The notes under the pieces: generated by a model
What the model was told of the DNA's origin: nothing
What the model saw: the letters and a program-made list of their open reading frames with translations, nothing else
Database searches by the model: none
Shown: piece by piece, positions 1 through 64,000 of the stretch
How positions within the stretch are numbered: the first letter of the stretch is position 1
Layout: the number at the start of each line of letters is the position of its first letter
NCBI GenBank assembly: GCA_036439915.1
Contig: GCA_036439915.1_3065.1
DNA from: a phage
Length of the DNA: 64,000 nt
Strand: one strand, 5' to 3'
Position numbers and translations under genes: made by a program

Positions 1-18
1 AAAAAAAAAATTTAAACT

Positions 19-516
19 TTATGCACAGCGAGCTTTGCTGTAGTGTTTAATCCAACTTTCAGGAATGACTTTGTATGTTCCTAAAAATACCGCGTTGTAC
101 AGCTTAACACCGTCTTCTACCCATTGATCAGTAATGTATGCACACATAGCGCGAGTACGGTGTTTTTGAACAACCCCTTCCTCATCTTCAGTAAATTCGA
201 ATTCATAAGGAGCAACGAACTTAATAGCCTGACCGAGTTTCCACTTAAAGTCTACACCTACATGCGAAGTATCAATCGTTTCAATTCCTTTAGCGGGAAC
301 AGCTTTCAAAAACGCAGGCTCAAGAAATTTCCATCGAACATAACCAAACTGAGGTTTAGACTTTCCATCTTTAGGAATGATACGCACTTTTACTTCAGAA
401 TCTTCATCTTTAACGCCGTGTTTAAGCTGAATGCTTACAATTTCGACCAATTTTCCTGCTGCTTTAGAACGGGATTTATCAGATACACGAGCAATTTCAC
501 CAATATTAATAATCAT
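19..516 (-). CDS. hypothetical protein (motB-position); paralog of 595..1134
   Basis: 165-aa ORF; C-terminal block DQWVEDGVKLYNAV shared with neighbour (DQWIEDGVELLNVV); lies downstream of dexA as motB does in T4. Confidence 0.5.
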   Translation of the reverse strand: MIINIGEIARVSDKSRSKAAGKLVEIVSIQLKHGVKDEDSEVKVRIIPKDGKSKPQFGYVRWKFLEPAFLKAVPAKGIETIDTSHVGVDFKWKLGQAIKFVAPYEFEFTEDEEGVVQKHRTRAMCAYITDQWVEDGVKLYNAVFLGTYKVIPESWIKHYSKARCA

Positions 517-594
517 AGTTATCTCTCACTTGTTAAAAAGATATTTTATACTCCACAGGACCATTATACTCTGGTCCCAAGAGTTTGTAAACTA

Positions 595-1134
595 TTAATT
601 CAAAATAGCTACCACTGCACTACGAGGTACTACGCTAAAATCACCTGCATGAACAACGTTCAGAAGTTCAACACCATCTTCAATCCATTGGTCTGTTACC
701 CAACCACAAACCGAAATAAATGGGGTCTTGATAGCTACCGCATGAGTTAGAAGGTCAGTAGGATCGCATTCTTGAAAGAGGATGAACTCTGCTTCAAAAA
801 CTATAGTTTTAATTACTTCATCATTATCTAAACGGCGTACTCGAATCACGTAAGCTTTATTCTTATCATACCAGTTACTTTTTGAAAAGCTTTTAACCAC
901 AAACTCGCCTTCACCAAAAGCATTAGTCAACGCTTTATAACCCAAATTTAGTTCAGTAGTTTTAATTTCAGTTTCAACCAGTTTGTAGGTTTTGCCGATT
1001 TCAATAGCGGTAGTCATAGTAGGTTCCTTAATTTCCAGTGGTTTAACAGGGCATACATAAGTGCTTACAACATCAAAATCAATCAGTTTAGCTACCGGAT
1101 TTGGTATGTATTCAGGATTATAATTAAATTTCAT
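595..1134 (-). CDS. hypothetical protein, paralog of 19..516
   Basis: 179-aa ORF with the same C-terminal motif as 19..516; T4-like codon usage. Confidence 0.5.
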   Translation of the reverse strand: MKFNYNPEYIPNPVAKLIDFDVVSTYVCPVKPLEIKEPTMTTAIEIGKTYKLVETEIKTTELNLGYKALTNAFGEGEFVVKSFSKSNWYDKNKAYVIRVRRLDNDEVIKTIVFEAEFILFQECDPTDLLTHAVAIKTPFISVCGWVTDQWIEDGVELLNVVHAGDFSVVPRSAVVAILN

Positions 1135-1136
1135 AA

Positions 1137-1676
1137 TTATCTCATTTCAATAAAATCTACAAGTTCAGTATGGGATTTACGGAACATTACTTGATGCCCA
1201 CCAATGATAACTTGGTCATCTGGTACTTCGTATACAGCGAGATAAAATCCTTTAGAAGATAATTCTTCCCGCTCTTCTCGTGTGAACCATCTCATCATAT
1301 CATATTCGCTAGCGAAAGCAAAATGATAAAGAGCTATAAACCATCCTGGAATATGATATTCTACTCCAACATAATCTTTCTTGAACTTAGTATTAATTAC
1401 TATATTAGCGTTTTTAACTAATAGTTTATCTTCGTGTGGTAAAGGAATTCTTTTATTATTATCGCTATGATGCATAAAATTAGGTCTGTCATAACCTACG
1501 TGTAATAGCCACTCTTCGCTCCATGAATCTATTATACTCCTGTACGGCGTTATTTGAACACAAAGATTTCGACGTATTGTTATAGCATCTTCATAATCAA
1601 GAATACTAAACGATGATTCAACACGATAAATTTTCATTTTATTATCCTCAGTAGCTATGGTGTTATAATACCACAA
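1137..1676 (-). CDS. hypothetical protein
   Basis: 179-aa ORF tightly packed between neighbours, start 3 nt after downstream gene stop. Confidence 0.5.
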   Translation of the reverse strand: MWYYNTIATEDNKMKIYRVESSFSILDYEDAITIRRNLCVQITPYRSIIDSWSEEWLLHVGYDRPNFMHHSDNNKRIPLPHEDKLLVKNANIVINTKFKKDYVGVEYHIPGWFIALYHFAFASEYDMMRWFTREEREELSSKGFYLAVYEVPDDQVIIGGHQVMFRKSHTELVDFIEMR

Positions 1677-1700
1677 CTAACCGAGGAAGTAAACAACTTT

Positions 1701-2384
1701 TTATCGTTTTGTTGGAAGAGATAGAGGATCGCACTCTTCCTCTGATGGAGCGTCTTCAAAACCCATAGCATACCGCAAAGCATACTTCATCATCAGGATG
1801 TCTTTCGCACAGTCATGAATGGAATCATGTGCAACAAATCCATCTAAAGTTCCCTTTGGAAGAGGACATGTGGTCATATCACGAACAAGCAGAAGTGCTT
1901 CAATTCTGGTACGAATATCACGCTGATTCCAGAATTTACATGGTTCTAACTTAAATGTGTCAAGTTCATTCTCAGAAACGCCATTAAAACGTTGAATATC
2001 ACGAATGAGATCGACTAAAATTGGAAAATCAAACGACATTCCACGGCACCAACCCTGAGATTTCCAAGGATCGATATTATGCGCATTGATGTAATCATTG
2101 AATTTTGCAATACCATCAATAGTGCTTACATCTTCATCTGACGGTGCAATATTTTTTCGAGCTTCAGGGGATTGATTCTTCCACCATTCGATAGTGCTTT
2201 TAGTAAAAAGACGATGTCCTTTTTGGCTTTTTAAATCAAATTTGATTTTAATGCCACGTGAAACTAATTCATCGAATGTTTCAACGACTTCTGGATTAGG
2301 GTCAAAAGCAATTACAGCTAAATCAATAACAGCTGCCTTTTCGCCGCTTCCCATTGTTTCAAAATCTATAATAAAATCAAACAT
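1701..2384 (-). CDS. dexA: exonuclease A (DEDD 3'-5' exonuclease)
   Basis: 227 aa, N-terminal FDFIIDFETMG exo motif, same length as T4 DexA, located next to dda. Confidence 0.8.
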   Translation of the reverse strand: MFDFIIDFETMGSGEKAAVIDLAVIAFDPNPEVVETFDELVSRGIKIKFDLKSQKGHRLFTKSTIEWWKNQSPEARKNIAPSDEDVSTIDGIAKFNDYINAHNIDPWKSQGWCRGMSFDFPILVDLIRDIQRFNGVSENELDTFKLEPCKFWNQRDIRTRIEALLLVRDMTTCPLPKGTLDGFVAHDSIHDCAKDILMMKYALRYAMGFEDAPSEEECDPLSLPTKR

Positions 2385-2626
2385 TAAATTTTCCTTGCTA
2401 AATCGCGAATTTGACCTACAGTATAGTCTTGAATATAAACTTTATTAATAGGCTCATCAATAAATTTTGCCATAGATTCAATGTCTTTTTGTATCTCTTC
2501 AAGACTGTATACTATCTTTGAAGCTTTTTCGCGAATAGTAATATTTTCAGGACCCGGATTTTCTTCAATGACAGCTTTAACATTTGCCATAAGAGATTTA
2601 AACTGATACCAACTTAATTCAATCAT
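2384..2626 (-). CDS. hypothetical small protein (dexA.1-like position)
   Basis: 80-aa ORF, start overlaps dexA stop. Confidence 0.45.
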   Translation of the reverse strand: MIELSWYQFKSLMANVKAVIEENPGPENITIREKASKIVYSLEEIQKDIESMAKFIDEPINKVYIQDYTVGQIRDLARKI

Positions 2627-2879
2627 TAATAATCGCCTTATAAAGATGGCTAATTTCGCCTAAAACATAATCACTGATTGTAACAGTTTTCACTTCACCA
2701 CAAAAGAATTCTAACGCAATTAAATCTCGTTCAATTTCTTCTAATTGAAGCCTCAACTTACTAGATTCAATTTTTACATTTCTACGATTTTTACTATAAG
2801 CTATTTCATAAATTTCGCTCACTTTATCTTGAAGCAGATAAAACTGATCTTTAGTTATTTCCACGAATAGCTTCCTCAA
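2619..2879 (-). CDS. hypothetical small protein
   Basis: 86-aa ORF in tightly packed early region. Confidence 0.45.
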   Translation of the reverse strand: MRKLFVEITKDQFYLLQDKVSEIYEIAYSKNRRNVKIESSKLRLQLEEIERDLIALEFFCGEVKTVTISDYVLGEISHLYKAIIND

Positions 2880-3111
2880 ATTTAATTAGTAATTTACAGA
2901 CACTTTCATCTAGTGTAATTACCGTATCTGTATTACTGTGATATGATTGTTTTTCAATTCGTTTAATTGCTAATATAGTATCACTTATAAGATAAAGCTT
3001 ATGAAGGAGCTCAGCTCCTGTTACCATAACATCGAGATTATCTTGCTTATTAGTATGCTTCCTTATACCATCTATTAGACGATTTAAATATTTTGAATTG
3101 ATGTTAATCAT
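2851..3111 (-). CDS. hypothetical small protein
   Basis: 86-aa ORF immediately upstream of dda. Confidence 0.45.
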   Translation of the reverse strand: MININSKYLNRLIDGIRKHTNKQDNLDVMVTGAELLHKLYLISDTILAIKRIEKQSYHSNTDTVITLDESVCKLLIKFEEAIRGNN

Positions 3112-3117
3112 ATAGCC

Positions 3118-4437
3118 TCACACATAAAACACATCATAACGACCACGTGTTACACCAACGTAAAGAAGTTGTTGAGCTAATTCAGCATCTGCATAATGAA
3201 TACAAGGCGTATAAATGAAAGCACGGTCTACAGACATACCCTGAGCTTTATGGAATGTTGATGCAGGAAGTGCTTTCACTTTACTGAACTGTGATTTAGC
3301 ATCCCAAAAATCACTCCATGGAGCTTTTCCGCCTTTGTTCCAATTTTTATAAGTTTCTGCCGTTTTACCTAAAAATAGGTTAAACTTATATAGCTCTTCA
3401 TCAGATGAAATTATTTTAATCTTTTCACGATAATATTCATCATCGCCGTAAGTTTCTACTGTTAAGTCCCAATGACGAATTAGATATTCTCCAGGAACAC
3501 CACGAGCTTTAACAAATGTTGATGTATACTCTGCTTCTATAATACGAACTAATTGTCCATTATTAAAAATAATTTCTGATACAGGCTTTCCATCAATTTT
3601 ATATGTTTTAATTAATGGTTCCTGCATTACAATAATTTCACCAACAATAAAATCTTTATCAGTTTCAAAAATCTTTTTACGAATAATGCTATTTAACTTG
3701 TCAACAGATTTATTCGTAAATGCCATTACGCGATTTTCAAACAAATCATCTAGTGATTTGACGATTGAAAAATAATTTACCATAAAATCGCGTAAAGCGG
3801 TATCACCAGTAAATCCACGTACTCCATGCCCGTCAACAACTTTATCATAAATCCACTTACCGTTGCGAACATCAGTAGCTACATCAATAATAGGAGCATT
3901 ACTGCGTTTAACTTCAGTGAGTTCACACTGATAAAAATCTTTGTGTGTAAAAAATGGACTGATATAAGCAGTGTTTTCTCCTGGGTCAACAGGTCTAATT
4001 TGCTTATTATCACCTATTCCAATTATAGTACACCAAGGTGGAATAGTTGAAAGCAGAATTTTAAATAGCTTTCTATCATACATTGACACTTCGTCGCAGA
4101 TTAATACCCTGCATTTAGCTAAATCTGGTACTTCCTTCTGTTCAAAAAGAACGTTTTCTTCATATGTTACTGGGTTAATTTTAAGAATACTGTGAATAGT
4201 ACTCGCTTCTTTCCCCGACAGTTTTGAAAGAATCTTTTTAGCTGCATGTGTAGGAGCTGCCAAAATGATACCAGTTTCGCCCGTAGATATTAAAGCTTCA
4301 ATGATGAACTTAGTAAGAGTAGTCTTACCAGTACCAGCAGGTCCATTAATAGTTACATGATGTTTCTTTTCTTTAATAGCCCTCATAACGATGTTAAAGG
4401 CATTTTTCTGACCTTCGGTCAAATCATCAAATGTCAT
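3118..4437 (-). CDS. dda: Dda DNA helicase (SF1)
   Basis: 439 aa, Walker A GPAGTGKTT, same length as T4 Dda, synteny. Confidence 0.9.
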   Translation of the reverse strand: MTFDDLTEGQKNAFNIVMRAIKEKKHHVTINGPAGTGKTTLTKFIIEALISTGETGIILAAPTHAAKKILSKLSGKEASTIHSILKINPVTYEENVLFEQKEVPDLAKCRVLICDEVSMYDRKLFKILLSTIPPWCTIIGIGDNKQIRPVDPGENTAYISPFFTHKDFYQCELTEVKRSNAPIIDVATDVRNGKWIYDKVVDGHGVRGFTGDTALRDFMVNYFSIVKSLDDLFENRVMAFTNKSVDKLNSIIRKKIFETDKDFIVGEIIVMQEPLIKTYKIDGKPVSEIIFNNGQLVRIIEAEYTSTFVKARGVPGEYLIRHWDLTVETYGDDEYYREKIKIISSDEELYKFNLFLGKTAETYKNWNKGGKAPWSDFWDAKSQFSKVKALPASTFHKAQGMSVDRAFIYTPCIHYADAELAQQLLYVGVTRGRYDVFYV

Positions 4438-4745
4438 CGTAAATTCCCTGCAATTGGTATACTAACAATACGCCCAGTATCTAAAATTCGCCGATATAAT
4501 CTTTGTGTGTCTACATCAGGCTTAACGTGTTTAACTTCTATTTTATTAAACCAAAACTTGCGTGGAGTTTCAACTAATCTTGGAATTCCCATACCTAAAG
4601 CTAGTCGATACTGCTCTTTAAGAGTGGTAAATACTCTATCAGCAATCTCCCTTTCAAAAAATACAGCAGGACGATGTTCATCAAGAGGAACAGGCACCGC
4701 AAATCCATCTTTATCTCTATACACTATCGCATATACATAAACCAT
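4434..4745 (-). CDS. hypothetical protein (dda.1-like)
   Basis: 103-aa ORF, ATGA-type overlap with dda start region. Confidence 0.5.
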   Translation of the reverse strand: MVYVYAIVYRDKDGFAVPVPLDEHRPAVFFEREIADRVFTTLKEQYRLALGMGIPRLVETPRKFWFNKIEVKHVKPDVDTQRLYRRILDTGRIVSIPIAGNLR

Positions 4746-4746
4746 A

Positions 4747-5493
4747 TTATCCTCGGATAAGTTTAAAAATTGAACAATTTAGCGGGTATCCTCTTTTCAG
4801 TTTAAGTTTATCAATAAAAGACAAGTTTTGATACCGCTCTACACCTTGAATAATTTTATCACACATATCATATTGCATTTCTGCTTCTGACAACTTTTTC
4901 ACAATTTTCCAATCCGAGCCTTTAAGAAGAACGTTCAGTTTAACAACTTCAGCGCCTTCTGCTATGCGAGAACCATCAATACGAGCTTTAAGTGCTATAA
5001 TCGTTAGCTTAATGTCAGAGGTCTGTTTTGATTTAGAAAGCTGAGAAATGTGTTCAATTCGATTTTCACGTTTTTTCTGTATAGCTTTAATTTGATTATA
5101 AGTCTTTTTGATTTTAGCCCATTTCTTTTCATCTAAATTTAGTTTATGAACTTTTTTCGCAGATGAACGGCCAATTCGCAAAGCAAATAAATCACGCTTT
5201 TCAATCAACTCTTCTAAAGTATAATCAGAACGAAATGTATTATACTTTTTCTTTACTGCAATAACATTCCCTTTAATGTATCCAATGTTATTATCAAAAC
5301 GTTCTAATGATAATTTCTCTCCTTCAATACGATTATCAAAAGGTTCTCCTGAATAGGCACAAACTTTTTGATCTAAAATGTTCTTAATGTAATTGAAGTC
5401 TAAGTTAAAATCTTTAGAACGTCTTTTTGCAGATGCCTGAGTGTGCTCTAAACGACGTTTAATTTTACGAATTTGATTATTAGACAATTTCAT
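4747..5493 (-). CDS. srd: Srd-like protein (anti-sigma/sigma-like), assigned by position
   Basis: 248 aa between dda.1 and modA as in T4; preceded by early promoter. Confidence 0.5.
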   Translation of the reverse strand: MKLSNNQIRKIKRRLEHTQASAKRRSKDFNLDFNYIKNILDQKVCAYSGEPFDNRIEGEKLSLERFDNNIGYIKGNVIAVKKKYNTFRSDYTLEELIEKRDLFALRIGRSSAKKVHKLNLDEKKWAKIKKTYNQIKAIQKKRENRIEHISQLSKSKQTSDIKLTIIALKARIDGSRIAEGAEVVKLNVLLKGSDWKIVKKLSEAEMQYDMCDKIIQGVERYQNLSFIDKLKLKRGYPLNCSIFKLIRG

Positions 5494-5528
5494 ATTTTTC
5501 TCACATCTTACGGACGATTGACTACTAT

Positions 5529-5558
5529 ACTATAACATTTTTACCTTAGCTTGTAAAC
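5529..5558 (-). promoter_or_regulatory. sigma70-type early promoter (GTTTAC -35, 18 bp, TATAGT -10)
   Basis: minus-strand GTTTAC...TATAGT read directly; upstream of srd. Confidence 0.6.
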
Positions 5559-5615
5559 AACTTTATGTAAAAATGCTTTAAAACTTTCGTGGTATAATGA
5601 ATCTAAGTCCTTCCA

Positions 5616-6218
5616 TTATAGATTAAATCTTTCAAAATCAAGAGTATAGATAGTGTATGTTGAATACTTTTTATACTCATATCTATCTGCAATTCTAAAT
5701 ACACTTCCAGCTGGTATCATTACTTCTTGTTCATCTGAAACTAATTCCATATTACGATAACGATGACTATCCGGAAACTTAAAGTTTGGATTGTATTCTT
5801 TACAGCGTAGAGCTTTTATAGCATACTCCTGGAAATTGAATACCATAGGAGCTTTGAATTCAAAAATAACCTGTGTGTTATACTCTAAACCGGAAGCAAA
5901 ATGTAGAGCTATATTTTTATCATATGAAGCTGATACTACTTTATCAAATGTAATAATATCAATTCCTTGATTTAACACTTGCTTAGTCTCGACTGGAACA
6001 CCTCTCCAAAGAGGTTTATCGTTTGGTTCCAAACGAGATTTGATTATTTCATTTAACCAAGTATGGTCATCTGGTTTGTTGGTAATACAATGAATTAAAA
6101 GTTCAATTTCAGATAAATTAAACCCTTCAGAAAGTAATTCTTCACGAATAGAAGCACGCACCGATGCATCCATTGATTTTATTTTAAAATCTTTTAGTTG
6201 CATTACTGAGTATTTCAT
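5616..6218 (-). CDS. modA: ADP-ribosyltransferase ModA
   Basis: 200 aa, R (LWRGV), S-x-S and EQE-type ART motifs; same size as T4 ModA; adjacent paralog. Confidence 0.7.
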   Translation of the reverse strand: MKYSVMQLKDFKIKSMDASVRASIREELLSEGFNLSEIELLIHCITNKPDDHTWLNEIIKSRLEPNDKPLWRGVPVETKQVLNQGIDIITFDKVVSASYDKNIALHFASGLEYNTQVIFEFKAPMVFNFQEYAIKALRCKEYNPNFKFPDSHRYRNMELVSDEQEVMIPAGSVFRIADRYEYKKYSTYTIYTLDFERFNL

Positions 6219-6838
6219 TCAACTACCTCAATATCATAAACTTTAAATGTTCCAAATGAATCGTGTAATTTTTCTTTTGAAATAGAAGTTATTTTATACT
6301 TTCCAATTGGAATCATCCATTCTTGTTCACGTACAATCATCATTAAGTTATCAGTACGTTCTGAATCTAATCCATCAGTATCTTCATATGTATACTTAAA
6401 TTCAGTATTAGGAGAAGAAAGTATAATATCGCTGATATGGTCAGAATAATTAAAAGCTTTATCAGTTTTTAAGCGAAATATTATTTCAGTGAAATACTCA
6501 ACATAAGAAAAACCACATGCTGTGTGCAAACTAGTAGTAAATGAATCTACTCTGTTCGTTGAAAACACTTCTCCAACTTGTAAATCTTTAATGAGTTCTT
6601 TTGTCGATTTTGATATACCACGATATAGCTGATAAGGCGATTTAGTTAAATGCTTTTTAACGATTTTATTCAACTGCCGATGAAGAGCTTCATTCTTTTT
6701 GGCTTCCATACATTGCCAAAGAACAGACTGCTCAAAGTCAGTAAATTTTTCACAGACTTTTTTATACATATCATATTGAAAATCAACGCTTTCAGCTTTT
6801 ATAGATAACTGTTCAACATCTGCAAGATTAATAATCAT
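6215..6838 (-). CDS. modB: ADP-ribosyltransferase ModB
   Basis: 207 aa, YRGIS and EQEWMIP motifs; same size as T4 ModB; overlaps modA by ATGA. Confidence 0.7.
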   Translation of the reverse strand: MIINLADVEQLSIKAESVDFQYDMYKKVCEKFTDFEQSVLWQCMEAKKNEALHRQLNKIVKKHLTKSPYQLYRGISKSTKELIKDLQVGEVFSTNRVDSFTTSLHTACGFSYVEYFTEIIFRLKTDKAFNYSDHISDIILSSPNTEFKYTYEDTDGLDSERTDNLMMIVREQEWMIPIGKYKITSISKEKLHDSFGTFKVYDIEVVE

Positions 6839-6864
6839 GATAGCCTCCGTATACTTCAGAAGCT

Positions 6865-6894
6865 ATCATATCATTGTTAGAAAGGAAAGTAAAC
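6865..6894 (-). promoter_or_regulatory. sigma70-type early promoter
   Basis: GTTTAC, 18 bp, TATGAT on minus strand upstream of modB. Confidence 0.55.
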
Positions 6895-6905
6895 AACTTT
6901 TTGAA

Positions 6906-7088
6906 TTATTTTGCCCAGGGAGCCCAAGGCGGAGGGTCAAGATGGTATGAAGCTAGTTCTTCTAGAAGAGCATCTGGGGCTTCAATTCCATAATTCTGTA
7001 ATACTATACGGTATTCTTTCTTATAATCACTAGAATCATTCCGGATATTCGTAGAATGATTATCTTCTAACATCTCAAATAAATCCAT
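6906..7088 (-). CDS. hypothetical small protein
   Basis: 60-aa ORF. Confidence 0.4.
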   Translation of the reverse strand: MDLFEMLEDNHSTNIRNDSSDYKKEYRIVLQNYGIEAPDALLEELASYHLDPPPWAPWAK

Positions 7089-7096
7089 ACTAATTC

Positions 7097-7567
7097 CTAG
7101 CGATAAAAACCAAATTGACGATTAGCTTCAATAATCTTTCTTTCTTCTTCGGACATTCTCCAGCGTAGTCCAACATCAAAATGAGCCCAGACCATCTTAA
7201 CAAATGCATTTATATCTTTAATATCTTCAATAATGAATGTTTTACTTTTAGAAGGTTGGCTTGCTAATTTAACCTTATCATCTTCAAACAAATCAAAAAG
7301 GCTATATTCATGAGCTCTTTTATAACCTTTAATTATTAAAGCTTCAGAAGAAGAAAATGGAGAATCAGTATTATGTAGAATATCTTCAGTATGCTTTATC
7401 ATTAGAATAACATTTTCTGGATATTTTCTTTCTTTTATATCTTTAATTAAAAAATCCGGATTTTCTGCTAAAGGAATAATTAATGAGCATTTTTTATCAA
7501 GTGTATTTACTGATTTACCTTCTTTAGACATAAATTCTATTGAATAGAATTTTGCTACTTCAATCAT
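7097..7567 (-). CDS. hypothetical protein
   Basis: 156-aa ORF; a 50-aa coupled ORF lies just upstream (about 7565..7717). Confidence 0.5.
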
Positions 7568-7720
7568 GTGTTTTCCTCTTGCCTACTAATGGACCATCAG
7601 GAATTTTATTTTCCTGAATATACTTCTCATTTTCTTCCATCATTTTACTACCAATTTTAAGAAGCAAATCTAAGGCTTCATTTGCTTTAGCCTTGGCCTC
7701 TTCTAACGTCATATCTTTGT

Positions 7721-7924
7721 TCACGATTTATCACCATAAATATCTCTCATTAATTTAAGAGCTGAGCGCTCTAATTTCTTTTCTTGCTCAGCTTTAATCA
7801 TAGATTTCATCCACTCTTCTGATTCATTCTGCATTTCTTTATTTGCTTGTTCAACCCAGCCATCATCAATATACATTGAGTTTGGTCGATTAAACCATTC
7901 AAATATTTTCTTTAGGACTTTCAT
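7721..7924 (-). CDS. hypothetical small protein
   Basis: 67-aa ORF. Confidence 0.4.
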
Positions 7925-8405
7925 TCATTTTACCTAAAACAATAGTAGGAGCATCGTCAAATTTATGAATTTTTAGCAAATTTGGAGTTAATTTATTCCA
8001 TAAAGAAGTAATAAAATATGATAGCGCAATTTCTTCCGCAATTATGAATTTATTTCCCTTATCTCCCTTATCTATTTTCCAGTCATGTACTGAATCATAT
8101 GAATAGAAGGACAGCGGTTTATTGTTATAAAATGCTTCACCAACATCAATATAGTTAGATTTAGTAAATGCTTGAATTGACGTAAATGGAGAATTTTGTA
8201 CAGTTTCAATAATTCCGATCTTTTTAAGTTTTATTTCAACATCTTCTGGAACTGGCATTGAAATAAAATCTTCTACTAGATACATGCTATTGTCATATCT
8301 TTTGTCAATCATTACTGCTACAGTAATTGGAACATCCTTGACAAACGCCATACTAATACTATTAATAAACATTTCAAACAAAATTGCTTCCATAATTTTC
8401 CTCAA
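7899..8405 (-). CDS. hypothetical protein
   Basis: 168-aa ORF. Confidence 0.5.
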
Positions 8406-8734
8406 TCACAAGATGTAGATGAACAACTAGAATCACAAGAACTTCCGCATGAATCACTTGCCCATACGTGAACAGGAACATTTGTATCATATGAAGAATT
8501 AGAACTTTTAACTTCGTTAGAAGATGTAGGTACTGACCATCGCCAAGGATTTTTATAATATTCTTGGGCTTCTTCATAAGTCATAGTAACTGCTTCTACT
8601 GTTCCATCTCCCATATAAACATATTCAACTACAGTTAAAGGAAGATAGTCATTTGAAATAGGAACTACACCTTCTCCAGGAGTTGTAGAGAAAAAATCTG
8701 TAAAGAAATTTTTAAACCAATTAAAGATAAACAT
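8402..8734 (-). CDS. hypothetical protein with Cys/Ser-rich C-terminal tail
   Basis: 110 aa ending [18 protein letters not shown]; ATGA overlap with upstream gene. Confidence 0.5.
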
Positions 8735-8940
8735 TACAAAAAGCCTCTTTTGAATTCGACTTGCTTCTCACCATAATCATACCGAATCTCTGCATTAAAC
8801 TCAACAGAACCATCTGCGTACATCATAAATGAATGCACAACAACTTCTGTAGACCATGGTTGCAATTCATATTTCTTCATTACATGCCGTGAAATGATAA
8901 TATCTAAATCTTCATTTGGTTTAATCCAACGATTTAACAT
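8734..8940 (-). CDS. hypothetical small protein
   Basis: 68-aa ORF. Confidence 0.4.
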   Translation of the reverse strand: MLNRWIKPNEDLDIIISRHVMKKYELQPWSTEVVVHSFMMYADGSVEFNAEIRYDYGEKQVEFKRGFL

Positions 8941-9006
8941 AGTGCTCTCCTCTATAAGATAATTCTATTATACCATACTCATTTTGGAAAGTAAAACCAT
9001 TTAAAT

Positions 9007-9031
9007 GAAAAAAGGACTCCCGAAGGAGTCC
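9007..9031 (-). terminator. intrinsic terminator after soc
   Basis: GGACTCC-CGAA-GGAGTCC hairpin followed by T-run on minus strand. Confidence 0.6.
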
Positions 9032-9039
9032 TTGAATTA

Positions 9040-9276
9040 TTAACCGCCTATTTCTGTAGGTGTAAACATTGCAGCATTCTTAGTTTTCCAAGTTGCTGCA
9101 TCGGAAACTACATCAGAATAAGCTGCTTTTTCTGACGGAAAGATTTGATAATGAGAATCTGCAATACGGTGTTCATTTGAATATACATCAAATGCTACAG
9201 AAACTTCCATACCTTTAACTTCTTTGCCTTCACCTGCTGGATGAGTAAAGGTCTTGATGTTAACGAAACCACCCAT
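9040..9276 (-). CDS. soc: small outer capsid protein Soc
   Basis: 78 aa, VNIKTF...VSVAF...YQIFPSEKAAYS matches remembered T4 Soc. Confidence 0.85.
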   Translation of the reverse strand: MGGFVNIKTFTHPAGEGKEVKGMEVSVAFDVYSNEHRIADSHYQIFPSEKAAYSDVVSDAATWKTKNAAMFTPTEIGG

Positions 9277-9317
9277 AATAAACTCCTTTATTGTTTAATT
9301 ACAGGTGTATTTATAAC

Positions 9318-9458
9318 TTACAATTTAGCGGCTTTCCAGAGTTGTTCAATAATCTCTTGGTCTATTTCTTTAGTTATTTCATTACGTAATAAAGCAGTAA
9401 GGGCTTTCGCCCTTTTCTTATTCAACTTTTTGAGTTGACGTTTATTTAAACAAGCCAT
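9318..9458 (-). CDS. small ORF translationally coupled to gene 56 (TAATG)
   Basis: 46-codon ORF MACLNKRQL... read from sequence; below the ORF-track size cut-off. Confidence 0.3.
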   Translation of the reverse strand: MACLNKRQLKKLNKKRAKALTALLRNEITKEIDQEIIEQLWKAAKL

Positions 9459-9976
9459 TAATAACCTCGGTCTTGACGCGCGAAATTTTCAGCATTTTTC
9501 AGGTAATAAAGTTTAAAGATTTCTTCTGCTGTAAGACCAAGACCCTGGAACATATTCAGAACGAAATGAAGAATATCAATCATTTCAAATTTAATTTCTA
9601 ACTGGTCTTGCGGAGACAAATCAGTAATCAGAGTTTCACGACGTTCACCATGCTGCGACTTCCAAGGTTTCCATACAGCAGATGCGTCTTTTTCACCATT
9701 ACTCATACCACCAAGAGAAGTCAGAAGTTCACGGAATTCATCATCAATATAATCTTTCTGATTGCGTAGCCAATCAACAACTTCACCTGCAGTAGCCAAA
9801 TCATCAGGATGACGGTTATATTCAGGTTTATCTTTAGCTAAACGAACCTGTAAAGATTTCTGCATATCAAGCATAACCTGCAGTGGGTCTTTTTCATCAC
9901 CAAGAATATCCCAGTATTCATTTTGAGCTTTATCAGCGCCTTCGATCAGTTGACTACATTCATTAAAGTAAGCCAT
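9458..9976 (-). CDS. 56: dCTP pyrophosphatase gp56 (MazG-like)
   Basis: 172 aa from internal Met (MAYFNEC...); strong similarity to remembered T4 gp56; ORF-track N-terminal extension is promoter-region read-through. Confidence 0.85.
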   Translation of the reverse strand: MAYFNECSQLIEGADKAQNEYWDILGDEKDPLQVMLDMQKSLQVRLAKDKPEYNRHPDDLATAGEVVDWLRNQKDYIDDEFRELLTSLGGMSNGEKDASAVWKPWKSQHGERRETLITDLSPQDQLEIKFEMIDILHFVLNMFQGLGLTAEEIFKLYYLKNAENFARQDRGY

Positions 9977-10010
9977 TATTTTTCCTTTCAATTCATGGGT
10001 TAGTAGATTA

Positions 10011-10036
10011 ATTATACAATAAATATATAAAGCAAT
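10011..10036 (-). promoter_or_regulatory. middle-type promoter (MotA-box TGCTTTA, 11 bp, TATAAT) upstream of 56
   Basis: minus strand ...TTGCTTTAtatatttattgTATAAT... followed by AAAGGAAAAATA-ATG. Confidence 0.4.
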
Positions 10037-10047
10037 AAGGAGGACAT

Positions 10048-10248
10048 ATGGTACAAAAATTAATGGCACTTGTTAATGCCATCAAAGGTAATAAAAAACG
10101 TATAGCTTTTACTATTTCTGCTATGGTAGGAATTTTACTCTGGAACTTTATTTTATCACCAATTGCAATTGCGCATGGTGTTAATATTCCAGTAGTTACT
10201 CTCGATACATTCGTAGATTTAGCATTTGCTTTAGTTGGGTTGATTTAA
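10048..10248 (+). CDS. plus-strand small membrane protein candidate (convergent, at the T4 dam position)
   Basis: 66 aa, two hydrophobic segments; AAGGAGG 4-5 nt before ATG; stop overlaps gene 61 stop. Confidence 0.4.
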   Translation: MVQKLMALVNAIKGNKKRIAFTISAMVGILLWNFILSPIAIAHGVNIPVVTLDTFVDLAFALVGLI

Positions 10249-11273
10249 ATCTTAGCATATTTAGATAGCCGCATTTTAGCCATCAACCCCTGGGCAATAT
10301 TATTTTTCATATATTCCATAATTTGTTCAGGGGTTGCACCTTCCTTTCTAATCATATCATTGACATCTTTTGATTTCCAGGGAGATTTATCCCAAAACAT
10401 AACCCTTTCTCCTGCATCAACTAATTTAGTCATTCGCTTGATAGTGTCAGGGTGACGAGGTTCATTATCTAAAACCCACACTCGTCTATCTTTAAATGGA
10501 ACAACTTCTAGGTCTAATTGACCACCCGTAATAGCTATACCATTTTCAATAAAAAGCGAATCTATAGGTCCTTCTAGAACATATACATCGCCATCTTTAA
10601 CTCGTTCGACTCCATATATTTTTGTTGCCTCAGGATAAGCTTTAATGGTGATATATTTTTGAGGAGCATCTTTCTTTAATGCACGTCCTTGAAAAGACTC
10701 AGCTTTTCCATTAGCATTATAAATTGGAATAACAAGACGAGGCTCAGAAATTTCCTTTTTGTATGTTCCTGGTGCTATGCTATTAACTAATTTAGGCCAT
10801 TCGGTTGTAAACCAAAGATATTTCCATTTATCCTTTGGAATACAACGAGCTTTTACGTATTTTATAATTGGATGGTCTTCCGCCAGTTTATCTAATCTAA
10901 CACATGACGGAAGAGATTTAATTATTTTCTTCTCAGGTTGTTTAGGAAGTTCTTTAGGTTTTTCTACTGGACGACTTTTACCTTTTTCTTTTCTTATTTC
11001 AAAGATATACTCACGATATAAATCGGGTTCAAACTCCTTTAAATATATTCCGATTGGTGCGTGATAGTTACAGTTATAACAATGAATATTTCCTTCATTA
11101 TTATCACCATAATACCATCCACGAGCTTTATTCTGATCGGTTTTTGAATCTCCACAAACGGGGCATCTAAACCGCAATTTAAAAGTTGAACTATTATTTA
11201 CTTGTGTGAATTTAGGTAAATGAGCCAATGCACGATACGCAAACTCATTATCAATCCAAGGTATTGATGACAT
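10245..11273 (-). CDS. 61: DNA primase gp61
   Basis: 342 aa, zinc-finger CPVCGDS...CYNC, Toprim region, same size as T4 gp61. Confidence 0.9.
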   Translation of the reverse strand: MSSIPWIDNEFAYRALAHLPKFTQVNNSSTFKLRFRCPVCGDSKTDQNKARGWYYGDNNEGNIHCYNCNYHAPIGIYLKEFEPDLYREYIFEIRKEKGKSRPVEKPKELPKQPEKKIIKSLPSCVRLDKLAEDHPIIKYVKARCIPKDKWKYLWFTTEWPKLVNSIAPGTYKKEISEPRLVIPIYNANGKAESFQGRALKKDAPQKYITIKAYPEATKIYGVERVKDGDVYVLEGPIDSLFIENGIAITGGQLDLEVVPFKDRRVWVLDNEPRHPDTIKRMTKLVDAGERVMFWDKSPWKSKDVNDMIRKEGATPEQIMEYMKNNIAQGLMAKMRLSKYAKI

Positions 11274-11275
11274 TT

Positions 11276-11440
11276 TTACTCTTCTTTTTCTTTAGATTCC
11301 TCTTTTTTCTTTTTAGGAATCTGTTCAGGACCTTTATTTACTACAGCACCTGACGTTGTTCCAGTAGAGATATTTTCAGGATTACCACCTGAATCTCCAG
11401 CAACCATATCTTCTTTAATAAATTCTTTATATGTTTTCAT
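11276..11440 (-). CDS. small acidic peptide with capsid-targeting-like N-terminus (61.1 position)
   Basis: about 54 codons, MKTYKEFIKEDMVAGDSGGNPEN...; coordinates approximate (+/-1). Confidence 0.4.
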   Translation of the reverse strand: MKTYKEFIKEDMVAGDSGGNPENISTGTTSGAVVNKGPEQIPKKKKEESKEKEE

Positions 11441-11441
11441 A

Positions 11442-12083
11442 TTAACCTTTATTCATAAAAGCATTAAAAATTTGATCGTCAATAGAAACATTTACTTTAG
11501 ACTGTTTTTCTGATGGTAATTCATATCCACATATTACAATTTTGTGATCAATATCAAAATACACAGAAGCAATATGATTAATGATGTTTTCAGTAAAGTC
11601 TAAATCAACATCAATATCTTTTTGACCACAGCCCAAAGGATAAATAATGCGAGTAATTCGATTATCTTTAACAAATATTCCACCGACATACTCTGTGCTG
11701 CGTTTAAAGTTTACACGTTTCCTAAATGAAAAATATTCAGGTTCTTTATGGGCTCGACTCATAGGGCTTAAAGTGTATTCCGAATATGAAATATCAAATC
11801 CTACACCTTCAATATGAGCCAACGCGTCATGATTAAACCAATTATAATCATATGCCAAATCCATTATATTGTAATATGTGAAAGGCACCGGATTAACATC
11901 ATGTGTTGTACCTTTAAAATCTGCCCAGGCAACGATTTCGTTATCTTTAACAATTACAAAAATTGTGTCAATAAGATATCCACGGTTATTTTCATCAGGC
12001 GTTATATTATAACATTGTGCATCAGGAAATTTACCGTATTTAAACGGTGGATTTTTGTGCATATAATAAATCATATTATTCAC
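11442..12083 (-). CDS. hypothetical protein (61.2 position)
   Basis: 213-aa ORF; track start is GTG, an ATG lies 3 codons in. Confidence 0.55.
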   Translation of the reverse strand: MNNMIYYMHKNPPFKYGKFPDAQCYNITPDENNRGYLIDTIFVIVKDNEIVAWADFKGTTHDVNPVPFTYYNIMDLAYDYNWFNHDALAHIEGVGFDISYSEYTLSPMSRAHKEPEYFSFRKRVNFKRSTEYVGGIFVKDNRITRIIYPLGCGQKDIDVDLDFTENIINHIASVYFDIDHKIVICGYELPSEKQSKVNVSIDDQIFNAFMNKG

Positions 12084-12369
12084 CTGTGATTTCGGTTACG
12101 ATATTTTTGTTATTAAAGTTTTTATCGCAATACAGAACATAATTATACTGCATTACACCACCAGACTTAAGTTGTTTTTGCACTTCAGCTTTCATTTTAG
12201 GACGATCGCGCTCAACAATATTCATAATATCCGCTTCAATTTGAGTTTCAACTTCAGTCTGATCTGCAGTCATAGACCATTCACACAAGTCTTTATCATA
12301 TCCTGCCATAGCAGGCTGAGCAGCACAAGAAGCCAAAGTAAAAATTGTAGCAAAAATAAATTTTTTCAT
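12076..12369 (-). CDS. sp: periplasmic protein, Spackle-like (61.3 position)
   Basis: 97 aa, signal peptide MKKFIFATIFTLASCAAQPAMA, same size and position as T4 Sp. Confidence 0.6.
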   Translation of the reverse strand: MKKFIFATIFTLASCAAQPAMAGYDKDLCEWSMTADQTEVETQIEADIMNIVERDRPKMKAEVQKQLKSGGVMQYNYVLYCDKNFNNKNIVTEITGE

Positions 12370-12429
12370 GATAATCTCCTCAGTAGTTTATGTTTATATA
12401 GTATCTCAATTTCCAACAAAAGTAAACAG

Positions 12430-12687
12430 CTATTTTAAAACTTCTGCATAATCACATGTTACAAACTGTTTCTCTAGCTTAACGATCTTACGAAAGTATC
12501 TTTTGCATTGACGAATCTGCCGTTTCGTAGGACGTACAGCAAACTTAATAAATTCCACTCGACCAAATGGAGGGCTTTCTTCTGCCGGAATATCTAACAC
12601 CAATTCCCACGTATCCGCAATAAGTGCTTTGAATTGAGTATTTTTCCTGACGTTATACGGAGTAGGTTTAAATAAAACAATATGCAT
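12430..12687 (-). CDS. hypothetical protein (61.4 position)
   Basis: 85-aa ORF between sp and dmd. Confidence 0.5.
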   Translation of the reverse strand: MHIVLFKPTPYNVRKNTQFKALIADTWELVLDIPAEESPPFGRVEFIKFAVRPTKRQIRQCKRYFRKIVKLEKQFVTCDYAEVLK

Positions 12688-12688
12688 A

Positions 12689-12871
12689 TTATCCTCGGCA
12701 ATCTACTTCACATACTTTCTTGTCATCAATGAAAGCTTTAACTAATGCTTTATTAACTTCAGCATATTGAGTAGTAGCCCATTGAACGTCATCTTTCATC
12801 ATTGTGATTTCTTTAGTAAACATGCTTTCATTCTTAAACCACCCTATAAAAACTACCTTTACCAATTCCAT
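12689..12871 (-). CDS. dmd: Dmd-like antitoxin (61.5 position)
   Basis: 60 aa MELVKVVFIGWFKNESMF..., size and position as T4 Dmd; early promoter upstream. Confidence 0.65.
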   Translation of the reverse strand: MELVKVVFIGWFKNESMFTKEITMMKDDVQWATTQYAEVNKALVKAFIDDKKVCEVDCRG

Positions 12872-12900
12872 AACAATCTCCTCATTTAACCAACAAGACT

Positions 12901-12930
12901 ACTATACCATAGTCTTGTCAGTTTGTAAAC
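12901..12930 (-). promoter_or_regulatory. sigma70-type early promoter
   Basis: GTTTAC, 18 bp, TGGTATAGT on minus strand upstream of dmd. Confidence 0.6.
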
Positions 12931-14357
12931 TAAAATTTTAATTCATTTGCCAAAGCATCTAACTGAGCTCGAGTGGATTCATTTCTTTGATAGCGATTCT
13001 GTTCAGCCTGAATCTGTTGTGAACCTGCTACTTCACTCACTTCGATTGGAGTAGAATCTTGTTCAATTTCTACCCATTTTTGATTTCCTTTTTGAACACC
13101 CATCAAAAACTTATTCCACTTATTCTTATCACCATATCGTGATTTGATTTGCTTAATAAGTTGTTGTTCAGCAGCTGCTAGCTCCTCGGTTTCAATGACC
13201 GCAAGCATAAAATCAGCTGTTGCTGGAAGACCAGCAGATTCTGCAATATCGCTCATGTTAACATCGGAAGAGTCCCAAGCTTGTTTACCGACCTGTGCTG
13301 CAGTCCAAAGAACAGTTTCGGTTTCAACAGCCAGAGCACGCAATTCCTCTGCGATAGCTTTAACAGTTGTGTAACTATTTTCTGAATAAACTCTAATGCG
13401 GCAAGATTTACAAATACCTAGATAGTCGACAATAATGATTGTTGGAACAAAATTCTTTTTGAGCTTTAATTCATTTAAAAGCGATCGAAATGTATTAGCG
13501 TCTGCCCCACCAGTAGGATACTGTTTAACGATTAAACGACCAAGAGTAGATTTCTCACGCCATTTTTCCATTTTTCCTTTATACTCAGCGTAAGAAATAT
13601 GCCCATCATCAATGTCATCAAGAGAAACATCAAGCATATTAGCATCAATACGCTTAGCACAGACTTCTTCTGCCATTTCCATGGAAATGTAAAGAACATT
13701 ATGTCCGAGCTGCAAATAATCTGCTGCCAATGAACAAAGTCCTAATGATTTACCAACGTTAACGCCAGCCATTAAAACGTTCAATGTTCCTGTTTCAGCT
13801 CCGCCTTTAGTAATTTTGTTTAGAATTCTGAGTTTAAATGGAACTTTACGAGCTTTATTCATATAAGATAGCCAGCGTGCTTCGTAGTCATCCATCCAAT
13901 CATGACCAACGTAGCTATCAAATGAAATTGATAATGCTTGACGCATGATGTCAGGAATAGCACCAACATCCGGCATTTTCTTATTTCGTTTTTCCGGAGG
14001 AAGCTCAGCATTAGTTTGAATTTCGATTATTTTAGACGTAGCATTAAACATCGCCCTTTGCTGAACATATTTTTCTGTTTCTTTTACTAACCAACTGTGG
14101 TCTTCTGGAGAATCGGCTAGTTTTGAAATAAGTGTTTTTACACCAGAATATTCTGTTTCAGTAAATGAACTATTTTCTAATGCAACATTTAACGCATTAA
14201 TAGATGGAACGCTATGGTACTCATTAACGTGAGATTTAATTAATTTGAATGTATTTTTAGCTGGACCACTTTCAAAATATTCTGAATCCATATATGGCCA
14301 AACTTTTGAAAAATAAGCTTGATCAAATATGAGATGAGAAAGAATAATTTCTACCAC
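12930..14357 (-). CDS. 41: replicative DNA helicase gp41 (DnaB-like)
   Basis: 475 aa, Walker A GVNVGKS, same size as T4 gp41. Confidence 0.9.
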   Translation of the reverse strand: MVEIILSHLIFDQAYFSKVWPYMDSEYFESGPAKNTFKLIKSHVNEYHSVPSINALNVALENSSFTETEYSGVKTLISKLADSPEDHSWLVKETEKYVQQRAMFNATSKIIEIQTNAELPPEKRNKKMPDVGAIPDIMRQALSISFDSYVGHDWMDDYEARWLSYMNKARKVPFKLRILNKITKGGAETGTLNVLMAGVNVGKSLGLCSLAADYLQLGHNVLYISMEMAEEVCAKRIDANMLDVSLDDIDDGHISYAEYKGKMEKWREKSTLGRLIVKQYPTGGADANTFRSLLNELKLKKNFVPTIIIVDYLGICKSCRIRVYSENSYTTVKAIAEELRALAVETETVLWTAAQVGKQAWDSSDVNMSDIAESAGLPATADFMLAVIETEELAAAEQQLIKQIKSRYGDKNKWNKFLMGVQKGNQKWVEIEQDSTPIEVSEVAGSQQIQAEQNRYQRNESTRAQLDALANELKF

Positions 14358-14366
14358 ACTTACTCC

Positions 14367-14729
14367 TTAAAAGAATTTAAATTTTTTCTTTGACCTTTTA
14401 TTAAATGCATCTTGTAGTTGCATTGTAATACATTTTTCTACATGAGGAGCTAACTCAGCTTTTCTTTCTTGGTCAAGAACAGCAAAGTCCATTACGACTT
14501 TTCCATCAACCCAATCTAATTTTGTCACATACACAATGTGTGTAGAACCATCTTCTAGTTTAATGACAATCTCCTGGATAACATTTTCCATGGCAGATTT
14601 AATTATCTTAAGAGATTCATTAAAAAGACGTTCTTTTCTTTCTTCTTCCCCCTCCGAAGAGGGGGATTCATCGATAATTTCTAGATCTAAATCTAAATCA
14701 TCTTTATTCATTAAATTCTTCCATATCAC
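14367..14729 (-). CDS. 40: gp40-like protein (by position)
   Basis: 120-aa acidic ORF between uvsX and 41. Confidence 0.5.
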   Translation of the reverse strand: MIWKNLMNKDDLDLDLEIIDESPSSEGEEERKERLFNESLKIIKSAMENVIQEIVIKLEDGSTHIVYVTKLDWVDGKVVMDFAVLDQERKAELAPHVEKCITMQLQDAFNKRSKKKFKFF

Positions 14730-15885
14730 TTAACTGCTCGAGGTCAGTTTCTAAATCAGCAGCTGATTTACTTTTACTTTCTGGAGATTTAAATTTTTCA
14801 ACCTTTGAGTTAATTAATTCATCAACTTCAGCTTCAACAATTTCATTACTATCAATAGCACCTAATTGATAAGCACGTTTAATAGCATCTCGGAATGGCT
14901 GATGTTTAAATAAAGGACCCCAGAATGTAGTGCAATTGGTATCTTTTGCGCGCCAAGATTTTTCTTCGCGAATCATCTCGCCGGTTTCTTCATCAAGAAA
15001 TTCACGAGCATACCAGCCATTTTTAGGTTTTACTACAAATCCTAATTCAAGAGCCATATCTAACAATCCAGAATAAGGATCGATACCACCGTCAAATTTA
15101 ACATCAATAAAGAATTTACTTTTTTCTTTAACGGTACGAGATTTTTCTACATTTAGAACAAATTGATACCCTTGAAGATCAGAACCATCTTTAATCTGAC
15201 GCTTACCGATAATGAACACAGTATCAGCCGAATACATTACGCCTGTACCACCTGTCATCACGGTTTTACTAAACATTTCAATTGTTTCAATTGTATGGTT
15301 AACCGCAACGCATGGAATGTTTTTAATACTAAAATAAGGAGTAACAATACGGAATAATGACTTCAGTGATTTAGCACGAGTCATATCTGCCACAGATTTT
15401 TCATTCAAGGCATCTTCCGTTTCTTTCTTAGAAGCCATATTACCGATTGAGTCGATGAATACAATAACTTTTTCACCGCGCTCAATAGCTTCAAGCTGAT
15501 TCACCATATCAATTTTCAGTTGTTCAACTGACTGAATTGGCGTATGAATTACTCGTTCCGGGTCAACTCCCATGGATCGCAAATAAGCTGGAGTAATACC
15601 AAATTCGCTATCATAGAATAAACAAACTGCGTCAGGATATTTGTTCAAATACGCCGCAACCATAGTCAAAGACATATTTGATTTAAAGTGTTTAGAAGGA
15701 CCTGCGAAAATAGTTAAACCGGACTGCATTCCACCATCAATCGCACCGGAAATAGCGATATTAAGCATTGGAATTTTTGTACGAATTACATCCTTTTCAT
15801 TAAAGAATTTAGATGTAGTCAGTTCAGCAGTCATTTTAGAAGTGGAAGCTTTAATCAAACGGGATTTTAAATCTGCAATAGACAT
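14704..15885 (-). CDS. uvsX: UvsX recombinase (RecA-like)
   Basis: 393 aa, P-loop FAGPSKHFKS, RecA-like core, T4 synteny. Confidence 0.9.
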   Translation of the reverse strand: MSIADLKSRLIKASTSKMTAELTTSKFFNEKDVIRTKIPMLNIAISGAIDGGMQSGLTIFAGPSKHFKSNMSLTMVAAYLNKYPDAVCLFYDSEFGITPAYLRSMGVDPERVIHTPIQSVEQLKIDMVNQLEAIERGEKVIVFIDSIGNMASKKETEDALNEKSVADMTRAKSLKSLFRIVTPYFSIKNIPCVAVNHTIETIEMFSKTVMTGGTGVMYSADTVFIIGKRQIKDGSDLQGYQFVLNVEKSRTVKEKSKFFIDVKFDGGIDPYSGLLDMALELGFVVKPKNGWYAREFLDEETGEMIREEKSWRAKDTNCTTFWGPLFKHQPFRDAIKRAYQLGAIDSNEIVEAEVDELINSKVEKFKSPESKSKSAADLETDLEQLSDMEEFNE

Positions 15886-15962
15886 TCATTTTTTCCATAG
15901 GCATCATTATATTTTCCTCACTGGTTAAAGATAGGGTAATTATAACACAATAAATTTAGGCA

Positions 15963-16811
15963 TTAATCAACTGCTATTGGATGAATAGCATTAAACTTAT
16001 GAAACGCTTCTGATTTTTCTTTGCGCGAAACACACATGCGAAGAACCTTTAATGGCTCGTCTTCTTCACCTAATGATTTTCGTTTTTCAATATTCGATGT
16101 TTTCCAACGAGCTTGCTCTGGAAACTCTCTATTGATTTGCTCAAGCGCTCTATTATGTTTTGAATTACTACGAATTGAACTACATCCGCCAGGAGCTTGT
16201 GCTTTTCCGGATACAACCAGATATTTGAACAAGGCCAAATGCGGATAACCTTGATTAATTAAATTGAGAAATGCGTACATATCTTCGCATAAATCAATTT
16301 TTCCATACCCAATTTGTTCTGTTGTAAGTTTTCCAAGGTCATACCATGTATTCGTGAATCCATATGAATTTTCACGATAATTACCCCAAGATGAAGTAAT
16401 TTTAAAAATAGGTAGACGAGCATGGCCATGATAATACCCGCAATCCATGGCATCTTCAACGTATTGAATTAATTCATAGAACTGTTCACGGGTTAATTGA
16501 TTAATTTTATCTACGCAGCGACGATCATCTTTCTTTCGCATTGAACTCATACGAATAGTAGTATCATCATCGATCATCCAAATTCGCTGACCTGCATACA
16601 TATCAGTAATTGCTTTACGAGTTCCAGCAATTCCATTAACATCATCAGGAATAGTTATAATTTTAGCTCTAGACCCATAAGCGTCATAATAAGCTTTTTC
16701 TTCGTGTTTACGTACTACAATATGAGGTTCATAATCAGATGGAAACATATCAAGGGCAGAAACTGCCCCTACGCGTTGATAGCTTGGAATTACGAATTGA
16801 ATCATTTCCAC
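15963..16811 (-). CDS. glycosyltransferase, possibly T2/T6-type HMC glucosyltransferase
   Basis: 282 aa, DXD-like IWMIDDD; occupies the T4 beta-gt locus but is shorter than T4 beta-gt. Confidence 0.5.
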   Translation of the reverse strand: MEMIQFVIPSYQRVGAVSALDMFPSDYEPHIVVRKHEEKAYYDAYGSRAKIITIPDDVNGIAGTRKAITDMYAGQRIWMIDDDTTIRMSSMRKKDDRRCVDKINQLTREQFYELIQYVEDAMDCGYYHGHARLPIFKITSSWGNYRENSYGFTNTWYDLGKLTTEQIGYGKIDLCEDMYAFLNLINQGYPHLALFKYLVVSGKAQAPGGCSSIRSNSKHNRALEQINREFPEQARWKTSNIEKRKSLGEEDEPLKVLRMCVSRKEKSEAFHKFNAIHPIAVD

Positions 16812-17542
16812 TCACCGTTATAATCTTTTTTCGCAATATGAGTTTCGCCAGTTTTCCACCAATGGTCAACCAAGTAAAAATGACGGGAATACACATGAAG
16901 ACTTCCGACATTCCATATAATAGAACCCGCTTTATACTGGCGAGTTGAATCACCTGCATTCAAATCAGATACTAATTTATCTAGTACGTATTTTTGCCAC
17001 GCATAATCATTGCGGAATCCGAAGACCACGTCATTTGAGCGCATGTTAACTACTGCATTGACTTTCTTATCACGAATCAGATACTGTACTGTATTCGTAC
17101 ACATGAAATCTGACATACCATCTTTATTGTAGTCAAACTGCATGGATGGACGAGTATAAATCATGATACCACGTCGAGAATCAGGATTTTGACCAAGTTC
17201 AGCTAAACACATGTCATACTGAGCATAGTTATCTTCTGACCAGATGGCCCAACCATAATTCGAGTTAATTTCGCCTTTAGAAGATGCTACCTGCTGCCAA
17301 ATCTTTGGTGTTTCACCTGGAATATCTTTAACAAACAAGCTCTTAGATTTATACCATTCAAGTTCACGCTGAATGTATTCATCATTAAGAGCGCCAAAAA
17401 TAAACGGTTCATCTGCTACAAATGATGCGCCAATAATTTCAATAGTTTTAACACCGGTTTTATCAATTACGAAATCTTTTTCCTTTAACGCAATTCCCAA
17501 ATGAAGACGAGTTTCTTCAACTGTCAAAGAGTCATTAATCAT
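16802..17542 (-). CDS. 42: dCMP hydroxymethylase gp42
   Basis: 246 aa, thymidylate-synthase-like, close match to remembered T4 gp42. Confidence 0.9.
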   Translation of the reverse strand: MINDSLTVEETRLHLGIALKEKDFVIDKTGVKTIEIIGASFVADEPFIFGALNDEYIQRELEWYKSKSLFVKDIPGETPKIWQQVASSKGEINSNYGWAIWSEDNYAQYDMCLAELGQNPDSRRGIMIYTRPSMQFDYNKDGMSDFMCTNTVQYLIRDKKVNAVVNMRSNDVVFGFRNDYAWQKYVLDKLVSDLNAGDSTRQYKAGSIIWNVGSLHVYSRHFYLVDHWWKTGETHIAKKDYNGEWK

Positions 17543-17695
17543 TTAAACCTCAATTGATACATTCATATTTAACTTGTAACAGTAATAAACCCCAACCTAA
17601 AATAATAGTTGGAATCATAAGAGGAACCGTTACACTATAGTATATACTTATTATAATCATCAAGATTAAAAGCAACACTGCTATAATTTTGCTTT

Positions 17696-17947
17696 TCATT
17701 CCTTCTCTCTGATGATAATTACTTGATTTGGCTGTGCAGACTTTTTGGTTTCACCCGCAATTGACCAAATAAATGTAATAAACCAACCAATGATTGACCA
17801 GTTAAACAGTAAAGATGTAAAAAAGATTCCTACTGTCGATTTTGACCCACGCATCAAGGCGATGAACCATGGGAGCATGTATATAATAATAGCCAACACA
17901 CCTGAAACTAAAACCATAAAAATTGAACCTGCTACTAAAGTTTCCAT
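17696..17947 (-). CDS. imm: superinfection immunity protein Imm
   Basis: 83 aa, two TM segments, same size as T4 Imm. Confidence 0.8.
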   Translation of the reverse strand: METLVAGSIFMVLVSGVLAIIIYMLPWFIALMRGSKSTVGIFFTSLLFNWSIIGWFITFIWSIAGETKKSAQPNQVIIIREKE

Positions 17948-17954
17948 GTTTTCC

Positions 17955-18335
17955 TCACTTAGTCAAATTTTTTACGCATGAATTATAAGAATTTACTACA
18001 TACTCCATCGGAGCATTTTTACCAGTACGCCATTGATAATTATTAGCCCAATTAGCCCAAAGTTCGGCACAGTAACTTTCAATTTTTTCTTCACGTGTAA
18101 TCACATCTGAATTACGATATGCTTGAGCAGATTCATCTGGACGAATAGCTTCGTCAAAATTCGCCTGCATTTGTTCTACTGTCTGTTTTGGAGCTTCTTT
18201 ATAACACTTAACATTAGGATTATAAAATTTGCTTGAACAGTTTACAATTTTTCCTACATCAGATTGATTTACTACCGGTCCTTGAGCTACACAACCAGTA
18301 AGACCCAATGCAATAACCAAAATAGCGATTTTCAT
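17955..18335 (-). CDS. lipoprotein (imm.1 position)
   Basis: 126 aa from internal Met; lipobox LTGC; ORF-track N-terminus is read-through of the promoter leader. Confidence 0.6.
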   Translation of the reverse strand: MKIAILVIALGLTGCVAQGPVVNQSDVGKIVNCSSKFYNPNVKCYKEAPKQTVEQMQANFDEAIRPDESAQAYRNSDVITREEKIESYCAELWANWANNYQWRTGKNAPMEYVVNSYNSCVKNLTK

Positions 18336-18369
18336 TTCATTCTCCAAATCCGCATCAGTTGATAGTTGT

Positions 18370-18399
18370 ATAGTACCACGGAAGAACAGAGATGTAAAC
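18370..18399 (-). promoter_or_regulatory. sigma70-type early promoter with conserved leader
   Basis: GTTTAC, 18 bp, TGGTACTAT, then leader ACAACTATCAACTGA. Confidence 0.6.
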
Positions 18400-18482
18400 A
18401 GTTTTGTGAAAAAACTTTTAATGAATTCCAGAGGTCCAGAATCATCTATTTTTCCTAAGTATAGATTTATATTACTTGTATG

Positions 18483-18504
18483 AAAAAGGGACCCGGAGGT
18501 CCCT
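18483..18504 (-). terminator. intrinsic terminator after gene 43
   Basis: GGGACC-CGGA-GGTCCC hairpin plus T-run. Confidence 0.6.
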
Positions 18505-18516
18505 AGATTTATTCTA

Positions 18517-21213
18517 TCAGCCAAACAGGAAGTCTAACGAAGCTTTTTCTTCATAGTCCATACCCGCCGATTCACACATACCCGCAAGCGGTTTAACAAA
18601 CGATTTTTGGAACAAAGTTGAGTAGTCAATCCAAGACAGTACATCAGAACGAATTTCTTTTGGAAGTTCCGTACCCGATGGCCAAGCAATACACTTGTCA
18701 CCAAATGGATTTCCCTCACGTAATGGAAGAACCATTACTTTATTTCCATCCAAAATTGGAGCTACACCTAAACCGCTAACAGCTCGACGATAAGTTAGCA
18801 CCCCACGAATGTGGAACGGGCATTTAAATCCTGGCCAACCTTTATCGTCATATTTCGCTATATCGTTCGCGGTTTTTACTTCAGCAATAACTTTATAGTC
18901 AAGTTGACGATATTCTTTCTCAAAGTTCTTGTAGTATTCTTGGACAGACTCTTCACCTTCCTGAAGAATACGACGAATACTTTCTTCGAGAGCTTCTTGT
19001 ACTGCTTTTGGTGTTGAACTCTGCTGAGTTTCCATACCCATGATTTTTAGATGTGGTTCAGCAAATCGCTTATCTTCCATATCATAAACGTTCAGAGCAT
19101 AACGTTTTTTCGCTTTCCAAAATCCACCAACACCCTTTGAACCAAGCGGAGGACAAGAAATAGCTTCACGGTCCATATGCATCAGATGCTCGCGGTTATT
19201 CATATAATCACATAACTCACGATATGCAACATCAATCATAGGTTCCATCTTTTTCTTACCGAACTGATTCATGAATTCAACTAAATCATTTTGTTCTTTA
19301 AAGCGGTCAAGACCTACTTTTTCAATAACTTTATCTACACAAACATATACAGAATCAGTATCACCCGCTGCGATGAAATCTTCGCCATTAGTTCCACACA
19401 CCTTATTCAGGTATTCATTAATTTTACGAGCAATCCACTGAATACCAACTTGACCAAAAATTGTGATAGCAGTAGCATTTCGCAAATCATAGTAACGGAA
19501 ATGAATATTACCAAGAGCACCATAAAGACTGTTGATAAGAATTTTACGGTTTAGCTGATTTGTGTTAGCAAGTGTAGCTGCTTTTTCACATTCTTCGATC
19601 AGACTATTAAGAACAGATTCGGTGTAATTCGATAATTCATTTAAGAAATCATCATTGAACTTAACATATCGTTCAACTTCTGGTTTAGTTGAGCGAGACC
19701 CTGCACCTTTCATAATAATCTTTTTAATAGCTTCGGCATTCATTTCTTCGGCGAACATTTTCTTTTTCCAATCTTTACGTTGGAAAAATACTTTAGCGAT
19801 TTCCTTTGGAATGATACCTTCTTGATGCTTATCATACATCCATCCATTCGGAGAACAAGAATATTCATCACTTGGCTTAGGAGCTGTTCCTGCGATATAT
19901 TCATGAATTGGATGAACTTTAAACTGCCCACGAATAGTCTCAGGACTAATGTTAACCTGACGAATAATGCTAGGATACAGAGACGTCAAGTCAAAACTCA
20001 TAATGTATCGACGGGCAATCGCTTTAGGTTCAAACACAAATGCACCTGGAAAACTTTGTTTAACGTGCGAACCTTGTTGAGGAATAACCTTATGTTCACC
20101 TTTCAGTGAGTTAAAAATAATAGCATCCCAAGTTTTAATAGGACTCATTACACCAGAAAAAGGCATTTTAGCGTAATAAGACATACTTAAAACTAGATCG
20201 ATAAACCCACGAATTTTATCAATTGCTTGAACTGATTCTACGTCAATAATGTTATAACTAATGTATCGTTGATGATTAGTCTCACGAAGTTTATTAATAG
20301 GACCATCATATGGTAATTTACCTTTTTTGGTTTCATGTTGAGCAACTGATTCCAAAGAGAACGATGGCAAATTAGTAAATGCGAATTTCTTGTACAAATC
20401 TAAATAATCAAGAATAGATACGCCATCAATAGAATAAATTTCTTTGCTACCGTACATATTTTGAATTAGTTTAGATTTTACTCGACCGATTGGAGAGAAG
20501 CGTTTCATACTACGTTCGCCGAGAACCATTTTAACACGATTCATGATATACGGAACGTCAAATCCCTCAATATTCCAACCAGTAAAAATAGCAGGTCGTT
20601 TCTGTTCCCAGAGATTAATATATTCCATGAGCATATCACGCTCATTATCAAATGGCATATAAATTACTCGGTCAAGAATTTCTTGAGGAACTTCATCACC
20701 ACCTTCACAGTCAAGTTTAGCAGCTAACTTTGCATCCCATTTTGATACTGAACCGTACATTGAATTCAACAAATCAAAGACGTAAAAACGGTCGTCAATT
20801 GAATCATAATGAGTGATAGCATCAATTTCATATTCTGCTTTCATTGGGTCAGGAAATTTATCACCAGTAACCTCAATGTCACAGTTAGCTACACGAACAA
20901 ATTTTCGGTCATAAACAATTTCTGAACCATATGTATCACTGATATAAGCGAGTTTAAAATCGTTCATACCGAGAGCTTCGAGACCGATGTCTTCCATTCG
21001 TTTCATCCAATCTCGTGCATCTTTCATTGATGGAAATTTTTGAGGAGCGCAGTTTTTACCGTAAATGTCTTTGTATTTTGATTCTTCCTTACAATGACTA
21101 AACATAGTCGGAAGATATTCTACTTCGCGAGTACGTTCCTTTCCATTTTCATCAATATAACGTTCAACAATATTATTTCCGACTGTTTCGATAGAGATAT
21201 AAAATTCTTTCAT
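18517..21213 (-). CDS. 43: DNA polymerase gp43 (family B)
   Basis: 898 aa, exo and pol motifs, same length as T4 gp43. Confidence 0.95.
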   Translation of the reverse strand: MKEFYISIETVGNNIVERYIDENGKERTREVEYLPTMFSHCKEESKYKDIYGKNCAPQKFPSMKDARDWMKRMEDIGLEALGMNDFKLAYISDTYGSEIVYDRKFVRVANCDIEVTGDKFPDPMKAEYEIDAITHYDSIDDRFYVFDLLNSMYGSVSKWDAKLAAKLDCEGGDEVPQEILDRVIYMPFDNERDMLMEYINLWEQKRPAIFTGWNIEGFDVPYIMNRVKMVLGERSMKRFSPIGRVKSKLIQNMYGSKEIYSIDGVSILDYLDLYKKFAFTNLPSFSLESVAQHETKKGKLPYDGPINKLRETNHQRYISYNIIDVESVQAIDKIRGFIDLVLSMSYYAKMPFSGVMSPIKTWDAIIFNSLKGEHKVIPQQGSHVKQSFPGAFVFEPKAIARRYIMSFDLTSLYPSIIRQVNISPETIRGQFKVHPIHEYIAGTAPKPSDEYSCSPNGWMYDKHQEGIIPKEIAKVFFQRKDWKKKMFAEEMNAEAIKKIIMKGAGSRSTKPEVERYVKFNDDFLNELSNYTESVLNSLIEECEKAATLANTNQLNRKILINSLYGALGNIHFRYYDLRNATAITIFGQVGIQWIARKINEYLNKVCGTNGEDFIAAGDTDSVYVCVDKVIEKVGLDRFKEQNDLVEFMNQFGKKKMEPMIDVAYRELCDYMNNREHLMHMDREAISCPPLGSKGVGGFWKAKKRYALNVYDMEDKRFAEPHLKIMGMETQQSSTPKAVQEALEESIRRILQEGEESVQEYYKNFEKEYRQLDYKVIAEVKTANDIAKYDDKGWPGFKCPFHIRGVLTYRRAVSGLGVAPILDGNKVMVLPLREGNPFGDKCIAWPSGTELPKEIRSDVLSWIDYSTLFQKSFVKPLAGMCESAGMDYEEKASLDFLFG

Positions 21214-21267
21214 AGATATTCCTTAGTTTATAGCCCGAGTTATTAGGCTCTTGATATATTATACTCC

Positions 21268-21290
21268 AAATAAGGGGCCGAAGCCCCCTT
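21268..21290 (-). terminator. intrinsic terminator after regA
   Basis: GGGGGCTTCGGCCCC hairpin followed by TTATTT on minus strand. Confidence 0.6.
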
Positions 21291-21292
21291 GC

Positions 21293-21661
21293 TTAATTAC
21301 CAATCGTATATTTAGGAACGAGTTTCCATTCATGTTTTTGCTTAAAAGAAATAACTCGGAAGTTATTAGTTAAATCTTTCATAAAAGTTCTTTGACCGGG
21401 AGCGATTTCAATCAGTCCCCAATCTTCTAACAGCCATGCAATCGAATCACGACGAACTTCATCTTCTTCTGTCATTTCAACCTGGCGACCATCCATACGA
21501 AGCATTTCTTTAAAATGAACGATATAGTATAGTCCTTTTTTCTGGAGAATATGACAGGATTGATACAGAACTTTATCTTTATTATTAGCAATTCCCATAC
21601 GAGTCAAGGTTTCTTTAACTTTCAGAAAATCTTCAGGTTTTTTAAGAGTAATTTCAATCAT
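21293..21661 (-). CDS. regA: translational repressor RegA
   Basis: 122 aa, same size and position as T4 RegA. Confidence 0.9.
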   Translation of the reverse strand: MIEITLKKPEDFLKVKETLTRMGIANNKDKVLYQSCHILQKKGLYYIVHFKEMLRMDGRQVEMTEEDEVRRDSIAWLLEDWGLIEIAPGQRTFMKDLTNNFRVISFKQKHEWKLVPKYTIGN

Positions 21662-21662
21662 T

Positions 21663-22226
21663 TTACCATTCCAATGCTAGTTTTTTGAGTTGTTTCTGTT
21701 CTTTTACATTCTTAGTCACTTCTTTCAAAAAATCATCCGTGACTAAACCTTTTAGTTCTTTTAATACTAAAGGAAGTTTTCCATTTTTAGTAAGAATTGA
21801 TTTATAGTTAATTGCATCATTTGTATTAACTTGATACCGCTTAGCAAGTAACTTAATAATCAATACTTCGGTAGAATCTTCAACCAGTTTTGCCCATTTA
21901 CCATATCTTTTACCACGAGGAACAGCAGCCATCAGATAATTAAAATGGGCTTCATCACTTAAACCCGATCCAATTAAATTCATAGCATATACAGCTGGCA
22001 TGCACTCCGGAAATTGTGATAATGCATTCTCAACCATGTATTTTGAATAATCTTTTTGAGCAATAGAGCATTTAGTTTTATTATTGATCGCTCCAATTAT
22101 TTCAAAAAATTCATTTTCAGCTTTTTCCTTAAAAGAATCAGCAGCAGATTGGACAGCTGTCCAATCTTTTGAATACCAAGCAACTTGATGCTCGTTTAAT
22201 TGAATATCATCTTCAAATAAGCTCAT
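21663..22226 (-). CDS. 62: clamp loader small subunit gp62
   Basis: 187 aa, between regA and 44. Confidence 0.8.
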
Positions 22227-22227
22227 A

Positions 22228-23202
22228 TCACTTCCACTGCATTTCGCATGCCAATTGAATGAAAAGATATGCTAAATGTAATTCCGTATTAGCCGCAATT
22301 CCATGATACTGGTTATTTTCACCAACAATTTCATACATACGAATAATACTTTGCGGAGTTACACGTGAATAAATTTCTTCGGCAAGTTTACCTACGAACC
22401 ACGAATAATCAGCTGCATATTTTGGTGCTAAAGCTCTGAGCTGTTTAACATCTTTATTTTTGAGAGACTCAAGAACATCATCAATAGCACCACGATCGTT
22501 AGTAACCAGTGATAAAATACCAGCATCCAAAACACCTTTAGATGAATAACTATCGAGCTCACCAATAGTTTTACGAAAATCAGGAAAATTCTTTTTAACC
22601 AAAGCTGCTACAACTTTCATATCAGCTATAGCAATTCCTTCATGCTTACAGATTTCAGTCAATCGACGAATCATCTGCTTCATCATTTCAATTTTATCTT
22701 CATCGGTTGGTTGACCGAACGTAATAACTCGACAGCGTGACTGAAGTGGTTTAATAATACCATCAATATTGTTAGCAGTAATAATAATACTACAGTTTGA
22801 ACTATAAGCTTCCATAAAGGAACGAAGATGTCGCTGAGACTCTGCTAATCCTGAACGGTCAAATTCATCAATGACGATTACTTTTTGACGACCATCAAAT
22901 GAAGCTGCACTAGCAAAATTAGTCAAAGGACCGCGAACGAAATCAATTTTACAATCTGACCCATTCACAAACATCATATCAGCATTTACGTCATGACACA
23001 ATGCTTTTGCTACGGTTGTTTTACCTGTTCCTGGAGAAGGAGAATGAAGAATAATATGTGGAATCTTACCTTTACTTGTAATAGATTTAAAGGTTTCTTT
23101 ATCAAAGGCGGGAAGAATACATTCATCGATAGTAGATGGACGATATTTCTGTTCAAGAATGTGTTCTTTTTCATTTACAGTAATCATAATTTCCTCATTC
23201 AA
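22228..23202 (-). CDS. 44: clamp loader ATPase gp44 (AAA+)
   Basis: 324 aa, Walker [11 protein letters not shown]. Confidence 0.9.
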
Positions 23203-23215
23203 GTTTTAGTGTAAA

Positions 23216-23237
23216 TTATAAAGGGCCGAAGCCCTCT
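23216..23237 (-). terminator. intrinsic terminator after gene 45
   Basis: GGGCTTCGGCCC hairpin plus T-rich tail. Confidence 0.55.
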
Positions 23238-23238
23238 A

Positions 23239-23925
23239 TTAAAAATCGTGGGTAGAATCAGCTTCAAGAGCTACTACATAATTCGCATGTTCACCTTCGA
23301 ATTTAGCAGCGCCTTGCTTACCTTTTGCCCAGAGCAGAAGTTTATAATTTCCTGGTTGCATTTTCATATTTGCCATATTGATAATGAAATTAAATGTATT
23401 TTCACCATCATAATCACCAAGAGTCAAAGAATATTTAACACGGGTCAAAGCAGAATCTTCTACTTTATTAAAACCGTTAATTACGATTTTACCTTCTTTT
23501 ACTGTAATAGCAATTGTATCAATCTGCAGACCACGAGATACACGCAACAGCTGTTGAAGGTCTTCAGCTTTAATTTCAGTAACAACAGATGCTACCGGGA
23601 ATGGAATTGGTTTATTAGGAGCAACTACTGTACTCGGATCGGCTGCTGGCCAAAAAATTGTTGAACGGGCATCAGCAATTTTAATATTACCATCTTCTGA
23701 CTGGGAAATTTCTGCATCATCATTAACTAAAGACAGAATACCGAGAAAACCGTTCAAATCGTAAATTGCTACATCAAAATCAATAGTGTCAGAAATATTT
23801 GCTTCCGCATAAGTTGTACCATTAACTGCGCGAGTCATAATAAATTGACCGGATTTAAGCATAATACCGGAGTTAATAGTAGCGAAATTTTTGAGCAGAG
23901 CAGTAGTATCTTTAGACAGTTTCAT
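23239..23925 (-). CDS. 45: sliding clamp gp45
   Basis: 228 aa, same size as T4 gp45. Confidence 0.9.
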   Translation of the reverse strand: MKLSKDTTALLKNFATINSGIMLKSGQFIMTRAVNGTTYAEANISDTIDFDVAIYDLNGFLGILSLVNDDAEISQSEDGNIKIADARSTIFWPAADPSTVVAPNKPIPFPVASVVTEIKAEDLQQLLRVSRGLQIDTIAITVKEGKIVINGFNKVEDSALTRVKYSLTLGDYDGENTFNFIINMANMKMQPGNYKLLLWAKGKQGAAKFEGEHANYVVALEADSTHDF

Positions 23926-23980
23926 GTAATTTCCTTCAATTCAAATGAGATTTAATTTTATAACTAATTTAATAAAGCAA

Positions 23981-24370
23981 TTAACGATTAAAATCAGCAG
24001 CAATTGTTTCCGCAACAATTTGAGCAGCAACAATTAGACGTTCATCTGCATTACCGCAATAATCATCTTCAAGGCGCTCACCACATGAAGTCATAATAAA
24101 TTTAGCACCAGCATTTAGAGATTCTGTCGTATGTTTGCGCATTAGTTCAATCCATTTATCACTTACTTCACGATCGATAGCTTCATAATATGCATGACGA
24201 GCAGGTGCAGATTTAATTTTGTTCTGAATAACTTCCATTGCATTATCAGAAAGAGACAAAACCCATGCTCGACGAATTTTATTTTGGTTTTGCGGATTTG
24301 ATTCAGAACGCACGTGTTTTGGCTGAATATCTTTTACATCAACAGTATAATTCACAGTAATTTTAGTCAT
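23981..24370 (-). CDS. rpbA: RNA polymerase binding protein RpbA (by position and size)
   Basis: 129-aa ORF between 45 and 46. Confidence 0.6.
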
Positions 24371-24379
24371 AATACACCT

Positions 24380-24568
24380 TTAGTCATAATAATCAGTAAC
24401 AGTCCAAGCTTCATTTCTGTTGGACATTATTTTCGTATATTCTGCTTTAAATGCATTCTTAAGCATAGATTCAGTAACTATATGCTCTTCATTAGAAAAA
24501 TTATTTCTCAGAATATATCGTTTTATTTCAGGAATAGTTAATAGATGCTGTCCAGTTGAATATTCCAT
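24380..24568 (-). CDS. hypothetical small protein (45.2 position)
   Basis: 62-aa ORF. Confidence 0.45.
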   Translation of the reverse strand: MEYSTGQHLLTIPEIKRYILRNNFSNEEHIVTESMLKNAFKAEYTKIMSNRNEAWTVTDYYD

Positions 24569-24623
24569 GTTTTTCCTCCATAGAGATTATACTCTAATAA
24601 ATTAAAGCATAATCTCTTATAAA

Positions 24624-26306
24624 TTAAACCATTACAGTAAATCGACCAACTTTCTTCATTTGAAGATGCTGACCATATTCTTGTGGGTCATGGTCTTTAT
24701 GCGAAATTATAAAAACATTAGTGTTTTTCATTGAATTTATAATATTAGCTACACCTTTAATACCTTCGGCATCAAATGACCCATCAAACACTTCATCAAG
24801 AATTAATGTACTAATACTAACACCAGATACGATAGAAGCAATATCACGCCAAGTAAATAAAAGAGCAATATCGATTCGTGCTTTTTCACCTTCACTAAAT
24901 GAAGCATAACTAAAATCTTCACGACCACGGGATTTAATTGTCTCATTAAATTCTTCATCTAATGTAAACACATAATCCGCTTCCATTATTTTAAGATAAT
25001 GGTTAATCTGCTTATTAAATAATGGAATGTACTTTTTAATAATAGCACCTTTAATACCAGAATCTTTGAGCATATCAGTCAAAATTCCTCTATGGTATTT
25101 TTCCATTACTAAATTAGTTTTTGTCTTAACAATTTTATCAAGTTCTTCTTGAAGCAGTGCTATTTCATCAGCATGGTCAATAAACTCAGATGATGCTTTT
25201 TCTATAGCCGCTTTAACCTTTTTAGCTTTATCTACCGTCGTGATTAAGGATTGCTTTTTATTGCGAATATCATTTGCCAATGACTGTTGGGTTTTGATAT
25301 TATCTCGGTATTCATCAACAAGAACTTTTAAATTATCACGATGCGTTGAAAGCTGTTCAAACGAATGCGTGCATTCAGAAACTTTATCTTTAATTTTAGA
25401 AACAACTTTATCACCGGAACTTAACTGTGACAAACAAGTTGGACATAATCCACCTTCGTGATACATATTAATGACTTTATTATACGAGTCAATTTTTGAT
25501 TTAATTAAAAATGCTTCTTGACCGATTTTATTAAATGCATCAGTCGGGTCTTCATCCAAAACAATATTAACTAATCTTTCATTAGCTTCTTCTATTTCCG
25601 ATTTTAGCGTTCTAGCTTCCTTTGCCAAATCGTCATACATATTCTGCAGACGAGTAAGGTTTTCACCAGACAATTTTTTCTGGCGTTCAACATTATCATT
25701 ATATATTTTAATTTGTTGGATAATACTATCTTTTTTAACGTCAAGCACTTGGTTTTGTGAATTTAATTCACGTATTAGTGCTTTATTAAGCTTATCCATT
25801 TCAGCTAATGTTCCTACTTCGAGCAGGTCTTCGACAAGTTTTCTTCTTGCAGGAGTGGATAGGCCCATGAAAGGGGTATATCCAGCCGTGCCGAGTACGA
25901 CGATCTGCTTGAAACTGGCGTATGACATTCCGATAAGCTGTTCAAATTCTGCTTGGAAATCTTTACTGCTGGCAGATTCATTAAGACGTGTACCGTTAAC
26001 GGTGATTTCGAAAACATTTGGTTTTTGTCCTCTTTTGATATAGTACTTTTTCTCATCATATTCCATCCACAGTTCAACTAAAAGTTCTTTCTTATTTGTA
26101 CTGTTTATTAATTGGCCTTTCTTTACATCACGAAATGGCTTGCCAAAAAGCCCAAATGTGATGGCTTCTAACATAGTAGACTTACCGCCGCCATTTCGCC
26201 CAGTAATAAGAGTTTTTTGAACCTTATCTAATTGAATGTCAATAGGATTTCCACCTACTGACATTATATTTTGATACCTAACTCGGTTTAGTTTAAAATT
26301 CTTCAC
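24624..26306 (-). CDS. 46: recombination endonuclease subunit gp46 (Rad50/SbcC-like)
   Basis: 560 aa, Walker A GRNGGGKST, coiled-coil middle, zinc hook CPTC. Confidence 0.85.
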   Translation of the reverse strand: MKNFKLNRVRYQNIMSVGGNPIDIQLDKVQKTLITGRNGGGKSTMLEAITFGLFGKPFRDVKKGQLINSTNKKELLVELWMEYDEKKYYIKRGQKPNVFEITVNGTRLNESASSKDFQAEFEQLIGMSYASFKQIVVLGTAGYTPFMGLSTPARRKLVEDLLEVGTLAEMDKLNKALIRELNSQNQVLDVKKDSIIQQIKIYNDNVERQKKLSGENLTRLQNMYDDLAKEARTLKSEIEEANERLVNIVLDEDPTDAFNKIGQEAFLIKSKIDSYNKVINMYHEGGLCPTCLSQLSSGDKVVSKIKDKVSECTHSFEQLSTHRDNLKVLVDEYRDNIKTQQSLANDIRNKKQSLITTVDKAKKVKAAIEKASSEFIDHADEIALLQEELDKIVKTKTNLVMEKYHRGILTDMLKDSGIKGAIIKKYIPLFNKQINHYLKIMEADYVFTLDEEFNETIKSRGREDFSYASFSEGEKARIDIALLFTWRDIASIVSGVSISTLILDEVFDGSFDAEGIKGVANIINSMKNTNVFIISHKDHDPQEYGQHLQMKKVGRFTVMV

Positions 26307-26518
26307 AAAAGATTCCTTTTAATGTATCTTTTAGACCATTCTATCATATCATCATAATCTAAAAAGTATTCATCAAATTCAGCCATGCAAACAACGCCTT
26401 GTGCTGCTTTTGATGTGATATAAATTATTCCAACATATCTAGAATCTTCTTCGGTATAATCAATATTTGCTATGAATTCATCGTTAATGTCAAATGTCGA
26501 AAACTTCACAATATGCAT
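26303..26518 (-). CDS. hypothetical small protein (46.1 position)
   Basis: ORF 26303..26566 trimmed to internal Met to reduce overlap; start uncertain. Confidence 0.35.
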   Translation of the reverse strand: MHIVKFSTFDINDEFIANIDYTEEDSRYVGIIYITSKAAQGVVCMAEFDEYFLDYDDMIEWSKRYIKRNLL

Positions 26519-26753
26519 CCTTAATACAAGATACAGCCATATCTTGTAATGATTTAGGTGTGTCATTATCTAAAATGTTGAAGTTAAAAGATACAGCCCA
26601 GTCAGTGCAGACCGTGACCTTTTTAATACAATTATCTTCAACCTCTAGTGGTTCAAACCAGTATTCAATAATTTCTTTATGCCCAATATCATCTTTTACT
26701 TCGCATTCAAAATGCTGACTCATCATAACATTTTTAAATTCATCAAAAGTCAT
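26490..26753 (-). CDS. hypothetical small protein (46.2 position)
   Basis: 87-aa ORF, ATGA overlap with gene 47 stop. Confidence 0.45.
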   Translation of the reverse strand: MTFDEFKNVMMSQHFECEVKDDIGHKEIIEYWFEPLEVEDNCIKKVTVCTDWAVSFNFNILDNDTPKSLQDMAVSCIKDAYCEVFDI

Positions 26754-27769
26754 TGTGTTGCCTCTACATATAACTGATTTGCATATTGAATAAGTGCTTC
26801 GCGATCAGAATCAGTGATGTCTGGAATTGCATTAATGTATTCTTCCATCAACGTCTGAAGAGATTGAACTTCAACTTCTTCACTATCATCTGACTCGACA
26901 GAGTTATCAATCTTTGACACAACTCGCAATGAATGCACAACTTTTTCTAGTTCAGATTCGAACTTCGTTAGATTTTTGTCTACCTCAATTACTATAACAC
27001 GTACTGACAGATTTGTAAAATCTTTATAGTCAATTTTTCCCTTAAATGGATATTGAATTCGACGATGCCAGGTAGTGTTGTTTGGAATAAATTCCATTCG
27101 TTCTGTTTCTGTATCAAACATCCAGAACCCACGAGGGTCATTCTCGTCACCTGCAGTTAGTGTCCATGGTGTCCCAATATATTTGACGTTAGCAGCCTCA
27201 GAGATAGTATGGAAGTGACCAGACCACACTTCTTTATAAGTCTTAAGAAAATCGGGTTCAAGACCGTGAGATTTCATTCCTTTATAAAAATAAAATCCAT
27301 TCAGTTCCCAGTGACCAACGCAAAAGGAAGCAGATGAAGTTTTGATGTGTTCAAGAATTTCACCAGTATTTTCTTCACACATCCAAGGAATTAAATCAAT
27401 CAAACATCCGTCAAAATCTACCGTAGTAGGCTTATCATATACTTTAACATTAGGATATTTAGCCAAAAGCTCAGTAGAAGCATTTGGAGTTAAAGTATTT
27501 TTAAAGTGCATATCATGGTTTCCTACAACAGTATGTAGAGTAATACCAGCATCATCAAGCATTTGAACTATTTCACGGGCAAACTCCATAGTTTTATGTG
27601 TGATTGCTTTTCGCACATCAAAAATATCGCCGTATTGAATCCATGTAGTAATTCCGTTTTTCTTAGAATATTCTATCGCTTGCTTAATTCCATCTAATTG
27701 GATTGATTGAATCCACTCATCATCAGCTTTAACGCCTAAATGCCAATCACCTAAATTTAAAATTTTCAT
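26750..27769 (-). CDS. 47: recombination endonuclease subunit gp47 (Mre11/SbcD-like)
   Basis: 339 aa, calcineurin-like phosphoesterase motifs (GDWH, GNHD), same size as T4 gp47. Confidence 0.85.
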   Translation of the reverse strand: MKILNLGDWHLGVKADDEWIQSIQLDGIKQAIEYSKKNGITTWIQYGDIFDVRKAITHKTMEFAREIVQMLDDAGITLHTVVGNHDMHFKNTLTPNASTELLAKYPNVKVYDKPTTVDFDGCLIDLIPWMCEENTGEILEHIKTSSASFCVGHWELNGFYFYKGMKSHGLEPDFLKTYKEVWSGHFHTISEAANVKYIGTPWTLTAGDENDPRGFWMFDTETERMEFIPNNTTWHRRIQYPFKGKIDYKDFTNLSVRVIVIEVDKNLTKFESELEKVVHSLRVVSKIDNSVESDDSEEVEVQSLQTLMEEYINAIPDITDSDREALIQYANQLYVEATQ

Positions 27770-27906
27770 ATATCAAGAACCGTCATTGAAATGCAAAATA
27801 AAATTATTGAAATAAATCCATCTGGAGTACTAAAGAACCCAATCCAACATGCTCTAGCAAATAGATAAAATGCAAGAAAAAGTATCACATATCCAAGAAA
27901 TATCAT
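27766..27906 (-). CDS. small hydrophobic protein coupled to gene 47
   Basis: about 46 codons MIFLGYVILFLAFYLF... read from sequence; stop overlaps 47 start. Confidence 0.3.
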   Translation of the reverse strand: MIFLGYVILFLAFYLFARACWIGFFSTPDGFISIILFCISMTVLDI

Positions 27907-27928
27907 TATATCAAACTCCGTATAAAGC

Positions 27929-27949
27929 TAAAGGGCCGAAGCCCTTTAT
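27929..27949 (-). terminator. intrinsic terminator overlapping a-gt stop
   Basis: GGGCTTCGGCCC hairpin then TTTAGCTTTAT. Confidence 0.55.
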
Positions 27950-29148
27950 TTTGTAATAATGTCAAACTGCTCTTTAAAGCAGAAGCTTGAATCTTGGTGC
28001 TGATACAAAAATTCATAAGCTTTTTCACGTTCACGGTCATAAAGAACTCGGTCAGATGACAGTTCTTTAATACGTTCAAATGTTGATTCCATGTCATTTT
28101 CATCAAACCAAACGATACCGCTATCGTGTGAAATTAATGGAGTGTTATCAACACGGAATTTTAAATTTTCGCCAGTAGATTTCCAAAATACTGGAATTGT
28201 TCCGCATGCACCAAGCTCGAGATGAGTATATTCTAAAGAACGTTGTAGATATTTTTTATCTAATTTACTCAGCTGATAACCAAATCCGGATTTACTCATG
28301 CGTTCAAGCATTTCGCTATTTACATAACGGTCGAGAATTTGCGTTGGCAAATTAGGAGCAATTTTAATTTGGTCTACTTGATGAAGACGATAATACTCGT
28401 ATGGAATTCCTTTTTCTTTAATAGGAATGAACGCTGGAGAACGTTCCAGACCTTCCATAATAGTACTCAATCCCGCAGGTTTAAGATGTTTTTCATGAAA
28501 ATCAAACATCTGATAAAAGCCTTTCCATGTAGTAGTACGACCAATCCAACGGTTGATATTCATGTTAATTTCAGAAACATCTTTCCAGTAGGTTGATCGA
28601 ACCTTCGCAATATCCATAGGAGGCTGAAAGTTATATACGGTCGGCGCTTCTTCAATATCATCAAACAGAGAAACTGTTTCTGGATACCATTCTTTCATCA
28701 AAACTTTATTAAAATCGCCATTATCAGAATGACTAAAAATAACATCAGCTCGACGAACAGTTTCTTCTAATCCCAAATTTCGGCGTAAAGAAAGAGAAGA
28801 ATGGTCATGTTGATAAACTACAACACGAACCGAAGGTTTAATGTTATCAATAATTTTTTTATAGTTATTAATAGTGTCTTCTTCGACTGAAGTAGCAGGA
28901 ACTGAATTGATAATTAGAATATCACAATCATTTACCAGCTTAAGCGTTTTATCGTATTCTTTTGCCAATAAAACCGGAATTGAAAATGATTTATAATCAT
29001 GCGCGCAATTACGAGTAAATGATTTATCTTTAGCATAAACCAAAGTTACTTCATGACCATTTTTAATAAACCAATCACGCTGCTCAAGAGAAAATTTAGT
29101 TACACCGCAACCTTCAAGACCTCGAGCCATAAAAATGCATACTTTCAT
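27946..29148 (-). CDS. a-gt: HMC alpha-glucosyltransferase
   Basis: 400 aa, same size and strong resemblance to remembered T4 a-gt. Confidence 0.85.
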   Translation of the reverse strand: MKVCIFMARGLEGCGVTKFSLEQRDWFIKNGHEVTLVYAKDKSFTRNCAHDYKSFSIPVLLAKEYDKTLKLVNDCDILIINSVPATSVEEDTINNYKKIIDNIKPSVRVVVYQHDHSSLSLRRNLGLEETVRRADVIFSHSDNGDFNKVLMKEWYPETVSLFDDIEEAPTVYNFQPPMDIAKVRSTYWKDVSEINMNINRWIGRTTTWKGFYQMFDFHEKHLKPAGLSTIMEGLERSPAFIPIKEKGIPYEYYRLHQVDQIKIAPNLPTQILDRYVNSEMLERMSKSGFGYQLSKLDKKYLQRSLEYTHLELGACGTIPVFWKSTGENLKFRVDNTPLISHDSGIVWFDENDMESTFERIKELSSDRVLYDREREKAYEFLYQHQDSSFCFKEQFDIITK

Positions 29149-29195
29149 TTAATATCCTCATTGTTTTGGTTTATTTTACCAAAAATTTATAAAGC

Positions 29196-29218
29196 AATAT
29201 AGGAGCCGAAGCTCCTAT
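29196..29218 (-). terminator. intrinsic terminator upstream of a-gt
   Basis: GGAGCTTCGGCTCC hairpin; followed by TATAAAT-like late-promoter-like box. Confidence 0.45.
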
Positions 29219-29391
29219 CCGCACAATACGCCATACAAAGGCTCGTTAGAGCTTCTAAATTTTATACGCTTATATGTTATAGTTCCTTCTGCTTTAGCTT
29301 TATCGTGAGCCTCTTTAAAGCGTCTCATCATTTCTACTTTAGAGGAACGAATTTTATTATAATCTATTTCAGAAGTCTGGGTGTTCATCTT

Positions 29392-29598
29392 TCACAGTTG
29401 CCACCATTTTTTGACTTGATAGGAATCAACCCACACTTTCATATTAGGGTCTGCTCTTACAATAGGAGGATTAACTTCTTTAATTGAACTATCATGGTAT
29501 TCTTTTTCAGAAATTTTCACACAAAGATGACCGTTCAAAGATTCAGTAAATCCTGCATTAATTTTAAGACGCTTGAATTTTACGTGTGTAAGCATCAA
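29392..29598 (-). CDS. hypothetical small protein
   Basis: 68-aa ORF. Confidence 0.4.
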   Translation of the reverse strand: MMLTHVKFKRLKINAGFTESLNGHLCVKISEKEYHDSSIKEVNPPIVRADPNMKVWVDSYQVKKWWQL

Positions 29599-29881
29599 TC
29601 ATATCCTCAATCTGTGATCTAGTAGTCTTCCAAAGAATACTAATGAGTTCATCGTTATATGGCTGTTTTAGAATATCCCGACTTTTCTTGATAGCATATT
29701 CGTATTGAGCAAAATTATTGTTTTCAGCTGCAATCTGAGCGTGCTTATAAAGACGGTTCAGTTCGCGTTTGTTTTTAGACAATAACTTATTTGCTTTTCT
29801 TTCTGCTTCAAGACGGTTCTTTTCTTCAATAGAAGAAATAAGCTTTTCCACTTCATCATTAATTTCGGGTTTATCAGTCAT
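29564..29881 (-). CDS. hypothetical protein, predicted helical
   Basis: 105-aa ORF. Confidence 0.45.
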   Translation of the reverse strand: MTDKPEINDEVEKLISSIEEKNRLEAERKANKLLSKNKRELNRLYKHAQIAAENNNFAQYEYAIKKSRDILKQPYNDELISILWKTTRSQIEDMIDAYTRKIQAS

Positions 29882-29882
29882 A

Positions 29883-30101
29883 TTATTTCTCTAATATAAA
29901 ATAAAAATCATCATCTGTTAAATGATACCGATAGTTTAATTCTACACCATTAGATTTAAAAGCGGTATCATACGGATTTTCTGGATCAATATCAATGTCA
30001 AGAGCTAAAACTTCCCTGAGATACATTTTAAGTAAATAGGGAATAGCTTCAACTTCAGGTATTTCTTCCAAGAATCCGGAGAGGTTAATCGTTAGCCTCA
30101 T
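29883..30101 (-). CDS. hypothetical small protein
   Basis: 72-aa ORF. Confidence 0.4.
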
Positions 30102-30648
30102 ATAAAAAATCCAAACTAGGAGAATCGTCTACAACACTTTTCTTTTCAGCCCCCGGTGTTCTATAGGTTGATTCTTCGTAATGCGTCATTTTATCGTAGA
30201 TGTCTTGAATAAAAGTTTCATCTACTAACGCAACCATATCGTCGTCACGACTGTCATAGACATTGTGAACGAAGTAACTGTATTTCTTTGCAACTTCCTT
30301 ACGTTCTTTTTTAATACGTTGGACGAATGCATTAAAACAAGCTTGAGTTATATATGCATGTGGGTTTTTATATTTCGTTTCATCAAAATTATGAAGCCCC
30401 TTAATAGAAGCTTCTATACCATCTGCAATCATTTCTTGTTTCCAAGACTGGGTGTATCCTGAAAAGTTGAAACGTTTAGATAAGCCTTCTGCAATAAGCA
30501 TAATGGCTAATCCGATAGTATCATTCTGACGAACTACTTTATTTGGGTCTTTATTATTTGCTAATTCTGTTTTCCAATCAATAATAGCTTGTAAAAGCTC
30601 TTTATTGTTTACGTAATTATATTTAGGCTTAGTTTCTGACATTTTCAC
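30085..30648 (-). CDS. 55: late-transcription sigma factor gp55
   Basis: 187-aa ORF (185 aa from third codon Met), close match to remembered T4 gp55. Confidence 0.9.
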
Positions 30649-30724
30649 CTCTTAGCTCAATTCATAGATCTATTATATCATAATATTTGAAGATCTATCT
30701 TAAAGCATAGAGGATGAATCAATT

Positions 30725-30940
30725 TCACGCATTCATTAAGTTAGCAGCTTCGAGAGCTGCATCTAGTGAATCAAATTGATCGACATATTCAATTAATTCG
30801 CCATAATTAGCATATAACCACCATTGGCTAAATTCATACTCAAGGATAAATCCATTTCCTTCAATTTGAGTTAAACCAATACCGTTTGTATTTACTTCAT
30901 ATCCGGCAAGACGTAAATCGTTAATAAGAGCTTCATTCAT
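30725..30940 (-). CDS. hypothetical small protein
   Basis: 71-aa ORF. Confidence 0.4.
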   Translation of the reverse strand: MNEALINDLRLAGYEVNTNGIGLTQIEGNGFILEYEFSQWWLYANYGELIEYVDQFDSLDAALEAANLMNA

Positions 30941-30942
30941 AA

Positions 30943-31269
30943 TTATACCTTAGTAATTTTCAGGTCAGCAAATTTTTTCTTGCGTTGATTTTTCATACGA
31001 CGAATAGTTTTATCAGAAATTTCATGCTTCTGATAAGCTTTAGATTCTACACCAAAAGCTTTAACATCAAATTCTGACAAGATATATTGAACCAACAATT
31101 CACGGACAGTATTACGTCCAATCTTCTGATCATTCTGTTTCATCGTCTGATGAAGCTCTTTTTCCCATTTATCCAAAATTTGAGGAGTTACAATATCGCC
31201 TTTTTCTAGCAGAGAAACTACTTTATCATATGCGTAAGAATTGATGGCGTTTTTAATTTGAATAGTCAT
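30943..31269 (-). CDS. hypothetical protein
   Basis: 108-aa ORF. Confidence 0.45.
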   Translation of the reverse strand: MTIQIKNAINSYAYDKVVSLLEKGDIVTPQILDKWEKELHQTMKQNDQKIGRNTVRELLVQYILSEFDVKAFGVESKAYQKHEISDKTIRRMKNQRKKKFADLKITKV

Positions 31270-31304
31270 ACATTATCCTCAATTACGTTAAAATTTTATT
31301 ATCC

Positions 31305-31323
31305 AAAAAGGGCCGAAGCCCTT
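31305..31323 (-). terminator. intrinsic terminator
   Basis: GGGCTTCGGCCC hairpin plus TTTTTGG. Confidence 0.55.
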
Positions 31324-31522
31324 AGCTAAACTGTTTGGCACCCTTCCAGCCTTCATACATCATTGCGGCTGATATTAATATTGCCCCTGAACAGCTTGAA
31401 TATTTGTGATTCCAAAACCAGTTCAGAAAAACTTCGTCATCAATACCTTGGGCTATCATATTTTCAAAGAACTGACGACGAGCTTCGGCAATTCGTTGCG
31501 ATAATTTAGATTCAGGATTCAT
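31322..31522 (-). CDS. hypothetical small protein
   Basis: 66-aa ORF. Confidence 0.4.
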   Translation of the reverse strand: MNPESKLSQRIAEARRQFFENMIAQGIDDEVFLNWFWNHKYSSCSGAILISAAMMYEGWKGAKQFS

Positions 31523-31654
31523 TTAAATTTTCCAGTTACCGTTTTCATCAATGAATTTAATCCAGTCATTTACTGACCACTTGGTCGTATCGCCTTTTGG
31601 AGCAACATTTAAAGTGTATAATCCTTGTTTAAAAAGCATGCGTTTGATATTCAT
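31523..31654 (-). CDS. hypothetical small protein (start uncertain)
   Basis: ORF 31523..31738 trimmed to internal Met; the hydrophobic N-terminal extension looks like out-of-frame overlap. Confidence 0.3.
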   Translation of the reverse strand: MNIKRMLFKQGLYTLNVAPKGDTTKWSVNDWIKFIDENGNWKI

Positions 31655-31661
31655 ATTTTCC

Positions 31662-31955
31662 TCAGCTATAACGATAACACTCGTTTGATTTACGCTTAGC
31701 AACTCGTTGAGAAGTATTGTAATCAAAATCATCATCAATGTAAACTGATTTTTTCAACTTTCTTACTTCACCACGTAATTGACGATTTAGCTCATCTTTA
31801 ACTTCTGAATCAATGCCTTTCATTCTACGCCATTTATCTGAGCGAAAAATGTTTTCAACCATATCTTTATGACTTACACCATCAGGAGCTTTACGCTTTC
31901 CGAAATAGTCATAATCACGTACTTTTAAATCTTTACGACGATACGTTTTACCCAT
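31662..31955 (-). CDS. hypothetical basic protein
   Basis: 98 aa from internal Met MGKTYRRK; start overlaps an upstream 58-codon ORF (about 31948..32124). Confidence 0.4.
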   Translation of the reverse strand: MGKTYRRKDLKVRDYDYFGKRKAPDGVSHKDMVENIFRSDKWRRMKGIDSEVKDELNRQLRGEVRKLKKSVYIDDDFDYNTSQRVAKRKSNECYRYS

Positions 31956-32154
31956 GGAGTTTAATTTCCTTAGCAACTGAACTAAATACAGCACGGTCAC
32001 AAATCATGTGTTTGTTCCATTTAAGTACAGTATAATGAACATCTAGATCATCTACTGCTGTAACAATAACAATATGTCCGTTAACACGATAATACTGATC
32101 CCTTTTAATCTCTTTATCAACCATATCAAATCCTCAAAGGCAATTCATATGTTA

Positions 32155-32184
32155 ATAATACCACAGTTTGAACTTCTTGTAAAC
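32155..32184 (-). promoter_or_regulatory. sigma70-type early promoter
   Basis: GTTTAC, 18 bp, TGGTATTAT on minus strand. Confidence 0.55.
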
Positions 32185-32246
32185 AACTTTGTGAAAATTA
32201 TTTTAGGGAATGATAAGAAGGGAACGATAGCTTAACAGAATGTGAG

Positions 32247-32268
32247 AAAGAAAGGCCCAGAGGGCCCG
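32247..32268 (-). terminator. intrinsic terminator after nrdH
   Basis: GGGCCCTCTGGGCC hairpin plus TTTCTTTCTC. Confidence 0.5.
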
Positions 32269-32270
32269 TC

Positions 32271-32594
32271 TTAGTCTTCTATGATATCTCTATCATATCC
32301 AAGTGAAATGAGAGTTTCTTTGAAGTGTTTAATGTTCTTTTGTCTAGAATCATTAATGAAAATGACTGGATAACGAATGTTAAGAGATGTGAATCCAGCG
32401 CGTTTAGCAAGAGATACAATCAGCGGACGATCATACTCAATCTTACCATTATTTGTAAGAACTTTATAGAAAGTAAAAGGAGCATTGAGCTCCTTTAGAA
32501 GTTTTGTAACTGATTGACATCCAGGACAACGACCTACTTCATCTGGAATTCCATAGACTTCAATCTTATTCTTTAAGTTCGAGTTTTGTTCCAC
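32271..32594 (-). CDS. nrdH: glutaredoxin-like protein NrdH
   Basis: CPGC redox motif; start taken as GTG at 32594 (an ATG lies at 32642); start uncertain. Confidence 0.6.
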   Translation of the reverse strand: MEQNSNLKNKIEVYGIPDEVGRCPGCQSVTKLLKELNAPFTFYKVLTNNGKIEYDRPLIVSLAKRAGFTSLNIRYPVIFINDSRQKNIKHFKETLISLGYDRDIIED

Positions 32595-32877
32595 GAGAAA
32601 TAATTCCTTGATAAGCCCAGTATGGCGGGTTAACAGAATCATCGCCAGAATTTTCTTCAGGAAAATAAACCTGGATAACAAATCCAGATGCATCAAAGGT
32701 AAAATAAACCGTAGGTAATTCACCTAACAATTCAGCGCGGTTATTAATTTCTTCAAGTTCTCGTTCACGTCCAGCCCAAAAACTAGGATTTAGACTACAT
32801 TCATAAAAATAATAGTCATTACCGAACATATCAAAACCCTTCCAACTCTCTACCACATACCGCTCAAAACTAATCAT
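32566..32877 (-). CDS. hypothetical protein
   Basis: 103-aa ORF. Confidence 0.45.
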   Translation of the reverse strand: MISFERYVVESWKGFDMFGNDYYFYECSLNPSFWAGRERELEEINNRAELLGELPTVYFTFDASGFVIQVYFPEENSGDDSVNPPYWAYQGIISRGTKLELKE

Positions 32878-32879
32878 AA

Positions 32880-33095
32880 TTAAGCCTTTTTATCAAGAAC
32901 AGAATTCAGTTTGTTAGTAATTTTATCCAGACGCTCATTGAACTCGCTAGAAGATAAGCCTTTTTCTGGAGAAATCAAACTAATCACGAAAAATATAGCA
33001 ATAAAAGGAATAAGAAAAATAGCACCAACTGCCATAAACAAAAAGAATGTTACAGTTGTAAGAAAATCAGCTAAACCTTTACGAAATTTATACAT
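32880..33095 (-). CDS. small membrane protein
   Basis: 71 aa with one long hydrophobic segment. Confidence 0.45.
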   Translation of the reverse strand: MYKFRKGLADFLTTVTFFLFMAVGAIFLIPFIAIFFVISLISPEKGLSSSEFNERLDKITNKLNSVLDKKA

Positions 33096-33210
33096 ATTTT
33101 ACCCTTAATTGATTAACCAAGCATTGATAAGTACTAAACTATACTGCGAATAAAATTCTGGACCAAAATGAAAAACCATATCATTTATAGTATCAATAAT
33201 ATAATTCAGT

Positions 33211-33681
33211 TTAATCATGTTTCCACACCCCATCGGTATTTGACCAAAGTCGCTGATTATCTGAACCTCGCCACAGCTTTTTGGTCGGAAGATTTTTCTC
33301 ATACTTCCCATCAATAATAACATCAACATATTTAAGCATTTCTAGTTGTTTAATATCTTCAAACTTGTACCCTGTCCACAACCAAATGCTTTTATTTGGA
33401 TAAAGATTTTTTACTGTTTGAACAATGCAATGAACAACATCTCGGTTATCAGGATAAAGAGGGTCTCCTCCAGTTATAGTTAATCCTTCTATATAATCAT
33501 TATTCAAACATTCAATTAATTGTTCTAGTGTTTCACCAGTGAATGGAATGCCATTTCTAGCATTCCATGTTGATTTATTATAACACCCTTCACATTTATG
33601 CAAACACCCCGTAACGAAAAGAACGACCCTGCATCCAGGGCCATTTACAAAATCGCAGGGATAAAATCTATCGTAATTCAT
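33211..33681 (-). CDS. nrdG: anaerobic ribonucleotide reductase activase NrdG (radical SAM)
   Basis: 156 aa, CxxxCxxC cluster motif (CLHKCEGC), same size as T4 NrdG. Confidence 0.85.
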   Translation of the reverse strand: MNYDRFYPCDFVNGPGCRVVLFVTGCLHKCEGCYNKSTWNARNGIPFTGETLEQLIECLNNDYIEGLTITGGDPLYPDNRDVVHCIVQTVKNLYPNKSIWLWTGYKFEDIKQLEMLKYVDVIIDGKYEKNLPTKKLWRGSDNQRLWSNTDGVWKHD

Positions 33682-35009
33682 TGGTGTTTAACCCTATGCA
33701 TGATTTCTTTATTTTTGCCAAGATTAAATCCGCGCTCGTTCGGATTCCCCAAATAGCCGCATGTTCTTCTTATTGTATTCATCTTTTTAGGATCAGTTTC
33801 TCCACAAACAGAACAAACAAATCCGTTTTCGGTTGGAGTCATTTCATGGGTACTTCCACATGTAAAACATTTATCTACTGGCATATTAACACCAAAATAA
33901 TCTAAATGTTGTGCAGCATAATCCCATACAGCCTCAAGACCTTTTAGGTTATTTTTCATATCAGGAAGTTCAACATAAGAAATGTGACCGCCTGTTGCAA
34001 TGAAATGATATGGGGCTTCGCGAGAAATCTTTTCAAACGGAGTGATATTTTCTTCTACTGAAACATGGAAACTATTAGTGTACCATCCTTTATCAGTAAC
34101 ATCTTTTACACTTCCATATTTTTCTGTATCAAGTTTACAGAAGCGATAACAAAGGTTTTCAGCAGGAGTAGAATACAGACTAAAAGCAAAACCGGTTCTT
34201 TCAGTCCACTGCTTAAGACGAGCATTCATTTTAGTTAAAATTTCCTGTCCAATATCGCGACCGGCAAGAATATTCAATTCGTGAATACCAATGTATCCTA
34301 GGGACACTGAACTTCTACCGTTTTTAAATAACTCAATTATATCGTCATCAGGTTTAAGACGAACCCCGAATGCACCTTCTTGATAAAGAATAGGAGCAAC
34401 AGTCGCTTTAACTCCTTTTAAGGAACTAATTCTACACATCAAAGCTTCAAAACATAAATCCATTCGCTCATTGAACAATTCAGTAAATTTCTGTTCATTG
34501 AACTGTGTTCCAATATAAGAATCTAACGCAATACGAGGAAGATTTAATGTTACAACACCAAGATTATTACGTCCATCAAGAATTTCATTACCAGTCGAAT
34601 CTTTCCATACGCCCAAGAAACTACGACAACCCATTGGAGAAACAGGAATAGATGAACCAGTGATAGCTTTGTTATTCTTAGCTGAAATGATATCAGGATA
34701 CATTCTTTTGCTTGCACACTCTAAAGCAAGCTGCTTAATATCATAGTTCGGGTCATCTTTATAAAGATTAACACCTTCTTCAACGAACATAACAAGTTTA
34801 GGGAAAATAGGAGTTATCCCATCACGACCGAGACCTTTAATGCGATTTTTCAGAATTGCTTTCTGAATCATTCGTTCAGTCCAGTCAGTTCCCGTACCAA
34901 ATGTAATTGTTACAAAAGGCGTTTGTCCGTTTGAACTAAAGAGAGTATTTACTTCATCATTATATTCAGCATGAGTCGCAAATTCATGCCCGTTTATATG
35001 AAACAACAA
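33678..35009 (-). CDS. nrdD: anaerobic ribonucleotide reductase NrdD, exon 2 (3' splice junction approximate, probably near 34965)
   Basis: C-terminal glycyl radical motif RTCGYL and zinc ribbon CxxC...CxxC; ORF-track start is TTG and likely lies inside the intron. Confidence 0.8.
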   Translation of the reverse strand: MLFHINGHEFATHAEYNDEVNTLFSSNGQTPFVTITFGTGTDWTERMIQKAILKNRIKGLGRDGITPIFPKLVMFVEEGVNLYKDDPNYDIKQLALECASKRMYPDIISAKNNKAITGSSIPVSPMGCRSFLGVWKDSTGNEILDGRNNLGVVTLNLPRIALDSYIGTQFNEQKFTELFNERMDLCFEALMCRISSLKGVKATVAPILYQEGAFGVRLKPDDDIIELFKNGRSSVSLGYIGIHELNILAGRDIGQEILTKMNARLKQWTERTGFAFSLYSTPAENLCYRFCKLDTEKYGSVKDVTDKGWYTNSFHVSVEENITPFEKISREAPYHFIATGGHISYVELPDMKNNLKGLEAVWDYAAQHLDYFGVNMPVDKCFTCGSTHEMTPTENGFVCSVCGETDPKKMNTIRRTCGYLGNPNERGFNLGKNKEIMHRVKHQ

Positions 35010-36003
35010 AATTTGGATAGTCCATAGATATGCAACGTTCTTTTATAGTGCTAGGATGAAAATTTAGCGCTTTAGCTGCTTCTATATAAGACGTATACTT
35101 AATACCGTCAACAACCACATATTCAGGAACTTTATGAATAGTAGTCTTAATACTCAAAACAAGAGGATGAGTTTCGACTTCACTTTCAGTGCAATTTAAA
35201 TATTCCGCTGCTTTTTTAAAACTTCTAAAAGTTTTATTTTTAAGCTTTATCGATACTTGTTTTTTACTTTTTCGACTATTGATATTATTTTGCACATGTT
35301 CCGTAGATCTTCCGTTTTTAGCATAATATTCAGCTACAGAAGATTTTATATTGTTTTTATGAGATTCGGATAACACTTTACCCTTATGAGCATCTCTTAA
35401 TTTTTGAATATGTTCTTCAGTATCCGGATGCTTATAAAACTTTTTACCGCCTATGGATTTATTTAAACATTTTTTGCTATAAAAATATTTACGTATGACC
35501 TCTTCTTCATGTTTTAATGCATCTTTATAACTATCAAATGTTTTTAAAATTATCCATTTAGTAGGTGTATCAGTTTTTAAGCGTTCATTTATATACTTAG
35601 ATGACGTTGTGTAAGTTTTCCAGTTTGTGGGCTTGTTTTTAATTGTTCTAAATTTTTTATAACCGATATAAATGTCGCCATTAGAAAACTTAACTAAGTA
35701 TGTAAATGCGTCTTTATCTTTTATTTTAGTACAACGTCTTTTTATCCATTTCATTGTTTCACCTCGTATTCATAAGATAATCTTATTTATACAAGATGAC
35801 TGCTGCATGTCGCCATGCAGATTAGACTATATCTTCATCTTTCGATGCCGGCCGTTTCGAATAGCATTAGCTTCTATTCTACACCGCTACATTCATCACG
35901 GTTAGTCGTTAGGCATTTAGTTTTTCTAAAAACATTTAGCACGGGATTGTCTACTAGAGAGGTTCCCCGTTTAGACCGGTTTTACATGAGCCTGAATTAA
36001 ATT
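34966..36003 (-). other. group I intron in nrdD (sunY-type), boundaries approximate
   Basis: interrupts nrdD reading frame; contains CTAAACGGGGAACCTCTCTAGTAGACAATCCCGTGCTAAAT core as in the remembered T4 nrdD intron; about 1.04 kb. Confidence 0.75.
34984..35754 (-). mobile_element. intron-encoded GIY-YIG homing endonuclease (I-TevII-like)
   Basis: 256 aa; YLVKFSNGDIYIGY GIY-YIG-like motif, linker repeats, C-terminal HTH-like segment. Confidence 0.7.
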
Positions 36004-36542
36004 AACTCATACGCCTGAAACGCATCGTATACGTCTTTTTCTGTTTTAGATTGGGCATAATTCAACGCATCAGTGATTTGCCATTTTTCCGCGTCCTCAA
36101 TATGTTTCGCATAGGTACGTTTAACATAAGGAGAAAGTACTTTATCTACATTCGCAAAAGTCGTTCCGCCATATTGATGGGAAGCAACCTGTGCGGTAAT
36201 TTGTGCCATAATTGCAGTAGCAACGCCAATTGATTTAGGAGTTTCAATCTGTGCATTACCGAGCTTAAATCCGTTCTCAAGCATTCCTTTTAAATCTACT
36301 AAACAGCAATTAGTAAATGGAAGAGCAGGGGAATAATCAATATCATGGAAATGGATAATTCCGCTTTCATGTGCTTTCATAATAAAAGACGGGACCATAT
36401 TTTTGGCAATGTGTTTAGACACAATACCAGCCATAAGGTCCCGTTGAGTTGGAAAAACACGAGAATCTTTATTAGCATTCTCGTTTAAAAGGTCTTTATT
36501 AGTTTTATGAATCAATCCTTCAATTTCTTTTTCAATTGTCAT
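36004..36542 (-). CDS. nrdD: anaerobic ribonucleotide reductase NrdD, exon 1 (5' splice junction approximate)
   Basis: 181-aa ORF matching NrdD N-terminus; stops at intron start. Confidence 0.8.
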
Positions 36543-37012
36543 TTTAAACTCTTTCTAAGCTGCTTCTTAAATGAAGCTATTAATTGTGTTTTAGTGTCAG
36601 ATTCATTATATTCAAATCCTCTTTGAAGCATCTCAGCCATCATTTCCTCTTTTCCTAAACGAGAAAATTCCTTTGATTTATCTCCAACAAAGTTAGGGTG
36701 AATATTATTTTGGGTGTAATCGGATTTTAAATAAGTAAGTAAATTTTCTAACCATTCAAGATAATCAACACCTTGTCCCTTTAAGCCAGAACGATTAAAT
36801 TTGTGTTTCATTTGACCTTCTGCTGCATTACAGAGATTACAAAGCAATCCACGTACCTTTCCAGCTTTCGGTCCATTTAATTCATGGTCATGGTCAAGGT
36901 GATTAGCTTGAATATCAGGATTTAATTCTCGTTGGCAAATTAAGCATTTACCATTTTGTGCATTATAAAATTTTTGTTTTTCTTCTTTGTATAATTTGCC
37001 AGTCAATAACAT
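36539..37012 (-). CDS. 49: endonuclease VII (Holliday junction resolvase) gp49
   Basis: 157 aa, zinc-binding CxxC...CNLCN, same size as T4 gp49. Confidence 0.85.
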   Translation of the reverse strand: MLLTGKLYKEEKQKFYNAQNGKCLICQRELNPDIQANHLDHDHELNGPKAGKVRGLLCNLCNAAEGQMKHKFNRSGLKGQGVDYLEWLENLLTYLKSDYTQNNIHPNFVGDKSKEFSRLGKEEMMAEMLQRGFEYNESDTKTQLIASFKKQLRKSLK

Positions 37013-37045
37013 AATAAAACCCTTACCTTAAATAGATAAGGGTAT
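37013..37045 (-). terminator. intrinsic terminator upstream of gene 49
   Basis: ACCCTTA...TAAGGGT stem plus TTTTATT on minus strand. Confidence 0.45.
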
Positions 37046-37230
37046 TTATTATTTTCAAGTATTGTAAAACATTCGATGCAATCGCTTATATTGCCGAATC
37101 ATCTTTTTAGTAGGACGAGAATAAGTTCCTACACAAGTGGTCATATTAGGGTCTGTAGAATTTCCTTTAATAAAAAGTTTCCAAACCTTACCACCATTTA
37201 ACTTTTCAGTATAAATCAATTCAGTTTTCA

Positions 37231-37695
37231 TTAAAATGCTCGGTCAGAAAAAGAAATTTGAGTTTCAAGCCATTCAATATATTCTGCCGCAGCTTGCATC
37301 AAATTTCCTTCATAACCATCGTTATTTTCTTGCGCAGCTAATTTAGCTAATGCATATGAAATGCGTTCACCTTGAAAAGCGGCTTTAGGTTTATGAATAG
37401 CTTGATCAACTCGTTCTACGACTTCTTCAATTTCGCCATTTTCTACTGATTCAGTATTCCACAAGCACCAATACGTAATTGGCTTATCGTAAATGTTAAT
37501 AATCTTTCCATCAGAAAGTTCAATTTCAATAATTCCAGTATCAGGTTCTATATCATCTTCACATTCTTTTACAAGTTCACGAACTTTAAAGACAGTACCT
37601 GCACTAAGTTCAGGCCAGTAATTACACAGCCCTTTATCAGTACGATTAATTCTAAACCACTTATCTACTGTAATCATGTCCCATCTCCATATCAA
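37231..37695 (-). CDS. hypothetical protein (pin position)
   Basis: 154-aa ORF; a 58-codon coupled ORF (about 37056..37232) lies downstream. Confidence 0.4.
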   Translation of the reverse strand: MIWRWDMITVDKWFRINRTDKGLCNYWPELSAGTVFKVRELVKECEDDIEPDTGIIEIELSDGKIINIYDKPITYWCLWNTESVENGEIEEVVERVDQAIHKPKAAFQGERISYALAKLAAQENNDGYEGNLMQAAAEYIEWLETQISFSDRAF

Positions 37696-37800
37696 TTATG
37701 TCATTTATTGTAGGTTCATTATATACTGTTTCTTCATCAGTGTAAACCGGTTCTTCCGGCTCTGGCTCTACAGTTTCCCATCTAGCCGCCCACCAGGGTT

Positions 37801-38121
37801 TTATAGCGTAATCCATTCTCGTATTGTCTGAGTTACTACACGTTCACGGGGCTCGACTAATTCAACAGTCGGAACTGCATAATACCAGTCAGAATGGTAA
37901 GAACCTGAGCGAGATTCATTTACAGACACATGAATGTTATGTTTTGGACTAAAATAAACGCACTGCCGATATTGGCATTTGCCATCTTGTACCCAGTCTT
38001 CTATTTCGACAGGTTTAAGATAATCCGAAAAATCGAAATCATAGTTTTCTGAAAATGCATCATGGTCTTCGATGATTTCACTCAGAACTGCATCAACATC
38101 TAATTTATTTTCAATAGTCAT
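37801..38121 (-). CDS. hypothetical protein
   Basis: 106-aa ORF. Confidence 0.45.
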   Translation of the reverse strand: MTIENKLDVDAVLSEIIEDHDAFSENYDFDFSDYLKPVEIEDWVQDGKCQYRQCVYFSPKHNIHVSVNESRSGSYHSDWYYAVPTVELVEPRERVVTQTIREWITL

Positions 38122-38131
38122 TTGTCACCAC

Positions 38132-38341
38132 TTAATTTCGCAATTTATTAAGTTCTTCATAATCAATCCAGGATTCTAATCCTGATGGCAAATCAGATTC
38201 AATTTCCCAAAGAAGCTCTTCAATTTTCTGAAGACGATCTAATTCTTCAGCTGGAATAGTAACCATTGATGGAGTTCTTGATACACTAATATCGTAAATC
38301 ATATTTACCCCAGTTTGACCATACAATCGCCGTATTTCCAT
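38132..38341 (-). CDS. hypothetical small protein
   Basis: 69-aa ORF; true start may be the internal Met. Confidence 0.4.
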   Translation of the reverse strand: MEIRRLYGQTGVNMIYDISVSRTPSMVTIPAEELDRLQKIEELLWEIESDLPSGLESWIDYEELNKLRN

Positions 38342-38520
38342 TTAGAAATAGACTTTTCACCATTAGAATAATAAACTTCGAGTTTAGCACGGCCATTTTT
38401 AATTTGAATAACCTTTGCTGTCATCAAAGTTCCATACCCATAATAAACTGCAACCTCATCACCCACATATACCGCGCTTCCGCGGTAGTCATGGATATAA
38501 TCAGTTCCTTCAAGCATCAT
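38305..38520 (-). CDS. hypothetical small protein
   Basis: 71-aa ORF, ATGA overlap with nrdC. Confidence 0.45.
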   Translation of the reverse strand: MMLEGTDYIHDYRGSAVYVGDEVAVYYGYGTLMTAKVIQIKNGRAKLEVYYSNGEKSISKWKYGDCMVKLG

Positions 38521-38780
38521 TTAAAGTATTCCCGCAATTGGTCAAATCCACCAATATGACTTCCATCAGGAGCAAATACCTGAGGCATCGTCAATCCGAT
38601 TTGAGTATCACGACCCAGTTTAGTCAGAAGCTCAGCGATTTTCTCATCATCAAAAACACCTTTTTCCGGCATAATGTTGATAAATTCAAACGGCTGTTTC
38701 TTCACAGTCAAGAGACGTTTTGCATTATCGCAATACACACATTTATGGATGCTGCTATCATAACCATATACTTTAAACAT
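38517..38780 (-). CDS. nrdC: thioredoxin/glutaredoxin NrdC
   Basis: 87 aa, CVYC redox motif, same size as T4 NrdC. Confidence 0.8.
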   Translation of the reverse strand: MFKVYGYDSSIHKCVYCDNAKRLLTVKKQPFEFINIMPEKGVFDDEKIAELLTKLGRDTQIGLTMPQVFAPDGSHIGGFDQLREYFK

Positions 38781-38781
38781 A

Positions 38782-39024
38782 TTATTCCTTAATTCCTAGT
38801 ACTTGTTTAAAAGTCTCGTTATAATCAAGACTTTGGCCCGTTTGTTCTTTATGTTTGTATATAATATCACTTACTTCTGATAGCATATTTTTATATGAAC
38901 GAGTTAAAGCAGATTTAAGCACGCTGTATCTATCAGGAAATTTACCGTGTTCATTATAATACGCTATTGCTAATTCACGGACTGCCTTTTCAGCAATCTC
39001 CATATATTCTTTACGCTTGGTCAT
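38782..39024 (-). CDS. hypothetical protein (nrdC.1 position)
   Basis: 80-aa ORF. Confidence 0.45.
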
Positions 39025-39328
39025 TTTCTTCTCGGTTAAATCGGTGTTTGCAATGACGACATTTATAACGAAGATTACTAGTCTGCCAATGAATTAATTG
39101 AACCTGTTCAGTACCACATTTTGGGCAGTTCGGAACATTCTTAGAAGCCCTTTCGCGGCGTTCAACCATAACCATAATGGCATCCCAGGCTGGAGGTTTA
39201 AAGTCTAAATCATCGCAACCATGAATCTTTCCACGCATTTCCAGATCGTCTTCTTCACCAGCCATAATAATTTTAATTAGACTGGAATTACTTGAAGCTG
39301 CAATATCTTCTAATAGACGCTTTTTCAT
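39011..39328 (-). CDS. zinc-ribbon protein (nrdC.2 position)
   Basis: 105 aa, CPKCG...CRHC four-Cys ribbon. Confidence 0.5.
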
Positions 39329-40254
39329 TTCAATACCTCAATAGCATTGCGTAAACCATTTGCTTTTGCATTAAGAGCTTTTAACAATTTGGTATGTTCG
39401 GCAATCTGGGCTTCAACTTCAATCAAACGAGCATTGAGATATTCGCGTTCTTCGCTCAGGTTATCAACCTTTTCTACTTTAGGTTCTTTTACAACTGGCT
39501 TATATGTATTAGGGTTCTTCAGTTTAATTAGAATACGTGAACTGTATAACATTGAACCATTATTTTCGGTTTCGTCATACATTTCTACTACGTCCATGAT
39601 TTTTAACATCATGCGGAGTTTATAAGATAACGAACGAATAGTTTTGTTGTGCTTATTAATTTCTCTAGCTGTCATGGTGCCGAGATTACGTGAGTAATAA
39701 TAAGGAACCTGGATATTAATTAATACTGATGAACCACCTGGCTTGTGCGTTACTTCATCAGCAATAACCCAGTCCTTAACATGAACTGTATTTGTACGGT
39801 CATCGCCTGCGGTAAATAGTTTACGAGCATGCTTAAAAAGCATATTAACTTGGTCATTGAATTGACAAGCGAATTTATCAGCAAATTTAGTTTCAGGAAT
39901 GGTAGATAACCAATCAGCCAAATGGGTCTTTTTAACATCGTTAACAATAGTAAATTCAACCAAATCGGTTATAGATGTCGCAGATTTAATGAAGCTCGGC
40001 TTCATAAAGTTTTTAATGTTATCACTAGCTACAGTAGAAGATAACAGACGAGAACGTTTAAACCATTGAAGCAAATTGCCTAACGAATGAGAATAAGCGT
40101 TTTGAGTATCTTTACAGATATGATTTTCCTGGCCAACATATTGAAGGAAATCACGAAGAATATTATTGATTACTGCTCTGTGTCCTATCTGATAATTACG
40201 ATGTTTAGTAATAAGACTATCAAAATAATCAATATAATGTTTACGAGTTTTCAT
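39325..40254 (-). CDS. hypothetical protein with C-terminal coiled coil
   Basis: 309 aa, N-terminus MKTR..., C-terminal heptad-like [21 protein letters not shown]. Confidence 0.55.
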   Translation of the reverse strand: MKTRKHYIDYFDSLITKHRNYQIGHRAVINNILRDFLQYVGQENHICKDTQNAYSHSLGNLLQWFKRSRLLSSTVASDNIKNFMKPSFIKSATSITDLVEFTIVNDVKKTHLADWLSTIPETKFADKFACQFNDQVNMLFKHARKLFTAGDDRTNTVHVKDWVIADEVTHKPGGSSVLINIQVPYYYSRNLGTMTAREINKHNKTIRSLSYKLRMMLKIMDVVEMYDETENNGSMLYSSRILIKLKNPNTYKPVVKEPKVEKVDNLSEEREYLNARLIEVEAQIAEHTKLLKALNAKANGLRNAIEVLK

Positions 40255-40306
40255 ATTCTTCTCACTTGGTTAATGGTTTATACTCCGAGCCATCCTTGGC
40301 TTTAAA

Positions 40307-41308
40307 TTACTTAATTAACTGTAAAGCTTGTTCCAAACGATCAAGACGATTAACAGATTCTTCCCAAATCCTTTTAGCCTGCTCATATTCTTTCTGCGCT
40401 TTATTAGAAATTTCTAGAACTTCTTTATAAGCTTTTTCTAGTGCAATAACTTCTGGACGAATTTCTACCGGTTCAGGTGAATCGTCAAGACATTCCATTA
40501 GTTCCTCAAGGGTAGTTTCTTCTTTAGGAGTATTCACAATTTCATCACATTTTTGTTGGTAAATTTCTTTATTAGTCGGTGAGTACGCGCACTTTACTTC
40601 ACGAAGACTAATTACAATTTTATATCCTTCCCAGCCGCATATATTCTTAAAAGGATATGTATGAATATTTTCTACTGTTTCCATACAAAGTAATGCAGTC
40701 TCTAACTGACGAGTTATAGTGCTAGCAATTGAGAAAAATTTATTAATATTCTTTTGGTTAGCGTTTGGTGTAAAAAATCCATAATTCACAAAAATAGCTA
40801 CTTTATTTTCATCAAGCTCATATTCTTTTACGATAATCATATCAGAAGCCAAAGGATGAATTTGACGATAATCGCCATAACATAATTTAGAAGCTGATTT
40901 TAGAATTTGTCCTTTGAAAAGTCTGAAATTACTAATCCAACGACGAGTAAAAATATTCTCAGGGTCTTCTTTATTATTAAGATGATAAGAATTAACATCA
41001 CCGAACCAATTATATCCTACTACATCTTTGGTTCGTTTAATTTCTTTCCCAAAATTACCAAGAATATCCCGATTAACCAAATATGAAAGAAGACGAGACT
41101 CTTTAAAGGTTTTCTTGATAACATCTTTATCTACACGGCTAGAAATTTTACGAATTTCATGAATAAATTTAGTAGAAGAAACAATACTTGCATCAACACT
41201 ATTGAGCCATTGATTGATAATAGAAAGAACGATATTTTGACCAAACATCGGTATAGCTTTATCATCAATAACGCTATTGAATGATTTGATATATTCGTTA
41301 CGAGTCAT
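40307..41308 (-). CDS. hypothetical protein with C-terminal coiled coil
   Basis: 333 aa from Met downstream of own early promoter; GAGGAG SD; coiled-coil tail. Confidence 0.55.
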   Translation of the reverse strand: MTRNEYIKSFNSVIDDKAIPMFGQNIVLSIINQWLNSVDASIVSSTKFIHEIRKISSRVDKDVIKKTFKESRLLSYLVNRDILGNFGKEIKRTKDVVGYNWFGDVNSYHLNNKEDPENIFTRRWISNFRLFKGQILKSASKLCYGDYRQIHPLASDMIIVKEYELDENKVAIFVNYGFFTPNANQKNINKFFSIASTITRQLETALLCMETVENIHTYPFKNICGWEGYKIVISLREVKCAYSPTNKEIYQQKCDEIVNTPKEETTLEELMECLDDSPEPVEIRPEVIALEKAYKEVLEISNKAQKEYEQAKRIWEESVNRLDRLEQALQLIK

Positions 41309-41336
41309 AATAATCTCCTCAGTAGAAAGTAAGAAC

Positions 41337-41366
41337 ATTATACCACATCCTTGTGGTAAAGTAAAC
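41337..41366 (-). promoter_or_regulatory. sigma70-type early promoter
   Basis: GTTTAC, 18 bp, TGGTATAAT on minus strand. Confidence 0.6.
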
Positions 41367-42388
41367 TAGTTCAGTGCATTTAATGCATTGTTCAGTTTAG
41401 AACGTTGCTTCGTGAGATTTTTGACTTTTTCTTGTGCTTTTTCTAGCATCTTTTCAGCTTCTAACACTTCATTAGTTGCTTTAACGAGTTCATCATCTAC
41501 TGCCTTAAGGGACTTCTCAATCGCATCCGCGTGCCATTTTTCAACAGGTTTAAGACTCGGATTTTCAACAGGAAGAAAATTCACTTTATTGAATTTCCAT
41601 GCATCTTTATTACCTGAACTATACATCCAAAATTTAGGATCATTTGACGAGTAATTAGATAAATTTAAGGTATCTTGTACTTCCTGCTTTTTCTCTTGTG
41701 TAACTTCGTCCTTTCTCAAAAAATCGTATTTAAATGAAACGATCATATCAAGTTCATACGTTGTTGTATGTTCCCAATTTCGCTCAAAACGAGGTAAAAT
41801 CTTAGACTGAACAGCGGCAACAACATCCATATACTTAAATGCTTCTGTCAACTGCGATTTAAGGCATTCACAAATTGAAAGAGAATTTTTTGTATTAGGT
41901 TTAAAGCTAATTCGTGCGGTTCTATTATTTTCTTTTAATGGTCTTACTTCCATCTGAAGAGTATAACCATCAAATTTCAGGTTCTTTAAGTTAATATCAG
42001 AACCTTTTAATCGACTCGCAGTTGATAAAATTTGCTTTAACTGTCTACGGAACAGAGCAATAAATCTCCATTCAATACGATAATGATTTGGATTGAAAAA
42101 TCCAGATGATAAATCGACCTTACTTTGACCAACGCCTTGAACAAATAGAGGATTTTTATAATCAATAGTTTTACAGAAATCGGTGAGCTGCTCACGAGCC
42201 GTCATTTGTGTAATATACCCTGCTTTACTAAAATTACGCACCCATTCGCTGCTATTCAAATATTTAAAGTGATGAATAGCACGATTAACTTTATCAAGGT
42301 CTAAATTATTTTCGCACAAAAATGTCATAACATCACGAGTATCGCTGGCACTACGAACCATATCTTCAATTTGAGAACGAGTTTTCAT
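41366..42388 (-). CDS. hypothetical protein with C-terminal coiled coil
   Basis: 340 aa, N-terminus MKTR..., coiled-coil tail. Confidence 0.55.
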   Translation of the reverse strand: MKTRSQIEDMVRSASDTRDVMTFLCENNLDLDKVNRAIHHFKYLNSSEWVRNFSKAGYITQMTAREQLTDFCKTIDYKNPLFVQGVGQSKVDLSSGFFNPNHYRIEWRFIALFRRQLKQILSTASRLKGSDINLKNLKFDGYTLQMEVRPLKENNRTARISFKPNTKNSLSICECLKSQLTEAFKYMDVVAAVQSKILPRFERNWEHTTTYELDMIVSFKYDFLRKDEVTQEKKQEVQDTLNLSNYSSNDPKFWMYSSGNKDAWKFNKVNFLPVENPSLKPVEKWHADAIEKSLKAVDDELVKATNEVLEAEKMLEKAQEKVKNLTKQRSKLNNALNALN

Positions 42389-42396
42389 GGTATTCC

Positions 42397-43308
42397 TTAA
42401 GATTTAAGTAAATCAACAATTTTAATTAACTTTTCACGCTCAGATTTAGCTTTACTACTCAATCCAGATAGTCTGAAAATTTCATCGTCATACTGTTGAA
42501 TAGAAATATTCAGCTCTTCAATCTGTTTATTAAAATAATCAATTTGTTCAGAATGTTTTTCATTACTACGAACTGGTACAGGTTTCGTAGGCAATTTAGT
42601 TGAACTGGATTCATCCGGGCGATAAATTAAAATACAACTTGAACCAATCGGGCATTTTGCACCAGATGAATATTCCAGTGTTCCAGCTTCTTTTAAAATT
42701 TCAAAAGCTAAACAGAGATGATGTCCCATATTAACATAATCTGTAGAGCGAGCTCTGATGTAATAATCATCTCCGCGAATACTAAATTTAAAGCATTTAA
42801 GGTCTTCTGTATTATTGGTCTTAAAAATCATTTGTTTATCTAGACCTTTAGCTAATCGAGCGCCTAATGCTAATAATCGTCGTTGATTTTCCCACAAATC
42901 CGCAATCATTTGGTCAAATGATAATTTCGGCATTAATCGACCATAAAGGTCATATCCTTTATTATAATTACGAAGGATTTCACTCGCATTAATGCGAGAC
43001 AACGCTCCAATTTTATTAAGGGCTTTCATAATGCGATTAGATAAACTCATTCCAGATCCGCTTGTTCGCTGCAAATGTTTTTCTAATCCAAATCCAATAT
43101 CAACTTTAAACTTATCTAAAATTTCGGCATGAACATCTTTATCAATAACATTCAAATCCAAAGTTGGGTTAAATCTATGAAAAAATTTATCTGGCTCTCC
43201 ACGACGAAGTACAGTCCATTCATTCATCATTTTTTTATTAACTAAAGATTTAATTACTGCATTGACATTATTAATTACTACTGACATATTTTCCTCACTC
43301 AATTTCAA
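42397..43308 (-). CDS. hypothetical protein with C-terminal coiled coil
   Basis: 303 aa, coiled-coil tail KSEREKLIKIVDLLKS. Confidence 0.55.
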   Translation of the reverse strand: MKLSEENMSVVINNVNAVIKSLVNKKMMNEWTVLRRGEPDKFFHRFNPTLDLNVIDKDVHAEILDKFKVDIGFGLEKHLQRTSGSGMSLSNRIMKALNKIGALSRINASEILRNYNKGYDLYGRLMPKLSFDQMIADLWENQRRLLALGARLAKGLDKQMIFKTNNTEDLKCFKFSIRGDDYYIRARSTDYVNMGHHLCLAFEILKEAGTLEYSSGAKCPIGSSCILIYRPDESSSTKLPTKPVPVRSNEKHSEQIDYFNKQIEELNISIQQYDDEIFRLSGLSSKAKSEREKLIKIVDLLKS

Positions 43309-43711
43309 TTTTACTAAATATACAGAATATACAGAATATGATTGAACAGACTACATAAGCACCACACACGGATTGAACTAATACCATCCCAAAGAACCAA
43401 ACAATATTATCAAACAGTGTCTGTTTTACGTCGAAAGGACGTAAACTTACAGTAATATTATCACCTTTTTCTATTGAAGAATACATCTCTGGGGAAATAT
43501 ATTCACTAAATCTATAACCGTCTTTGAGTTCATATACGGCAATAAACGATAAACTAGACCCTTTTCCTTGTGTTCCTGTAATGGTATTAACTACAGTAAC
43601 ATCATAATCTTTATAATGCATATAATCATTAATTGCGTAATAACCATATGCAACTACTACACATAAACAACATATCAATAAATTCAATCTTTTAATTATC
43701 AACTGTTTCAT
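43295..43711 (-). CDS. membrane protein
   Basis: 138 aa with N- and C-terminal hydrophobic segments. Confidence 0.5.
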   Translation of the reverse strand: MKQLIIKRLNLLICCLCVVVAYGYYAINDYMHYKDYDVTVVNTITGTQGKGSSLSFIAVYELKDGYRFSEYISPEMYSSIEKGDNITVSLRPFDVKQTLFDNIVWFFGMVLVQSVCGAYVVCSIIFCIFCIFSKIEIE

Positions 43712-43766
43712 AATAATCTCAATTAAAAGGGCTTAGAACCATTATACCATCCTTGGTATAAAGCGG

Positions 43767-44294
43767 TTATGCGAGTACCGTCTTTAACCGTTCTTCAAAC
43801 TTCCGAAGAGTATTTTGGCGTTCAGCTCTTTGCTTTTTGTAAGTTTCAATACGCTCTGAAATGAGAGAGTATCGTTCATTTACTGATTCTTTCATAAAAT
43901 CAGGAATTTCACGAGAAGCTTTAATCTCGTCAAATTTATCAATAACAGCTTGCTCTTCAGCAATTAAGTTATCATACATTAAAATATCTTTCTTGATGAA
44001 CTCAATATCTTTTTGAGTTACACGAGATAATTTAGATGCTTTATCCTTTTTGTACTGTTCGTTAGTATCACGAGACCAATGTAATGTACGATTTTTATTC
44101 GTATTCTTGTAAATTTCTACAATACCGATCTCATCAATAATAACGATCCAATTCCAACGTGATTTATAAATTTGTCCTCCATCAACAGTGATTTCACCTC
44201 CGATTGAGATGTCGTTAAAGAACTTGCTTTGTGCTTCAGATTTAAATTTACCATCGTTGTAATTTACCAAGTTGAAAATATCTTTAGCGTTCAT
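43767..44294 (-). CDS. hypothetical protein
   Basis: 175-aa ORF directly downstream of early promoter. Confidence 0.5.
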   Translation of the reverse strand: MNAKDIFNLVNYNDGKFKSEAQSKFFNDISIGGEITVDGGQIYKSRWNWIVIIDEIGIVEIYKNTNKNRTLHWSRDTNEQYKKDKASKLSRVTQKDIEFIKKDILMYDNLIAEEQAVIDKFDEIKASREIPDFMKESVNERYSLISERIETYKKQRAERQNTLRKFEERLKTVLA

Positions 44295-44322
44295 TTTCTG
44301 TTCCTCCGTAGTTGATAGTTGT

Positions 44323-44352
44323 ATAGTACCACAGAGGAACAGTCTTGTAAAC
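44323..44352 (-). promoter_or_regulatory. sigma70-type early promoter
   Basis: GTTTAC, 18 bp, TGGTACTAT. Confidence 0.6.
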
Positions 44353-44354
44353 CA

Positions 44355-44669
44355 CTAAAAGAAACTTCTTTCACAATTTTTTCCACTGAACCATGCGCTT
44401 ACTGCTTTCTTAGTCTCAGGAGCAGTGTTATCCATAAACCATTCAAAGGCAGCCTTTTTATGATTCTGGAGGGCTTCTCGGGCTTTAATCTGCTCACGGT
44501 CTATTAACACTAACATATGAGCCTTTCTTGTCACCATGGGCTTCTTATGATTTTTTGAATACTCCCAGTCATTTGTCCATCGCATTGTCGTTGCGAACTG
44601 AAATACTGCTTCTTTAATTTTAGTTTCGTAAATTTCACGAGCCTTTGAGTATAACATCACTACCTCCAT
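44355..44669 (-). CDS. hypothetical protein
   Basis: 104-aa ORF. Confidence 0.45.
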   Translation of the reverse strand: MEVVMLYSKAREIYETKIKEAVFQFATTMRWTNDWEYSKNHKKPMVTRKAHMLVLIDREQIKAREALQNHKKAAFEWFMDNTAPETKKAVSAWFSGKNCERSFF

Positions 44670-44758
44670 TCACCAGTTTAATTCTAGTCATCTTTTTAAT
44701 GGCAGTCCATATAATCTATTTCTGAACTGCCTTTTTGTCATAGAAGTCCTCTTATGAA

Positions 44759-45727
44759 TTATTTCAGAAGAGTAACTTCAGCGATTTCTTCCCAACCGTT
44801 TTTGTCGGTCATAATAAAGTCAGCAAGATAAAGTGCAGTACGCAGTGAAACATTGCGTAAACGATTAACATTGACTTTCATCCATGATAATGCTTTATAA
44901 GTTTCTTCATCAGAAAGACCGCGCTTTTGCATCATGTCAGTTGAAAGAATAACATCTTCAACCCTGACCATAATTTCTTCATTAGTGTGAACACCCAAAT
45001 CCAAATAAACCGAGCGGGACACTAATGCTTGTAAATGTGGAGCAAGTTTAGTACCACGGTCTAATTCGCGGTCAATGTCAACGTTTGTGATAAAAACAAT
45101 CGTTCCTTTAAATTCAAACTCACGGTCAATGCCTTTTTCTTCTAAGTAAGAAGATGCGGTGCTCCAGCAGACTTTACGGGTCTCTCCAGTGTCCAGAGCA
45201 GCTTTTAGAAGATTAAGAATGTCCATATCAGAGAAAACATCCACATCATCAATCAAAAGGACAGAATTCTCTTCACGATTATTCCAAAGTTGTTCATAAA
45301 GACCGATACCGGAGATTTTACCATTAATGCTTTTATATTCAATGTATCCATTATCATTTGCTTTATTTAAAGCTTTATCTAAAGAATACGTTTTACCAAT
45401 ACCCGCCGCACCAGAGATAATTAATGAACGAATGTTTCCATTAATAATACCATTCGTCATCATTCCCATAACATTAAATCTTTTATTAATGCGGGTTTTC
45501 ATATCTTCATATGATTCTTTAACTTCTTCAACTTTTACACCATCATATGAAATGTCTGATTTGTAAACCCAAACACCACGACGTTTACCGTCAATTTCAA
45601 CAAAAACTTTACCATCTCCTTGTGCATCTACCGGAGCATTATCTGGGAACCATTCGCCTAAGAGCTCAAAAGTTCCAGAGATTTCTTTACCGAAGTAGAT
45701 ACCCTTATTGATAGTTACAGTTTTCAT
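44759..45727 (-). CDS. P-loop ATPase (AAA-like), nrdC.10 position
   Basis: 322 aa from internal Met after promoter leader; Walker A GAAGIGKT, Walker B VLLIDDVD. Confidence 0.6.
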   Translation of the reverse strand: MKTVTINKGIYFGKEISGTFELLGEWFPDNAPVDAQGDGKVFVEIDGKRRGVWVYKSDISYDGVKVEEVKESYEDMKTRINKRFNVMGMMTNGIINGNIRSLIISGAAGIGKTYSLDKALNKANDNGYIEYKSINGKISGIGLYEQLWNNREENSVLLIDDVDVFSDMDILNLLKAALDTGETRKVCWSTASSYLEEKGIDREFEFKGTIVFITNVDIDRELDRGTKLAPHLQALVSRSVYLDLGVHTNEEIMVRVEDVILSTDMMQKRGLSDEETYKALSWMKVNVNRLRNVSLRTALYLADFIMTDKNGWEEIAEVTLLK

Positions 45728-45761
45728 TTTATTCTCCAAATCCGTATCAGTTGATAGTTGT

Positions 45762-45791
45762 ATAGTACCATAAAGCTTTATGTTTGTAAAC
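45762..45791 (-). promoter_or_regulatory. sigma70-type early promoter with conserved leader
   Basis: GTTTAC, 18 bp, TGGTACTAT, leader ACAACTATCAACTGATACGGATTTGGAGAAT. Confidence 0.6.
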
Positions 45792-45811
45792 AACTTTGTG
45801 AAAAATTTTTG

Positions 45812-45841
45812 AAATAAAAAAGGGAGCCCGAAGGCTCCCTA
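45812..45841 (-). terminator. intrinsic terminator after nucleotidyltransferase gene
   Basis: GGGAGCC-TTCG-GGCTCCC hairpin plus T-run. Confidence 0.6.
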
Positions 45842-46855
45842 TCATTTATAATAACTTCGGTGGTTTTCAAGATAGACCTTCTCAAGGAAGTCATCCCAGA
45901 AACTCATGTCTACTTTTTGCTGCATACCGTTCTTAGAAGCTTCAGTAGATGCTTCTTCTACTTGATCGACCACATCTTCCAAAAACTCTTGAACTGTTTT
46001 AAATGGATGCTTACCCAACTTCACGTCGAGAATAAAGGGAGCATCTTGAAGTGGATAGACTAAGTCACCAGTTTTGTAAATTTCCAATAGTTGAAGTCCA
46101 CCACGACAAGCATGACTTAGTGCTTTCCAATCAATGCCTTCATTGGCTTCGGCCTTACGAGCACGTTCACCGTATTCAGCATCTAATTTGTTCAGTGACT
46201 GCTTAAGCTCAATAAGAGAAAGCGTTGTCTGATATTTACGACCCAACACAGTGTAGAACGTTTGTGGGCCTGTTTTCTCATGATTATGGAACACCCATTC
46301 ACAGAATTCGTTTTCTGGAAGACGATGCTTAATATCTTCAACTTTAGTGCGACGCTGCTTAATAGAACCATCTTCTTGGTAATCAACCCATTGCTCGGGG
46401 ATTTGATTAACTACTTTCAATACATCACGTAATGCAGCCAAACGAGAACCCTTGACACCGTATTTAGAAGCTTGCTTGCGGACATATCCTAAATAGGATT
46501 TCATGTTAGTCGTATAAAAACGAGAACGGTTGTCTTGAATAAACTTCCACACATCAGGCAAATCAGATTTAACCACTAGTTCAGGTGGAGTGTGAAGCAT
46601 ATCCAATGCTACAGTTTCACCATCTGCTGCTAATTTAAAGAAATATTTAAGACTGTATAGTTCATGGTCAATATCATCTTTGGTGTTTTTAGATGATGTG
46701 TTGTTAGTGTTTTTACTCATATGCTCTTTAACATTTCCAATAAGAATATCACGAGCAGGAGGAACAAAGATTTCTTTAAAATCTACATCAGATTCTGGAG
46801 TAGAAGTTCCATAAAGATGACTACCAAAATAGCTTTTCATTACTGTTTTCATCAT
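45842..46855 (-). CDS. Pol-beta superfamily nucleotidyltransferase (nrdC.11 position)
   Basis: 337 aa; N-terminal FGSHLYGTSTPESDVDF fits the GS...[DE]x[DE] NTase signature; function not assignable from sequence. Confidence 0.55.
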   Translation of the reverse strand: MMKTVMKSYFGSHLYGTSTPESDVDFKEIFVPPARDILIGNVKEHMSKNTNNTSSKNTKDDIDHELYSLKYFFKLAADGETVALDMLHTPPELVVKSDLPDVWKFIQDNRSRFYTTNMKSYLGYVRKQASKYGVKGSRLAALRDVLKVVNQIPEQWVDYQEDGSIKQRRTKVEDIKHRLPENEFCEWVFHNHEKTGPQTFYTVLGRKYQTTLSLIELKQSLNKLDAEYGERARKAEANEGIDWKALSHACRGGLQLLEIYKTGDLVYPLQDAPFILDVKLGKHPFKTVQEFLEDVVDQVEEASTEASKNGMQQKVDMSFWDDFLEKVYLENHRSYYK

Positions 46856-47313
46856 TCAGCCTTATATTCAATAACAGGACATACTTTAGCTTTACGAGCT
46901 TTTAAAAATTCAACGATAATCGATTTCTTGGGTTGAATAGGAGGTAAACCTTTATACGCTCTATCAATATTTTCTACGTGTAAAGCATAGTCCTTTTTCC
47001 ATTTATAATCTTTATATTTTTCACGCAAATGTGCAGGAATAACAAATGAACCGATAATAAGTAAAACAACCAAAAGCGCAAGTATAAATGCTGATGGAAG
47101 CAAAGTCCATAAACTACCGAAAATAAGCCAACGTTGTAGGCTTTCTGCACAAATAATTGTTAACCCTACGAGTATAGCACACCCAAAAATAGAAACGAAA
47201 AATGTAGGAATGGCAATAGACCAAAAATATGCGCATAATGTCTTAGGTCGTTTCCATTCATCATTAAACATTTTGAATAATTTATAGTGCCAAGAGCTTT
47301 CATTAATAATCAT
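46852..47313 (-). CDS. multi-pass membrane protein, translationally coupled to the nucleotidyltransferase
   Basis: 153 aa, 3-4 hydrophobic helices; ATGA overlap with downstream NTase start. Confidence 0.5.
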   Translation of the reverse strand: MIINESSWHYKLFKMFNDEWKRPKTLCAYFWSIAIPTFFVSIFGCAILVGLTIICAESLQRWLIFGSLWTLLPSAFILALLVVLLIIGSFVIPAHLREKYKDYKWKKDYALHVENIDRAYKGLPPIQPKKSIIVEFLKARKAKVCPVIEYKAE

Positions 47314-47315
47314 AA

Positions 47316-47837
47316 TTATCCTTTCATTGAAGGTGTAACAGTTGTTAAATACTTAATCATAGCTTCAGCTTCTGATTTTGATAATGAAATTTCTCCATTG
47401 TTTTGACGAATAGAAATAAAATCCGGATGACGGTCACCACCAGCTTTCAAAACACACATATAAGTATCAGTTTCATCTTCAATATTTGAAATGATTGAAG
47501 CAGTTCCACATGAATGGGGTTTTTGATAAATCAATACGGCTTTTCTTCCACCGTTTGACTGTTCATAAACTTTTAACACATCAAACAAATCACTTCTTTT
47601 ATCAATAGCTAAGATGTTATTTTCATCTTCAATGTTAAATCCTTCGGATACTTCATAAAGTGTCACCCATAAATCACCTATATCGATAGTAGCATTTACT
47701 TTTCCATGGCTTTCAAGAGCATGACAAATTTTCTTGATTTCGTCATAACTCATTTTAATAATATCATCTCCTTGAATAAGGAAGATGTCATTTTTAAATT
47801 CAACACGAATTAAACCACTTTCACTTGAAATAAACAT
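47316..47837 (-). CDS. hypothetical protein, paralog of 47844..48401
   Basis: 173 aa; C-terminus SKSEAEAMIKYLTTVTPSM resembles neighbour TKDEAIALKTYLDSVIPTM. Confidence 0.5.
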   Translation of the reverse strand: MFISSESGLIRVEFKNDIFLIQGDDIIKMSYDEIKKICHALESHGKVNATIDIGDLWVTLYEVSEGFNIEDENNILAIDKRSDLFDVLKVYEQSNGGRKAVLIYQKPHSCGTASIISNIEDETDTYMCVLKAGGDRHPDFISIRQNNGEISLSKSEAEAMIKYLTTVTPSMKG

Positions 47838-47843
47838 ATTTCC

Positions 47844-48401
47844 TCACTTTGAAATCATAGTTGGAATGACAGAATCAAGATAAGTCTTTAGCGCAATAGC
47901 TTCGTCTTTGGTAAATGTAACAATATGTGATCGAAAATCGTCAATTTGACGAATAGTTAAGACATCTCCCTCTTCATAACATTTTGATACATTTAAAAGA
48001 GTTTCATCATTCTGATTGCAAGCGTTAGTAATAATAGCATTGCAATTTTTAAGCCATTTTAAACTATGTTTTCTTTCATTAGAATAATAAAAATATTTAA
48101 TCTTAGCTATAAAACTATCCCAATGGATAACTGATAAACACATTGACTCACTGTTAATATTAAATCCTGGGCATGAAGAATAAAAATGAATTTTGTGCTC
48201 ATCATTGATGCTTACTATTTTATCAGTATAAGGATATTCAATTTGGGTTAAATGAATGATTTCACTAGGCGTAAAATATAGCATATCGTCTTCTTGTGTC
48301 AAACGATACATGTTATTTACTTTTTCTATAGCCAATTCACCAAAAAGCGGACTAACTTCTAATACTAATCGTTTCATATTGATTCTCTTCGACTCACCCA
48401 C
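47844..48401 (-). CDS. hypothetical protein, paralog of 47316..47837
   Basis: 185-aa ORF; shared C-terminal motif. Confidence 0.5.
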   Translation of the reverse strand: MGESKRINMKRLVLEVSPLFGELAIEKVNNMYRLTQEDDMLYFTPSEIIHLTQIEYPYTDKIVSINDEHKIHFYSSCPGFNINSESMCLSVIHWDSFIAKIKYFYYSNERKHSLKWLKNCNAIITNACNQNDETLLNVSKCYEEGDVLTIRQIDDFRSHIVTFTKDEAIALKTYLDSVIPTMISK

Positions 48402-48536
48402 AATTACATACTCCTTTGAATAATATCAATAATGTTGTTCACCAGATTATAAGTAAACATCGGGTAATTATATTGAATCATCACATACACAACAAACAAA
48501 ACTTTCATTCTCTTCTCCTTGACAGTTGACAAGATT

Positions 48537-48566
48537 ACTATACCATAACCTTGCCAACTTGTAAAC
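48537..48566 (-). promoter_or_regulatory. sigma70-type early promoter
   Basis: GTTTAC, 18 bp, TGGTATAGT; followed by a 34-codon hydrophobic ORF (about 48404..48508). Confidence 0.55.
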
Positions 48567-48731
48567 TGTTAAATGACGTTTTCAATAAAATTCTGAAGCT
48601 TTGTGTGAGCATCAACCATGATTTTCATTTCTTCCTTTGCGAAAGCTATACCTCTTTCACGAGAAGAATACTCATAGTCAGAAACTGCGTTAGCATATTC
48701 TTCAATTAGCTTCATTAAAAACATCTGCTTT

Positions 48732-48926
48732 TCAGTTTTCATTATTCCACCTAATCATTTCAAGATATTGAACTAACTTAGCTTTGGATTTATCCAAATC
48801 CTTTTTAGCTGCTTCTATACCGTCGTATGAATATCCTTCACAATGCTCAACTGCTAATTGATATGAATCTATTTCAATATCACGTGCTAATTTAATGATT
48901 TTTTCAAACTGTTCGCGTGTTAGCAT
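48732..48926 (-). CDS. hypothetical small protein
   Basis: 64-aa ORF. Confidence 0.4.
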   Translation of the reverse strand: MLTREQFEKIIKLARDIEIDSYQLAVEHCEGYSYDGIEAAKKDLDKSKAKLVQYLEMIRWNNEN

Positions 48927-49131
48927 ACTTAAACTCTCGTATTATGATCGATAATTTCATCAAGAAACATATCTAACGCTTCTAAAGCATTATCAACTTT
49001 AGCTTCAAGTTCATCAATACCTTTATTTGCAATGCCTGACGAAAACTAAGCAAAGTCACTAAGTTCCTCATCTGCTTTACGAATTGAAGCCACTAATTCC
49101 TTGATTTTATCTGCTTGCTCTATACTAATCA

Positions 49132-49320
49132 TTATTCCACCACATATGACAGAGAGAATATTGCACACGCCATGTGAGTTGCAACTTCATCACACATATT
49201 ATAACGTTTCTTAAGAAGTTCTACAAGTTCTTCACTAGTAACTTCATCCATGTCGACGAAAAAATCACCATTAATGATGACGTAGATATTTCCTTCTTGA
49301 TTAAGTGCTTCAATTTTCAT
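49132..49320 (-). CDS. hypothetical small protein
   Basis: 62-aa acidic ORF downstream of early promoter. Confidence 0.45.
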
Positions 49321-49348
49321 GATGTTCTCCTCTTTATCCGATGGTTGT

Positions 49349-49378
49349 ATAGTACCACGGCTCAGACGGAAAGTAAAC
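49349..49378 (-). promoter_or_regulatory. sigma70-type early promoter
   Basis: GTTTAC, 18 bp, TGGTACTAT. Confidence 0.6.
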
Positions 49379-49387
49379 CGGTAAAAT

Positions 49388-49412
49388 GAAAAAAGTCTCC
49401 CGAAGGAGACTA
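49388..49412 (-). terminator. intrinsic terminator after rI.-1
   Basis: AGTCTCC-TTCG-GGAGACT hairpin plus T-run. Confidence 0.6.
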
Positions 49413-49415
49413 ATG

Positions 49416-49802
49416 TTATTCGAGGGAAAGAAGATACTTACTCTGGTAAAACATTCCAGTAATATCATCTATCGTGCTTTGGATGGCTGGAGGCATTTCT
49501 TTATAAATGCTATTAGATTGGTCTAGTATGTGATCAATCATTTTAATTGTGTCGGTAGGAAGTTTACTAGCATCTGGAATTGAAGGTGTGTATTTTCTAC
49601 CAGAATACCCCAAATACTGCTCACCAAATTTGTCAATCAAATCTGGCAACTCGGAGAAAATAAAATCGTATGCTTTGTGTCTAGCATAACTTTTAGTTTC
49701 AAAATGTGCAGAATGAAAATAAGCTTGTGCAGCCATTAATAAACCTAAGTATTCATCTGCCTTTGAAGGTTTTCCACTTTGTGAAAAGTCGCTGAATTTC
49801 AT
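49416..49802 (-). CDS. hypothetical protein (rI.-1 position)
   Basis: 128-aa ORF. Confidence 0.5.
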
Positions 49803-50092
49803 TCAGTCTCCAATTTAATGTTCATAATTCTAGCGTATGATTGTGCCATCTCCACGCCTCGTTCTATACATTCAAAATCAGAAGAGCACGGGTAATTTTT
49901 ATAGGTCGTTCTCATAAAACTATAGAATTGTTCAGACGATTCTACGCTTTTATTTTCAAAAAGCATATAAACGTGCCTAATACCAGATTCCATAAATTTA
50001 TCAAAATGAGGATCGACATTCGCTTCAATCGATGGAGATAAAACAAATGACAATCCTAGCATGGCAAATAGTGCCGTTGCTTTTAAGGCCAT
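49799..50092 (-). CDS. rI: lysis inhibition regulator RI (periplasmic, signal-anchor)
   Basis: 97 aa, N-terminal hydrophobic anchor, same size as T4 RI. Confidence 0.7.
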   Translation of the reverse strand: MALKATALFAMLGLSFVLSPSIEANVDPHFDKFMESGIRHVYMLFENKSVESSEQFYSFMRTTYKNYPCSSDFECIERGVEMAQSYARIMNIKLETE

Positions 50093-50104
50093 AAAGGCCT
50101 CCTA

Positions 50105-50317
50105 TCATTTTTGTCCTGTATTTACTTTATGCCGATGCACGGCCTTAACTTTATCAAGGTATTTTTCAAAATTTCGCAATCTAGTATAGTCTGCCGGAGA
50201 TTGGTTGAGTGATACTTCTCGACGCAAAGCTGAAATGATATTTCCAACTTCCCTACGAATTTCATCTAATTGAAGCACAGTAAGATTGCGAAGTTGCTTT
50301 TCAGTTAATTGTAGCAT
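50105..50317 (-). CDS. hypothetical small protein (rI.1 position)
   Basis: 70-aa ORF. Confidence 0.45.
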
Positions 50318-50359
50318 ATATACCCCTTTAGTTAGATAAACCTATTTATAACTTTTGCA

Positions 50360-50941
50360 CTAACCGAGCTTTTTAGTTAATTCATTCCAATGTTTTCTAC
50401 ACAAAGAAACATAAATTTCATCACCAATACAGATTTGATTACCTTCTTTAACTGGTGTTCCATCTTCCATTAATCGAGCTGTCATAATCGCTTTTTTGCC
50501 GCAATGACAAACTGCCTTTAGTTCAATAAGTTTATCTGCAATCGCTAAAAGTTCTTTAGAACCTTCAAACAATTTTCCAGCGAAATCAGTCCTTAATCCA
50601 TAAGCCATAACAGGAACATTATATGTATCAACAATTCGGCTCAATTGATGTACTTGTTCAGTTTTTAAAAATTGGGCTTCATCTACAAATACGCAATGAA
50701 TATCTTTTTGTGCTTCAGCCCATTTATAGAACTCGAAAATATCCATATCATCTGTAATAATATTCGCTTCCTGTTTAATTCCAATGCGAGAAACGACTTC
50801 GCAGACAGAATCGCGAGTATCAATAGCAGGCTTAAGAACTAATACACTCATTCCACGTTCTTTATAATTATGTGCAGCAGTCAAAAGAGAAGCAGATTTT
50901 CCAGCATTCATTGCTGCATAAGTAAAAATTAAACTCGCCAT
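50360..50941 (-). CDS. tk: thymidine kinase
   Basis: 193 aa, P-loop NAGKSAS, zinc ribbon CHCG...C, same size as T4 Tk. Confidence 0.85.
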   Translation of the reverse strand: MASLIFTYAAMNAGKSASLLTAAHNYKERGMSVLVLKPAIDTRDSVCEVVSRIGIKQEANIITDDMDIFEFYKWAEAQKDIHCVFVDEAQFLKTEQVHQLSRIVDTYNVPVMAYGLRTDFAGKLFEGSKELLAIADKLIELKAVCHCGKKAIMTARLMEDGTPVKEGNQICIGDEIYVSLCRKHWNELTKKLG

Positions 50942-50950
50942 ATCACCTTC

Positions 50951-51136
50951 TTAAAGCGTATTCACATAAGCTATTAATTCATTTTCTTTCTTATCAAACC
51001 GATCAGCAAATTCTTCCTGCTGTTCGGGAGATAGCGGGCCGTATTCATCATAAAAGGTGTTTGCTTCTATATGCTCATCTAGAAGTTCATGGATAAGCTC
51101 AAACAATTTATCTTTTTGTTCTTTACTCAGACTCAT
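50951..51136 (-). CDS. hypothetical small protein
   Basis: 61-aa acidic ORF. Confidence 0.4.
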   Translation of the reverse strand: MSLSKEQKDKLFELIHELLDEHIEANTFYDEYGPLSPEQQEEFADRFDKKENELIAYVNTL

Positions 51137-51302
51137 ATATTAATTTCCAGGAGTTTTAAAATAATTCGCTTTTGCTTAAATATTTCCATAGTTAAATGAC
51201 CAGTATCTTTTTGACCGATTCCAATGGCAAAACCTTTATTAACAGCGAGTTCAATTAAATTATCAAGCTCACGTAACACTTCGTATTGTAACTCAAAATT
51301 AT

Positions 51303-51530
51303 TCATTTTGGTTTACCTTCTTTAACGAAATCAGGATAAGGATAAAATCCTGAATAAAATCCTTCACCTTTATGATTGATGCATCCTTTATTAGAACAAT
51401 AGCACCAATAATCGAAATCACAAGCCATTTCATCGTTGCATAAAGCAAAAACAACAGGCCACTTACACTTTTCACAGTGGGCATTTTTAAGAATACTAGT
51501 TTGGCTCATAACCATGTAACCTTTAAGCAA
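51303..51530 (-). CDS. Cys-rich small protein (putative zinc binding)
   Basis: 75 aa, CEKC...C...C...CYCSNKGC. Confidence 0.45.
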   Translation of the reverse strand: MLKGYMVMSQTSILKNAHCEKCKWPVVFALCNDEMACDFDYWCYCSNKGCINHKGEGFYSGFYPYPDFVKEGKPK

Positions 51531-51718
51531 TATTCTTCTACATGTTGTTTACGACCTTTCTTATCAATAAAGGTATATTCAACGAATGTTCCAATGTAGT
51601 CTTTATCTACATCATGTGGACTATTAATTGGACATTTAGTACGGCAAATGCGTTCCCATTGACGAATAATTACTGCTTTGTTTTTAGGATCAAACGGATG
51701 TGGGTAATGCACTTTCAT
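51506..51718 (-). CDS. hypothetical small protein
   Basis: 70-aa ORF. Confidence 0.4.
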   Translation of the reverse strand: MKVHYPHPFDPKNKAVIIRQWERICRTKCPINSPHDVDKDYIGTFVEYTFIDKKGRKQHVEEYCLKVTWL

Positions 51719-52169
51719 AATCCACCACTATTAAATCAATATCAGGAGTAAACATGTCGATTAATTTAGAAACCTTATCCCAATCGCCGCCAGCAATACC
51801 ACAACCTATGCGTGGAATGTAAATTACCGGTTTAAACAAAAGGGTTTCTGCCTGTAGATTTAATTCTATCATGCAGTTTACTAAAGCACCATAATCAAGA
51901 TTAGGACCTGGTTCGTATTGCGTATACAAGTTATAACATATGCCAAAACCATTAGGTTTATGTTTAAAAACAATAGACATATCGCCTAATTTATCACGAG
52001 AACCGTACTCAGTAGTGGTTTTATCTATTTCTAAAATTTTGGGATAGGCTCTTGCTAATTGACCAGCTACACCACTGCCCATTGTATGAAAACAGTTACA
52101 CCCATGCGCAATAATATTACCTTCAAGAAAGAGGGCGACAATATCGCCCTTGATATATTTTACAATCAT
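51690..52169 (-). CDS. macro-domain protein (ADP-ribose binding/processing)
   Basis: 159 aa; GCNCFHTMGSGVAG and IPRIGCGIAGG macro-domain signatures. Confidence 0.6.
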   Translation of the reverse strand: MIVKYIKGDIVALFLEGNIIAHGCNCFHTMGSGVAGQLARAYPKILEIDKTTTEYGSRDKLGDMSIVFKHKPNGFGICYNLYTQYEPGPNLDYGALVNCMIELNLQAETLLFKPVIYIPRIGCGIAGGDWDKVSKLIDMFTPDIDLIVVDYESALPTSV

Positions 52170-52507
52170 CTAGTACTCAATCCTCGATTATAAGAATCTA
52201 CCAAACGGTCAACCATTGAATGACAAGCGGCTTTATCTTTTTCCTCCGCAACTGAACATTCTAAGGTATTCCACTTTTTAGCATATCGTTTTAACAATGT
52301 ATCGTTTTTGTATCTGCTTGATTTATCTCTTTCTCCGTCTTTATATGCATATATTAATTTCTGCGCAAATTCAGCTTGGCATGCTTTATTTTTCCCGCAA
52401 TAATCCGCTGCAGTACGGTTTACATACTCTCTAATTTCAGTATATGATGTATCTGCTAACGCAGAAAATGAAATTAATCCTATACATAAAACCAAAATTT
52501 TAGTCAT
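52166..52507 (-). CDS. secreted Cys-containing protein (vs position)
   Basis: 113 aa with N-terminal signal peptide MTKILVLCIGLISFSALA. Confidence 0.45.
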   Translation of the reverse strand: MTKILVLCIGLISFSALADTSYTEIREYVNRTAADYCGKNKACQAEFAQKLIYAYKDGERDKSSRYKNDTLLKRYAKKWNTLECSVAEEKDKAACHSMVDRLVDSYNRGLSTR

Positions 52508-53045
52508 TTACTATTTCCAAAAGTTTATTATTTTTAAGGTAATTAGCCTTTTCTAGGACTTCAGAAGCATATTTAGAACCTGCTTTAACATTCCATCCCG
52601 AATTATAAGAGGATATTGCTTTTCTTATATCGCCCTTATGTATATTTAACCAATAAGAAAGTTCAATGTACGCCCAGGAAGCTGAATTGGACCGTTTATT
52701 CAACATTCTTTTTATTTCAGCATCGGTCATATTATAACCAAGTTCCTTAACTCTTGCTCGCATAGTAGGCAAATAATTTTGGAACATTCCATAAGCGTGA
52801 TGCTTTGGTTTAGATTTTAAATTAACTCCGCCAGAGCTTTCTTGCCATAAAATAGCAGCCATTATATGACCTAATCCGCTCTTGTGGATATTTTTGTGTG
52901 TTTTATATTTTCCATCCTTAGAAAACTGTTCCCCGAATTGATACGCGTAACGCATGTTATCGAGTTGGACATTACTGAAAGTATGCTCGGAGCTATGTGC
53001 CATCATTGAAATGGCCAATAGACCAGCGAGTAGTGCTTTTCTCAT
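52500..53045 (-). CDS. periplasmic lytic transglycosylase-like protein
   Basis: 181 aa; signal peptide; WQESSGG and YGMFQ SLT-like motifs. Confidence 0.5.
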   Translation of the reverse strand: MRKALLAGLLAISMMAHSSEHTFSNVQLDNMRYAYQFGEQFSKDGKYKTHKNIHKSGLGHIMAAILWQESSGGVNLKSKPKHHAYGMFQNYLPTMRARVKELGYNMTDAEIKRMLNKRSNSASWAYIELSYWLNIHKGDIRKAISSYNSGWNVKAGSKYASEVLEKANYLKNNKLLEIVND

Positions 53046-53052
53046 GCTTACC

Positions 53053-53514
53053 TCATTGAGTTTTAATTACTGCTTTAGAAGCCTTTCCTGGTAAACGACG
53101 ACTGTTAATAATTGCCATCCTGCATTGAAGCGACGGGTCTTTGAACTTCGCATTAGGTTTACAAACTGTAAACCCAAGCCAAAGATTTCCATCTGTGATT
53201 TCTAAACGTCCAGGACGATATTCAACCCCATCAATAAAATCCTCGTCAATGTCAGGACGCGGAGGCATACTCAGGAATTCATTAACTTCTAAAACATGGT
53301 CTTTTATTTTGTGGAATAATTCAAAAACATATGTCTCATCAATCTCCCGTTGAATTGCACGATCAAGAAGATGCTGAGAATATTTTAGATGAAACGATGA
53401 GACCCCTGCTGCTTTTGATGCCTCACGAATCTCATTGTTAATTTGACGAAACTCCGACTCAAAGTGACGACGAAGCTTATTTCGACGGATAAAAACTTCT
53501 GTGTTGATAGTCAT
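53053..53514 (-). CDS. regB: endoribonuclease RegB
   Basis: 153 aa, same size and position as T4 RegB; early promoter upstream. Confidence 0.7.
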   Translation of the reverse strand: MTINTEVFIRRNKLRRHFESEFRQINNEIREASKAAGVSSFHLKYSQHLLDRAIQREIDETYVFELFHKIKDHVLEVNEFLSMPPRPDIDEDFIDGVEYRPGRLEITDGNLWLGFTVCKPNAKFKDPSLQCRMAIINSRRLPGKASKAVIKTQ

Positions 53515-53541
53515 GTTATTCTCCTCTTAACTGATAGAAAA

Positions 53542-53571
53542 ATTATACCACAGTCAAGAGGAAAAGTAAAC
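53542..53571 (-). promoter_or_regulatory. sigma70-type early promoter
   Basis: GTTTAC, 18 bp, TGGTATAAT upstream of regB. Confidence 0.6.
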
Positions 53572-53573
53572 AG

Positions 53574-53852
53574 TTATTCTTTAAATCTAATCAATTTATT
53601 CATAGACTTTGAAACTTCTGCACGAACCTCATGTAAGTTTTTAAGCTGTTCAAGACGCTGCTCATAGTAAGCAATTTCATCTTCTTCGAGACAGTCCTGT
53701 GAATCTTCTTTAAGATAACGTGCATAGTCCTGAAAAGCTTTACGGACTACTTCCTGAAAGTCATCAAGACTTTGAATTTTCTTAGGAGCGGCAGATACAC
53801 GACGAGGTGCAGTATAATACTCATAACCAAACCCTGCACTTAATTGAGCCAT
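53574..53852 (-). CDS. hypothetical protein (vs.3 position)
   Basis: 92 aa from internal Met coupled to upstream stop. Confidence 0.45.
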
Positions 53853-54118
53853 TAGTATTTTTCCTCTGGTTGGAACACTGCACGACAAGCCCACATACTG
53901 GCTTCTTTGAGTTTCGTTTTAGCAATAGTTAACTGATCGAGGCTTTCGGCGTAATTCTTCGCGAGTTCATCATCTTCACAGCTATCAAATGCTTCCCAAA
54001 ATTCATCGTATAAAGCATCAAAGATAAGTCCTAAACGAACTTCAGCGTCTTTAATAGCATTTACTTTACCGATTTTTTCGTCAGTATGTGGCTTATAACC
54101 TTTAATATCTTCAATCAT
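53852..54118 (-). CDS. hypothetical protein (vs.4 position)
   Basis: 88 aa from internal Met; the T4 gene at this position is, from memory, the anti-CBASS sponge Acb2, so that is a possibility only. Confidence 0.4.
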
Positions 54119-54332
54119 ATTTGACTTCCTCACCAGTACATAAATCATATTCAACTAAACGAATAGGTTCATGAATGCCATATCCTTGAACAGAAATTTC
54201 TGTCGTAGGATAAATTCCATTAATATCACCCATATTCCATGCTTCATTAAATTGCTGTTCGCCTGAATTACTAAACCACTCGGCGAAAGCATTTAGCACA
54301 TCTTTAGAACCTTCAATAATTATCTTTGCCAT
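54111..54332 (-). CDS. hypothetical small protein
   Basis: 73-aa ORF. Confidence 0.4.
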   Translation of the reverse strand: MAKIIIEGSKDVLNAFAEWFSNSGEQQFNEAWNMGDINGIYPTTEISVQGYGIHEPIRLVEYDLCTGEEVKYD

Positions 54333-54694
54333 TACAAACTCTCAGTAAAGGTACGAGCGATAACATCGCGCTGCTGTTCCGGAGTCAGAGAGTTAAAGCG
54401 AACTGCATAACCTGATACACGGATGGTCAACTGCGGATATTTTTCCGGATGCTTAACTGCATCTTCCAGAGTTTCACGACGCAGAACGTTAACGTTCAGG
54501 TGTTGACCACCTTCAATTTTAACTGTAGGCTGTGGCTCAATTTCAATTTCACGGGCATGCAAACCGTAGAAAATTTCTGGGTCTACAAAAGAGTCCTCTT
54601 TAAAGGTTTTAGAGACAATAATTCGTGCTTGAATACCATCTTCAAAATAAATAGTACCTTTATGTGTGCCTTCAAGAATTTGATATGCTTTCAT
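54332..54694 (-). CDS. autonomous glycyl radical cofactor (GrcA/YfiD-like)
   Basis: 120 aa; C-terminal about 60 aa match my memory of E. coli GrcA including [12 protein letters not shown]. Confidence 0.8.
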
Positions 54695-54701
54695 ATAAAC
54701 C

Positions 54702-55028
54702 TCAATTAGAAAATAAATTTATCCAAGATTGTTCTTTAATTAAAAACGGCTCAGAATCATATGCCATTAAACTTTGGGTGATTAGTCCTTTAAAAGGACC
54801 ATCAATAAATTCCATGGTAAAATATGGAATTTTATTCATTAATCTTGCATTAGGAGCAGTACACAAAACTCTGCATCCTTTGAATACACCTTTTTGTAAT
54901 TTGTATTGCTTAGGATAAAATTCGCTCAAGACGTTGTTATTTGCCAAAATTTCAAAATGATTCACCAATTTATTTTTAATAGTTTTTGGCGAAAAATAAA
55001 GATATTCGAAAAGCTGTGTGTCTGTCAT
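54702..55028 (-). CDS. hypothetical protein
   Basis: 108 aa from internal Met coupled (TAATG) to upstream gene. Confidence 0.45.
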
Positions 55029-55615
55029 CATTGCATTCCGATTACGAAAAATTGCGGACGAGTAATACCACCAATGCAACATTTAATATTACAGCAGTAG
55101 TGTACAGTGTCAATATGGACGCTATAAATCTTATCCATATCAGGAGATTTAACAGGCTCATCGATTATATACAAAATTCGCGAAAGCGATAAACCTCTGA
55201 ACTTGCTTCCTTTATTACCGATAAAACTACGGACAGAATCAGTAAATAAGCGGAATCGAATATCATCACTAGAATAACGAGAAAATTCTTTTTTAATGTG
55301 GCCCGCAGAAATTTTAGCGTAAGCTGAAGTATTAGAAAGAACAATAACTGTTCCACCGTCATACAGCCAATTAGCAGCAAAGTTAGTCACAGCAGTTGAT
55401 TTACCAGATTGGCGTCCACCATCTAGTCGAAGTGTACAATATTGTTTAAGCAAGTCTTCAAATGGTGGGATATAATCGTTTTTACAAATTTCTTCTACTC
55501 TAGCATCAGAATGGTGTGTAAAAGCATTCATCAGGGATAGATAAGGACCAGTTAAAAATGTTCTCATTTTATTCTCTCTAGGTTTGGGCCATTCCGTGGC
55601 ACATGAATTGTCCAT
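55028..55615 (-). CDS. P-loop NTPase
   Basis: 195-aa ORF; Walker A GGRQSGKST, Walker B ILYIIDEP. Confidence 0.5.
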   Translation of the reverse strand: MDNSCATEWPKPRENKMRTFLTGPYLSLMNAFTHHSDARVEEICKNDYIPPFEDLLKQYCTLRLDGGRQSGKSTAVTNFAANWLYDGGTVIVLSNTSAYAKISAGHIKKEFSRYSSDDIRFRLFTDSVRSFIGNKGSKFRGLSLSRILYIIDEPVKSPDMDKIYSVHIDTVHYCCNIKCCIGGITRPQFFVIGMQ

Positions 55616-55720
55616 TTCTGTATTTACCCATTACCGCACTTGGGCTCGACCTTATTACAGGTTGGCGGGAATCCCTCATAGAATCATGAGGTCCAGCTTG
55701 TTCCCATATTTCTTATTTGC

Positions 55721-56194
55721 TTATTTGAATGATTTGACGTACTGAATAGAACCTTTACTATTCACAAAGGCAATTTTACCATTTTTATTATACATGGTAG
55801 CAGTACGTTGATAACCATAAGTTTGTTTACCAGATTGATAACCAACTAATGCGAAATTATCTTCGCCCATTTTATTCTGTTTAGCGCGAATGCGTTCATG
55901 ACCATGTGCCATAAGAACCTTAGCATCACCAGTTGCAATGGATCGACGAGTTTTTTCATCTTCGACTGTATTAACAAAGTCGTCAAATGAATCAAATTTA
56001 GCGTGAGATTTATTATACAGTTTTCCATCTACTGCATAATTATATCCCTGTACATCCATTTCAACTTCTGTACCATCATCCAATACAGCAGTAATTTTTT
56101 GACCTTTTTTAAATTTCAAAAGATCAGTAAAAGATTCAGCAATAATTTGAGAATTAATAGCTGCTTCAGTGATAAATTCTTGATATGTTTTCAT
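55721..56194 (-). CDS. internal-protein-like protein with capsid targeting sequence
   Basis: 157 aa starting MKTYQEFITEA, the T4 internal-protein CTS consensus. Confidence 0.6.
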   Translation of the reverse strand: MKTYQEFITEAAINSQIIAESFTDLLKFKKGQKITAVLDDGTEVEMDVQGYNYAVDGKLYNKSHAKFDSFDDFVNTVEDEKTRRSIATGDAKVLMAHGHERIRAKQNKMGEDNFALVGYQSGKQTYGYQRTATMYNKNGKIAFVNSKGSIQYVKSFK

Positions 56195-56203
56195 GGGTTT
56201 CCT

Positions 56204-56620
56204 TTAAATGTAAATATTTTTACCGTAATACTTGTACCAGTGTGGCTTCATTAAAATTTTTTCATCAAGTCGTTGTTGACTCAATTTAATAGCTGATTTG
56301 CATGGATTATAATCATTTTTCCATTCTGCTGGAATATCGCTGATGTCAGGAACTTCAGTATCTTTTATACTAAACCCGCGTTTTAAGCATTCCGTTATAA
56401 TGTCTGATTGACGCTTTCGCAAAAATTCTAACTTATCGTAAAAGAACGTAACATGACCAGAACCTAAAATAAACTCGGAAGATATTTTAAAATCTTTAAC
56501 CCGCTTACCATTTGCCACATGTTTACGAACTATACCAAAAACGCGTGGCAATTCACGGTATTCTGCGATTAAATGTTGATCAGCAAGTTCAGATACTAAA
56601 GTCAAATTAATACGAGTCAT
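56204..56620 (-). CDS. denV: endonuclease V (pyrimidine dimer DNA glycosylase)
   Basis: 138 aa [17 protein letters not shown]..., close match to remembered T4 DenV. Confidence 0.9.
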
Positions 56621-56644
56621 TTTATCCCTCCAAGTAACTGTGAA

Positions 56645-56674
56645 TATACTATCACAGTTTTAGGAGAAAGTAAA
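56645..56674 (-). promoter_or_regulatory. sigma70-type early promoter
   Basis: GTTTAC, 18 bp, TGATAGTAT upstream of denV. Confidence 0.55.
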
Positions 56675-56679
56675 CAACT

Positions 56680-57210
<531 letters not shown>

Positions 57211-57666
57211 TTAAAAGAGGCTGTTCATTATTCGGTAAAGTGAAGGACCCATCACATATTGCCACTGAGTACGAGGAATAAGAGCAAAAGCATCCATCTC
57301 TGGAATCATAACGCCATCTTTATTTTCAAAATAAGACTCGCAATGGCAATTTCTGAACATCTCATGCTCTACTGGAATCGTATAATAAAATAACTGTAAG
57401 TCTTTATTACTAGAATATTTAAATACACCTAGGTCTTCTAGAAGGTCTGGATTATAATTGCTAAAGCCAGTCTCTTCTAAACATTCTCTTTTTGCAGCTT
57501 CCAGTGCGCTTAAGTCAGAACTTTCTACACGGCCCTTTGGAATATCCCAGCGATGTGCCATCATTCCAGGCTTACGAGAACCAGTAACCCGACCCATAAA
57601 TAAATCTTTATCTTCTGTCATAAAGATAATACCAGCTGATAATGTTTTCATTTTAATTTCCTGCAT
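57211..57666 (-). CDS. nudE: Nudix hydrolase
   Basis: 151 aa, Nudix box GRVESSDLSALEAAKRECLEETGF. Confidence 0.8.
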   Translation of the reverse strand: MQEIKMKTLSAGIIFMTEDKDLFMGRVTGSRKPGMMAHRWDIPKGRVESSDLSALEAAKRECLEETGFSNYNPDLLEDLGVFKYSSNKDLQLFYYTIPVEHEMFRNCHCESYFENKDGVMIPEMDAFALIPRTQWQYVMGPSLYRIMNSLF

Positions 57667-58136
57667 TCAGTGATAAAGTTATTTAAATTTTGAGTATATT
57701 TCTTTTCATCAAAAATCTTTTGTTGTCTGCGTAGCCGCCATGGCATTTCAATGAACGTGTACCATATCCCAGATAATATTGCTGCAGTAAAAATATTAAC
57801 AAGTATGGTTAAAAGAATCCAATCTCCTATTCTGTCCATTGGATTTTTTATAAAAAAGTAAAATACGAATGATGTCACAGGAAGACTAATAATATACCAC
57901 AGAATCATAATTTTATCTGTGAACCAATCAGCGTTCGTTAACTTAGCGCGACCATTATGAATACACACGAATTTATCATCTGTTATAATAGATGGCTTAG
58001 CTGCTTGATATCCCATTCTAAACTCCCTAATCAACAAATTTTTCATATCTTCGGAACAACCATTCCAGTCAACTCTATCAACTGAAATGCCATCATCCCC
58101 ATCATCTAAATCATACCAGCGAGTTTTTAAAATCAT
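57648..58136 (-). CDS. membrane protein (e.2 position)
   Basis: 162 aa, 2-3 TM helices. Confidence 0.45.
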   Translation of the reverse strand: MILKTRWYDLDDGDDGISVDRVDWNGCSEDMKNLLIREFRMGYQAAKPSIITDDKFVCIHNGRAKLTNADWFTDKIMILWYIISLPVTSFVFYFFIKNPMDRIGDWILLTILVNIFTAAILSGIWYTFIEMPWRLRRQQKIFDEKKYTQNLNNFITECRKLK

Positions 58137-58507
58137 TTAATTTTCCTACAATCACTCACAAACTCTTCCATTGATTCTTTTTCAATATAAGACATGTAGC
58201 TATTATATTCCTTTAATTGTATTTTGTAATCCTTTTTTCTTTGCCAATTTATTTTAAAATTATCATAATGAAAATATAACATTGTACCAAAGAATGAAAA
58301 TAATGAAATCGCTATAGTATAATGAAGTTCACTCCAAACTTCTATTATATCTATTATACCGCTGACGTTACTACGGATGTTTAAAATAAGACAGTCAATT
58401 AACAATCCAAAAAGACTACCCGCAAGAGCTGCAGCCAACGCTACAGCAAAAATTAAAAATGACTCAGGAAGAGAATATTTGACTTTATTTAGTTTTGGCT
58501 TTTGCAT
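58133..58507 (-). CDS. membrane protein (e.3 position)
   Basis: 124 aa, 2 TM helices. Confidence 0.45.
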   Translation of the reverse strand: MQKPKLNKVKYSLPESFLIFAVALAAALAGSLFGLLIDCLILNIRSNVSGIIDIIEVWSELHYTIAISLFSFFGTMLYFHYDNFKINWQRKKDYKIQLKEYNSYMSYIEKESMEEFVSDCRKIK

Positions 58508-58902
58508 CGTGATTCCTTAACAAATTTCATAATTTCATCAAATTCATGCGCAGCAAGTTTAAGCTGATGTTCCTTTTTAATCTTTTTACACTGAGCTTTC
58601 CAATCACGTACACGTTTACGATAGTGTCTTCCTTGATACCAATATCCTATCCAATTTATAGGTACTAATAAAAGCGGAACTACCAACGGAAGAATTAGTG
58701 TTGCTCCAAATATTGCACCAGATTCAATATCAGTCATAACGTCTATAACCATTCCAGCAATCACCAGAATCACAAATGATACAACTACCACAGGACCTAT
58801 TAACACATCAGTAGAAATTATCTGACGCTTTAATTCATACTTCAACGGTTTACTTGGAAGGTATAGTGATGGTTTTGACATATTCTCTACATTCCTTAAC
58901 AA
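58489..58902 (-). CDS. membrane protein (e.4 position)
   Basis: 137 aa, 2 TM helices. Confidence 0.45.
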   Translation of the reverse strand: MLRNVENMSKPSLYLPSKPLKYELKRQIISTDVLIGPVVVVSFVILVIAGMVIDVMTDIESGAIFGATLILPLVVPLLLVPINWIGYWYQGRHYRKRVRDWKAQCKKIKKEHQLKLAAHEFDEIMKFVKESRCKSQN

Positions 58903-59458
58903 ATTTTTCTAATAATAAATCGCTTTCAAAATTGGGATTTTCTACGAATTTATCAAAAAGATCATCGACAATAGTTAAGATATTCTTTTTACTAAGAATA
59001 CGTTTATTTTCATGCTTCGTTTCAGAATCAACTATAAGAGTAAAGAAATATTTCTTGCCCTGAAATTTTACAGTAGTATCAATATAGAATAAATTTGACT
59101 TTTGTAAATTACGTTTAAACCATGCATCACTTAAACTATAAACGCCAAGATAATCATAATCGTCGTTTAAATAACAGACCGTCCATTCAGGAGAAACAAA
59201 ATCAGTAAATTCAACGTCAAAATCGCATGTTAATAAATGAATTGATTCAATACTGTTAATAAGTATTCCAGGACGTATTAAAGACTTTTTACCTCTAGAA
59301 AATCTTTCTGGAAGATTTTCAACAGTTTCATATGAAGAACCCCAATAATAATTACGTCCTTCTGCCATACGTTTAAGAGCATTTAATAATTGGTCTGGAA
59401 CATCAACCTGTCTTTGGAACTCTTCAAACATTGAATTGAAATCACTTTGCATTTTCAT
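58850..59458 (-). CDS. hypothetical protein (e.5 position)
   Basis: 202-aa ORF. Confidence 0.5.
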   Translation of the reverse strand: MKMQSDFNSMFEEFQRQVDVPDQLLNALKRMAEGRNYYWGSSYETVENLPERFSRGKKSLIRPGILINSIESIHLLTCDFDVEFTDFVSPEWTVCYLNDDYDYLGVYSLSDAWFKRNLQKSNLFYIDTTVKFQGKKYFFTLIVDSETKHENKRILSKKNILTIVDDLFDKFVENPNFESDLLLEKFVKECREYVKTITIPSK

Positions 59459-59475
59459 TCCTACTTACTCCAAGT

Positions 59476-59496
59476 AATAGGGGCCGAAGCCCCTTA
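59476..59496 (-). terminator. intrinsic terminator
   Basis: GGGGCTTCGGCCCC hairpin. Confidence 0.5.
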
Positions 59497-59499
59497 TCA

Positions 59500-60093
59500 T
59501 TATTTCAGAGAATTAATATATTCCTGAACATCGGCAGAGGTAGTTTCAACCCCAGAAATATTACCATTAAAGGTTTCAACTCGAGCAAGAGTATCTTCAA
59601 TATCAACCTTAGTCAGTGCTGCAATTTCAACTACATCATCAGCAGTACTAATTCCAAGGGCATTCGCGGCGCGAGTTTCACGGATATATTCCAATTTAAC
59701 TGCAAGTTCTTGGCGAGCATCATCTAACTCAACTACTTTCTTGGCGATTTCAATTCGCATTTCAGCATAACCATCAGCTTTAGTAGTCAACTGCTCAGCT
59801 GTTCGACGATATAGTAAACCGAGTTTAGCATGCATTGTTACATCTTGACCTTCAGAAAGGAGCTTGCGAATTTCACGCTCTTTTGATTCGGCCTGCTTAT
59901 TCTTTTCGACAATAAGTTCACGAATACGCTTTTCTTCATTAATAGATTTAACAGAAGCAGTTTTTAGATCTTTAATTTTATCAAGCAATTTTGCTGCTGC
60001 GGCAGTATACTGCTCTTCAACAGATAGATTTTTAGCCATAGCAGAACCAAGTTTAGTGCGAATAAACTCAACAATTTTCTTCAGTGTGTTCAT
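59500..60093 (-). CDS. coiled-coil protein (e.6 position)
   Basis: 197 aa, predicted long helices rich in K/E/R. Confidence 0.5.
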
Positions 60094-60136
60094 AGTATTT
60101 CCTTAGGTTGATTAGAAATTAAAATCTGCAGAAGAA

Positions 60137-60670
60137 TTATATCATGCTACTTAAGAGATGTAAACTATTTTTAATTTTACAAATTCGTTCAGCTTCTTCA
60201 ACAGCGGCAGTGATAATGCTTTTAGCTATAGGAGTACTAATACTAGTAGCTTTTACACTTAACACGATTTCTTTATCTTTACCAGGCCAACCCCACGATT
60301 TTTCACCATGGGTGCCTTTAATTACAGCAGACACCTCAAGTGAGCATCCATTATCGCATGTTTTTACATTAACAACCCAAGTGTCACTTTTCTCAACCGG
60401 TTTATCCCAGTAAATATTAAGAATACGTGGAACATCAAATTTAGCAGGGCAAATCTTAACCGTAAGACCTTCGCTTTCTAGCCAATTAATAAGAGGGCGT
60501 TCATACATGCGGCGATGTGGGCTTTGAACTCGACAAGCTTTGTACCCATTGCTTGCGGCTTCACTAAGCTCTTCTAATACCTGCTTTTGCATTATTGATA
60601 AGATACCATCAAAAGATTTTTCGGAAGTTTCATTCAGTTCGGTATAAAGAGACATAACAGTTTTCCTCAA
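60137..60670 (-). CDS. hypothetical protein (e.7 position)
   Basis: 177-aa ORF. Confidence 0.5.
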   Translation of the reverse strand: MRKTVMSLYTELNETSEKSFDGILSIMQKQVLEELSEAASNGYKACRVQSPHRRMYERPLINWLESEGLTVKICPAKFDVPRILNIYWDKPVEKSDTWVVNVKTCDNGCSLEVSAVIKGTHGEKSWGWPGKDKEIVLSVKATSISTPIAKSIITAAVEEAERICKIKNSLHLLSSMI

Positions 60671-60711
60671 ATTATAGGCTCATAATATCTCAATCATGAG
60701 CCTATGTAAAC

Positions 60712-60975
60712 TTATTTCATATTATTGAAATATTCTTCTGCGATTTCGTCGTTATCATGGTAAACTTTAGAAGACAGTTTAACATAACCTTCAGCAGTGA
60801 ACATGTTAATCACAACCTTTACAGTATACCACTGACCATCTTCATTACCCATTACTGCATAGGTTTCAAACATCGGATGATCAGGACCGATAACTTTAAT
60901 ATCATTCACCGTACGACCGAAATCTTCTGAAACACATTTCATAAAGAAGTTGAACAGTTCACCGTAATTATCCAT
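60712..60975 (-). CDS. hypothetical protein (e.8 position)
   Basis: 87 aa from Met after promoter leader (ORF-track extension is leader read-through). Confidence 0.5.
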   Translation of the reverse strand: MDNYGELFNFFMKCVSEDFGRTVNDIKVIGPDHPMFETYAVMGNEDGQWYTVKVVINMFTAEGYVKLSSKVYHDNDEIAEEYFNNMK

Positions 60976-61018
60976 TTCATTCTCCAAGTTGTTTTCTGTA
61001 TCAGTAGTTGATAGTTGT

Positions 61019-61048
61019 ATAGTACCATGGAAGGACAAGGATGTAAAC
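61019..61048 (-). promoter_or_regulatory. sigma70-type early promoter with conserved leader
   Basis: GTTTAC, 18 bp, TGGTACTAT. Confidence 0.6.
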
Positions 61049-61182
61049 AGTTTTGTGAAAAAATTTTTAAAAAGTTTTGGGGAATTCTAGGGCAGGGAGG
61101 GGAAATCAAAGGATAGGATAATATATTATAAAGGGTAGAAACTAAATGATGTCTAGAGAGGCCTGGAAAGGCCTAGATACCA

Positions 61183-61212
61183 AAAAGCCCCAACCTTTCG
61201 GCTAGGGCTAAG
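61183..61212 (-). terminator. intrinsic terminator after internal-protein-like gene
   Basis: GCCCTAGCC-GAAAGG-TTGGGGC hairpin plus TTTTTGG; near-duplicate of the hairpin at 61741. Confidence 0.55.
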
Positions 61213-61216
61213 AATG

Positions 61217-61690
61217 TTATTTGATTTGTTTAGCAGACCAAATGCGGTCTTTAATAATTTTTTGGATGTCTTCAACATACTCAAGAGAGTGAGCATGTGG
61301 GTTATCTTTGAAACTATAAGCACGAGCTAGTTTTTGGCCTTCAGTTTTGATTACTAAAAGCTCTTTAAGGATAGCTTCATATTTGGAGATAATTCCTTTA
61401 ACAATATTTTTCTCTTGTGCGACTTTAGGATCTGCTTTAGGAGCAGGTTTACCCGAAGCCTTTGCAAAAGCAGCGCCAGTAGCAACTAAACTTTTCCAGG
61501 CCATACTAACTGCATTTCCCGTAAATCCTTCCGCTTTCATGTCGCGTGCGAACTGAAATCGCGATTCATCAGAAGCATCTTTGTAAGAATATTTACCCGC
61601 TGCAATGGCTGCTTTTGCGACAGCTTGAATTTCGGTGCTAGATGCTTCATTTAACACCGCTTCATTTAAAAATTGAGTATATGATTTCAT
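61217..61690 (-). CDS. internal-protein-like protein with capsid targeting sequence
   Basis: 157 aa starting MKSYTQFLNEA; late promoter box upstream; flanked by two similar terminators. Confidence 0.6.
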   Translation of the reverse strand: MKSYTQFLNEAVLNEASSTEIQAVAKAAIAAGKYSYKDASDESRFQFARDMKAEGFTGNAVSMAWKSLVATGAAFAKASGKPAPKADPKVAQEKNIVKGIISKYEAILKELLVIKTEGQKLARAYSFKDNPHAHSLEYVEDIQKIIKDRIWSAKQIK

Positions 61691-61730
61691 CTTATTTCCT
61701 GTTTTAATTCGTGGATTTAATATACTACTA

Positions 61731-61738
61731 TATTTATA
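61731..61738 (-). promoter_or_regulatory. late promoter box TATAAATA
   Basis: exact TATAAATA on minus strand about 40 nt upstream of the 61690 start codon. Confidence 0.55.
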
Positions 61739-61740
61739 CC

Positions 61741-61772
61741 AAAAAGCCCCAACCTTTCGGTCGGGGCTAAGC
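61741..61772 (-). terminator. intrinsic terminator closing the tRNA-region transcript
   Basis: GCCCCGACC-GAAAGG-TTGGGGC hairpin plus CTTTTTGG. Confidence 0.6.
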
Positions 61773-61774
61773 CT

Positions 61775-62075
61775 TGCGGCAACCTTGTCGGGGTTCCACC
61801 TGCTAAGGCAAGTGTTTGTACGAAACGCCGGGATTCGAACCCGGTTATTAAGCAGTTGACGCTACTCAATATTTTTAAAAGGCCATATCTCGACCATATC
61901 CGAACGTTCCGTCAAAAACGCTACTCGGCTTACGGCAAAGATATTTCCTCGAATCGATAATTCTGTGCGCCGTTTCAGCTGTGATAGTAAAGAGCCAGAA
62001 CACAGTAAAACTGTGGGAGGAAACTATACTCCAGGGAACATCAGTCCGACGACTTACCGGTAGCGACCCGGTTTC
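61775..62075 (-). other. GC-enriched structured non-coding region with tRNA-like T-arm; possible small stable RNA or tRNA remnant
   Basis: no long ORF; CCGGGTTCGAATCCCGG T-arm-like element and several hairpins; no complete cloverleaf found. Confidence 0.3.
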
Positions 62076-62426
62076 TTAGTATTCTTTTAAAGAATCAATA
62101 TATTCACGGCGTTTACGCCACAAATCAATTGCTTCATACGCGGATTCAGCATTTCGAATTAGCCGGCATTTATGTAAAGACTTATGATTTTGATATTGTG
62201 TAGATAACGGAATTTTATCTAAAAGGTCTTTACGATCAAAATATTCGTAACCATCTAAACCAAATGAACGATTTTTGAGAAATTGCCAATGACCATATTC
62301 GTTTTCGACATAAACATAATCTGCATGCTGATAAAGCAAATTAATTACACGTTCAGAAATAACAGTATCATTATGATTAAAATAGAATGTTAAATCATGA
62401 ACTACTAAATAAACATTACCTTTCAT
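62076..62426 (-). CDS. hypothetical protein in tRNA region
   Basis: 116-aa ORF starting 19 nt after tRNA-Arg. Confidence 0.45.
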   Translation of the reverse strand: MKGNVYLVVHDLTFYFNHNDTVISERVINLLYQHADYVYVENEYGHWQFLKNRSFGLDGYEYFDRKDLLDKIPLSTQYQNHKSLHKCRLIRNAESAYEAIDLWRKRREYIDSLKEY

Positions 62427-62444
62427 GTTTTCCTCACTTATAAT

Positions 62445-62520
62445 TGGTCGAGGCAGTAGGGATCGAACCTACGACCTAGGACTTAGAAGGTCCTTGCTCT
62501 TCCTTCTGAGCTATGCCCCG
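62445..62520 (-). tRNA. tRNA-Arg (UCU)
   Basis: cloverleaf folded by hand; anticodon loop CUUCUAA; T-loop GGTTCGATCC; CCA encoded. Confidence 0.8.
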
Positions 62521-62524
62521 TAAT

Positions 62525-62600
62525 TGGGGTGACCGATGGGAGTCGAACCCATGACTACGAGAATCACAATCTCGAGTTCTACCAACTGAACTACGGCCAC
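62525..62600 (-). tRNA. tRNA-His (GUG) candidate
   Basis: cloverleaf with anticodon loop TTGTGAT, discriminator C, CCA encoded; no encoded G-1. Confidence 0.6.
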
Positions 62601-62715
62601 ATTAATACCTACTCCAACAATCAAGATGTCTTCACACGAAATTAAGAGAAGAGTGATCAGTTCAACCCCTATAATCGCGTCAAGTAGATATTAATGTGAC
62701 AGTTGTCACAAATTT

Positions 62716-62789
62716 GGCGGACGTGATAGGATTCGAACCTATAACCAATCGCTTAACAGGCGATCGCTCTGCCATTGAGCTACACATCC
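62716..62789 (-). tRNA. tRNA-Asn (GUU) candidate
   Basis: cloverleaf; anticodon stem ATCGC/GCGAT, loop CTGTTAA; T-loop TTCGAAT. Confidence 0.65.
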
Positions 62790-62793
62790 AAAT

Positions 62794-62880
62794 TGGTGGG
62801 GAGTGATGGAGTCGAACCACCCGAGTCGTAATGACAATGAATTTACAGTCCACACCGCTACCTCTACGGGATAACTCCCC
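62794..62880 (-). tRNA. tRNA-Tyr (GUA) candidate, type II with long variable arm
   Basis: 87 nt; acceptor GGGGAGT/ACTCCCC; loop CTGTAAA; variable stem GTC/GAC; D-arm imperfect. Confidence 0.5.
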
Positions 62881-62892
62881 TAATTCATAATT

Positions 62893-62967
62893 TGGTGGCC
62901 CTGGGTGGAATTGAACCACCATCTGGCGATTATGAGTCGCTTGCTTGAACCTTCCAGCTACAGGGCC
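62893..62967 (-). tRNA. tRNA-Ile/Met (CAU)
   Basis: acceptor GGCCCTG/CAGGGCC; anticodon loop CTCATAA. Confidence 0.7.
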
Positions 62968-62968
62968 T

Positions 62969-63044
62969 TGGTGCTGATTGACGGAATCGAACCGCCGACC
63001 TTCTCATTACAAGTGAGTTGCTCTACCTACTGAGCTAAATCAGC
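62969..63044 (-). tRNA. tRNA-Thr (UGU)
   Basis: canonical cloverleaf; anticodon loop CTTGTAA; T-loop TTCGATT. Confidence 0.8.
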
Positions 63045-63049
63045 AAAAC

Positions 63050-63139
63050 TGGCGGAGGTGATAGGATTCGAACCTATGAATCGCCGGAGCGACTGCCGGT
63101 TTTCAAGACCGGTGCATTCAACCACTCTGCCACACCTCC
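63050..63139 (-). tRNA. tRNA-Ser (UGA), type II
   Basis: 90 nt; anticodon stem CCGGT/ACCGG, loop CTTGAAA; long variable arm. Confidence 0.8.
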
Positions 63140-63141
63140 AG

Positions 63142-63215
63142 TCTCCATACAAGGATTTGAACCTTGGACCTCCTGATCCCAAATCAGGCGCTCTACCAAA
63201 CTGAGCTACACGGAG
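63142..63215 (-). tRNA. tRNA-Pro (UGG), CCA not encoded
   Basis: anticodon stem CCTGA/TCAGG, loop TTTGGGA; abuts tRNA-Ser as in the T4 Pro-Ser dimer. Confidence 0.75.
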
Positions 63216-63225
63216 TAAATTAAAT

Positions 63226-63299
<74 letters not shown>

Positions 63300-63304
63300 A
63301 AATT

Positions 63305-63391
63305 TGGTGCGAGAAGTGGGACTCGAACCCGCAAGGAAATCATTCCGCAGCATTTTAAGTGCTGTGCCTTTACCAATTTGACCATTCTCGC
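63305..63391 (-). tRNA. tRNA-Leu (UAA), type II
   Basis: 87 nt; anticodon stem CAGCA/TGCTG, loop CTTAAAA; long variable arm. Confidence 0.8.
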
Positions 63392-63392
63392 G

Positions 63393-63465
63393 CTGGGAAT
63401 AAAGGACTCGAACCTTTGCATCCTGGAATCAAAATCCAGTGCCTTACCAACTTGGCTAATTCCCA
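63393..63465 (-). tRNA. tRNA-Gln (UUG), CCA not encoded
   Basis: acceptor TGGGAAT/ATTCCCA; anticodon loop TTTTGAT; abuts tRNA-Leu as in the T4 Gln-Leu dimer. Confidence 0.75.
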
Positions 63466-63562
63466 ATTATTAACAAAGGCTCTCAAGCAAGAGCCCTTGA
63501 TGATAGAGGGTATTAATCAGTGCGGTATGAGTTAATAATAACAAATAATTCTTAAAGCATAT

Positions 63563-63850
63563 TTACCATTTATGATAATACATATTTACGATGCACTCAA
63601 GACCCAAAGGATTCTTGAAAATATCATATTCAAGAGGACCTTTTTCTGTTTCAATAAAGAAATCAAAATTTACTGTATTAAATTTATGGTCTTCCTTCAC
63701 TAATTTAACTTGAGAAGATGAACGGTCAATGTAAACTTTTTCAACTTCAAAACATGTTAAAATACCATAATCATCAATCAAGGCTTTAGCTGCTTCTTGA
63801 TCATATTTATATCCATTTTCAATGGATGATACTTTTGCATAAAGAATCAT
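63563..63850 (-). CDS. hypothetical protein (ipI position, no CTS)
   Basis: 95-aa ORF; lacks the MKTYQEFI capsid targeting sequence. Confidence 0.45.
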   Translation of the reverse strand: MILYAKVSSIENGYKYDQEAAKALIDDYGILTCFEVEKVYIDRSSSQVKLVKEDHKFNTVNFDFFIETEKGPLEYDIFKNPLGLECIVNMYYHKW

Positions 63851-63853
63851 TAT

Positions 63854-64000
63854 TTACCCTTCATCAACAATAGTATGAGTGTGGGCATTTACAATTTGCC
63901 ACCAATCAAAGCGATTAGAACCATACATTGGTTTGTTCTCATTTTCTTTGATAATGTCACGGAGTTCATCTTCGGTAGCGGCTTTCGCGATTAAATCAGC
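63854..64000 (-). CDS. partial CDS (C-terminal 48 codons; gene continues beyond window end)
   Basis: open frame reaching the window edge; ends ...NAHTHTIVDEG with H-x-T-x-like motif; sits at the T4 57B position. Confidence 0.4.
   Translation of the reverse strand, partial: ADLIAKAATEDELRDIIKENENKPMYGSNRFDWWQIVNAHTHTIVDEG

Follow-up and report, generated by a model that had tools for sequence, protein, structure and literature searches.

Gene Layout between Genes 56 and 61

The window, by which we mean the whole 64,000-nt stretch of phage DNA that was analyzed, closely resembles Tequatrovirus genomes. It aligns nearly end to end with CAM-21 at ∼96% identity, and the region near the ORF described below is 96-99% identical to genomes of this genus, e.g., CAM-21 and wV7. 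Genes 56 and 61 are separated by 268 nt on the minus strand, in agreement with the spacing of about 270 nt given in the original prediction for this locus, and between them lies a plus-strand ORF of 66 amino acids. As that prediction also stated, this frame is the sole occupant of the gap (the ORF list holds no other frame of at least 30 amino acids there) and is antiparallel to both neighbors, its stop codon (10246-10248, plus strand) overlapping that of gene 61 (10245-10247, minus strand). The features of the interval and its flanking genes, in window coordinates, are the following.

9458-9976, minus strand: gene 56 (dCTPase/dUTPase), the left neighbor; Pfam dUTPase_2, phrog_173 with E = 1.5e-46
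10011..10037, minus strand: MotA-dependent middle promoter of gene 56; MotA box TATTGCTTTA at 10028-10037, -10 element TATAAT at 10011-10016
10018..10025, plus strand: predicted T4-type late promoter AATAAATA, the A(-13) variant of TATAAATA; from motif depletion and conservation
10037..10043, plus strand: Shine-Dalgarno sequence AAGGAGG, 4 nt before the ATG; read directly
10048..10248, plus strand: CDS of the 66-aa small membrane protein, ATG start, stop included; phrog_2024, the same as wV7 YP_007004774 and RB32ORF030w
10050..10085, minus strand: terminator-like hairpin (stem 10085..10060) with a TTTTTG tail; terminator scan, fold, and SA20RB annotation
10102..10173, plus strand: codons 19-42, predicted transmembrane helix with W32-N33-F34 and P38; hydropathy, AlphaFold2, and alignments
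10174..10245, plus strand: codons 43-66, turn H-G-V-x-x-P and then a predicted hydrophobic/acidic C-terminal helix (D53, D57); alignments and AlphaFold2
10245-11273, minus strand: gene 61 (DNA primase), the convergent right neighbor; phrog_47 with E = 1.1e-106, and annotation in relatives

The interval between soc and gene 56 is a further indel hot spot adjoining gene 56. In the window it holds a 46-aa ORF (9318-9458, minus strand; hypothetical in wV7), in T4 the homing endonuclease gene segF, and in other relatives soc.2-like ORFs. Homing endonuclease genes are also found close to the 66-aa ORF in two relatives, and in both the ORF is intact: in DK-13 such a gene lies between the small ORF and the primase gene (2872-3621 of locus L006), and in Kosakonia phage 305 it is located toward gene 56 and flanked by two ORFs annotated as pyrophosphohydrolases (514-1164 of locus L027).

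Relation of the ORF to dam

The original prediction placed the T4 dam gene between genes 56 and 61, which is correct according to the T4 annotation, and it reported no methyltransferase at the present locus. The latter observation extends to the whole 64-kb window, against which a tblastn search with T4 Dam returned a best E value of 0.9. A genome-wide search for a dam homolog, for which the complete CAM-21 genome served as the relative, was also negative (best E = 1.6, compared with 4.8e-164 for the T4 positive control). It had been allowed beforehand that dam might lie elsewhere, with the present arrangement being simply typical of dam-less T-even phages; the second half of that statement holds and the first does not, in that the locus is typical of dam-less T-evens and no dam was detected at another position in the window or in CAM-21.

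The proposal that the small ORF occupies the slot held by dam in T4 failed on inspection of T4 itself, which has dam plus the same 66-aa ORF, 97% identical to that of the window. The T4 copy (NC_000866 17738-17938; 3739-3939 of locus L003) lies between the dam start and the gene 61 stop, in a 310-nt stretch between those two points that carries no annotation in NC_000866. The two proteins differ at two residues, A25T and I39V, and the stop codons of the ORF and gene 61 overlap in T4 as they do in the window. In the alignment, dam together with ∼110 nt upstream of it appears as an indel between the ribosome-binding region of the ORF and the MotA box of the gene 56 promoter. Because the ORF and dam coexist in T4, the initial interpretation of the locus is only partly supported.

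The survey of phage records gives the same picture. A T4-type Dam (at least 90% identity) is present in ∼182 records and a Tequatrovirus-type ORF in ∼503, so the dam-less layout is the commoner one, and gene 56 also stands directly beside the ORF in Mosigvirus, Gaprivervirus, and Dhakavirus phages and in a metagenomic relative (locus L018). Judged from these records, dam is an optional cassette that roughly one Tequatrovirus entry in three carries, and the ORF is the constant neighbor of the primase gene. The reading in which genes 56 and 61 flank a swap site, where the ORF arrived as alternative cargo in place of dam, starts from a real observation, the presence of dam there in T4 and its absence in the window. 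It is refuted by the occurrence of dam and the ORF together in T4 and in T2-type genomes (e.g., locus L010), and also by the ORF keeping its place next to the primase gene in every genus, with or without dam, small-ORF, or homing-endonuclease insertions on either side; we give it essentially no weight. The T4 Dam cassette and the ORF are alike only in their neighborhood, since Dam is an unrelated protein encoded on the opposite strand. Nothing, then, replaces dam at this locus, and the dam-less layout is common.

A 186-aa ORF that overlaps the start of dam occurs in ∼156 dam-carrying Tequatrovirus records, T2 included and T4 not; examples are 1841-2401 (minus strand) of locus L010, which is IMGVR_UViG_2974787500_000001, and 16007-16543 of T2 MH751506. 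Its Pfam match to the GATC-specific DpnII restriction endonuclease is weak and sub-threshold (E = 0.0045), and this ORF might be left over from a GATC restriction-modification pair or be one partner in it.

Conservation and Coding Evidence

The window protein gives a full-length hit to phrog_2024 (E = 1.5e-31; residues 2-66 align to positions 1-65 of the 65-position profile), a family whose members include RB32ORF030w (YP_802972), wV7 F412_gp242 (YP_007004774), SA20RB_031, and S16 gp16.1. With the same position, the same orientation, and a full-length profile match, the window ORF is a member of this family and differs from it in no respect; the gene family is thus already catalogued, with the label "hypothetical" across hundreds of genomes, among them wV7, RB32, and SA20RB. 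A protein 100% identical to that of the window is present in 68 phage records, and 693 records hold an ORF of the Tequatrovirus, Mosigvirus, or Gaprivervirus type. Two distant queries match 164 and 183 records, the second set mostly re-finding Tequatrovirus records.

Beyond these genera, an HMM search of 1.8 billion representative proteins gave nine matches, all of them small family-like proteins. The two weak matches (E ∼ 1e-4) whose context was inspected are syntenic, on the plus strand and placed between the dCTPase side and the primase gene, and tblastn with those two recovered orthologues in Gelderlandvirus (S16 gp16.1), Moonvirus, Jiaodavirus, Kanagawavirus, and Dhakavirus; a Karamvirus member was added by the fold search. 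The two subfamilies align with each other in a profile-profile comparison (hhalign) at a probability of 98.6% and E = 5.5e-16. The ORF is therefore kept in at least eight Tevenvirinae genera, which answers the question of conservation raised by the original prediction. Synteny was compared at loci from T4, wV7, ST0, DK-13, JS98, S16, Moon, PKO111, KLB31, and Kosakonia phage 305 and at the metagenomic loci L017 and L018, and at all loci inspected the ORF is on the plus strand, on the dCTPase side, and convergent on the 3′ end of the primase gene.

The coding signals that had been claimed for the ORF are present. The strong AAGGAGG ribosome-binding site is at 10037-10043, and a GGAG-containing Shine-Dalgarno sequence precedes the ATG in 14/14 lineages examined. 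Codon usage was scored as a log-odds value trained on the long genes of the window; the ORF reaches 0.33 per codon, compared with 0.375 ± 0.11 for those genes, and so is indeed T4-like, and of the other five frames four score between -0.7 and -1.2 and the fifth 0.05.

Substitution patterns were analyzed in 17 loci gathered from Tequatrovirus, Mosigvirus, and Gaprivervirus. By the Nei-Gojobori method, dN/dS is 0.09-0.44 in 10 pairs from the three genera. Within groups it is 0.09-0.13 in three of five pairs and reaches 0.56 among Gaprivervirus-type sequences; between genera it is 0.19-0.44, with synonymous sites saturated. Differences between genera number 29/12/40, 30/11/36, and 32/13/42 at the first, second, and third codon positions. 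The strand opposite the ORF is noncoding, so an overlapping gene cannot account for this constraint. With dN/dS, codon usage, and synteny all in agreement, the 66-codon ORF is confirmed as a real plus-strand gene that is conserved and encodes a small membrane protein. Purifying selection acts on it in at least eight genera of Tevenvirinae.

The reference annotations of T4 (NC_000866) and JS98 thus omit a gene that is under purifying selection and that, as described below, is preceded by a late-promoter-like motif. The ORF has no annotation in NC_000866 or in JS98 EF469154 (1474-1674 of locus L025), though it is annotated in hundreds of T4-like records. Our search of the literature on T4 ORFs, ribosome profiling, transcription start mapping, and late promoters found no paper describing it, and a T4 multi-omics paper contains no mention of antisense or unannotated features (PMC9697503).

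A Predicted Late Promoter and Overlaid Minus-Strand Signals

Early and middle transcripts of T4 all run counterclockwise, which corresponds to the minus strand of the window, and a clockwise gene is therefore expected to be late. T4 late promoters carry an 8-bp TATAAATA box at -13 to -6. The box AATAAATA lies 22 nt before the ATG of the ORF; transcription is predicted to begin near 10031, which would give a leader of 17 nt that includes the Shine-Dalgarno sequence. At -13 this box has A in place of T, a substitution also seen in 9 of 50 T4 sites (PMC2988020), and among the late promoters of relatives that position is not well conserved (PMC1524935).

The heptamer ATAAATA is avoided in the window, where 12 copies occur on both strands compared with 40.9 ± 6.7 in shuffled sequences. 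Six of the seven minus-strand copies are found 25-40 nt upstream of ORFs, including soc, the lysozyme gene e, and the endonuclease VII gene (49). Being scarce and mostly placed before ORFs, the motif is informative in this genome. All 14 lineages have [A/T]TAAATA at 14-22 nt upstream from the ATG; in two of these, S16 and Moon, the sequence is ATTAAATA, which departs from the core at one position. The full TATAAATA occurs in Kosakonia phage 305. At the 8.2-kb locus L018, the only plus-strand ATAAATA is that of the ORF, and the only minus-strand copy precedes soc.

The late core does not keep a fixed position relative to the minus-strand MotA box across genera. The dam-less Tequatroviruses have it inside the spacer of the middle promoter that serves gene 56. 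Mosigvirus has it to the ORF side of the MotA box, and Gaprivervirus immediately adjacent to the box; T4 and T2-type genomes, which lack a nearby MotA box, carry it in unrelated dam-proximal sequence. The conservation of the core in nonhomologous contexts, taken with the avoidance of the heptamer, leads us to infer that the ORF is transcribed late in a gp55-dependent manner, which we regard as likely on these sequence patterns. The base at -13 is A, G, or C in all lineages except one, which has T, and for this reason the promoter may be weak. In lineages with a gap of 14-16 nt, the predicted transcript starts at or within the Shine-Dalgarno sequence.

Like the T4 late genes soc, e, and 49, whose TATAAATA promoters are served by the gp55/gp33/gp45-modified RNA polymerase, the ORF has the core at a comparable distance ahead of a Shine-Dalgarno sequence and an ATG; it shares with T4 late genes the orientation opposite to early and middle genes and a motif that is otherwise avoided. 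Unlike the consensus late sites of the window, its gap between core and ATG is 14-22 nt rather than 25-40 nt, and unlike the promoters of the T4 late genes, its predicted promoter has no promoter annotation in the T4 records inspected (NC_000866, X01416). A σ70-type promoter on the plus strand was considered and dropped, as a scan returned sites no more frequently than in shuffled sequence. Further plus-strand copies of ATAAATA occur in the window at 7736-7742, 11640-11646, 54647-54653, and 57596-57602, and downstream of these no convincing ORF preceded by a Shine-Dalgarno sequence was seen; the four copies may either serve as late promoters antisense to the early genes that contain them or have survived by chance.

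Two minus-strand signals share this DNA. The middle promoter of gene 56 aligns with T4 P(M)16.53 as annotated in X01416 and has an 11-nt spacer, and the SA20RB annotation likewise has a middle promoter at this position. The plus-strand late core lies within that 11-nt spacer. The overlap between the ribosome-binding site and the MotA box noted in the original prediction exists and amounts to a contact of 1 nt. The second signal is the terminator-like hairpin, located 3′ of gene 61 and within codons 1-13 of the ORF. Its fold is stronger on the minus strand (-12.4 kcal/mol, z = -4.2) than on the plus strand (-6.8 kcal/mol) owing to G-U pairs, and it is annotated as a terminator in SA20RB. Within 75 bp there is, then, a compact overlay in which the predicted late promoter sits in the spacer of a divergent middle promoter and the terminator of one strand sits in the coding sequence of the other.

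The hairpin was not found on the minus strand of the Mosigvirus, Gaprivervirus, or distant loci. Its restriction to Tequatrovirus marks it as a lineage-specific overlay, and for the same reason we rejected a conserved minus-strand terminator as the cause of N-terminal conservation. Phages of the L018 type have a GC-rich hairpin between the two stops. A separate long hairpin, AACCCCUGGGCAAUAUUAU...AUAAUUUGUUCAGGGGUU, is present in the 3′ end of gene 61 (10284-10336, both strands); the 110-nt segment there has z = -2.9 and no U-tract. The terminator scan of the window found no plus-strand intrinsic terminator after the ORF, so that a late transcript would run antisense into gene 61.

These overlays raise two readings in which the peptide is not the selected product. 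The frame might be a chance and untranslated by-product of regulatory DNA, that is, of the gene 61 3′ UTR and terminator joined to the gene 56 promoter. The region does hold a minus-strand terminator and a middle promoter, and the curated annotations of T4 and JS98 leave the ORF out; set against this are a dN/dS well under 1, clear three-base periodicity, a strong Shine-Dalgarno sequence and ATG that are kept, and a frame that stays open at ∼25-55% protein identity across at least eight genera. The terminator hairpin, moreover, is specific to Tequatrovirus, and the ORF is not. We consider a by-product of this kind very improbable. A late plus-strand RNA, antisense to the 3′ end of gene 61 and its terminator, might instead be the main selected function, with the peptide secondary and with the RNA bringing about late shutdown of primase expression or transcriptional interference. 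Convergent genes, overlapping stops, and the lack of a following plus-strand terminator in the window speak for such an RNA. It leaves the constraint at the protein level unexplained, however, and in phages where the L018-type hairpin or the DK-13 homing endonuclease gene separates the two genes, the ORF and the motif are kept nonetheless, which makes an RNA-first function unlikely in our judgment.

On balance, the account that probably fits the whole of the evidence best is that of a conserved late gene for a small inner-membrane protein to which dam is unrelated. If this is true, a late, clockwise gene for a small membrane protein is situated inside the early replication cluster of the best-studied phage. 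Throughout Tevenvirinae, at every locus inspected, the ORF opposes the early replication genes and converges on the 3′ end of the primase gene. For a family already catalogued, the value added here is small and consists of the conserved late-promoter evidence and the missing annotation in T4 and JS98.

The Protein and Its Possible Role

The two hydrophobic segments described in the original prediction appear as Kyte-Doolittle maxima over 19 residues of 2.02 (residues 23-41) and 1.86 (residues 48-66). AlphaFold2, run with the family alignment, models helices at residues 2-12, 16-42, and 52-65 with a mean pLDDT of 76. Conservation is heaviest in the transmembrane helix and in the turn and helix that follow, not at the N-terminus; the Trp and Pro are invariant and the Asn near-invariant in both subfamily alignments. 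In the shared core, a basic cluster precedes a transmembrane helix that holds W-N-[F/Y] and Pro, and [H/K/Y]-G-x-x-L-P-P-x-x-[L/I]-[E/D] follows. The basic cluster K13, K16, K17, and R18 argues for a cytoplasmic N-terminus, and the hydropathy and the model together make a single transmembrane helix with the N-terminus in the cytoplasm the somewhat favored topology. The protein may cross the membrane again at its second hydrophobic segment, in which case the topology would be different. The conserved transmembrane helix, turn, and C-terminal helix suggest contacts inside the membrane or at its periplasmic face.

Searches for relatives outside the family returned little. Neither the protein nor distant members hit any family significantly in Pfam and NCBIfam scans, a profile search against PDB sequences turned up nothing beyond a chance match (E = 2.4), and the AlphaFold2 model compared with BFVD retrieved family members only, one of them automatically named "Holin". 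Taken across Pfam, NCBIfam, and the HMM search of 1.8 billion proteins, no similarity to anything outside the family of the ORF was detected.

The automatic name raises the question of whether the protein is a holin or a pinholin-type hole former, as one UniProt entry has it. The protein is small, with one or two hydrophobic helices and a polar Asn in the membrane, and is probably late; it has the minimum of one transmembrane domain expected of a holin (by hydropathy and by AlphaFold2 helix 16-42); and one member bears the name "Holin" in UniRef and BFVD. The family scans do not agree with this name, as the window protein has no Pfam or NCBIfam holin match, and the sole weak hit, GTA_holin_3TM at E = 0.1, comes from one distant member and is far below the cutoff. 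Nor does the C-terminus resemble the charged hydrophilic tail of holins: it reads ...DLAFALVGLI, is hydrophobic in all members, and the charge cluster is N-terminal instead. In addition, these phages already encode holin T (annotated in CAM-21), and the gene is not near the lysozyme gene e. A role as a hole former is improbable on this evidence.

Several small envelope proteins of T4 offer a further comparison, namely Imm (83 aa, two membrane spans), the RI antiholin (97 aa), and Sp. The ORF product is like them in small size, membrane association, and a likely envelope role. It is unlike Imm and Sp in that these are early genes on the other strand, and unlike all three in having almost no extramembrane domain; no sequence similarity to them was detected.

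Returning to the late inner-membrane protein that we prefer, the gene product would be a protein of 60-69 amino acids, its gene transcribed late from a minimal gp55-type promoter of its own and translated from the strong Shine-Dalgarno site. After the G-x-x-L-P-P turn, a short, amphipathic, acidic C-terminal helix would lie at or beyond the periplasmic face of the membrane. The protein would associate by helix-helix contacts inside the membrane, either with further copies of itself or with a different envelope protein, and would thereby modulate some late event at the envelope, for example the timing of lysis, lysis inhibition, or envelope integrity. That the protein is a modulator of a late envelope or lysis-related event is a tentative suggestion of low confidence. 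It seems less likely still that it forms an unrecognized part of the T-even lysis and lysis-inhibition machinery or of late envelope control; were it so, the Asn-containing helix and the L-P-P-x-x-L-[E/D] segment would act on holin T, RI/RIII, the spanins, or a host envelope protein.

Follow-up and report, generated by a model that had tools for sequence, protein, structure and literature searches.

Gene 61.1 of a Tequatrovirus encodes a small paralog of the gp23 maturation junction and is a candidate prohead-targeted peptide

Results

Gene 61.1 and its surroundings

The DNA analysed here (the window, a stretch of 64 kb from a phage) belongs to a Tequatrovirus: the region under study is 98.5% identical to phage vB_EcoM-Sa45lw and shows the gene order of T4 (41, dmd, 61.4, sp, 61.2, 61.1, 61). 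Directly in front of the primase gene 61 lies a small open reading frame with the product MKTYKEFIKEDMVAGDSGGNPENISTGTTSGAVVNKGPEQIPKKKKEESKEKEE. A preliminary description of the locus had presented it as an intact ORF of roughly 54 codons that is situated between the primase gene and 61.2 and adjoins the former. Coordinates, frame and arrangement were confirmed: the ORF extends from the ATG at 11440-11438 to the TAA at 11278-11276, the stop codon of 61.2 (11444-11442) ends 1 nt upstream of its start, and the primase ATG (11273) begins 2 nt past its stop. The start of the ORF is unambiguous, since there are just four sense codons between the nearest in-frame stop on its upstream side and the ATG. 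The peptide had also been called acidic, which is true only marginally: it contains 11 Asp and Glu residues and 10 Lys and has a pI of 5.5 (5.0 without the leader). The features of the locus and of related sites in the window are collected in Table 1.

Table 1. Features of the gene 61.1 locus and related elements of the window
Feature	Position	Strand	Basis
Gene 61.1 ORF	11276..11440	-	54 codons + TAA stop; ORF list and sequence; 96% identical to T4 gp61.1
Codons 1-10, MKTYKEFIKE, predicted CTS-type leader ending Ile-Lys-Glu	11411..11440	-	8/10 residues identical to the IPII/III CTS; ungapped on gp23 57-65
Codons 11-38, DMVAGDSGGNPENISTGTTSGAVVNKGP, paralog of the gp23* N-fist and start of the N-arm	11327..11410	-	BLASTP, hhalign, PDB profile search
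Codons 39-54, EQIPKKKKEESKEKEE, charged tail with family-conserved Lys run	11279..11326	-	family listing
Shine-Dalgarno sequence AAAGG, 5 nt 5' of the 61.1 ATG, within the end of 61.2	11446..11450	-	read from sequence
Gene 61.2 (AdfA, anti-DarT factor A), upstream neighbour	11442..12083	-	Pfam PF23813, E=2.9e-136
Gene 61, DNA primase, downstream neighbour	10245..11273	-	PHROG 47, E=1.1e-106; T4 annotation
Candidate early sigma-70-like promoter TTTACA-17-TATAGT with TG, for the dmd-to-61 run, upstream of dmd	12901..12929	-	consensus scan
Terminator-like hairpin and T-run, past gene 61	10060..10085	-	consensus scan
Internal-protein-type ORF, 157 aa, MKTYQEFITE..., downstream of denV	55721..56194	-	six-frame motif scan, ORF list

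Counter-defence and exclusion genes are numerous between genes 41 and 61: besides dmd and sp, there is 61.2, which codes for a full-length AdfA. Most close relatives, among them NR1_167, carry an extra ORF of ~358 bp between 61.1 and 61.2 (at ~11441), which is absent from the window and from T4. The end of its 118-aa product, ...SIDDQIFNAFMNRG, resembles the C-terminus of AdfA; the C-terminal half of the AdfA of the window matches PHROG 4122 (118 positions), and the extra ORF may represent a partial AdfA paralog. On the other side of the primase gene, the opposite strand carries a hydrophobic ORF of 66 aa between gene 56 and gene 61 (10048..10248, plus strand), and this ORF overlaps the terminator-like hairpin; relatives annotate a 66-aa ORF (201 nt) at the same position as 'hypothetical protein [RB51]'. 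The ORF of gene 56 itself (dCTPase; 9458..10069, minus strand) begins with a GTG 31 codons before an internal ATG (MAYFNE...), and the latter is probably the true start, given the smaller size of the homologs as annotated (519 nt in NR1).

Directly upstream of 61.1 we found neither a late promoter (TATAAATA) nor a MotA box. The candidate early promoter and the hairpin listed in Table 1 come from consensus scans in which the numbers of sites were not above shuffled expectation. A time-resolved study of T4 infection assigns 61.1 RNA to the early class and did not detect the protein in its proteome; for ipII and ipIII, which code for internal proteins (IPs), it classes the RNA as early and the proteins as late (PMC9697503, Table S2). 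The non-detection of gp61.1 is weak negative evidence, because the only lysine-bounded peptide covering the conserved motif described below comprises ~27 residues, as read from the sequence, and may be hard to detect. In a mass-spectrometric study of T4 heads, a text search of the main text yielded no mention of 61.1. The early cluster that contains 61.1 also includes the head-assembly gene 40 (T4 annotation).

A core gene with a short and a long form

All 54 residues of the ORF product are covered by its match to PHROG 1823 (profile positions 1-54, E=7e-34). A comparison with T4 gene 61.1, which the preliminary description had recommended, identified the ORF as its ortholog: T4 gp61.1 starts with MKTFKEFIKE and shows 2 residue differences from the protein of the window (96% identity). 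The ORF is a T4-type gene 61.1, a core gene of the T4-like (Straboviridae) phages. By tblastn it was retrieved from 1,433 phage records, the hosts of which include Escherichia, Klebsiella, Aeromonas, Acinetobacter and Vibrio. An alignment of 17 diverse short forms of the protein contains 16 invariant columns. Given its small size, its low-complexity composition and the lack of any Pfam or NCBIfam match to the peptide or its relatives, even at E<=10, one might suspect a spurious ORF or a chance similarity. This explanation is refuted by the conservation just described, to which the profile match to the major capsid protein gp23 (E=1.5e-12, see below) is added, and its probability is practically nil. 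The gene is counted among the few conserved T4-family ORFs without an identified function (Nolan et al. 2006, PMC1524935). In the literature on gp61.1 that we searched, the gene appears in gene tables only, with no description of a similarity to gp23 or of a link to a capsid targeting sequence (CTS).

In all eight genera examined besides Tequatrovirus, gene 61.1 is located within the interval from the helicase gene 41 to the primase gene 61: in five of these it is found directly upstream of 61, and in KP27 and RB49 it is one or two small ORFs away. The product occurs in two forms. Short forms (51-62 aa) are present in Tequatrovirus, Dhakavirus, Krischvirus (RB49) and an Aeromonas Biquartavirus, whereas long forms (135-165 aa) are found in Mosigvirus, Slopekvirus, Karamvirus-like Enterobacter phages and in Acinetobacter, Vibrio and Ceceduovirus phages. 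In the long forms an N-domain of ~100 residues (PHROG 2086) with the pattern YAxRFxRLL...W.AYKLGIID...FH replaces the 10-residue leader; the protein of the window does not contain this domain and matches only positions 109-154 of the 156 positions of PHROG 2086. A word-indexed protein search was confined to close relatives (17 and 60 hits), and it took an exhaustive profile search, with 1,231 cluster representatives at E<=1e-3, to reveal how widespread the N-domain is. Among these representatives are proteins in which the N-domain is combined with a different C-terminal part (PHROG 18642); one of them, from a Kyanoviridae phage, is encoded a few genes from the primase. The C-terminal parts to which it is fused in marine and Kyanoviridae-like phages vary and include small beta-rich domains as well as much larger proteins. 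Its matches in BFVD include proteins of 387-913 aa, and some of the fusions show an 'ASGVTTGSV...MVRR'-like stretch reminiscent of the N-arm of gp23. A fold search with the N-domain of the long forms gave no solved structural relative.

The position of the gene raises the possibility that gp61.1 is a replication accessory which works with the primase-helicase (gp61/gp41), for example by means of a Lys-rich tail that contacts DNA or acidic partners; its resemblance to gp23 and to a CTS would then reflect shared ancestry or a generic short motif, and neither would have a function in the head. Such a role would suit a gene that keeps its place between genes 41 and 61 in each of the genera examined, adjoins the primase start in the window, is transcribed early and codes for a conserved Lys/Arg tail, and the N-domain relatives in Kyanoviridae-like phages encoded close to the primase point in the same direction. 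However, the order of core genes in T4-like phages is conserved whatever their function, the head gene 40 adjoins gene 41, and neither Pfam and NCBIfam nor the fold search revealed a replication-related domain. Two further observations, which are presented below together with the cleavage motif, are left unexplained by this reading, and we regard it as credible but unlikely.

The N-terminus resembles a capsid targeting sequence

In the preliminary description the N-terminus MKTYKEFIKE had been called nearly identical to the CTS of the internal proteins, and this held on closer comparison: the leader of 61.1 agrees in 8 of 10 residues with the CTS of T4 IPII and IPIII (MKTYQEFIAE) and likewise with the leader of the IP encoded in the window itself (MKTYQEFITE; 26 of 30 nt). 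In T4, the first 7 residues of 61.1 (MKTFKEF...) and of the ipI product (MKTFKEFTSTTTPVSTITE...) as well as the first 22 nt of the two genes are identical. Mutagenesis of the CTS by Mullaney and Black, as reviewed in PMC9026906, assigned targeting mainly to residues 4 and 7 and processing to residues 8 and 10. All four positions are kept in 61.1 of the window (Tyr4, Phe7, Ile8, Glu10), and they are also kept in Tequatrovirus, in most short forms and in the diverged leader MIGFKQFVEE of RB49. Judged by its sequence, the N-terminus of 61.1 is a bona fide CTS-type leader.

A search for the CTS motif had been proposed as a check. We scanned all six frames of the window, allowing up to four mismatches, and obtained only 61.1 and the IP-type gene at 55721..56194. 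The latter occupies the position that ipII and ipIII have in T4; beyond the leader, the first 40 residues of its product are unlike those of T4 IPI, IPII and IPIII. A scan of 150 of the 164 kb of RB49 gave no IP-like ORF with the 61.1 leader. In the Dhakavirus CLB_P2, 61.1 starts with MKSFKEVMNE and bears Val7, whereas the IPs (MKTYNEFLNE, MKTYQEFSKS) keep Phe7; the Asn-Glu is common. The Aeromonas short form of 61.1 retains only MKTF and has lost positions 7 and 8, and the long-form proteins contain no CTS. Clear orthologs lacking a CTS had been named beforehand as an observation that would speak against the proposal, and on this point the family is divided: the leader is kept in Tequatrovirus and RB49, but it is replaced by the N-domain in the long-form genera and altered by Val7 in Dhakavirus.

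The leader pattern alone is not specific either, since UvsW.1 has a similar N-terminus (MISFKRFLVE in RB49, 102832-103068; ...EFKQFLYEA in T4). To our knowledge, UvsW.1 has not been recognized as a head protein, and an N-terminal helix of the type aromatic-x-x-Phe-aliphatic-x-Glu is hence not confined to known head proteins. The CTS-type leader is a solution of Tevenvirinae and Krischvirus, and the 100-residue N-domain may serve as an equivalent propeptide elsewhere. Long propeptides of giant phages are thought to act as targeting signals (PMC5694885).

Homology to the gp23 maturation junction and N-fist

The part of the peptide that follows the leader had been characterized as a Gly/Ser/Lys/Glu-rich remainder. 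BLASTP, hhalign and a PDB profile search led to a different assignment: it is a paralog of the maturation junction and the N-fist of gp23. Residues 2-38 of 61.1 align without gaps to residues 57-93 of T4 gp23 (43% identity, E=1e-8, BLASTP). Using hhalign, a profile of 17 short forms matched gp23 with 93.9% probability, and a profile of 45 diverse 61.1 members matched the gp23 N-termini of seven genera with 97.7% probability (E=1.5e-12, gp23 63-98). When both profiles were compared with all 177,635 distinct PDB sequences, gp23 chains were the sole matches (E=1.5e-5 and 6.7e-8). A homology reaching into the gp23 propeptide (residues 31-65), as indicated by HMMER, was rejected because hhalign limits the match to residues 63-98.

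The prohead protease gp21 removes 65 N-terminal residues from gp23 (PMC9546572) and the N-fist corresponds to residues 66-91 of gp23* (PMC7136217). In our alignment Glu10 of 61.1 falls on gp23 Glu65 and residues 11-36 fall on the N-fist. In the same register, gp23 56-65 (AQAFGSFLTE) displays the CTS-like arrangement of an aromatic residue at position 4, Phe at 7, an aliphatic residue at 8 and Glu at 10, which is mostly kept in gp23 of six other genera. We consider that the homology to gp23 argues more strongly than the CTS for a link to the head.

The segment concerned has been characterized structurally. PMC9958956 describes the N-fist, 25 residues long, as unusual: in the mature shell it contacts four subunits and helps to form the binding site for Soc. 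In the unexpanded head, gp23 66-105 is disordered, and the residue at which order begins is directed towards the interior. From this the authors of PMC9546572 infer that the segment is situated within the prohead, next to the scaffolding core; the head-length mutations A66D, A94V and G97S map to it. A free N-fist might also act on the capsid surface, where it could fill N-fist docking sites that have no gp23 donor, for example around the portal, or bind Soc. The N-fist and N-arm passages of three T4 head structure papers (PMC9958956, PMC7136217, PMC9546572) provide some grounds for this, as they describe binding to four neighbouring subunits, a contribution to the Soc site and disorder of the N-fist in five portal-facing subunits, and the soc gene is found ~2 kb away. 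The same passages, however, mention no extra density on the outer surface, the sole unassigned density referred to being helical and located under gp24 (PMC9546572). Moreover, a peptide freed inside the head would have to exit through pores of 14-17 A, and co-variation of 61.1 with gp23 is weak (see below). A surface element of this kind appears very improbable to us.

In several phage records the small ORF bears the name 'major capsid protein' or 'major capsid domain-containing protein'. These names derive from the homology to gp23 and overstate 61.1: a test for membership in the HK97 fold showed a protein of 54 aa of which only the part corresponding to gp23 57-98 matched, with no Pfam or NCBIfam match at E<=10. 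The similarity to gp23 is hence implicit in automatic names, and the gene had already been annotated as hypothetical.

Conservation and age of the cleavage motif

Proteases of the gp21 type follow a Leu/Ile-x-Glu rule, and 61.1 of the window conforms to this pattern with Ile8-Lys9-Glu10. In 76 of 81 distinct family members a Glu is found at -6 or -5 from an invariant Gly-Asp, i.e. at the position of gp23 Glu65. The P3 residue, two positions upstream of that Glu, is Leu in 41, Ile in 15, Met in 11, Phe in 4, Val in 3 and Cys in 2 cases, and two of the five exceptions carry a Leu-Ile-Glu that is shifted by one residue. Most of the 81 members also have a Lys/Arg run after a Gly-Pro. The hydrophobic-x-Glu motif of 61.1 is predicted to be a site of the gp21 type; a 'cleavage logo' is referred to in the CTS review (PMC9026906). 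Since the CTS is lost or altered in Dhakavirus, Aeromonas and the long forms, it is the cut-site motif together with the N-fist copy, and not the CTS, that characterizes the family as a whole. These are the observations which a role as replication accessory leaves unexplained: the cleavage register shared with gp23, with hydrophobic-x-Glu in 76 of 81 members, and the swap of the N-domain for a CTS-type leader in Tequatrovirus.

Over the motif, 61.1 and gene 23 share 48-63% nucleotide identity, and the same codon is used for only about a third of the shared residues (full-length motif comparisons in T4, Krischvirus and Slopekvirus). A recent gene conversion between the two genes was rejected on these grounds. 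Low nucleotide identity and little codon sharing indicate that the similarity is old and has been kept by selection on the protein. We also compared pairs of 61.1 and gp23 motifs from eight genera: pairs of the same lineage showed 134 identities versus a mean of 127.4 (exact permutation P=0.017), a value to be read with the qualification that the lineages are not independent and that one pair is cross-genus. In Vibrio phages both proteins have Glu|Ala-Val-Val. Taken as they are, these comparisons suggest a weak co-variation of 61.1 and gp23 by lineage.

Discussion

Gene 61.1 is a conserved gene with a constant position in the genome, and its product is homologous to gp23 in the register of the cleavage site, with a hydrophobic-x-Glu motif conserved throughout most of the family. 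Its architecture in the window comprises three parts: a CTS-type leader of 10 residues, 28 residues that are paralogous to the N-fist and the start of the N-arm, and a Lys-rich charged tail. From this arrangement we infer targeting, cleavage and a head role, and tentatively propose, with a confidence that stays somewhat short of an even balance, that gp61.1 mimics the gp23 junction, is targeted to the prohead and is processed there by gp21. The preliminary reading, in which a CTS on a tiny early peptide pointed to an injected peptide, is supported in part and gives way to this more specific one. The peptide would be produced from the early dmd-to-61 transcript and persist until heads are assembled. 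It would then dock on the prohead scaffolding core through the contacts used by the CTS of the IPs and by the N-terminal region of gp23, and the prohead protease gp21 would cleave it after Glu10. The resulting fragment would start at Asp11 (DMVAGDSGGNPENIS...), and an intrinsically disordered, N-fist-like peptide of 44 residues (4.6 kDa) would be freed inside the head. There it could compete with gp23 for contacts with the core, stay with the DNA or leak out.

Several observations count against a role in the head: 61.1 is transcribed early, many genera have an N-domain of ~100 residues and no CTS, and the synteny with the primase gene is conserved, the last point being equally compatible with a function in replication. 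A mimic of the gp23 junction might also act outside the head. As a cytoplasmic decoy it could buffer prematurely active gp21, as Inh does, or titrate a host factor or defence sensor that recognizes the N-terminal part of the capsid protein. Expression before gp23, the location next to dmd, sp and 61.2 (AdfA), which serve counter-defence and exclusion, and the predicted disorder of the motif, which is expected of a peptide ligand, would be in line with such a decoy. Counter-defence genes are, however, usually patchy in their distribution, whereas 61.1 is conserved and syntenic across the Straboviridae, and a decoy has no need for a CTS-type leader. It also counts against this explanation that the Gol segment of gp23, the activator of Lit, lies downstream of the region copied in 61.1 and that we know of no sensor of gp23 57-93; on balance we judge a decoy to be distinctly unlikely.

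The proposed prohead-targeted mimic can be extended into a more specific idea, to which we give little credence at present: the CTS of the IPs could be a copy of the core-docking and cleavage decapeptide gp23 56-65, and gp61.1 could be a dedicated 'free N-fist' that is delivered either by a CTS or by a 100-residue propeptide and competes with the N-termini of gp23 for contacts with the scaffold. If this were true, a free N-fist would tune the coupling between shell and core, the length of the head or the moment at which it expands, and the replication cluster would encode a factor of head assembly that has so far gone unrecognised. PMC9958956 still calls the localisation of proteins to the T4 scaffolding core mysterious. 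The alignment places the CTS in one register with a free-standing N-fist and with the point where the gp23 propeptide ends, and it provides a hypothesis that can be tested; following it up could show which partner the CTS has and uncover a new component that takes part in head assembly or is ejected. The analysis also corrects the label 'major capsid protein' on a small ORF.

Compared with gp23, the homology of 61.1 is ungapped over gp23 57-93(98), with the protease site in the same register, and both families keep Gly-Asp, Ile-Ala-x-Gly, Thr/Ser-Gly-Ala-Val/Ile and Gly-Pro. Unlike gp23, 61.1 has no HK97-fold body (P, A and I domains) and gives no Pfam capsid-domain match. The long-form 61.1 proteins (PHROG 2086), Aeromonas phages being among their carriers, share with the protein of the window the genomic position, the hydrophobic-x-Glu and N-fist-like motif and the Lys-rich tail, but they carry a helical N-domain of ~100 residues in place of the leader, predicted by AF2 with a pLDDT above 90 over residues 1-70.

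A close parallel among known head components is found in the internal proteins. T4 IPI, IPII and IPIII and 61.1 all have a leader of the MKT[YF]xEF type that ends in aliphatic-x-Glu, and the transcripts of ipII and ipIII are early, as is that of 61.1. The mature part of 61.1 differs from the IPs: it would consist of 44 residues, is mildly acidic and not basic, and is a copy of a capsid-protein segment. Moreover, 61.1 is located in the replication cluster and is conserved across genera, whereas the IPs are encoded at polymorphic IP loci and are highly variable. The IPs are packaged and injected head proteins, and 61.1 is a candidate for packaging. The internal peptides II and VII of T4 are small products of gp21 that are cut after Glu in the prohead, and some of them are kept in the head. 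Whereas these peptides are cut out of proteins of the scaffold core, a peptide of this kind would have a gene of its own in 61.1, which, if the model holds, would add a variant to the CTS-targeted, gp21-processed components of the head.

Follow-up and report, generated by a model that had tools for sequence, protein, structure and literature searches.

Locus and neighboring genes

Which glycosyltransferase does a T4-like phage carry between uvsX and gene 42 if it is not that of T4, and what would it imply for the sugars on the phage DNA? In the T4 map, this slot is occupied by segA and b-gt, the latter encoding a beta-glucosyltransferase of 351 aa, which agrees with the approximately 350 aa given for that place in an earlier, sequence-only reading. 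In the phage DNA analyzed here (a stretch of 64,000 nucleotides, hereafter the window), that reading had found a protein of 282 aa between uvsX and gene 42 and had taken it for a glycosyltransferase different from the T4 enzyme. Over stretches of 8-25 kb, the window shows ~97% identity with several Tequatroviruses.

The ORF list confirmed a minus-strand, GTG-initiated frame of 282 aa at 15963..16811. An ATG at 16805, two codons downstream of the GTG at 16811, overlaps the stop codon of gene 42 as ATGA, and all orthologues examined (T2, T6, Geo, EH2, and RB14) are annotated from the equivalent ATG, with a CDS of 843 nt. Because of these annotations and the ATGA overlap, the real product is most likely a protein of 280 aa starting at ATG 16805; the reported ORF is thus real, with its GTG start adding two codons. 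We annotate the gene as ba-gt (ggt/TAGT; beta-glucosyl-HMC-alpha-glucosyltransferase) at 15963..16805 on the minus strand, based on the ORF list, the matches to PHROG 842 and PF20691, the identity to the T2 and T6 enzymes, and megablast, as described below.

Both flanking genes lie on the same strand and were confirmed by tblastn, as expected from the sequence-only reading. Gene 42 (16802..17542, minus strand), encoding dCMP hydroxymethylase, is 95.9% identical to T4 gp42 and has 4 nt (ATGA) in common with ba-gt, an overlap suggestive of translational coupling of the two genes. The downstream landmark uvsX (14704..15885, minus strand), whose product is 90.5% identical to T4 UvsX, is separated from ba-gt by a gap of only 77 nt (15886..15962). 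The slot and the orientation match the maps of T2, T6, and Geo. In T4, segA, encoding a GIY-YIG homing endonuclease, adjoins b-gt at this spot, whereas tblastn detected no segA homologue anywhere in the 64-kb window. Besides, the T4-like alpha-glucosyltransferase gene previously noticed at 27946..29148 (minus strand) proved to be a-gt: its product of 400 aa showed 91% identity to T4 a-gt over the full length, and the gene was also detected by tblastn. Thus, alpha-gt and gene 42, which encode the enzymes making the acceptor, are both found in the window together with ba-gt.

Two further reading frames were observed upstream of gene 42. Between gene 42 and imm there is a hydrophobic ORF of 49 aa at 17550..17699 (minus strand), which overlaps the stop of imm by 4 nt. 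The T4 annotation contains no counterpart, but that of phage Geo has one, equal in size and position (GEO_049). The mechanical ORF at 17955..18524 (minus strand) covers 189 aa from a TTG, and the real gene there is probably an imm.1 homologue of ~126 aa that begins at an internal lipoprotein-like signal, 'MKIAILVIALGLTGC', as is the case in T4, T2, and T6.

Family membership and distribution

We searched the protein against family profiles and found that it matches PHROG 842, 'beta-glucosyl-HMC-alpha-glucosyltransferase', with an E value of 7e-89 over profile positions 3-269 of 270. It also matches the Pfam family PF20691 (TET-associated glycosyltransferase, TAGT) with 38.3 bits, above the gathering cut-off of 27.5 bits, residues 5-209 corresponding to profile positions 2-205 of 205. 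Over 280 aa, gapless alignments gave amino acid identities of 97.9% with T2 ba-gt and 97.1% with T6 ba-gt, in line with the T2/T6-like sugar pattern proposed from the sequence-only reading, and identities, likewise gapless, of 98.6% with the EH2 protein, 98.6% with that of RB14, and 96.8% with that of Geo.

Megablast of the ba-gt gene matched 479 phage records, 475 of them full-length with 90-99% identity, derived from Tequatroviruses of Escherichia, Shigella, Yersinia, Salmonella, and Citrobacter; many of them are annotated as beta-glucosyl-HMC-alpha-glucosyltransferase. Among protein clusters, the 99%-identical representative stands for 485 member sequences. T4 b-gt DNA matched just 29 records, most of which are T4 or near-identical strains. 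Thus, ba-gt in this slot is the majority state of Tequatrovirus (479 versus 29 records), and T4 is the exception.

Taken as a whole, the ORF is very probably the orthologue of the T2/T6 beta-glucosyl-HMC-alpha-glucosyltransferase (ba-gt, ggt, g-gt, or TAGT), acting in a gentiobiosyl pathway of the T2/T6 type. We base this on sequence identity and synteny, on membership in the family, on the predicted fold and the conserved motifs, and on the co-occurring alpha-gt; for the chemistry, the ratio of mono- to di-glucosylated bases, and the role in defense, we rely on publications about T2, T6, and their close relatives. The gene, its position, fold, product, and counter-defense role are all already known, and the protein is an ordinary representative of a family found in hundreds of phages. 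The original cloning of ba-gt is reportedly that of Winkler and Rueger in 1993.

Conserved motifs and predicted fold

The stretch IWMIDDD, which had been pointed out as DXD-like, contains three consecutive aspartates (D79-D80-D81) encoded by GATGATGAT at 16563..16571 (minus strand). They follow a predicted beta-strand (residues 74-77) and are invariant in 10 homologues with 30-77% identity. By analogy with GT-A enzymology, DDD would be a DXD-type motif binding metal and nucleotide sugar, with a putative catalytic role. A second conserved element, IPSYQR (residues 6-11; 16773..16790, minus strand), lies on the first beta-strand (residues 3-7 in the model) and its loop, and the alignment shows I6, P7, S8, Y9, and R11 to be unchanged throughout the family.

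A sequence search of the PDB gave only chance matches to His-tagged RNA-binding proteins, none with an E value below 0.76, and hence no solved relative detectable by sequence; for this reason, the fold was taken from a predicted model. The model has a GT-A fold, that is, a single Rossmann-like alpha/beta/alpha domain similar to those in solved structures of this class, in which DDD sits straight after a core strand; loops 132-149 and 202-206 are of low confidence. This accords with an AlphaFold3 model of T6 TAGT, which is also of the GT-A type and clusters beside GT2 enzymes (PMC13216743). The cellular GT2-like GT-A enzymes WrtF (9omh), AvpGT (9jma), TarP (6h1j), and TarS (5tze) share only 7-16% sequence identity with the window protein, and they differ from it in their acceptor, which is a lipid, teichoic acid, or glycan, whereas that of ba-gt is a sugar on DNA.

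Comparison with T4 beta-glucosyltransferase

These data bear on whether the protein could be T4 beta-glucosyltransferase in a diverged or shortened form, as the shared slot and the designation 'b-gt' in some GenBank records would suggest. We found no significant similarity between T4 b-gt and the window protein (best BLASTP E value of 3.4, over 8 residues), and tblastn revealed no T4 b-gt homologue elsewhere in the 64-kb window (best E value of 3.8). In addition, the T4 b-gt domain PF09198 did not match the window protein at E values up to 1, Pfam assigning it to TAGT instead, and the predicted GT-A fold is at odds with the GT-B fold of T4 b-gt (PMC13216743). A diverged T4 b-gt is therefore ruled out by Pfam, BLASTP, tblastn, and the predicted fold. 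The sequence-only reading was right to separate the protein from T4 beta-gt: it does not align with that enzyme, belongs to TAGT/PHROG 842, has a predicted GT-A fold, and keeps the candidate catalytic residues.

What ba-gt shares with T4 b-gt is the genomic position, the hmC DNA of T-even phages as the target, UDP-glucose as the donor (according to the literature), and the making of a beta linkage. The two differ in their acceptor, which in the literature is bare hmC for T4 b-gt and alpha-glucosyl-hmC for ba-gt.

Proposed modification pathway

The TAGT of T2 and T6 adds a glucosyl residue to alpha-glucosylated hmC, yielding gentiobiosyl-hmC (PMC13216743). The vast majority of phages carry an alpha-GT or a beta-GT together with a TAGT, and the pair of alpha-GT and beta-GT occurs in only 6 of 753 genomes (PMC13216743). 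The paper on the Durham collection places TAGT 'at the position syntenic' with T4 beta-GT, and beta-glucosyl-hmC was found in none of ten natural Tequatroviruses with alpha-GT and TAGT whose DNA was measured by HPLC/MS (PMC13390438). The bases hmC, alpha-glucosyl-hmC, and gentiobiosyl-hmC occur at a ratio of ~1:2:2 in Geo, EL, and BGP, while in EH2 and others gentiobiosyl-hmC accounts for about two thirds and hmC for the remaining third (PMC13390438).

By analogy with these phages, gp42 would make hm-dCMP, which would be incorporated instead of dCMP, and alpha-GT would then move glucose from UDP-glucose onto hmC in alpha linkage. The resulting alpha-glucosyl-hmC is the presumed acceptor for ba-gt, which, through its GT-A fold and DDD, would attach a further glucose to the alpha-glucose through a beta-1,6 linkage to give gentiobiosyl-hmC. 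A beta linkage formed from UDP-alpha-glucose would imply an inverting mechanism, in agreement with a GT2-like fold. The predicted virion DNA should thus contain bare hmC (~25-33%), alpha-glucosyl-hmC, and gentiobiosyl-hmC, and lack beta-glucosyl-hmC.

The second glucose may shield alpha-glucosyl-hmC from defenses that read this base, the Brig1 glycosylase among them. When ba-gt is deleted from T6, the mutant has only alpha-glucosyl-hmC and shows raised sensitivity to Brig1 (PMC11078745), and a T6 g-gt deletion leaves the DNA open to glucose removal by BapA (bioRxiv 10.64898/2026.02.25.707755).

Allele comparison and expected activity

The window protein has the same length (280 aa) as the T2 and T6 enzymes and the same DDD and IPSYxR motifs; its gene likewise lies between uvsX and gene 42, overlapping the latter by 4 nt, and is accompanied by alpha-gt. 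Compared with most orthologues, its allele is substituted at four residues (S23, K33, K92, and I101), all outside invariant columns; they are found in neither T2 nor T6 and are conservative to moderate changes. As for EH2 and Geo, the synteny is the same, including, in Geo, the 49-aa ORF between gene 42 and imm. The DNA chemistry of EH2 and Geo has been characterized (hmC, alpha-glucosyl-hmC, and gentiobiosyl-hmC, with no beta-glucosyl-hmC).

It is conceivable that such an allele has shifted in specificity, using another sugar donor, acting directly on hmC, or forming another linkage, and that the modification is unlike that of T2 and T6. The TAGT family is diverse in function: its members also occur with beta-GT or in genomes without any alpha- or beta-GT, and distinct kinds of TAGT may exist (PMC13216743); moreover, the four substitutions are uncommon. 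Nevertheless, the protein is 97-99% identical to enzymes of phages in which gentiobiosyl-hmC has been measured, every invariant column is kept, the four substitutions fall at positions variable among homologues, and the allele group is a common one, as seen from the size of the 99%-identity cluster. We consider a shifted specificity highly improbable. Still more remote is the idea that S23, K33, K92, and I101 or the expression context alter the extent of modification or the acceptor or donor specificity so far that the sugar pattern leaves the range from T2 to T6, and no data point that way.

Within the preferred reading of a T2/T6-type gentiobiosyl pathway, the ratio of mono- to di-glucosylated bases cannot be read from the sequence: by classical measurements, gentiobiosyl-hmC makes up 72% in T6 and 5% in T2 (PMC6024577), yet the two enzymes are ~98% identical. 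An intact ba-gt might accordingly contribute little, leaving DNA that is mostly mono-alpha-glucosylated with a few percent gentiobiosyl-hmC, just as the T2 gene is intact and ~98% identical and the T2 DNA nonetheless holds ~5%; the extent of modification is not predictable from sequence. Against such low activity, T2 has the change R11H, while the window protein has R11, as do T6, EH2, Geo, RB14, Bas44, teqskov, and 303Ecol101PP. Furthermore, gentiobiosyl-hmC amounted to at least 40% of the modified bases in all ten Durham Tequatroviruses with alpha-GT and TAGT (PMC13390438). We regard T2-like low activity as unlikely. Since R11 is shared with T6 and the high-gentiobiosyl phages, we weakly infer that a substantial di-glucosyl fraction is likelier than the 5% of T2.

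The T2 ba-gt gene (AP018813, 7283-8125) is represented by one allele, with His at residue 11, in all eight T2 or T2-identical records. At this residue (codon 16773..16775 in the window), Arg is invariant in 10 diverse homologues, and His occurred only in T2 among the orthologues compared. On sequence grounds, R11H could be a candidate cause of the ~5% gentiobiosyl-hmC in T2 versus ~72% in T6.

Geo carries the DNA adenine methyltransferase Dam, whereas tblastn at E values up to 1e-3 found no homologue of Geo Dam in the window, inside which the region from gene 56 to gene 61, the Dam site in Geo, T2, and T4, should fall. In this respect, the window phage is like T6 and like EH2 as described in PMC13390438. 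The window ba-gt is also closer to that of EH2, which belongs to the group with about two thirds gentiobiosyl-hmC, than to that of Geo; together with the absence of Dam, this is only a correlation, and we did not use it as evidence for the ratio.

Naming and public records

The gene should be annotated as ba-gt/TAGT (beta-glucosyl-HMC-alpha-glucosyltransferase) and not as b-gt. With this name, the phage is predicted to have gentiobiosyl-hmC and alpha-glucosyl-hmC in its DNA and to lack beta-glucosyl-hmC, and the predicted sugar pattern bears on host range: according to published work, di-glucosylated bases are partly protected from Brig1 (PMC11078745) and from the glucose-removing BapA (bioRxiv 10.64898/2026.02.25.707755), and sensitivity to enzymes of the GmrSD/BrxU type remains (PMC13216743, PMC13390438).

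The two public T6 genomes carry changes in ba-gt that differ from each other and probably abolish function; both changes are absent from the window gene. In MH550421 (7138-7980), codon 10 is changed from CAG to TAG, and the annotated CDS restarts at Met20 and covers 261 aa. In AP018814 (4135-4974), one GAT of the GATGATGAT repeat is lost, turning the invariant DDD into DD. These lesions could be laboratory-stock variants or sequencing errors, and in view of them the T6 protein in RefSeq may have been annotated without its true N-terminus.

The gene names in GenBank are inconsistent and in places swapped. In RB55 (KM607002) and RB59 (KM607003), a gene 100% identical to T4 b-gt is labelled 'beta-glucosyl-HMC-alpha-glucosyl-transferase', and in T2 (LC348380) and PP01 (LC348379), the ba-gt/TAGT gene is given the symbol 'b-gt'. 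The RefSeq name for gene 42 is 'thymidylate synthase'.

Follow-up and report, generated by a model that had tools for sequence, protein, structure and literature searches.

A predicted IA2 group I intron with an I-TevII-related endonuclease gene at the T4 insertion site in nrdD of a T4-like phage

The nrdD (sunY) intron of phage T4 and its endonuclease I-TevII are classic objects: the intron is described as self-splicing and the enzyme is listed as active in a review which also describes the role of the late-promoter motif associated with the ORF (PMC2988022). Auto-repression by I-TevII has been proposed, not demonstrated (PMC2988022), and the sequence flanking the T4 ORF is reported to mimic the homing site (PMC3984707). 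Of the related enzymes of T4-like phages, I-TevI has a zinc finger and cuts 23-25 nt upstream of its own insertion site, and the Seg-type genes lie between genes, not in an intron, with their products cutting far from their own insertion point (PMC2988022). The DNA analysed here (64,000 nt, the window) contains a diverged sister of the T4 nrdD intron and I-TevII, an element of textbook type which about 45 public phage genomes already carry; it holds little for discovery and no surprise for the specialist.

nrdD exons and intron boundaries

The source DNA is that of a T4-like (Tequatrovirus) phage: the 24 kb around nrdD are 95-97% identical to many Tequatrovirus genomes and, as in T4, nrdG, nrdD and gene 49 follow one another, with all three genes on the minus strand, as are all elements of the original prediction (Table 1). 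That nrdD is split in two by an insert of about 1.04 kb, as had been predicted, is borne out by two ORFs with complementary matches to the Pfam NRDD profile, one (35997-36542, minus strand) covering profile positions 1-141 and the other (33678-35009, minus strand) covering positions 145-562 plus the glycyl-radical domain. The boundaries were set by alignment with the annotated T4 nrdD gene, which is a two-piece join in GenBank, and with the intronless nrdD of phage PD112. They place the 5' splice site between 36005 and 36004 and the 3' splice site between 34958 and 34957, and the ends given earlier for the insert (34966-36003) thus had to be moved by 8 nt and 1 nt, respectively. The intron starts with UAAUUU after the exon-terminal U, and its last base (34958) is G. 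Joining of the two exons gives a 605-aa NrdD which is identical to T4 NrdD at 597/606 positions. Comparison with an intronless gene, the check suggested at the outset, gave a PD112 junction which matches the spliced junction base for base; nrdD is not contiguous in the window. A 400-nt query of the joined exons is covered without interruption in 620 phage records. At the other end of the gene, nrdG (33211-33681) overlaps the nrdD stop codon (33678), and the mobC gene which intervenes in T4 is absent.

Table 1. Features of the nrdD locus, all given in window coordinates
Feature	Position	Strand	Details
nrdD exon 1	36005..36542	-	538 nt; ends ...GCG UAU GAG U; from Pfam NRDD profile positions 1-141, T4 nrdD alignment and spliced translation
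nrdD exon 2	33678..34957	-	1,280 nt; starts AU GAA GUA AAU; from Pfam NRDD positions 145-562 and Gly_radical
Predicted group I (IA2-type) intron	34958..36004	-	1,047 nt; inserted where the annotated T4 nrdD intron is; junction contiguous in intronless phages
Predicted ribozyme core	35803..36011	-	P1, P3, P4, P5, P6, P6a, P7, P7.1, P7.2, P8, P9; no P2
td-identical 42-nt stretch	35934..35975	-	intron nt 30-71 (J3/4, P4, P5, start of P6); blastn 42/42 to T4 td
Hairpin over ribosome-binding site	35759..35799	-	GAGG within 35760-35767 paired; upstream of the endonuclease ORF
TATAAATA, T4 late-promoter consensus	35784..35791	-	upstream of the endonuclease ORF; position conserved with T4
Homing endonuclease gene	34984..35754	-	256 aa; GIY-YIG domain (about 1-105), three short helices, two helix-turn-helix units
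3'-terminal hairpin, P9.2-like	34969..34989	-	GCAUGA / UCAUGC; contains the ORF stop codon; from fold

Ribozyme core and comparison with the T4 nrdD intron

The insert had been thought to contain a group I intron core, and Rfam model RF00028 reaches 74.1 bits at 35803-36040 of the minus strand (E 1.3e-18; the gathering score is 50). This match was found only when 1.4 kb was scanned: both scans of the whole window, with the gathering score and in E-value mode, gave tRNAs only. As these scans miss a 74-bit intron, another intron in the window could have escaped them as well, and such a failure on an ORF-bearing intron matters for automated pipelines.

P1 is formed between exon positions 36005-36011 and the guide sequence at 35985-35992, where exon AUGAGU pairs with guide GCUCAU and the U at the exon end stands opposite G, giving a U.G pair at the splice site. 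P2 is missing because only six bases separate P1 and P3. When the first 216 nt are folded to minimum energy, P1, P3, P4, P5, P6, P6a, P7.1, P7.2, P8 and P9 are recovered. The helices, including the P7 pseudoknot, were also written on an alignment of three versions of the intron (window, F1 type and T4), in which each of the 53 P1-P9 pairs is a standard pair in every version, and 13 pairs are changed on both sides (two each in P3, P4 and P7.1, three in P7.2 and four in P6a). None of 500 shuffles equalled the observed pattern and displacing the partners by one to three columns left at most two such pairs; with three sequences the statistics are modest, but the pattern is the one that a conserved ribozyme predicts. 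P6a alone takes three forms, namely GUUUUU/AAAAAC (window), GUUC/GAAC (F1) and CAGC/GCUG (T4). P7.1 and P7.2, which lie between P7 and P3', are both present, and the five both-sided changes in these helices are all seen in the comparison with T4. Extra helices between P7 and P3' are a criterion of the IA subgroup, and based on the core, P1 and the P7.1/P7.2 features the intron is classed as a group I intron of subgroup IA2 with predicted self-splicing activity.

With regard to the 3' end, four of the six pairs of the terminal hairpin are changed on both sides relative to its T4 counterpart (GUAGAG / CUCUAC), as counted by eye, and a P10 pairing of UUCA with UGAA of exon 2 is possible as read from the sequence only. 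No convincing P9.1 pairing which would loop out the ORF was found in the window, where the only candidate, UUGUAU/AUAUAA, is weak and competes with the hairpin over the ribosome-binding site, whereas the T4 intron is able to form P9.1 from CUGUUUAU/AUAAACGG.

Overall, the window intron shares with the T4 nrdD intron its gene, its insertion site (after ...UAUGAGU), its GCUCAU guide, its helix set with P7.1 and P7.2 and without P2, the location of the ORF after P9, and the late-promoter motif, the ribosome-binding-site hairpin and the terminal hairpin with the stop codon. The two differ in length (1,047 nt in the window and 1,033 nt in T4) and in sequence, their cores being roughly 73-75% identical (73% over 204 aligned positions when nt 6-206 of the window core are compared with a T4-type intron), with P6a, P7.1, P7.2 and P8 rewritten yet paired. 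In comparison, the exons of the window and T4 are about 94% identical.

The endonuclease gene and the homing model

The 256-aa ORF contains the GIY-YIG-like motif 'FTYLVKFSNGDIYIGY' on which attention had been drawn to it, and its matches to Pfam SegE_GIY-YIG (E 6.8e-6) and NUMOD1 are both above the cut-off. The description of the gene as apparently intact and of I-TevII type is upheld, as the ORF is of full length and aligns from end to end with T4 I-TevII (258 aa) at 56% identity. A word-indexed search of 5.8 billion protein clusters returned two clusters only, the I-TevII and the window-type one; another 945 relatives, all more distant, came from an exhaustive search with a profile. The product has the GIY-YIG alpha/beta fold and is related to other GIY-YIG nucleases (a 5hmC-specific restriction enzyme, UvrC, T4 EndoII, Slx1 and Eco29kI) and to the DNA-binding domain of I-TevI; the latter structure (1I3J) is matched at E 6e-4 by a family profile of 30 sequences, which was needed for this purpose as a single-sequence search of the PDB sequences with the ORF product gave no match. 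The C-terminal part forms a modular DNA-binding region of NUMOD-type helices and helix-turn-helix units, in agreement with the HTH-like segment foreseen for it. Three short helices are present which look NUMOD3-like by eye; Pfam gave no match to NUMOD3.

Eight residues (Y19, Y29, G31, Y48, S51, S52, E83 and N98) do not vary among 30 relatives, and the ORF has every one of them. An hhalign comparison with I-TevI (probability 93%) places Y19 on I-TevI Y6; over E83 and N98 the alignment is of low confidence, being one or two positions off I-TevI E75 and N90. N44 stands opposite the catalytic R27 of I-TevI, with K46 opposite K29, and hence the classical catalytic Arg is not evident. The Tyr of GIY, the Tyr-x-Gly of YIG, the catalytic Glu and the metal-binding Asn are in place as Y19, Y29, G31, E83 and N98. 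The I-TevII / Seg subfamily, including T4 I-TevII, has W-K/R in the catalytic-Arg region instead, and T4 I-TevII, which is listed as active (PMC2988022), shares the window residues opposite the R27 region. The free-standing Seg-type GIY-YIG endonucleases of T4-like phages share the Pfam SegE_GIY-YIG match and the W-x-x-Y-x-x-SS-K, E and LN motifs, behind which they too have modules of NUMOD type, and I-TevI shares the fold class and the type of DNA-binding modules at only 19% identity to the family of the window enzyme (hhalign). The dN/dS ratio against T4 I-TevII is about 0.25 in each of three protein segments at a dS of about 1.5 (Nei-Gojobori), and both lineages have therefore long been kept as working proteins.

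The late-promoter motif TATAAATA occurs in six copies in the window (at 9308, 35784, 50343, 57201, 61731 and 63804), fewer than the 11.3 expected by chance, and all six are on the minus (coding) strand. The hairpin over the ribosome-binding site has a folding energy of -19.4 kcal/mol (z -4.4), with none of 200 shuffles folding as well. Its T4 counterpart, from which it differs by a 9-nt insertion, folds likewise, and by analogy with T4 the hairpin would hide the ribosome-binding site. A similarity to the homing site upstream of the window ORF (13/19 positions by eye, 16/36 over 36 nt) was dropped as evidence for mimicry, because the match is no better than that of shuffled sequences, 225 of 300 of which score as high.

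No other clear mobile element was predicted for the window, and this holds for everything that was searched: the T4 genes segF, segA, mobA, mobB, mobC, mobD and segB have no tblastn match in the 64-kb window, the GIY-YIG/NUMOD profile matches only the intron ORF within it, and none of the eight ORFs on the minus strand that are 90 aa or longer and have no T4 counterpart contains an endonuclease domain. The phage thus lacks the free-standing endonuclease genes found in the corresponding part of the T4 map. The tRNA cluster at 62448-63465 (minus strand) has ten genes compared to eight in T4, with no segB-like ORF within, and a 282-aa ORF at 15963-16811 (minus strand), which has no T4 counterpart in the regions compared, matches Pfam TAGT (TET-associated glycosyltransferase; E 1.8e-9). 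Between gene 49 and its intronless nrdD, phage PD112 (L005 351-1172) has an 822-nt gene for a 'hypothetical protein' which is absent from the window, and which could be a free-standing mobile gene beside an empty intron site.

Taken together, we consider it very probable that the window contains a mobile IA2 group I intron in nrdD, at the exact site of the T4 nrdD (sunY) intron, with an I-TevII-related endonuclease. The anatomy, homology and fold of the element are seen in the sequence comparisons, as are RNA changes that keep the structure and purifying selection, while splicing, late expression, cleavage and homing are taken over from T4. In the pre-mRNA, the ribozyme core is formed by the first roughly 200 nt of the intron. 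Self-splicing, initiated by guanosine, would ligate the two exons and give back the 605-aa NrdD, with the endonuclease ORF carried along downstream of P9 and upstream of the terminal hairpin. In longer early transcripts the hairpin would hide the ribosome-binding site of the ORF, which in combination with the ORF's own late-promoter motif is proposed to allow synthesis of the endonuclease only late in infection. When phages with and without the intron infect the same cell, the enzyme would then cleave the uninterrupted nrdD near the insertion site, and the intron would be passed on as the break is repaired with the intron-bearing copy as template (homing). T4 I-TevII cuts 13-15 nt into exon 2.

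The GenBank records of this variant would have it otherwise, since they list two nrdD coding sequences plus an endonuclease, which amounts to two separately translated nrdD genes around a free-standing endonuclease gene, without RNA splicing. The downstream nrdD ORF does have an in-frame TTG start, but a fragment starting there would open with 17 intron-encoded residues, and removal of exactly 1,047 nt gives an uninterrupted, T4-like frame. In addition, the insertion site is that of the self-splicing T4 intron and the group I core is complete and has compensatory changes, and we find such an arrangement scarcely credible. A late stage of the homing cycle is a further alternative, with an intron that still splices and an endonuclease that is a well-preserved relic without cutting activity, inherited only vertically. 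In support of this, the ORF is frameshifted in F1 and 236Ecol005PP, which carry this intron type, and the gene is therefore dispensable; the ORF of T4 type is truncated in phage U5, the canonical Arg is not evident, and 620 records, representing most relatives, are without the intron, yet there has been no sweep. However, the window ORF is full length, copies at least 99% identical to it are found in about 41 of 45 records, none of the family-invariant residues is missing, dN/dS is 0.25, and the promoter motif and regulatory hairpin are intact, and a relic is thus improbable. The decayed copies are what the homing cycle predicts, and the U5 intron (AY262145), which occupies the same site and is of T4 type with a core identical to that of T4, shows that an nrdD intron can persist after decay of its ORF.

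An active enzyme with a target different from that of T4 I-TevII, which cuts another nrdD variant or also acts as repressor of its own promoter, deserves more thought, although we still regard it as rather unlikely. The identity to I-TevII is only 56%, with changes all through the DNA-binding part, exon 2 beside the two intron types differs at several synonymous sites, and auto-repression has been suggested for the T4 enzyme (PMC2988022). Conversely, insertion site, domain order and length are all as in I-TevII, the operator-like similarity is not significant, and the exon flanks vary among carriers of the same intron type. No exon-flank signature is tied to the intron, because carriers of the same type differ in their flanks and the intronless PD112 shares the exon 2 start of the window.

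Distribution, age and relationship with the td intron

The window intron type is found in about 45 phage records and the T4 type in about two dozen, compared to the 620 with uninterrupted nrdD, and the nrdD intron is therefore present in roughly one Tequatrovirus-like record in ten. The ORFs of 41 phage records are at least 99% identical to the window ORF. Records of the window type usually annotate nrdD as two coding sequences without an intron, and most of these could be corrected using the splice sites found here. A literature search found no description of the window-type intron lineage. From the contrast between the exons (about 94% identical), the core (about 73-75%) and the enzyme gene, which is near synonymous saturation, it follows that the intron lineages are much older than the nrdD genes which host them. 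This echoes the idea of a "recent transfer of old introns" that Sandegren and Sjoberg reportedly put forward in 2004.

The T4 td intron shares its subgroup with the window intron, and is identical to it over 42 nt of J3/4, P4, P5 and P6 and 88% identical in the J8/7-P7-P9 stretch. It differs in host gene and in the position of the ORF, which in td is far upstream of P9: the td matches to P4-P5 (td 592-633) and P6-P9 (td 1409-1519) of the window are about 775 nt apart, and the T4 td ORF sits in the P6a loop. The nrdD intron of T4 itself matches td at only 37/48 positions in the region of the 42-nt tract. This 42-mer is found in 246 phage records at 277 places, so that about 31 genomes carry two copies, which fits the presence of a td intron and a window-type nrdD intron in the same genome. 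The tract may have arisen by intron-to-intron gene conversion within one genome, and shuffling between the T4 td and sunY introns in the laboratory is said to have been observed by Bryk and Belfort (1990); strong conservation from a common ancestor is another possible origin.

A 25-nt motif of the core, TGAAGATATAGTCTNANCTGCATGG (J8/7, P7 3' strand and P9), is found exactly in at least 120 IMG/VR viral contigs (loci L008-L127). Among the matches listed, only two contigs have it in nrdD and nearly all have it elsewhere, which suggests a very widespread phage intron family with an almost invariant P9 hairpin. One of the two nrdD cases (L034 1718-2535, IMGVR_UViG_3300010279_000001) is a distant phage nrdD, with 43-52% aa identity, that contains two ORF-less group I introns at roughly aa 190/191 and 289/290 of the window NrdD. 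The second of these introns is 77% identical to the window core and has a 3' end of the same design as in T4, and an ORF-less intron with such a 3' end is in favour of the endonuclease gene having been inserted between P9 and the terminal hairpin.

A pair of enzymes of 56% identity at one homing site, together with the 42 nt identical to td, forms a small natural data set on the divergence and recombination of homing enzymes and ribozyme domains. We would go further only speculatively, to a second old lineage which rivals the T4 type at the nrdD homing site, and which is a natural chimera, with a P4-P5 domain acquired by gene conversion from a td intron of the same genome and an enzyme with shifted preference among nrdD alleles; we doubt that all of this applies. 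If true, two homing elements would compete in nature for one site in the nrdD gene of Tequatrovirus phages, and RNA domains would be shuffled in the wild.

Follow-up and report, generated by a model that had tools for sequence, protein, structure and literature searches.

nrdC.3–nrdC.6 of a T4-like phage form one diverged, tandemly duplicated coiled-coil family, that of the Dsr1 antagonist NrdC.5

T4 NrdC.5 neutralizes Dsr1, a SIR2-type NADase that serves the host as an immune protein, and phage plating on cells that carry dsr1 is regained when T4 nrdC.5 is expressed (Srikant, Guegler and Laub, eLife 2022, PMC9391042). A functional analogue is found in DSAD1 of SPbeta-like phages, a DSR2 inhibitor that also neutralizes a SIR2-type NAD+-depleting sensor (PMC10973363, PMC11087589); its target, however, is DSR2 and not Dsr1, its architecture is unlike that of NrdC.5 and no sequence relationship between the two was found. 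Three further anti-defence genes have been described: gp49.2 (anti-OLD; PMC13096335), nrdC.1 (anti-Septu) and bas37_0203 (anti-Druantia III; both bioRxiv 10.1101/2025.11.20.689424), the last of which was taken as the nrdC.8 orthologue. Like the family described here, gp49.2, NrdC.1 and NrdC.8 are encoded in the early-transcribed 49–nrdC cluster of T4, are dispensable on K-12 and are without known domains, but they are small (80–175 aa) and are not members, no match to the family HMM being obtained for them in the window (the whole 64 kb stretch of DNA that was analysed). nrdC.8 was tried separately as a member and rejected, as it has a heptad tail but gave no profile match to the family. In the same preprint nrdC.3–nrdC.6 were non-essential on E. 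coli K-12 by HIDEN-SEQ; two of its comparison tables give no phenotype for these four genes, and nrdC.1 is the only nrdC gene named in its main text.

The window belongs to a Tequatrovirus. Judged by sequence, the four ORFs considered here are the early genes nrdC.3, nrdC.4, nrdC.5 and nrdC.6 of a T4-like phage, and they are arranged with their promoter-like sites as follows.

39325..40254, minus strand: nrdC.3 orthologue, 309 aa; its central domain is hypervariable, and it is recognized as a family member by a phrog_1435 match and by BLASTP to nrdC.4
40307..41308, minus strand: nrdC.4 orthologue, 333 aa; 96.7% identity to T4 NrdC.4
41366..42388, minus strand: nrdC.5 orthologue, 340 aa; 94.4% identity to T4 NrdC.5
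42397..43287, minus strand: nrdC.6 orthologue, 296 aa; most divergent member, 98% identity to T4 NrdC.6
41337..41365, minus strand: T4 early-promoter-like site directly upstream of nrdC.4, GTTTAC-N17-TATAAT with TG
43741..43764, minus strand: T4 middle-promoter-like site upstream of nrdC.7, nrdC.6 and nrdC.5, GCTT-N14-TATAAT, as read from the sequence

The original prediction of four consecutive large ORFs was borne out, all being present, adjacent and on the minus strand with lengths of 296–340 aa. Its coordinates were correct for the first three; the fourth had been placed at TTG 43308, which is an in-frame codon upstream of the true start at ATG 43287, the latter being assigned because it is preceded by GAGGAAA and because all homologues begin MSVVINN. 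The MKTR start ascribed to two ORFs is that of nrdC.3 and nrdC.5. The member said to have its own early promoter would be nrdC.4, given the site directly upstream of it; ATG 41338 of the longer nrdC.4 frame falls within the −10 box of this promoter and is not the start codon, and the protein begins MTRNEY. Sites equivalent to 41337..41365 and 43741..43764 carry early-promoter and middle-promoter annotation, respectively, in phage SA20RB, and promoters of the early and middle classes drive pre-replicative transcription of nrdC.3–nrdC.6. The zinc-ribbon neighbour that had been proposed is nrdC.2 (39011–39328), the start of which overlaps the nrdC.3 stop; the CxxC...CxxC signature was seen and its Pfam matches were all sub-threshold. 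An Rfam scan of 38000–45000 found no RNA family.

The identity between the product of the ORF at 41366–42388 and T4 NrdC.5 extends over the full length (19 substitutions, six of them within the coiled-coil tail), and the two genes share their genomic position and are both early, whereas the other three ORFs are merely remote paralogues of T4 NrdC.5 (about 10–24% identity). The nrdC.5 allele of the window is a putative anti-Dsr1 factor, the activity having been shown for the T4 orthologue. Since T4 nrdC.5 is a published antagonist of Dsr1, the earlier remark that no function is assigned to the ORFs no longer holds for nrdC.5. Searches of Pfam, PADLOC and PDB sequences with the four proteins returned no enzyme family, and DUF7235 was the only informative match. 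Designed helical-repeat proteins were matched in the PDB (E about 1e-7, query positions 13–71), but these matches were compositional and were discarded. The label 'thioredoxin' found in many GenBank records was also rejected: none of the four ORFs matched a thioredoxin or glutaredoxin Pfam family at E up to 1 and the folds predicted in the NrdC.4 and NrdC.6 models are unrelated to that of thioredoxin. The label goes back to the gene name nrdC.x.

Members of the family begin with a helical region at the N-terminus, which is followed by a central alpha/beta domain and a disordered linker rich in Pro, Lys and Glu, and they end in an amphipathic helix of 6–8 heptads. The tails were delimited as follows.

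39328..39471, minus strand: coiled-coil-type tail of nrdC.3, aa 262–309; continuous heptad register, 86% hydrophobic at a/d
40310..40456, minus strand: coiled-coil-type tail of nrdC.4, aa 285–333; heptad register, single helix 285–332 in the model
41369..41539, minus strand: coiled-coil-type tail of nrdC.5, aa 284–340; heptad register, 94% hydrophobic at a/d
42400..42561, minus strand: coiled-coil-type tail of nrdC.6, aa 243–296; heptad register, helices 243–272 and 278–295 in the model

Coiled coils were judged by heptad periodicity, a hydrophobic a/d core and at least four heptads in helix; the periodicity was found in all four ORFs and the modelled helices were found for NrdC.4 and NrdC.6. 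The heptad-like C-terminal segment that had been described for each ORF is one unbroken register over 48–57 residues in every case, with a/d positions 80–94% hydrophobic (versus 18–29% at other positions) and 33–39% charged residues. The best 28-residue heptad window scored above its shuffles in 200/200, 196/200, 200/200 and 200/200 cases for the four ORFs. In the AlphaFold2 model of NrdC.4 (pLDDT 81.5) one 48-residue helix lies beyond a disordered linker, and in that of NrdC.6 (pLDDT 76) the two tail helices are placed likewise. From its heptads, the C-terminal helix most likely drives oligomerization.

All four genes belong to one family, confined to Straboviridae, and arose as tandem duplicates that have since diverged. 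A tandem paralogous family whose proteins combine a globular N-terminal part with a coiled-coil tail had been proposed, together with alignment, structure prediction and a comparison of copy number as checks, and it is supported by BLASTP, hhalign, bridging homologues and predicted structure, the links being made by sequence for NrdC.3/4, by profile–profile comparison for NrdC.5 and through bridges for NrdC.6. NrdC.3 and NrdC.4 align by BLASTP with E 1.6e-7 over 270 aa (hhalign 97.4%) and both fall into phrog_1435 (E 7.5e-117 for nrdC.3 and 1.2e-168 for nrdC.4); PF26897 is borne by near-identical nrdC.4 cluster representatives such as P0057 (97% identical), an assignment which rests on the annotation of these representatives, the model being absent from the Pfam copy scanned. 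The nrdC.5 ORF matches Pfam DUF7235 (PF23882) with E 3.2e-128 and 428 bits (cut-off 30) over model positions 1–307 of 307, and no match to this family was obtained in the nrdC.3, nrdC.4 and nrdC.6 ORFs. Against the NrdC.3/4 profile NrdC.5 gave an hhalign value of 94.8% (E 5e-8, 247 columns), and still 75% (E 2.5e-5) after removal of the coiled coils. nrdC.6 matches phrog_2257 (E 1.1e-151) and its 98%-identical representatives carry PF26899. Its membership is moderately supported, more weakly than the other links, by bridging single-copy Straboviridae proteins and by predicted structures. Against the NrdC.3/4 profile, the bridging protein of IME523, a phage, reaches 95.5% by hhalign, and it matches the NrdC.6 family with BLASTP E 6e-8 (195 aa, 43 bits) and hhalign 64% (224 columns). 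The NrdC.4 and NrdC.6 models show the same order of elements, with the tail helices after the linker in both, and match the same uncharacterized Straboviridae proteins of ∼300–335 aa in BFVD with probability 1.0. Homology was thus found for the globular parts and not just for the coiled coils, the NrdC.6 link being of moderate strength. One helix motif, defined post hoc, is present in a single copy in every one of the four ORFs and is absent from the rest of the window.

An HMM search found no further family members in the 64 kb window. The NrdC.3/4 family profile gave ten matches among 1.84 billion representatives (four full-length sequences plus fragments), none of them outside the family, and no bacterial homologue was found in this set. 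In Aeromonas phage Aes508 and Acinetobacter phage DLP2, ORFs of ∼230–300 aa lie in the syntenic regions; neither these nor a 262 aa ORF of Klebsiella phage FRZ284 were detectable as members. The number of family copies depends on the genus and rises from one (three other genera) to three (Mosigvirus and JS98/VR-type loci) and four (Tequatrovirus).

NrdC.3 is 61% identical to its T4 orthologue, while neighbouring genes give 87–99%. The nucleotide identity of nrdC.3 to T4 drops to 57–63% only across ∼40023–39427, with 76% in the adjacent bin to 40173. The core has been replaced at ∼60% nucleotide identity between flanks of at least 94%; three allele classes were distinguished among 654 phage records. 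The dN/dS values of the four genes (0.04–0.32) and hundreds of intact copies in phage records indicate constraint; the values are gene-wide averages, all below 1, and do not give evidence of positive selection. The core swap of nrdC.3 and the variable copy number are the kind of variation that is typical for genes in an arms race. Its strong conservation (dN/dS 0.04–0.14) sets NrdC.6 apart from a typical arms-race gene.

The reading that we favour, with a probability of roughly 60%, is that nrdC.3–nrdC.6 encode a family which has expanded and whose members, non-enzymatic coiled-coil proteins made early, inhibit host immunity at different targets; counter-defence has been shown for NrdC.5 alone, and NrdC.3, NrdC.4 and NrdC.6 are candidates through their family membership with it. 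Such proteins would act as stoichiometric inhibitors of host immune proteins, with target specificity set by the central domain and multivalency supplied by the coiled coil, and the increase from one to three to four copies by duplication, together with replacement of the nrdC.3 allele, would widen the range of targets. By analogy with DSAD1, NrdC.5 may bind Dsr1 directly.

It is unlikely, although it is the rival that survives best, that NrdC.5 is the sole counter-defence member and that the others are early host-takeover or housekeeping accessories that act on conserved host components, or duplicates in slow decay. The high conservation of NrdC.6 would suit such a role, as would the lack of a phenotype for nrdC.3, nrdC.4 and nrdC.6 in two HIDEN-SEQ tables and the loss of nrdC.4 from roughly one in four related records (it is also frameshifted in locus L005 and deleted in fusion protein P0056); yet K-12 can be infected without any of the four genes, which lie among four published anti-defence genes (nrdC.5, gp49.2, nrdC.1 and nrdC.8), purifying selection speaks against decay and the allele replacement in nrdC.3 recalls host-range genes.

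Two further ideas start from a possible resemblance of the central domain to tail terminators (lambda gpU/DUF3168-like fold). The paralogues have near-identical C-terminal ends (R/K-x-x-L-x-x-A/V-I/L-x-x-L-K), and one could imagine a modular kit of immune-sensor blockers in which a virion-derived, tail-terminator-like central domain mimics sensed structural proteins, each paralogue or allele silences a different defence and mixed coiled-coil oligomers joined via these ends form one multivalent early 'shield' complex; this is speculative and rather improbable. That the central domain simply derives from the lambda gpU-like fold, the proteins being early decoys of a virion protein that occupy sensors of structural proteins, is very improbable. 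NrdC.4 differs from tail terminators in being the product of an early, non-virion gene and in having a helical N-domain and a coiled coil in addition; the sequences are not similar, and homology cannot be claimed at so low a score.

Least probable is convergence of architecture (coiled-coil composition and size) without common descent, for although direct pairwise BLASTP is non-significant in all pairs but NrdC.3/NrdC.4, NrdC.6 reaches an hhalign probability of at most 4% against the other families and Pfam splits the proteins into three families (PF26897, PF23882 and PF26899), the signal between NrdC.5 and NrdC.3/4 outlasts removal of the coiled coils, syntenic single-copy bridging proteins match the NrdC.3/4 as well as the NrdC.6 families and two independent AlphaFold2 models agree in element order and in their BFVD matches.

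What is new is the grouping of nrdC.3–nrdC.6 as one family, for which paralogy, architecture and a copy-number series were demonstrated; the NrdC.5–Dsr1 antagonism was already known from the literature (PMC9391042). T4-like phages, the main model of the phage–host arms race, are in wide use for phage therapy, and most of their early accessory genes are without known function. Sharing a family with the only known Dsr1 antagonist turns the orphans NrdC.3, NrdC.4 and NrdC.6, each present in roughly 550–750 sequenced phages, into candidates for counter-defence with a domain plan that can be dissected (variable central domain, constant coiled coil), and the series of one, three and four copies with the swapped nrdC.3 core offers a natural experiment on how an anti-immune repertoire may grow.

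Judged from its sequence, the window is from a T4-like phage; the 4.9-kb region matched 745 phage records at ~96% identity, mostly Escherichia and Shigella Tequatrovirus, and carries every gene on the minus strand. The four open reading frames were assigned by aligning the window to the annotated T4T genome:

39325-40254, minus strand, nrdC.3 orthologue, 309 aa, 61% identity to T4
40307-41308, minus strand, nrdC.4 orthologue, 333 aa, 96.7% identity to T4
41366-42388, minus strand, nrdC.5 orthologue, 340 aa, 94.4% identity to T4
42397-43287, minus strand, nrdC.6 orthologue, 296 aa, 98% identity to T4
-10 box spanning ATG 41338, minus strand, T4 early-type promoter of nrdC.4 (GTTTAC-N17-TATAAT)

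The original prediction opened the fourth frame at 43308, an upstream TTG; the true start is the ATG at 43287, which lies behind GAGGAAA, and MSVVINN opens all homologues. nrdC.4 starts at 41308, its MTRNEYI N-terminus being invariant among homologues; the longer start at ATG 41338 was rejected because it falls within the promoter -10 box. An early promoter is annotated at the equivalent site in phage SA20RB; the proposal that one member has its own early promoter fits nrdC.4. A middle-promoter-like GCTT-N14-TATAAT lies upstream of nrdC.7, nrdC.6 and nrdC.5.

The coiled-coil tails predicted for the four proteins are real. At each C-terminus a single heptad register runs without a break for 48-57 residues, with hydrophobic residues at 80-94% of a/d positions versus 18-29% of other positions, and the best heptad windows beat nearly all of 200 shuffles. 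In the AlphaFold2 models of NrdC.4 (pLDDT 81.5) and NrdC.6 (pLDDT 76) the tail is formed by a long helix and by long helices, respectively, after a disordered linker. All four proteins carry a similar terminal motif, R/K-x-x-L-x-x-A/V-I/L-x-x-L-K.

The proposed tandem paralogous family of four was likewise upheld. NrdC.3 and NrdC.4 share one PHROG and align at 24% identity over 270 aa (BLASTP E 1.6e-7; hhalign 97.4%). NrdC.5 was at first borderline against the NrdC.4 family profile (hhalign 42%); after an exhaustive profile search had contributed three divergent members, including the homologue P0232, the enlarged NrdC.3/4 profile matched the NrdC.5 family at 94.8% (E 5e-8, 247 columns), and still at 75% (E 2.5e-5) with the tails cut off. 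A direct sequence signal between NrdC.6 and the other families was not found; three other lines of evidence connect it to them. The NrdC.6 and NrdC.4 models have an identical order of elements (N-terminal helices, two short consecutive helices, hairpin, long helix, hairpin, disordered linker, terminal helix) and share BFVD matches, at probability 1.0, to uncharacterised Straboviridae proteins of 300-335 aa, among them those of Pectobacterium PM2 (6e-7 and 5e-7) and Enterobacter IME523 (5e-7 and 6e-7) and further ones from Acinetobacter fHyAci03, Acj9 and Acj61; the NrdC.6 model also matches an NrdC.3-type protein (E 1.9e-3). The IME523 protein, single-copy and in syntenic position, matches both the NrdC.3/4 profile (95.5% over 251 columns) and NrdC.6-family proteins (BLASTP E 6e-8 over 195 aa), and a three-sequence bridging profile gave 97% to NrdC.5 and 64% over 224 columns to NrdC.6. 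Each of the four frames has, at positions 120-138, one copy of a helix motif (I/L-L-x-x-A/G-S/A-K/R-L-x-x-G-D), defined post hoc, that no other window ORF contains. We conclude that the four proteins form one superfamily, with NrdC.6 its most remote member.

Only T4-like phages carry the family: a search of 1.84 billion representative proteins returned only ten family matches (four full-length plus fragments), all of this same family. There is one copy in Kanagawavirus, Marfavirus and Jiaodavirus, three in Mosigvirus (.6-,.5- and.3-like) and in JS98/VR-type loci (L006-L014;.6-,.5- and.4-like), and four in Tequatrovirus. The syntenic counterpart of the nrdC cluster in Aeromonas phage Aes508 has no detectable family member and holds a nicotinamide phosphoribosyltransferase gene (L018, 15205-16677); phages use this type of enzyme to restore NAD+ in the face of defences that deplete it.

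Purifying selection acts on each of the four genes (dN/dS 0.04-0.32). Alleles of nrdC.3 fall into three classes (654 records); nucleotide identity to T4 is 57-63% only across ~40023-39427, 76% in the adjoining bin up to 40173 and at least 94% in the flanks of this core, and the first 80 and last 45 residues of the protein are conserved. Rearrangements were seen in relatives: an in-frame nrdC.5::nrdC.3 fusion with nrdC.4 deleted (P0056, 167-kb contig), a frameshift splitting nrdC.4 (L005, 7971-9003) and a 378-aa NrdC.6 in which an internal stretch of ~82 aa is tandemly duplicated (P0120, Shigella phage Sf25). The adjacent nrdC.2 (39011-39328) is variable, with 87% identity to T4, only 67-70% to other close relatives, and lengths of 98-129 aa; its start overlaps the nrdC.3 stop as ATGA, which suggests translational coupling. 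Three hairpins with the hexaloop AAGGAT, all intergenic, were located:

43742-43761, minus strand, 7-bp stem, upstream of nrdC.7
41341-41358, minus strand, 6-bp stem, upstream of nrdC.4
40288-40301, minus strand, 4-bp stem, upstream of nrdC.3

Two of the three overlap promoter -10 boxes, and none was found elsewhere in the 64 kb (0.18 expected); CCAAGGATGG occurs exactly twice (0.07 expected). The hairpins could be remnants of the duplicated unit or a regulatory element.

Many phage GenBank records label nrdC.3-nrdC.6, as well as nrdC.10 and nrdC.11, 'thioredoxin', and one gene 'Mur ligase domain-containing protein'. A thioredoxin identity was rejected, the domain being present in none of the four; this annotation has apparently propagated from the gene name. 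T4 nrdC.5 supplied in trans allows a deletion mutant to plate again on cells with the SIR2-type defence gene dsr1 (PMC9391042), whose product senses the phage major capsid protein (PMC13581612). Neighbouring genes include:

37801-38121, probable gp49.2, orthologue of the published OLD inhibitor (PMC13096335)
38782-39024, nrdC.1, orthologue of the published Septu inhibitor (HIDEN-SEQ preprint, bioRxiv 10.1101/2025.11.20.689424)
43767-44294, nrdC.8, 175 aa, positional orthologue of bas37_0203, same length

The four genes therefore sit inside an anti-defence gene cluster. bas37_0203 of phage Bas37 inhibits Druantia type III; its orthology to nrdC.8 is inferred from synteny: in the gene table of Bas37 it occupies the position of nrdC.8, and the two are equally long. 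nrdC.8 has a C-terminal heptad segment and is not a member by the family profile.

On the best-supported reading, nrdC.3-nrdC.6 form an expanded family whose early products, probably oligomeric, inhibit host immune proteins without catalysis. For NrdC.5, the putative role against Dsr1 comes from the published genetics of its 94%-identical orthologue; NrdC.3, NrdC.4 and NrdC.6 would likewise inhibit host immune proteins, and the family proteins may bind their targets directly and oligomerise. In the chief alternative, the siblings of NrdC.5 would have early functions independent of defence, which the marked conservation of NrdC.6 fits. Transposon data class nrdC.3-nrdC.6 as non-essential on K-12 in T4 and Bas37 alike, and they lack a phenotype in two of the conditional HIDEN-SEQ comparisons. 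The genes and one function are already known. This analysis adds a superfamily that joins three hitherto separate domain-of-unknown-function families, a copy-number series, the replacement of the nrdC.3 cassette and a resemblance in fold, all directly testable.
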